From: Chiloscyllium plagiosum
Lineage: Eukaryota
Assembly: GCF_004010195.1 (NCBI RefSeq)
Contig: NC_057718.1
Location: 9,764,290 to 9,784,289, forward strand
Direction of reading: 5' to 3'
DNA length: 20,000 nt
This document shows positions 1 to 20,000 of this stretch, one piece after another. The notes under the pieces are model-generated. The model ran no database searches, was not told the origin of the DNA, and worked only from the letters and a program-made list of their open reading frames with translations. The position numbers and the translations under genes are program-made. Every line of letters starts with the position of its first letter. Within the stretch, counting starts at the first letter, position 1.

Positions 1-160
1 ATGTCTTCATTTATTCCACAGAGTTAACATCATGCAAGGGGCTTCCAATTGTCTCTGAACTCCCTTGATATCAGGTCAAGGCTCAGCATCACTGGACCTT
101 GTTAGAGTCATTGAAAATAGGAGCAGCAATAGGCCACTCATGGCTGGTCATTGAACTCAA

Positions 161-1058
161 CCATTTCCACCACCTACAAACAGAATCATCCTCCAACATT
201 TTTGCCACCTACAAACGGACCCTACCACCAGACATATATTTCCCTCCCCACCCCCACCCACTTTCCGTAAAGATCGTTCCCTCCATGACTATCTGGTCAG
301 GGCCATGCCCCCCCAACAACCCACCCTCCCATCCTGGCACCTTCCCCTGCCACTGCAGGAATTGCAAAACCTGCGCCCACACCTCCCCCCTCACCTCCAT
401 CTAAGGCCCCAAAGGAGCCTTCCACATCCATCAAAGTTCCACCCGCACTTCCACACGTCATTTACTGTATTCGTTGCTCCCGATGAGTTCTCCTCTGCAT
501 TGGGAAGGCAGGATGCATAAATGCAGAGCACTCCAGAGAACATCTCTAGGACACCCACACCAATCAACCCCACCGCCCCATGGCCGAACGCTTCAACTCC
601 TCCTCCCACTCCGCTGAGGACATGCACGTCCTGGGCCTCCTCCATCACCACTCCCTTACCACCCAACCCTTGGAGGAAGAACGCCTCATCTTTCACCTCG
701 GGACCCACCATCCCCATGGCATCAATGTGGATTTCACCAGTTTCATCATTCCCCCTCCCTCACCTTACCCCAGTTCCAACCTTCCAACTTGGCACCGCCC
801 TCATGACCTGTCCCACCTGTCCATCTTCTTTCCCACATGTCTGCTCCACCCTCCTCTCTGACCTATCACCTTTACCCCTAACTCCATCCACCTATTGTAC
901 TCTCAGCTACCTTCCCCCCCAGCCCTACCTCCCTCCCATTTATCTTCACCCTAAGGCTCCCAGCCTCATTCCTGTTGAAGGGCTTATGCCCGAAACAGCA
1001 ACTCTCCTGCTCCTCGGATGCTGCCTGATCTGCTGTACTTTTCCAGCACCACACTCGA
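161..1058 (+). mobile_element. Penelope-like retroelement, 5'-truncated: decayed GIY-YIG endonuclease region plus 3' terminal repeat
   Basis: Frameshifted translation PGTFPCHCRNCKTC ... VIYCIRCSR*..CIG ... MAERFNSSSH...EEERLIFHLGTHHPHGINVDF is typical of PLE GIY-YIG domains. Flanked by a perfect 12-bp direct repeat CATTGAACTCAA (149-160 and 1059-1070). Confidence 0.85.
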
Positions 1059-1146
1059 CATTGAACTCAATATTCTGCTCCCACTTTCTCTCAATTCCTT
1101 TGATCCTTCTAGCTCTGAGAACTATACCTAAATCCTTCTTGAAAAC

Positions 1147-1240
1147 TTTTTTTGTTCATTCACGGGATGGGGATGTCGCTGGCTAGGTTATCGTTTAGCG
1201 CCCATCGCTAATTGCCGAAAGGACAGTAAAGAGTCAACCA
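1147..1240 (-). mobile_element. SINE 3' tail fragment (same family as 19301-19642)
   Basis: ttttgttcattcacgggatg...ctaattgcc...aagagtcaacca aligns by eye with 19312-19394. Its A-rich tail is on the minus strand. Confidence 0.7.
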
Positions 1241-1463
1241 ACATTCAATGCTTTGGCCACAACCGCTTTCTGTGGCAGAGAATTCCACAGGCTCATCACT
1301 TTCTGAGTGAAGACATTTTTCCTTATTTCAATACCAAATGGTCTGTATCCTCACACTGTGATCTGTAGTTCTTGACTCCCTTGTCATCAGGAACATCCTT
1401 CCTGCATTTACTTTGTATAACCCTGTTGGAATTTTATGGGTTTCTATAAGATAGACCTCTCAG

Positions 1464-1900
1464 TCATAGAATCATAGAGTCAGACATCATGGAAACAGAC
1501 CCTTTGGGGTCATACCCACCATGTTCCCAACTAGTCCCACATGCCTGTGTTTGGTCCATATCCCTCCAAACCTTTCCTATTCATGTACTTATCCAAATGT
1601 ATTTTAAACGTTGTAACTATATCTGCATTCACCACTTCCTCTGGCAGTTCTTTCCACGCACAAACCATTCTCTGTGTAAAAACATTGCCCCTTGTGTCCT
1701 TTTTAAATCCTTCTCCCCTCACTTTAAAACCAAACCCCCAGTTATGAATTCCCCAACCTGGGGGAAAGACCCTTGTCATTCACCGTATCTATGCTCCTCA
1801 CGATTGTACAAACCTCAATAAAAGTTCACCCCTCAACCTCCTTCACTCCAGTGAAAAAAGTCCCCGTATTTCCAGTCTTTTTTTTATCTCGAACCCTTCA
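1464..1900 (-). mobile_element. CR1-type LINE 3' end (younger family)
   Basis: ORF 1531-1779 FKVRGEGFKKDTRGNVFTQRMVCAWKELPEEVV...FKIHLDKYM is a CR1 ORF2 C-terminus. Tandem 8-mer tail (tctatgat/tctatgac) at 1464-1483. Similar to the copies at 4384, 9492 and 15661. Confidence 0.85.
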
Positions 1901-2044
1901 TTCCCAGCAATGAATATAGTCCCGCTGACCCAGTCCCTCTTCAAACACCAGCCCTGCCAACCCAGGAATCAATGCGGTGAACTTTGCTGCACTCCCTCCA
2001 TAGCTAGAACATCCTTCCTCAGGTAAGTAGGCCAAAACGTCACA

Positions 2045-2160
2045 CAGTTGGCATGCAAATACTAACCTCAAAGTAAAATGCTCAGGCAGCTGCCAACCTA
2101 CAAAATGAAGTTTGGGATGTGGAATGTCAGAACTCCCACAGACAACCCCAGCAATGAAAT
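2045..2160 (+). mobile_element. Possible RTE-type LINE 5' fragment (AP-endonuclease N-terminus)
   Basis: MKFGMWNVRTPTDNP resembles the FGTWNVRTL motif that begins APE domains of RTE-clade LINEs. It interrupts the CR1. Confidence 0.5.
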
Positions 2161-2620
2161 GATATCTTTTCTTAAAGGTACTGCTCACTGTACTTCAAGT
2201 GTGGTCTTACCAACACCTTGTACATTTGCAGTAAACTTCCCTACTCTTATACTTCAACCCTTTTGAAATGAGGGCCCACATCTCATTAGCTTTTCTGATT
2301 ACCTGCTGTCCCTGTGTGCTAGCTTTCTGTGTATCCCGCACTAGTTCCCCCAAGTCCTTTGCTGTTGCAGCTTCCTGCTGTTTCTCTCCAATTAAATAAT
2401 ACTGCATATCTGCCCCCCCTTCCAAAGTGAACAATTTCAAAATTTATCTACATTATACTCCATTTACCAACTGTTTGCACACTTAATCTATCAATAGATC
2501 TCTCTAAACCATTTACATCCTCTTGCAACTTACCTTTCCACCTATTTTTGTGGAGTCTGCAAATTTGGCTACAATCCATTGACTTCCTTCCTTAAGGTCT
2601 TTATTATATGTTGTAAATAG

Positions 2621-3176
2621 TGTGACAACACTGTCACTTTAAAAGGGTTATTTTGCTCTTGGTTTTTATTGGAGAGGTCATAAAGGCAGAGGTGCCGAGG
2701 GGTTTAGGGAGTTTAACAGTTTAACAATGGAAGGAGAGTGGCCAGTTCTCCCAGATCAGGTAATTTCTAGATTTCTTTTAGTTGTAGCAGTCATGTGTGA
2801 GCCCAGAAGAGCTGCATGCTTCAGTGAAGGATTCCTGATTTTCTCTTAAATCTCTCTATGGGTTGTTCCCTCCTGCCTGTAAGAAACTGTGTCTGAATTT
2901 ACTTTTTTGCCAAGGGGTGTGTTTATCGGATGTTACTGTATTGGAACAGTTTATCGGTAATAGTTTTTGTATCAGGTCAGTTAAGTTTTCCAATAGTTAA
3001 GCTGTTCTAAGTTCCACGTTTTTTATTAGTGTTTAAATAAATTGTGTTTTGCTTAAAGCCAGTAACATCACACATGGAAAACCCACTTCACATCTGCCTT
3101 TAAAATAAGAAAAAGTTAGTTCCAGGCTATCTTCTTAAAACATTTTGAGGGGGGTCTGGCCTGGTCCCTCACAACA
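2621..3176 (+). mobile_element. Solo LTR-like element inserted in the CR1
   Basis: TGT...ACA termini and AATAAA at 3035-3040. The CR1 reads through when it is removed (tgtaaatag|ttgcagacccagcactgatccc). Its 3' end is homologous to 19688+ in reverse orientation. No clean TSD. Confidence 0.65.
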
Positions 3177-4383
3177 TTTGCAGACCCAGCACTGATCCCT
3201 GTGGAATCCCACCGGTTACAAGTCATCAACCTGATGTTCTAGCTATGGAAGGAGTGCAGCAAAGTTCACCACACTGACTCCTGCCTTGGCAGGGCTGGTG
3301 TTTGAAGAGGGACTGGGTCAGCTGGGACTATATTCATTGCTGGGAATGAAGGGTTTGAGATAAAAAAAAAGACTGGAAATACTGGGACTTTTTTCACTGG
3401 CGTGTAGGAGGTTAAGGGGTGAACTATTTTCCCGCTGTTTCCTCCCTATTGGCCAAATCTCTTTCCATGCCAATATATGACCTCCAACAGTCTGATCGTA
3501 TATTTTACAAGGTACCATGTCAAATATCTTCTGGAAGTTCAAATACTACACACCTACTGGTTCCCCTCCATCCCCTTGGGTTGACACTTCCTAGTAATAA
3601 CTCTAATAATAGACATGGATTTCCTTTCATGATGATATGCTGACTCTGCTTAATTAGATAATGCTTTTCTAAATGTGCTTTTACTTTCTTAATTATTGAT
3701 TTCAATATTTTTCCAACAATAGATGTTAGGCTAATCAACCTATTGTTCCCTACTTTTTGCCTTCCTCCCTTTTGAAGAAGGGTGTCACATTCATAGGTTT
3801 CCAATCCTTTGACACTTCTTCAGAGTTGAAGAATTTTTGGAACATTACAAACAATGCATTTATTATCTCTGCAGGTACCTCTATTAGAATCCTAGGATGC
3901 AAGTCATCAGGGCTGGAGATTTTTCTGTGTTTAGCCTAATTAGCTTGTCTAACACTACTTCTCTAGAAATGGTACTTAATTCCTCCCCCCATTATTTCAT
4001 ATTACTGGGTTCTTTGAAGTATCTCCATCATAAAGACTGATTAAATTCCTCTTCCATTTCCTTGTTCTCCATAACTGTCTTCCCAGAATTATTTTCTAAC
4101 AGGTCTGTGTTCATTTAGACCTTTGTCCCTTTTTAAGTTTTTAGAGAAGCTCTCAGTCAGTTTTATGCTCCTTGCTAATTTGCCTCATTGTGTTTTTTCT
4201 CTCTTTTAATTATCCTTTTGTGCTCCTTTGCTGGATTTTGAACTTATCCCAGTCTTTGGGGCCATCACTGACTATGCCTCCTTAAATGCTTTTTTTTCCA
4301 ACTTAATACCCTGCTTAATTTGCTTGGTTAGCCATGGTTGATTTATCCCTCTCAATCTTTCCTCTTTGGGATACATGTTTGCT

Positions 4384-4800
4384 GAGTCATACAGCACAGA
4401 AACAGATCCTTTGGTCCAATGTGTCCATGTTGACCAGATATCCTGAATTAATGTAGCCCCATTTGCTAGCATTTGGCCCATATTCCTCTAAATCTTCCCT
4501 ATTCATGTGCCCATTCAGATGCCTTTTTAATGTTGCAATTACACTGGCCTCCACCATTTCCTCTGGCAACTCATTCTATATACATATCATCCCCTGCAAA
4601 AAAAAAGACATACCCTTTTCAATCATACTCCTCTCACCTTAAACCAATGCCCTCTAGTTTTGGACTTCCCTACCCTGGGGAAAAAAACCTTGACTTTTCA
4701 TCCTCTCCATGCCCCCCACGATTTTATAAACCTCTATATGGTTATTCCTCAGCCTCTCACACTCCAGGGGAAAATAGCCCAAGACTATTCCATCTCCCCC
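4384..4800 (-). mobile_element. CR1-type LINE 3' end (younger family) nested in the older CR1
   Basis: RLRNNHIEVYKIVGGMER...PEEMVEASVIATLKRHLNGHMNREDLEEYGP, with the same 3'UTR as 1464-1900. Confidence 0.85.
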
Positions 4801-4867
4801 AATAGCTCCTCCATGAATTACTTCCTTAAATATCTGCCATTTACTTACTATCATTTCTACTCTTCCA

Positions 4868-5075
4868 CTGAACACATTGAGAGACTCAGCAGGAAGGTCC
4901 ATCAGATGAAGGCAGGGTATCAGAGGGACAGCACAATCCATCTACCAAAGTCTTCAAACACCATCTGCCCAATATGTGGCAGAATCTGCTGACAGCACCT
5001 CTACCATACCAGCTAGCTTAGAACCAGAATGAAAGTAGGTCACCCATGATCCTAAAAAAAAACTATTTAAGGAGG
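4868..5075 (+). mobile_element. Possible RTE-type LINE 3' end
   Basis: Translation ...SSNTICPICGRIC is a C-terminal Cys-knuckle remnant typical of RTE ORF ends, followed by a short UTR-like stretch. Degenerate. Confidence 0.45.
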
Positions 5076-5254
5076 TATTGACCATGGATGGTTAGAATTG
5101 GACTTCTTCATTCCAAATGACCACCTCCCCCTTGAATGAATCACCAGATGTTACTTTGGAATGGAAACCCTGATTGAGGTTTCCTTCCTTAACAATATTT
5201 ACTATTAAACTGAAGTTCCTGCCTATGTAATATTTTACCTGGTAGGTGTCACCT

Positions 5255-5372
5255 CCTAATGCAGCGTAGCACTCCTTTCGTCTTGTAGTGGAACATAGAG
5301 GTGGATTTCTGTGCTGACAACGACAGAGTGGGGCTTGAAGCTTCAGACTTGAGAGAGGAGTATGCTGCCCAG
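5255..5372 (-). mobile_element. Degenerate tRNA-derived SINE head (DeuSINE/SacSINE1-like)
   Basis: gcagcgtagcactcc...gatttctgtgct...gagtggggcttgaa resembles the reverse complement of the recalled shark DeuSINE 5' region, with a B-box-like TTCAAGCCCCAC on the minus strand. Confidence 0.45.
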
Positions 5373-5800
5373 CACTTCATAGCTAATACCATTCATGAAG
5401 CCATTAGAGTTTCCTGGAACAGGGCATGGATCAAGCAGAGAACTCAATACAATCAAAATTCCCACAGGAAGTACTGGATTGCAACAGGGATGCTCTGGTC
5501 TGCATGACCTCATGCTGGAGTGGGTGGCCATTTCAGCAAGAGGCAAAGATCCAGTTGCTTCTTCATGGGTGGTTTTTTAACACTGCCTTCCTGCTGGCAC
5601 CTCATTTACTCAAGGACTGCGTGTCTGCCGTCATTTTGTTAACTCGTGAGATCTCCGGGACAGAGAGGGAAATAATTCATCTAAGGACAAACACCTTATT
5701 TCTCACAGGTGTAGTGAGCCTTGAGTAACTGTAACCCTGGGGGATTTCCTCTCTCAGTCTGTGATGCCTCTATAAGTCTAAGGTTAGACATGACAAAAGA

Positions 5801-6280
5801 TATTCCCATGCCTGCCCCTTCTTCCTCTGCCATCCACAATCCCATTCCACCCTCCCCTATCATTCCAAGTCCCACCCACCCATTAATGCAGGTTGGGCAG
5901 AAAATAACCCTGCATTCTGGAAGATTCGATTCTCTTCCAAATGAGAGATGTTACTTTAATCGCCACAGTGTCCAGTATAACATAGCATGTTAGACTAGCC
6001 TCAACTTCACTATCAATTTAGCAAAACAAACATGCAGATAATTAGAATCAACAGAAAGTGCTGGAGAAACATAGCATCCATAATGATATAAGGTTTGAAA
6101 AAAGCCATACTAGACTCAGAAGCGATTAAAGTAAGATCTCATTTGAAAGAGAATCTAACCTTCCAGAATGAGGGTAATTTGCTGCCCACCCTGCATTGAT
6201 TGGGGGTGGGACTTGGAATGATAGGGGAGGGTGGAATGGGATTGTGGATGGCAGAGGAAGGAGGGACAGGCATGGGAATA
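5801..6280. repeat. Inverted repeat with arms 5801-5963 and 6122-6280 and a 158-bp spacer
   Basis: tattcccatgcctg...ttactttaatcgc is the reverse complement of gcgattaaagtaa...caggcatgggaata, about 90% identical by eye with small indels. Confidence 0.95.
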
Positions 6281-6414
6281 CCTAACATGATCCCATTTTA
6301 AAAGCAAGATATGAATGCAAATTGTTGTTGTCTGCATCACATGCTGCACCTGATAAGTGAGTGATGGATCAGTCTCATGCAGAGTAGGAACACAAGGAAC
6401 AAAAAGTAAAACAC

Positions 6415-8438
6415 AGATTCAAATATGTTTCATTTTAATATGTCATTATGCAATGATTTGGTATAAGCCTCCAGCAGACAGACAGTGAAAATACACAAGT
6501 ATGAAACAAACCGTGCTCCATTGCCCTCACTGATCTTTACCTATAGTGCAGCTTGGTGGTCATTATCTCTCTTGTTCATGTCCAATTTGCAAACACTGCA
6601 CTTCATTTTGTGAAGCTGGATCCTCTTAATGGTCTGAGTTTAAGATCGGTAATAGTCAATCTCTCTATTCAGACTTCAGAAAGACCACCTGCAATTGAGC
6701 AGCACTCACCCAACTCAACGGATCATGTTACAGAAAACAATAAAATTGCAACTCAGAATGCACTTTAAAATTGAAAATTATGGCACATTTGAGATATGAC
6801 AAACCCATATGCACATACAGCACATTATTGGACAGTCTAAGCAGGCAGAACTCTTCCACAATTGCACTTGCATGAATTGTAAACACATTAATGTGCAATA
6901 AAGCTAGGATTTCACTGCTGCACCAATAGCACATGCCTCTGTGACTGGTCTGAATCAACCCCCAAGCTCAGCAAACCATTGTGATGAACAGAACCAAAGA
7001 AAATTGGACCATATTAATCTAGTCTGTTCTCTAGAAGATGTCAAACAACGTCAGCAGGTGATGTACCAACTCAATGGTGGAGCTCACCCTCGCCTGTGCC
7101 TTTACAGTCAGATCTGCTTGTGGAGGAGGAGATAAGTAAAGGGCAAGAAAACATCTTCTCCACACCAGCTTAGCAGCATGATCAAGGACACTGTTAGAGT
7201 GGCTTTGCCAGGGACGGGGGACACAGAAAATACCACAGAGTAACATTTAAAACAAGGCAGTCTTTTAAAAATAATACGCTGTCCTTCCACTTGTTGGGAA
7301 TTTAATAATTCACGATTTGGTTTTCTTTCCTCACTCTCTCTCCAAAATCTTCTCAATAAAAGTCTTCCACATCAGTTACACAGTCAGTTAAGCCCATAAT
7401 CAGTATTTGGTAAATTATCTGTCAAAAGACAAGGATCAGTTGATCTTGGTGGAGTCCACCTGAGAGCTAGTCTGGTTTCAGGCAGTGGGGTTTGGAAGAG
7501 TCCTTCTCGGATTGCTCACGGTAGTTTCTTCCTCCTTCACTCCCTACTATCCTGTCAGAGCACAGGGAAACTCTTGGCCTGCCTTGTCAGAACACCCTGC
7601 TTCCACAATTCAATTGGAACATGATCACGACGGCTAGAGCCAACGTGAATCAGGATAAGCCATGGAATTTAGTATTAGAGCCAAATCAGCTCCCTACTCG
7701 TGTAGTGTGTATAGTTGGCCTTCTTATTGATACTGTACATGAGGCTATGATTGGAAAGGTATTTGGTCTGACAGGCAAGCCTCAAAAGTGGCAGTTCCCC
7801 AGCTGGCTCCTGTCTTGGGGCCAATGGACACAGTTCTATAGAACAGTTTAAGAGATCTATGATGTAAAGGAGGCAGACTGACATCATCCTGCCAAAATGA
7901 AAGCTTGGAAACATCTGATGGTTTCAATCCAGGTGGAAATCTCTGAATGGTACTACTTCACTTTCGTCTTGCAAACTTGCCTTGATTTACCCCAGAAATC
8001 CACCAGCAACACGTTTTCCGTTACAGCCACTACCACAGAGGCCAGCTCAGGACACTCTGCTCCCCTCAACCGTAGCAGCAGGTTGCATCCAGCAACCTCT
8101 CCAAAAACAAAAAAAGCAGGAACATTGACAGAATTAAATTATTAGACAACCGATTCACCCTAAGTTTCAAAACACATCCAAATCTAAGAAACATGCTTTT
8201 CCACATAAAATGTTCACCAGTAGCATGAAGCCCAACACAGCATCAGCAAGCAGTGATTGGGGGCAACTGCTTTGATCTTCACGGGAATGGCTTCCAGAAC
8301 CTCCAGTGAGAACAAGTCATGGGTGCAAAAGAGCAGAACCAATGTCTGTAATAAGAAGCGTCATGCTGCAATCTCCTCAGCAGCCACTACTATCAATGAG
8401 TATTTGCACGGTATTAGACATAGGCTTCCAACCATTCT
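6415..8438 (-). other. Putative ~2 kb 3'UTR of CCDC28A
   Basis: Follows the stop codon, has no recognisable repeats (unlike the flanks) and no credible ORF, and ends at a candidate poly(A) signal. Confidence 0.5.
6434..6439 (-). terminator. Candidate polyadenylation signal ATTAAA
   Basis: On the minus strand ATTAAA is followed about 20 nt later by a GU/U-rich tract (ctgtgttttactttttgttccttgtg). An alternative ATTAAA lies at 7306-7301. Confidence 0.45.
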
Positions 8439-8493
8439 TCAGGAGGTGGATGCTCTTGGGAAATCTTGATTATCTGCCAAGTTCAGCTTTTGA
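8439..8493 (-). CDS. CCDC28A: CCDC28A terminal coding exon: (I)QKLNLADNQDFPRASTS*
   Basis: Acceptor ttttcAG at 8495-8494. The first base T completes ATT (Ile). The translation matches the C-terminal IQKLxLADxQD. Stop TGA at 8441-8439. Not in the ORF track. Confidence 0.9.
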
Positions 8494-8627
8494 CTGAAAA
8501 GTAAATGGTGTTAAGGGTGAATGTAATCAACAGTTCAACATGTCCATTCAGCCTGACACTCCTCCCCTCACTCATCTTTAATGTCGATGTGTAATGTAGT
8601 TTTAGTACTGGTCTTACCTATGTGCTA

Positions 8628-8767
8628 GACGAAAGTGAGGACTGCAGATGCTGGAGATCAGAGTAGAGAGTGGGGTGCTGGAAAAGTACAGCAGGTCAGG
8701 CAGCAGAGAAGCAGGAAAATTGACGTTTCGGGCAAAAGCCCTTCGTTAGAAATGAGAGGCTTTTATA
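8628..8767 (-). mobile_element. Short Penelope-like terminal-repeat insertion (same family as the 3' end of 161-1058) inside the U12 intron
   Basis: The reverse complement matches 963-1058 (gaagggcttttgcccgaaac...ctgctgtacttttccagcacc). Perfect 14-bp TSD TTACCTATGTGCTA at 8614-8627 and 8768-8781. Confidence 0.88.
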
Positions 8768-8929
8768 TTACCTATGTGCTATTCTACATCACAGACTTAA
8801 AAACAGTCAAAAATCAAAATGTTGCTAACAGCAGAAATAAACATTCACATCAGGAGGAGGAATTTTCTTGGGATAGGGAAGGACTTAGAAACCTGAATAA
8901 TGTTTATCCGTTAAAGGACTGAAAAATAG

Positions 8930-9098
8930 GTTATCTGGTCATTATCACATAGCTCTTTGTGGGATCTTGCTGTGTAAATTAGTTGGTGCATTTATTAAAA
9001 ACAAGAATGATACTGGAAAAAGTGCAAACGGCATGAAAGAACCCTGACACATTCTGAGGACATGCAAGGTGCTACAGAACTAAGATTTTCTTTCTTTT
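8930..9098 (+). mobile_element. DeuSINE-like (SacSINE1/AmnSINE1-related) 3' fragment
   Basis: ttatctggtcattatcacat.gct.tttgtgggatcttgctgtg...aaggtgctacaga...tttctttctt matches the recalled Deu-domain and tail consensus. Confidence 0.6.
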
Positions 9099-9166
9099 GC
9101 TGTGGGTACAGCCTTGTTTATTTCTGCTTCATAACACAAAATTGTTCAACACATGTGAAAGGATAC

Positions 9167-9189
9167 ATCGAAGAGCTCAGCTCCTCCAA
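9167..9189 (-). CDS. CCDC28A: CCDC28A 23-nt micro-exon: LEELSSS(I)
   Basis: TTG GAG GAG CTG AGC TCT TCG AT, preceded by a long polypyrimidine tract ending cttgcAG (9191-9190) and followed by GTATCCTTT. Matches the conserved LEELxSSI. Not in the ORF track. Confidence 0.9.
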
Positions 9190-9491
9190 CTGCAAGAGAG
9201 ACAGAAGAGAAAAGCAAATGTCTAAAAGCAGGATTTGGAAACCACTATACATCCCATCTGGCTAAACATGCTCTGAGAGCAAGATAAAATCGCAATCCCT
9301 TCAGTGCATACAAAGGGGACCAGCTATCTGCATTGGTGAGGATCCCTGCAAACTCAAAACACAAACAAATTTGTGGTTGACACAGCAGCCAAATGCTTAA
9401 CTGGAGAACCATGAAGGTTTGTCTTTTTTCAAAAAAAATTCTAATGCATGTGGGCATGATCAGCAACATTGGCATCTATAACTCAAGCCAA

Positions 9492-9772
9492 CTTTGGGTG
9501 AGAGGGAAAGATATAAAAGAGACCCAAGGAGCAACTTTTTCACGCAGAGGGTGGTATGTGTATGGAATGAGCTGCCAGAGGATGTGGTGGAAGCTGGTAC
9601 AATTGCAACATTTAAAAGGCATTTGGATGGGTATATGAATAGGAAGGGTTTGGAGGGATATGGACCGGGTGCTGGCAGGTGGGACTAGATTGGGTTGGGA
9701 TATCTGGCCGGCGTGGACGGATTGGACCGAAGGGTCTGTTTCCGTACTGTACATCTCTGTGACTCTATAACT
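9492..9772 (+). mobile_element. CR1-type LINE 3' end
   Basis: ORF 9494-9688 RSNFFTQRVVCVWNELPEDVVEAGTIATFKRHLDGYM, with tail tctctgtgactctataact. Confidence 0.88.
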
Positions 9773-10197
9773 TGTTCTCGGAATGCAGCAGTAGTGAGAA
9801 GCTACTTTCTACATCTACTGCATTGCGAGCGGCTGATGCAAGCTCGTGGAATACCAAAGACAGTCTTCTTAAAAAAAAAAGAACAAATCACAGATTGGTG
9901 TGAGACTGGAGTCACATAAAAGGACCAGACTGGATCAGATTGCAGGGGGTCTGCTTTCCCCAGAAATAAACCATTGTGTTTTCAGCAATAATTGTCTGTA
10001 CTGTACAAGGCAAACTATGCAAAGTGGATGAAATGAACAATGTATTTCTGGCAGTATCACTTGCTGGTGCATAGGAAAAGGAGATCTGCAAGATTCATCT
10101 CCTTTACTAATCCCACGCCAATTGTAACAATCCAACATTGAGATCAGTTAGCCTAATCAAATTTGCAACCTCGCAAGGTCTGTGGTTCAGTCAGTCA

Positions 10198-10572
<375 letters not shown>

Positions 10573-11127
10573 TTAGAAAATTAAATGTTGGGACCTGGAA
10601 AGGAGGAGGAGGAATAAGGCAAAATCATTTGTGAACAATTAACAAGAGAGAGATCCAAGCACCAATCCCTATGTACATAGGTTTTTAATCTTCTTCTAAC
10701 CTAACCAAACTACGTTTGATGCCTACTTTTCTGTCTTCTGGTTGCATTTTGCTATCCATTCTGCTTCTCACTCCCCGAATCCACATGCTCTAACCTTTGT
10801 CGGGATCCTACTATTCAGTACCATATCAAAACCTCTCTGAACACCCAAGTACATTACACCTAATGTTCAGCCATATAGCCTATACTTCCAGGACTGACCC
10901 CAAGGCCTAGCTGCAAAATCCATACAGGTGTGTATGTACCAGAGAGAGCATGCTGGTGAGACAGAACGCACAAGTGTGAGAGCAAGAGCCCACAAACACA
11001 ACAGAGAGCCTGTTGGAGAAAAACAGGGGTGGTTCATCAGCAACTAGACTAACTGCCATTCATGTCAAGATGAAGTACATCAGGAGCCGTACCTGAATAC
11101 AAATCAATACTGCCAGCACGGGTGTAC

Positions 11128-11684
11128 TGGGGGTATGGGTGGCAAAATGGTAATGTCACAGGAATAGTAACCCAGACACCCAGGCTAAAGCTCTGGGGAC
11201 AAAGCAGTAAGTGGAATTTAAATGCAATTAACATATCCAGAATTAAAAGTCAGTCTCAGTAATCATGAAACTACTGCAGACTATTTTCAATTGTAGTAAA
11301 ACCACATATACTTCACTAATCTTTAACACTTGGTCTATTGTAAATGTGACCTCAGACTCAAAGCAATGTGGTTGACTCTTAAATTTCCTCTGAAATGGAC
11401 GAGAAAGCCACTTAGCTTCACTAAACCACGACAGAAAGGAACAAAGCAAATGGAAGGAAGTTGGCTGTGGTTTGTCAATCTTTTCATCCTAGGGCATCAC
11501 TGCAGGAATTCCTCAGGGTAGAGTCCTAAGCCAAATCACCTTCAGCCCTGTGGGTGTATCTACATAGCAAGAGTTGTGCTGTTCAAGAAGGCAGCTCATT
11601 ACCACATTGTCAAGGGCAATAAGGAATAGGCAAGGAGCGACAGCCTTGGCAGTGGAGCTCATATAATGTAAACGAACAAAAAAA
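11128..11684 (+). mobile_element. Degenerate tRNA-derived SINE-like element related to 19301-19642
   Basis: A-box-like gtggcaaaatggtaat, shared gcaatgtggttgactcttaa core, and tail caagggcaataagg...gaacaaaaaaa. Confidence 0.6.
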
Positions 11685-11901
11685 CATTTCCAAGAAGGTA
11701 AAGCAGGGTTCATCGGACACCTATGCATACGCATATAATTGTCTAACCAGGTTTCGTAGTTTCCAGCAGGGATCTTGCTGATCTGCACTCAACTTCACTT
11801 GCAGCTAATAACTTTCAGTGCAGGGAGAAAATGTCAGCTTCAAATCAAATAGTGAAACCTAGTTTGCATTTTGAAGAACGTTAAAGCCACATTTTTTTTT
11901 A

Positions 11902-12129
<228 letters not shown>

Positions 12130-12324
12130 TTAAAATGTACAGTCCTTCAGAGTAGGAAACCATGGCTGCATGATGCAGAGTGCAGACTGTGTCAATGGAG
12201 AGAGGACGGCTTGAGCTCTCCACTCTTCAGTTGATGCTCTAGACCATTCCACAATCACCTGTCACACATCTGTTCACTTCAATCTCTCCATATCCCCCTT
12301 CACTGTTGACTATACCTCAGAGAT

Positions 12325-12554
12325 AAAAAATAACACAACACCAGTTTATAGCCTAACAGGTTTATTTGGAAGCACTAGCTTTCTGAGCACTGCTCCCTCA
12401 TCAGGTGGTTGTGGAATAACTCCAGAACCACCTGATGAAGGGGCAGCACTCAGAAAGCTAGTGCTTCCAAATAAACCTGTTGGACTATAACCTGGCGTTG
12501 CATGATTTTTAACTTTGTACATGCCAGACCAACACTAGCACCTCCAAATCACGA
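12325..12554. mobile_element. Palindromic Penelope-like terminal-repeat insertion with TSD
   Basis: Inverted arms 12324-12410 and 12426-12511, plus a ~43-nt extension on one side. Perfect 13-bp TSD ATACCTCAGAGAT at 12312-12324 and 12555-12567. Confidence 0.88.
12426..12466 (+). ncRNA. Minimal type I hammerhead ribozyme motif (mirror copy on the minus strand at 12370-12410)
   Basis: aaccac-CTGATGA-a-ggggc-agc-actca-GAAA-GCTA-gtgctt: intact core boxes, stem I cac/gtg extended by aa/tt, palindromic AGCT stem III and a CUA cleavage triplet. Stem II is imperfect. Confidence 0.65.
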
Positions 12555-12599
12555 ATACCTCAGAGATTTTGTTTCATTTTTAGATGCTGAAATAATGCT

Positions 12600-13030
12600 C
12601 AAGTTTAGGCCATTACTATGATCAAAAACAAGAGTGTTGAAACAAACTCCTGGGGAACACCACTCCACCTCCCACGGCTCTGAAAAATGTCAGTCACTAA
12701 CTTTTGCCCCACGGCAGCCACACTACCATGTTCCTTTACTCTTACGGGCTTTCATTTTGCTAATGAATCTATGACATGGTTATTTTGTCAAAATTCTTTG
12801 GAAATCTGGATACATAACATCTATTTTACTATCCCAACAATAAATTTGCACTGCCCTTCTAAACGAACTCAATCAAATTGTTCAAACACAATTTGCCTTT
12901 AACAATTAAGTACAGACTTTAATTTTGTCCTGGATTATAGTCTCCAAAAGCTCTTCACCATTGATATTAGGTTGACTGGCTTATGGTTGCAAGTTTACAA
13001 TCCTCCAGTGTTCTGACAGCAACCCAATAT
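12600..13030 (-). mobile_element. Old CR1-type LINE RT fragment
   Basis: tggggaacaccactc, ttttgtcaaaattctttggaaatctggatacataacatc, aaattgttcaaacacaatttgccttt and gatattaggttgactggc are degenerate reverse complements of the CR1 RT motifs (GVPQG, DFxKAFD, YRPVSLT). Confidence 0.55.
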
Positions 13031-13499
13031 CCAAAGGCTCTTGTAGACCATCGGTAGTGTCCCTTCTTCTCGGCCAGGAGGCACATATTCAAGTCTAACC
13101 CTTACCAATTCAGCGCCACAAGCTCACAGTCCAGCTGACTTCCCCTCCTTATCAATCACAGCGACTGTATAATTTCCACAGCCATGAAAACTCAGTAAAT
13201 ATTTTGATTTCTTGATCATTTTGAGCTGAGTTACTGCAAGCGTCCACTTTACCTTGATAAATCCTACAATACAAGCTTTCTGATCCTCAATCTGCAGCAG
13301 ATTCAAGTCAGGCTGACAGTTGAGAATCTGTTACAGTTCATAAATAAACACAATTTCACTAAACTATCAGGTCTTGTGATGTCACTCAATGAGAACTTGA
13401 CCTTTGGTGACCTGACCTTATAAACTAAAAGAAAGGAACAAGCTTTCTCCCTAACATAAGGTTACTCCCCATCTTTCCAGTTGAGACTTTTGGACTCAG

Positions 13500-13912
13500 T
13501 ACAGATCTTAATAACCATACATCACCAACATATGCTTGGAAAATTCAAAACAAAACATCAACTGTTAAATGTGATTGGGCAACACTCATTGAACATTCCT
13601 GAGTCAGCCCATAGTCACACTAATAATATACTTAAGATAACCCACCAAGTGTATGTGGCTCATGTATGCTTGCAAAAAGCCACATACTTTCATAGGCAGA
13701 GGAATACGTTCAAGTCTCGCACCTTTTTGAATTATTTGGGAGCCAATAGTTCCCCATCCCTTTTGCCATAGCAATGCTTCAGCCAGAGTTACTTGCTAAA
13801 TATTCAGCACCTTTTTCTCCTGCTGTATGAACTATTTGAAATGCATAATTGTTGTGCTTGCCCTGAAGAATGCATAATGAAAAGCTTTGGAAACAGGTCT
13901 GTTGTTTCAAAA
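13500..13912 (+). mobile_element. Second Penelope-like family: decayed GIY-YIG C-terminus plus 3' region with hammerhead motif
   Basis: ORF 13481-13771 VIGQHSLNIPE...ILKITHQVYVAHVCLQKATYFH resembles the PLE pattern AIxxHL....F.I......L..LEA.YI. Ends in CTGAAGA...GAAAAGCTTT at 13863-13888. Confidence 0.6.
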
Positions 13913-14392
13913 GTATTTGAAAAATACCAAACCACTAATTCGTTCAGTTCTGACAAAGGTCATTGACCCAAAATGTTAACTTTCTCCAGCAGTCTAAGAA
14001 ACTTTTCTCAATGGGAGAGATAGAAAGGAGTACTATAAGCTTAACCAGAGAACTAGATAACAATTTAATTTATTAGTAATGATAAACATCAAACATAACT
14101 TAAATGAGTGTTTTAAAATTCAGTCAGTAATCCTCAAACAGCCACGGTCTGGAAGTGGGTTGAAAGTGCTCCAGCATGCTGACTCTCAGTTGGCCGCTGA
14201 AGCAAATTGCCCCAAACACAATGCAATGTTTAATTAATACAGACAGATTTAGAAAAGGCATTCTGTGGATGTCAAGCAGCTGACTGACAATCACCATCTG
14301 GGCTTGTATGGTTAAGGCACCAGTAGTTACAGAAGTGAACCAAAGCTCCTCATTTTACCTGAAGCTTAGAAAGATTTTGACTGTGCCCCAGA

Positions 14393-14477
14393 AGATCAGT
14401 CATGATCTAAGTGAATGGCAGTGCACACCAGAGGAGTGAGTGGCCTACGCCTGCTCCTATTTTCTATGTTCCTATGA
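14393..14477 (+). mobile_element. CR1-type 3' tail fragment
   Basis: agatcagtcatgatct..tgaatggc...tggcctacgcctgctcctattttctatgttcctatg, a typical CR1 3'UTR with tandem tail. Confidence 0.7.
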
Positions 14478-15660
14478 CATGCCCATCTATATGTAAGAAC
14501 AGATTACAAATAGACTTGTGCTTTCTTTTTAAAAATAGAAAATTACAAGATTGACTTGGACCTTTTAGGTTTGTCTAAAGCAAAACACGTTGAACATTGC
14601 ACGCCAAGCTGAAATGACTTCCATTATCTCGGAAACTGCATCTTCAGTAAACTGACCAAATAAGATTAATAACATGGGAAAATAGGTGTAAGCTACAATA
14701 CTGACATCCTACCACAAGAGGGAGATTGGCTAACTGGAGCATTCTACCTACCAGACTTCGCCCAACGCCTAAAGTTGGCAACGGAGAACAACCTTTTTAA
14801 AATGTAAATGATCCAATCAGTTACCATATTGTTGATTCTAGCATTTTGATTGCACTATATAGAATGCCAATTAGAACTATACAAACTTCTCCGTTACATC
14901 CCTACACAAGGAAAAGGGAAAGATTTCAAACCAAATTACTAACAGCATTCAGAATATTTAAAAGATTTGAAGTAAAATATTTGCACTTTTGCTGCTGAAT
15001 GCCTCTTATATCCCTGCTCAGTGGAAGGCATGGGTTGAATCTCACATGTGCTCCTCTAACTCTATTCCAACCAAGTAACAATTCAATTTTTCTATAAAAC
15101 ACAATACATGATCACTGATCGTAAACATACATTCAGCACTTAGAACAAAACTCACAAAAAAGGGAATGTGACCCATTGTGCCCACGTAGGCTTTTTGAAA
15201 GTAAATCTCACTAGCTTCCCCACAGCCTTGACTGTTTTCTGTTCAAATATATTTGTTAAATTCTCTTTTGGTAGCAAATATGCTTTGGCCATTCTTTTAG
15301 ATAGTGCATTCCAAATAATTAGAGCATGCTCTCAGAAATAAAGTCTTAATTCCTTATTAGTTCTTTTGCTAATTCCTTAAAATCTGTGACAGTTGCTGGC
15401 AAACTCCTGTTGTTGGTAACAGTTATTCATTACTTATCACAAGATCTAATTTAGTGTCAATATATGGACGGATTTAATACTCCTATTCTGACCTCCTGTC
15501 ACTACTCTCACTGCCAGAACAATTAGTAACTCCAAACGTAGGAAATCACAGAAAAAAATTCATTTCTCAAAACTTACCCACGTAATTGATAAGACTAGAC
15601 ATGATGCATCACTCAATGCAAGGTACACAGATACTGTATAAAACAGAAGTGGAGCATCCT

Positions 15661-15873
15661 TTTCACACAGAGAATGGTACGTGTATAGAATGAGCCGGAG
15701 AGGAAGTGGTGGAGGCTGGTACAATTACAACATTTAAAAGGCATCTAGATGGGAATATGAAGAGGAAGGGTTTAGAAAGATTTGGGCCAAGTGCTGGCAA
15801 AAGGGACTCAGTTAATTTAGGATACCTGGTCGGCATGGACAAATGGGACCAAAGGGTCTGTTTCCTTGTTGTA
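15661..15873 (+). mobile_element. CR1-type LINE 3' end
   Basis: Directly similar to 9538-9750 (tttcacacagagaatggtacgtgtatagaatgagc...aagggtctgtttcc). Confidence 0.85.
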
Positions 15874-15934
15874 GGGTGAACATCTTTCTCTACATCTTCA
15901 GCTAAATGCATTGATAACGGTCAGAATATCCAGA

Positions 15935-16246
15935 CAAGACCATATGAAATAGGGGCTGGAGTCAGCCATTTTAGGGATTCAGGGGATCATGGGTGATGTG
16001 ATTGTAGTCTTAATTCCACTTTCCTGCCTGCCCACTACAACCTCAACAACCTTGCAGATTAAAAAGACTGGTTTCATTTAGTCTTGAATACATTCAGCTA
16101 TGAATGCAATCTGGGGTAGTGAATTCCGAATACTAATTCTCAAATGAAATTCCTCCTCAACTCAATCTTCCATAGAAGACCTCTTATTATTAAACTGTGT
16201 CCCCTAGTTCTGCATTTTGCTATGATAGTAAACATCCTCTCAGCAC
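15935..16246 (-). mobile_element. CR1-type LINE 3' end (older family, like 104-1455)
   Basis: agaccatatgaaatagggg...ctggggtagtgaattcc...gaaattcctcctca...tgtgtcccctagttct...aaacatcctctcagca. Confidence 0.65.
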
Positions 16247-17608
16247 ATGATGTAATTTGACAATTACCTGAACTTTCTCCATCTCTCCTGCTATGTACCA
16301 CAATTAATCACTAGTTCTTTAACAGCTCAAAAATACTGTGGCCAGCCAAAAAATTCTGAATGGCAAAGTCTATTATTAAACAGTACTGCAACAACACAAC
16401 TGAAGATAGTACAAAAGCTCCAGACAACGATTATCAGGCTTTGTATTTAAACCTGAATGACAGCCCAAACCTACAGCAGATGTTGACATACATTTCTTCA
16501 CTTAAAAAGAAAAACAAGACCTGTCTACATTCCTCCAGCTTTACACTGGAATACCTCGAAATACTTGCTGCTAGGCAACATTTTTTGTCACAAGCCCAAA
16601 ATGTGCAATCTGGCTGGGTGCAAAAGCATCTGAAGCAACCACTCAGACTGTCCAGGCAGAGTATTTATAAAGAACAAATACATCGAAAGCAGCAATAGCC
16701 ATAGTTTTTCCTCAATGCTGTAAACAGATGTTAAAACTACTAAAAGATCAGGTGGCATTGAAAGTTAGAAATTTGGATTTTTGTCCATCTAGAAGTTGGC
16801 TTATAATGAAATAATTACGACACCATATCCTCCTCCTCTTTTGCCCAATCTCAAAATTAGGTTGAGCTTTCTCAGGTCAAATCCTACTTTATAGAAATCT
16901 GCCTGTGCCTGAGCACAAATTAACAATCTCACTCAGATCTTATTCCTTTTCACGCTCTTGCCTTTCAATGTGCCTTGCCCATTGCTTCGATACCACTTGT
17001 GTAGGAAGATCAAACTCCATCAGCACTCAAGTATGCGGAGGCCATTTCATTGCACAGGTCCAGCAAAACCTTTTGCACTGTTATATTGACATGGCCTAGT
17101 AATAGGCATTTTGAAAGAGGTCAATGGCTATAAGATTTTATGAAATGCTTATAAAACTGCTATACTAAGGGGAACTCTTCTGTAATGTTGGTACAGTAAA
17201 GGGCATTTCAATTGGTTTTAACCGTTTTATACTTCATCAGGGAAGTTTTAATATTTATAAGTGAGAACACAGGAAAATGTTTCAGTGCCCTTCACTCACC
17301 TCAATGAGGGACAATATGTATAAAATTAAAATACAAAGAAAGATTAAAACATTATTTGAGACAACACATACTTCAGCAACTGCAGAAAATGTTATAATGT
17401 ATATGAGAAATGAATGCATTGGATTAAAATGCAAACTTGTTTACTAATCTCCTTGGAGGGATAAAGTTTACTAGCCCAGCCTACATGTGATAGCAGTTCC
17501 ATGCCAATCTATGGTTCATGTTTTAACCCATTCAGAGATAGAGAGCATTTGTTGCAGAAGGTAGCTCACCACTACCAACTCAAGGTGAACTGGCCAGTGA
17601 ACCTCATT

Positions 17609-18944
17609 TCGGTTATGGGGCAAAGTGTTGGAAAGGATTATAAAAGATAGGATTTATAATCATCTAGAAAAGGAATAATTTGATTAGGAATAGTCAACAT
17701 GGTTCTGTTAAGGTAGGTCATGCCTCACAAACCTTATTGAGTTCTTGAGAAGGTGATCAAACAGGTGGATGAGGGTTAAATAGTTGATGTGGTCTATATG
17801 GATTTCAGTAAAGCATTTGATAAGGGTCCCCATGATGGTCTTTTGCACAAAATACGGAGGCATGGGATTGAGGTGATTTAGCAGTTTGGATCAGAAATTG
17901 GCTAGCTGAAAGACGATAGAGGCTGGTGGATGATGGGAAATGTTCATGCTGGAGTTCAGTTACTAGAGTTGTACTGCAAGGATCGGTTTTGGGGCCACTG
18001 CTGTTTGTCATTTTTATAAATGACCTGGATGAGGTTGTAAAAGGATGGGTTAGTAAATTTGCGGTGACACTAAAGTCAGTGGAGTTGCAGACAATGTGGA
18101 AGGATGTTACAGGTCACAAAGGGACATAGATAAGTTGCAGAGCTGGACTGAAAAGTGGCAAATGCGGAAAAGTGTGAGGTGATTTACTTTGGAAGGAGTA
18201 ACAGGAATGCAGAGTACTGGGCTAACAGTAAGATTCTTGGTAGTGTGGATGAGCAGAGAGATCTCTGTGTCCATGTGCATAGGTCCCTGAAAGTTGCCAC
18301 CCAGGTTGAGAGGGTTGCTAACAAGTATGTGGTGTGTTAGCTTTTATTGGTAGAGGGATTGCGTTTCGGAGCCACGATGTCATGTTGCAGCTGTACAAAA
18401 CTCTGGTGTAGCCATACTTGGGGTATTGCATACAGTTCTGGTCGCCGCATTACAGGAAGGACATGGAAGCATCGAAAAGGGTGCAGAGGAGATCTACTAG
18501 GATGGTGCCTGGTATGGAGGGAAGGTCTTATGAGGAAAGGCTGAGGGACTTGAGGCTGTTTTTGTTAGAGAGAAGAAGGTTAAGAGGTGACTTAATCGAG
18601 ACGTACAAGATGATCAGAGAATTAGATAGGGCGGACAGTGAAAGCCTTTTGCCTCGGCTGGTGATGGCTAGCACAAGGGGACATAGCTATAAATTAAGGG
18701 GGAATAGAAATAGGACAGATGTCAGAGATGGGTTCTTTACTCAGAGAGTACTAAGGGCATGGAATGCCCTGCCTGTAATAGTAGGAGACTCACCAACTTT
18801 AAAGGCATTTAAATGGTCATTGGATAAATATACGGATGATAATGGAATAGGCTAGGTTAGATGGGCTTCAGATTGGTTTTACAGGTTGGCGCAACACTGA
18901 GGGCCGAAGGGCCTTTACTGCACTGTAATGTCCTATGTTCTATG
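17609..18944 (+). mobile_element. CR1-type LINE, 5'-truncated ~1.3 kb (RT domain to 3' tail), pseudogenised
   Basis: YMDFSKAFDK, QGSVLGPLLFVIFINDLD, a frameshifted FADD, YCIQFWSPHYRKD...RVQRR..RMVPG...YEERL...LERRRLRGDLIETYK, and tail tgtaatgtcctatgttctatg. Multiple frameshifts. Confidence 0.92.
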
Positions 18945-19300
18945 GTGTTTGGAACAACGTATAACTTTACATTTATATTTTGCATTTTGCCTTTTAAGGA
19001 GGGGAAGATATGGTTTTAAGCTTAAAGATGCTTTTGTGAGCAGTTGGGGAGGAGTCTGAAGCCTGTTTGCATGCATGCATTTAATGAGGTTTTACAACAG
19101 ATGAATTCAGCTCCTTGAATCTGTTCCTCCATTCAATTAGATCATATTTAATCTGTGACCTAACTGCATATACCTGCCTTTGGTCCATAGCTCTTAATAC
19201 TTCTGTTAAACAAAAAATTATGTATCTCAGAGTTCCAAATACCTCAGACTGTGTGTGTAGAAGTACTTCCTCACACCTCTCTCGAATAGTCGGACCCTAA

Positions 19301-19642
19301 TTTTTTTTTCTTCTTTATTCATTCATGAGATGTGAGCTAGGCCAGCATTTATTACCCATCCCTAATTGCCCAAAGGGCAGTTAAGAGTCAGCCACATTGC
19401 TGTGGGTCTAGAGTCGCATGTAGGCCAGACCAGGCAAGGATGGCAGATTTCCTTCCCTGAAAGACATCAGTAAACCAGATGGGTTTTTCCCTGATAATCG
19501 GCAATGGTTTCATGGTCATCATTAGACCTTTAATTCCAGATTTTTTATTGAATTCAAATTCCACCATTGATTGTGGTGCAATTAGAACCTAGGTCCCTGG
19601 AACATTAGCTGAGTTTCTAGATAAACAACTCAGAGATAATAC
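19301..19642 (-). mobile_element. Near full-length tRNA-derived SINE
   Basis: The minus strand begins ggggaggcaaTGGCCTAGTGG (Pol III A box) with a B-box-like GGTTCTAATTGC and ends atgaatgaataaagaagaaaaaaaaa. Related partial copies at 1147-1240, ~9900-9990, 11128-11684 and ~17552-17608. Confidence 0.78.
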
Positions 19643-19687
19643 CACTAGGCCATTGCCTCCCCTATATTCTCAGATTATGCTTGCCAG

Positions 19688-20000
19688 TGTTAGGGACTTG
19701 GCCAGGCTACTCAAAACATTCTTAAGCAGGGAGTCCCAGACAACAACTTTACAGTTTGTTTTGGTAAGCGTACAGGGAAAATTACCCGGGGTAAGATTGA
19801 CTACTAGAGTTTAAAACAGACAAACATTTATTCACAAAATTACACAATGAAATACAAAGAACAGAATAAGGAACCCCTACAGAAATCAGTCTATCCAACT
19901 AGACTTAATTATGCTGTTCTGAATATACACAACAGTCAAAATAAGCAAACACCATTTAAAAACCAGTCTAAATGGAACATATGGTAGAAGTTGATGGGGA
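19688..20000 (-). mobile_element. LTR-like element (3' end, runs off the window), related to 2621-3176
   Basis: tgttagggacttggccagg...ctcaaaacattcttaag aligns to the reverse complement of 3130-3176 (tgttgtgagggaccaggccag...ctcaaaatgttttaag). AATAAA on the minus strand at ~19827-19832. Confidence 0.6.

What the first reader, a model, noticed from the sequence alone, without database searches (positions are those of the whole stretch)
12312..12567. TSD-flanked palindromic insertion carrying a hammerhead ribozyme motif on each strand, in a CCDC28A intron
Seen: a 230-bp insert between perfect 13-bp direct repeats, made of ~87-bp inverted arms around a 15-nt spacer, plus a 43-nt one-sided extension. 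Each arm contains CTGATGA..stem II..GAAAGCTA with a flanking stem I (plus 12426-12466, minus 12410-12370). Both arms have A rather than a pyrimidine before GAAA, which suggests they were copied from one template. Known: Penelope-like element terminal repeats carry minimal type I hammerheads with palindromic stem III that work as dimers, and they can insert as inverted terminal-repeat pairs. Inference: this is a non-coding, retrozyme-like PLE derivative about 240 nt upstream of a CCDC28A acceptor. The pre-mRNA would carry a sense-strand hammerhead (minus copy, stem II GAGC/GCTC) that competes with a long dsRNA hairpin (a possible ADAR substrate).
Basis: partly seen in the sequence, partly recalled or inferred. 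Interest (0 to 1): 0.72.

Follow-up and report, generated by a model that had tools for sequence, protein, structure and literature searches.

The report
Fold-back stump of Penelope-like retrotransposon
This intronic palindrome is an old, decayed and very common kind of stump left by a Penelope-like retrotransposon, whose two ribozyme copies are damaged and locked in a hairpin, so it is ordinary in itself, although the family's stumps hint at where the element's RNA begins.

Summary
Observation confirmed: 13-bp direct repeats, a 230-bp insert, inverted arms (87%), a one-sided 44-nt extension and a hammerhead motif on each strand. It is not a separate retrozyme or MITE. The arm is the 3' end of an abundant RT + CX4CxxC + GIY-YIG Penelope-like element: 18 of 19 endonuclease loci carry it. 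The layout is the published 'inverted pLTR + tail + TSD' insertion, cut down to its minimum. It was the commonest form in a tail-selected sample (13 of 20). The family majority fits a minimal dimer-type hammerhead, but both arms here have lost G10.1-C11.1, and the hammerhead fold costs about 63 kcal/mol against the hairpin. A second species shares the insertion. Editing was not testable. New lead: arm 5' ends pile up (16 of 23) about 21-44 nt behind a conserved TATA-like box, and the two arms of an insert share a subfamily marker (37 of 42). This suggests two run-off cDNAs from one RNA. The scan already reported this insertion type elsewhere in this genome (e1-7858806, e1-7789271).

The parts
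12312..12324 (+). left target-site duplication (13 bp)
   Evidence: 26 of 42 family inverted pairs have such repeats of >=10 nt vs 0.85 in mismatched pairs
12325..12418 (-). inverted, tail-less copy of the PLE 3' end (family positions -14 to +78, C3 of the core = 0); sense on the CCDC28 pre-mRNA
12370..12410 (-). decayed minimal type I hammerhead: core from 12404, G10.1.A11.1 mismatch (12384), predicted scissile site after 12376
12419..12554 (+). direct copy of the PLE 3' end (family positions -13 to +122), including the tail; blunt junction with the other arm at 12418|12419
12426..12466 (+). decayed minimal type I hammerhead: core from 12432, G10.1.A11.1 mismatch (12452), weakened stem II, predicted scissile site after 12460
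12511..12554 (+). one-sided PLE 'tail'; family 3' ends cluster at about +78 to +87 and +117 to +122
12555..12567 (+). right target-site duplication (13 bp)
11919..12082 (-). host CCDC28-family exon (context, not part of the insertion); acceptor AG at 12084-12083; exon end inferred from the reading frame
   Evidence: (PF13270, E 7e-12)

Best explanation
An old, fixed, extremely 5'-truncated insertion of a very abundant endonuclease-bearing Penelope-like retrotransposon (Neptune/Nematis-type linker). It has the known PLE layout: TSD, inverted tail-less 3' end, direct 3' end with tail, TSD. Shown here: family identity, TSDs, two preferred 3' ends about 38 nt apart, concordant subfamily marker in the two arms, varied and often templated centres, and decay of both hammerheads. 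Inferred, from the PAc biochemistry of PMC11167929 plus these patterns: the GIY-YIG domain cut both target strands 13 nt apart. The RT then primed twice, at the two internal sites (about +82 and +120) of one element RNA, and both cDNAs ran to about the same upstream point (-13/-14). End-joining fused them head-to-head. Today the insert is inert intronic sequence. On the pre-mRNA the antisense arm is made first, so the sense hammerhead emerges into an 85-90-bp hairpin, has no sense partner to dimerise with, and lacks G10.1-C11.1; it should not cleave. Odds: truncated PLE insertion about 0.93; no cleavage in vivo about 0.9; two primings on one RNA about 0.6.
For: The arm lies within 1.5 kb of the GIY-YIG region in 18 of 19 loci found by protein query, at 81-91% identity. 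Those loci encode RVT_1 (41 bits, above cut-off, in 1 of 4 frames scanned; sub-threshold in 2), a DKG-like motif, a CX4CxxC linker and the CCHH endonuclease pattern (motif definitions from PMC8557442 passages). TSDs of >=10 nt flank 26 of 42 inverted pairs (null 0.85) and 13 of 16 short inserts of the tail-selected set (null 0.6), including inserts over 2 kb (L070, L079, L080). 13 of 20 tail-selected copies are adjacent fold-backs like this one. Arms agree at subfamily site 51 in 37 of 42 pairs vs 21.3 by permutation (p 0.0005). Inner ends of the two arms correlate (rho 0.63, n = 31); 4 of the 9 pairs with one end beyond -40 lie within 35 nt, vs 0.6 expected. L033 and L080 have the tail on one arm and the long body on the other, which simple fold-back of one cDNA cannot make. 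The same centre recurs with the tail on opposite arms (L003/L012, L015/L016, L006/L029), and L006 and L029 differ at site 51 in both arms. The hammerhead fold is 62.7 kcal/mol above the ensemble. Contigs of a second species cross both junctions (2 runs, 2 studies).
Against: No intact full-length element was recovered, and the step from tail to ORF start was not seen in the 3 upstream stretches fetched. No RT tree was built, so the clade rests on motifs. All loci were ranked by likeness to the focal copy or its ORF, and only 40-150 candidates of thousands were scored. In the 29 short pairs, shared variants other than the subfamily markers are no more frequent than chance (3 vs 3.4). 5 of the 9 longer pairs do not have matched inner ends. 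16 of 42 pairs lack a TSD of >=10 nt. The folding result is an equilibrium model without proteins, and the PAc hammerhead cleaved only with protein present (PMC11167929).
Confidence: 0.85

Rival explanations
1. A non-autonomous, retrozyme-like mini-element: a palindromic master RNA is itself retrotransposed in trans by the PLE protein, and the stumps descend from such masters.
For: Short fold-backs are the modal form (13 of 20) with a narrow range of 5' ends. Three pairs of loci have the same or mirrored centre, one of them with an identical 13-nt insert (L006/L029). A master read from either strand could give swapped tails. Animal retrozymes derive from pLTRs (bioRxiv 10.64898/2026.07.22.740005).
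Against: Most centres differ. L006 and L029 differ at site 51 in both arms. Lengths grade continuously into ORF-bearing inserts with the same ends and TSDs. Retrozymes as defined there are head-to-tail tandem units with two same-strand hammerheads, which this insert is not (one search found no tandem array here). A palindromic RNA buries its own priming sites.
Confidence: 0.08
2. The inverted arm arises by self-priming (fold-back) of a single cDNA or RNA, not by two priming events.
For: Correlated inner ends, concordant marker and templated snap-back-like inserts in several centres. Self-priming was proposed for PLE inverted junctions in PMC3846280 (passage).
Against: In L033 and L080 neither arm is contained in the other. 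The tail-less arm stops at the second preferred 3' end (about +82) instead of running on, which fits a second initiation site (PMC11167929). This rival changes only how the insert was made, not what it is.
Confidence: 0.25
3. A functional or co-opted intronic element: a hammerhead/hairpin switch or an ADAR substrate that regulates CCDC28 pre-mRNA.
For: A stable hairpin lies 242 nt upstream of the acceptor, and the insert is retained in two species. Some editing of a long intronic duplex is expected from general knowledge of ADAR (recalled, no call).
Against: Both ribozymes have lost the G10.1-C11.1 pair that PMC4209133 calls highly conserved. The arms carry 7 and 13 scattered changes from the family majority, several at CpG, and are only 86% alike. 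Minimal PLE hammerheads showed no cleavage as monomers in PMC4209133. Fixation is expected of neutral inserts in a family this large.
Confidence: 0.05
4. A MITE derived from a DNA transposon.
For: Short, palindromic, TSD-flanked and high copy.
Against: The ends are asymmetric (tail on one side only), TSD lengths vary (10-18 nt as scored), and the same sequence ends RT/GIY-YIG elements.
Confidence: 0.01

Closest known systems
Complex insertions of endonuclease-bearing Penelope-like elements with inverted pLTR, tail and TSD (Arkhipova et al. 2013, PMC3846280; Craig et al. 2021, PMC8557442 Fig. 2; passages read)
   Same: Head-to-head inverted 5'-truncated copy, 30-40-nt tail at one end only, TSD around the whole unit, hammerhead in the terminal repeat.
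   Different: Both halves are cut to 94 and 136 nt with no ORF. This minimal form is the commonest insert sampled (13 of 20), and 5' ends pile up just before the hammerhead.
Minimal type I hammerheads of metazoan PLEs (Cervera and de la Pena 2014, PMC4209133; parts 1-2 of 4 read)
   Same: The family majority has the core boxes, the extra base between positions 9 and 10.1, G10.1-C11.1, and a palindromic 15.1-16.1 stretch (AGCU). The paper already notes pairs of motifs about 100-700 bp apart on opposite strands, ascribed to truncated PLEs.
   Different: Sharks are not named in the parts read. The two focal copies have lost G10.1-C11.1.
PAc (Poseidon of Anolis), Frangieh et al. 2024, PMC11167929 (parts 1-2 of 4 read)
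   Same: Two RT start sites downstream of the hammerhead that bound the tail; both target strands cut and extended. The family here has two 3'-end peaks about 38 nt apart.
   Different: This family has the CX4CxxC linker that Poseidon lacks. The paper does not derive mini-palindromes from run-off to the RNA 5' end in the parts read.
Animal non-LTR retrozymes (bioRxiv 10.64898/2026.07.22.740005; parts 1-3 of 5 read, supplements not seen)
   Same: Non-coding, pLTR-derived, hammerhead-bearing; reported from one chondrichthyan genome.
   Different: Those are head-to-tail tandem units with two same-strand ribozymes. This insert is head-to-head with one ribozyme per strand and cannot form an intramolecular dimer.

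Membership tests
EN+ Penelope-like element (insertion of) | [quoted passage not shown] | tested here: met
   Arm in 18 of 19 GIY-YIG loci; RT motifs and endonuclease in one 397-aa frame of L075; RVT_1 41 bits in L062. Pfam's GIY-YIG model did not hit; the endonuclease is read from motifs.
EN+ Penelope-like element (insertion of) | Inverted 5'-truncated copy at the 5' end and a 30-40-nt tail at one end only | tested here: met
   3' ends cluster at about +78 to +87 and +117 to +122.
EN+ Penelope-like element (insertion of) | Variable-length target-site duplication | tested here: met
   13 bp here; 26 of 42 and 13 of 16 in the family.
EN+ Penelope-like element (insertion of) | RT phylogeny groups with PLEs and telomerases | not tested
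   No reference PLE proteins were fetched and no tree was built.
Neptune/Nematis clades | CX2-5CxxC linker before the GIY-YIG domain (absent in Penelope/Poseidon) | tested here: met
   CX4CxxC in the frames; definition from PMC8557442. It does not separate Neptune from Nematis; the preprint found only Neptune and Poseidon in vertebrates.
Minimal type I hammerhead (family majority) | Core boxes, stems I and II, G10.1-C11.1, palindromic helix III, NUH site | tested here: met
   Majority of 120 arms; 39 of 120 individual arms pass all criteria.
Minimal type I hammerhead (family majority) | Compensatory covariation in stems | tested here: inconclusive
   Two single-arm double-sided changes among the pair types listed; the rest are CpG-type decay. 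A second family next to L056 has the same layout with a different stem II and palindrome (read by eye).
Minimal type I hammerhead (the two focal copies) | Intact G10.1-C11.1 pair and an accessible fold | tested here: not met
   G.A mismatch in both arms; fold probability about 1e-44 in the 230-nt transcript.
Minimal type I hammerhead | Self-cleavage as a dimer | not testable with these tools
   Needs in vitro transcription.
Non-LTR retrozyme | Head-to-tail tandem units, each with a same-strand type I hammerhead | tested here: not met
   No tandem array at the site; arms are head-to-head.
Non-LTR retrozyme | Transcribed and processed to circular RNA | not testable with these tools
   The one RNA run laid gave 0 reads.
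MITE | Symmetric terminal inverted repeats, fixed-length TSD, no link to an RT | tested here: not met

The most novel reading that the evidence does not exclude
The mini-palindromes are the 'strong-stop' products of a PLE. Transcription starts at about -8 to -10, roughly 30 nt behind a TATA-like box at -40 in the terminal repeat. The RT primes at two internal sites only about 90 and 130 nt downstream on that same RNA, both cDNAs run off its 5' end, and they are joined head-to-head between two staggered nicks. The genome would then hold a huge in vivo record that maps the element's transcription start and both RT start sites, and explains the PLE inverted-repeat-plus-tail layout by double priming on one RNA. 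Support: 16 of 23 tail-selected copies end at -19 to +4, none at the ribozyme cut (+29), 3 further down and 4 further up. The 9-nt TATA stretch is exact in 34 of 49 longer copies, and A(-8) is present in 49 of 49, while -22 to -13 differs between subfamilies. Against: AT-rich UTRs hold such boxes by chance (T at -45 is also invariant), the Drosophila Penelope promoter is TATA-less (PMC2377424 passages), the sample is small and ranked by likeness, and RT stalling or a short master would give a similar pile-up. Not seen in the papers read or the listings, nor in the scan look-up.
Probability: 0.4. Interest if true: 0.6.

Novelty: new member of a known kind. Interest (0 to 1): 0.3.

Why it matters
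The single insert matters little: it is one decayed copy of a very large repeat family. The family is useful because the origin of PLE inverted ends and tails is still open (PMC3846280 and PMC11167929 both say so). Here thousands of TSD-bounded minimal inserts make double priming, fold-back and mini-master models testable by counting alone. If most inserts are hairpins of about 90 bp, they would also be a large source of intronic double-stranded RNA in this genome (inference, not measured).

Tried and rejected
Rfam at E<=10 over the window: no hammerhead family; the mir-9 and MIR9471 matches are below their gathering scores and reflect the hairpin. No RNA holder was listed for 11850-12900. The one raw RNA run laid (X22, about 6 in 100 of it read) gave 0 reads, so it is no test of expression, editing or cleavage. 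No empty-site joint was among the 15 joints shown, with 150 not shown. The long 'open frames' of L081 and L077 were assembly gaps. Three upstream stretches gave no full-length 5' end. The shared A before GAAA as proof of one template was set aside: both arms have it in 2 of 10 pairs; it is in 15 of 95 arms found by DNA query and 0 of 25 found by protein query. A pile-up of 5' ends at the ribozyme cut site was looked for and not seen (0 of 23; one incidental copy in L017 starts at +29). Cofolding two arm copies did not give the dimeric hammerhead for either arm or for the majority sequence, but the model lacks tertiary contacts, so this was not used. Lower divergence of core columns (25 of 1195 vs 125 of 3433 downstream) was not taken as selection, because base composition differs. 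Summed contig depth over the arm was about 5e5 times the flank in two DNA-type runs; the tool warns this is no copy number, so it is used only as 'very abundant'. Paper searches for a description of this shark family found none: 1 review; 0 papers. Repbase and Dfam could not be checked, and unseen supplements of the 2026 preprint may list it. The Pfam Endotoxin_C match at E 0.2 on the endonuclease piece is far below cut-off and was ignored.

Full report
Observation. The sequence is as described. Identical 13-bp repeats at 12312-12324 and 12555-12567 enclose 230 bp. Inverted arms of 90 nt (87% complementary) lie at 12326-12415 and 12421-12510, and 12511-12554 is unpaired. The minus strand folds at -149 kcal/mol, z -17.4. 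CUGAUGA...GAAA cores begin at 12432 (+) and 12404 (-). A PF13270 CCDC28 exon begins at 12082 on the minus strand behind a canonical acceptor, 242 nt from the insert. A versus B paralogue was not tested, and no upstream exon was sought. Rfam found no hammerhead family at E<=10.

What the arm is. In the window's own 3.56-Gb genome the insert drew 6,403 first-look candidates, the long arm 3,808 and the last 83 nt 1,725 (these are not copy numbers). Many copies found with the arm continue upstream into shared sequence and then into a decayed ORF with a CX4CxxC linker and a GIY-YIG-type, CCHH-bearing domain. That domain drew 51,108 candidates. Of the 19 other loci returned, 18 carry the arm within 1.5 kb at 81-91% identity. 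They also encode PLE-type RT motifs. Of 4 frames scanned, one passes the RVT_1 cut-off, two hit below it and one has no hit; Pfam's GIY-YIG model did not hit. By the definitions in PMC8557442 (passages) this is a C-terminal-endonuclease PLE of Neptune/Nematis type; no tree was built. The insert is therefore two 3' ends of this element, head-to-head: positions -14 to +78 inverted and -13 to +122 direct (C3 of the core = 0), joined without an insert. The 'spacer' is just their abutting 5' ends.

The layout is the published one. PMC3846280 (passages) and PMC8557442 Fig. 2 describe an inverted 5'-truncated repeat, a 30-40-nt tail on one end and a TSD. PMC4209133 (parts 1-2 of 4) already notes minimal hammerheads paired on opposite strands and ascribes them to truncated PLEs. 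Here family 3' ends fall in two peaks, about +78 to +87 and +117 to +122, like the two RT start sites that bound the tail of PAc (PMC11167929, parts 1-2 of 4). After dropping 7 duplicate loci, 42 long/short inverted pairs were scored. 26 of 42 have flanking repeats of >=10 nt with at most one mismatch, against 0.85 for mismatched flanks, and these include inserts over 2 kb. Scored lengths can include a few letters of the element's end. To avoid selecting for palindromes I searched with the tail region alone and took the 23 best of 39 non-self hits, 20 of them newly fetched. 13 of the 20 are adjacent fold-backs like this one, 1 has a 137-nt body between the arms, 3 are short solo ends and 3 run beyond the fetched stretch. 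13 of the 16 scored have TSDs (null 0.6). The finding is thus the modal insert of its family in this sample.

The hammerhead. The majority of 120 aligned arms has every feature that PMC4209133 lists: core boxes, an extra base after A9, a 5-bp stem II closed by G10.1-C11.1, the palindrome AGCU as helix III, and a 3-bp stem I with a possible extension. 39 of 120 arms pass all criteria. Compensatory changes are nearly absent (two single-arm cases), as expected for neutrally decaying copies. Both focal arms fail at G10.1-C11.1 (G.A). They differ from the majority at 7 and 13 positions and are 86% alike. In the 230-nt minus-strand transcript, forcing the hammerhead costs 62.7 kcal/mol (probability about 1e-44). 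The antisense arm is transcribed first, and the only other ribozyme copy is on the other strand, so no dimer partner exists in cis (inference). A minimal PLE hammerhead did not cleave as a monomer in PMC4209133. The PAc ribozyme needed its protein, so an equilibrium model is not the last word. Contigs from a second species (2 runs, 2 studies) run from unique flank across both TSDs into the arms, so the insertion predates that split. The one RNA run laid gave 0 reads, so editing and expression are untested.

How it was made. The two arms of an insert agree at a subfamily marker (alignment column 51) in 37 of 42 pairs against 21.3 by permutation, so they come from one template or one subfamily. 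Beyond the markers, the 29 short pairs share no excess variants (3 vs 3.4). An earlier scan note (e1-7858806) suggested that centres are built anew; I tested this. Most centres differ, several hold templated copies of nearby core sequence, and three pairs of loci have the same or mirrored centre with the tail on opposite arms. One of these pairs (L006/L029) differs at the marker in both arms. Inner ends of the two arms correlate across 31 pairs from non-palindrome queries (rho 0.63); 4 of the 9 longer pairs match within 35 nt (0.6 expected) and 5 do not. In L033 and L080 the tail is on one arm and the long body on the other, which a single folded-back cDNA cannot give. The simplest reading, inferred and put at about 0.6, is two nicks, two primings at the two internal sites of one RNA, and end-joining of the two cDNAs.

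A new lead. Long-arm 5' ends are not spread evenly: 16 of 23 tail-selected copies end between -19 and +4, none at the ribozyme cut site, 3 further down and 4 further up. In 49 longer copies a TATA-like box at -40 is conserved (9-nt stretch exact in 34 of 49) and A(-8) is invariant, while -22 to -13 differs between subfamilies. A spacing of about 30 nt from TATA to start site is recalled textbook knowledge. This fits run-off to a transcript 5' end near -10, a PLE counterpart of retroviral strong-stop DNA (analogy recalled). A putative TATA plus Inr was noted in a rotifer pLTR (PMC3846280), but the Drosophila Penelope promoter is TATA-less (PMC2377424 passages). The sample is small and ranked by likeness, and stalling or a short master are open rivals. 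I give it 0.4. I did not see this reading in the papers read or the listings.

Verdict. A real, well-described feature, but an ordinary decayed insertion of a known class: a new member of a known kind. It works like a PLE complex insertion and meets the tested features of one. It fails the definitions of a non-LTR retrozyme (preprint 10.64898/2026.07.22.740005, parts 1-3 of 5, supplements not seen) and of a MITE. No paper on this shark family turned up (PMC6155905 was seen as passages only); repeat databases could not be checked. The scan had reported the same insertion type twice elsewhere in this genome. Interest 0.3, nearly all of it from the family-level lead.

Noticed in passing
window 8615-8780 (-) and 975-1060 (+): Ends of what looks like a second hammerhead-bearing PLE-like family with a different stem II and palindrome, cores decayed. 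The 8615-8780 copy is a solo end between 13-nt direct repeats. A cleaner copy follows the tail in L056, and one sits behind a GIY-YIG-like frame in L102.
   Followed up: partly
window 5798-6283: About 490-bp element with 80-nt terminal inverted repeats (96%) and further inner inverted segments; MITE-like.
   Followed up: no
window 1820-3428: About 1.6-kb stretch bounded by about 190 nt of inverted repeats (92-98%) with no long ORF inside; possibly inverted LINE fragments or a non-autonomous DNA element.
   Followed up: partly
window 1526-1713, 4390-4605, 9506-9751, 15699-15873: Four copies of one repeat at 71-81% identity, in both orientations; looks like the 3' end of a CR1-type LINE (name recalled, not tested).
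   Followed up: no
window 12246-12261: A 15-of-16 match to the 5' end of the arm, 50 nt left of the left TSD (I2); chance or a tiny older remnant.
   Followed up: no
L006 and L029 (also L003/L012, L015/L016): Identical or mirrored centres, in L006/L029 with the same 13-nt templated insert, but with the tail on opposite arms and different TSDs.
   Followed up: partly
L064 2184-2852: Two long 3' ends joined tail-to-tail rather than head-to-head, the rarer arrangement.
   Followed up: no
window 11888-12084, run X4: A run of unrecorded kind shows about 5-13 times more depth on the exon than on the introns and a contig ending at the acceptor, so it may be RNA. Its locus-specific contig to 12375 has no differences. 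Kind unknown, so not used as evidence.
   Followed up: no
window 12500-12530 (+): The tail region of the family reads like a branch point plus acceptor on the element's sense strand (by eye). It is absent from the arm that is sense to the host gene here.
   Followed up: no
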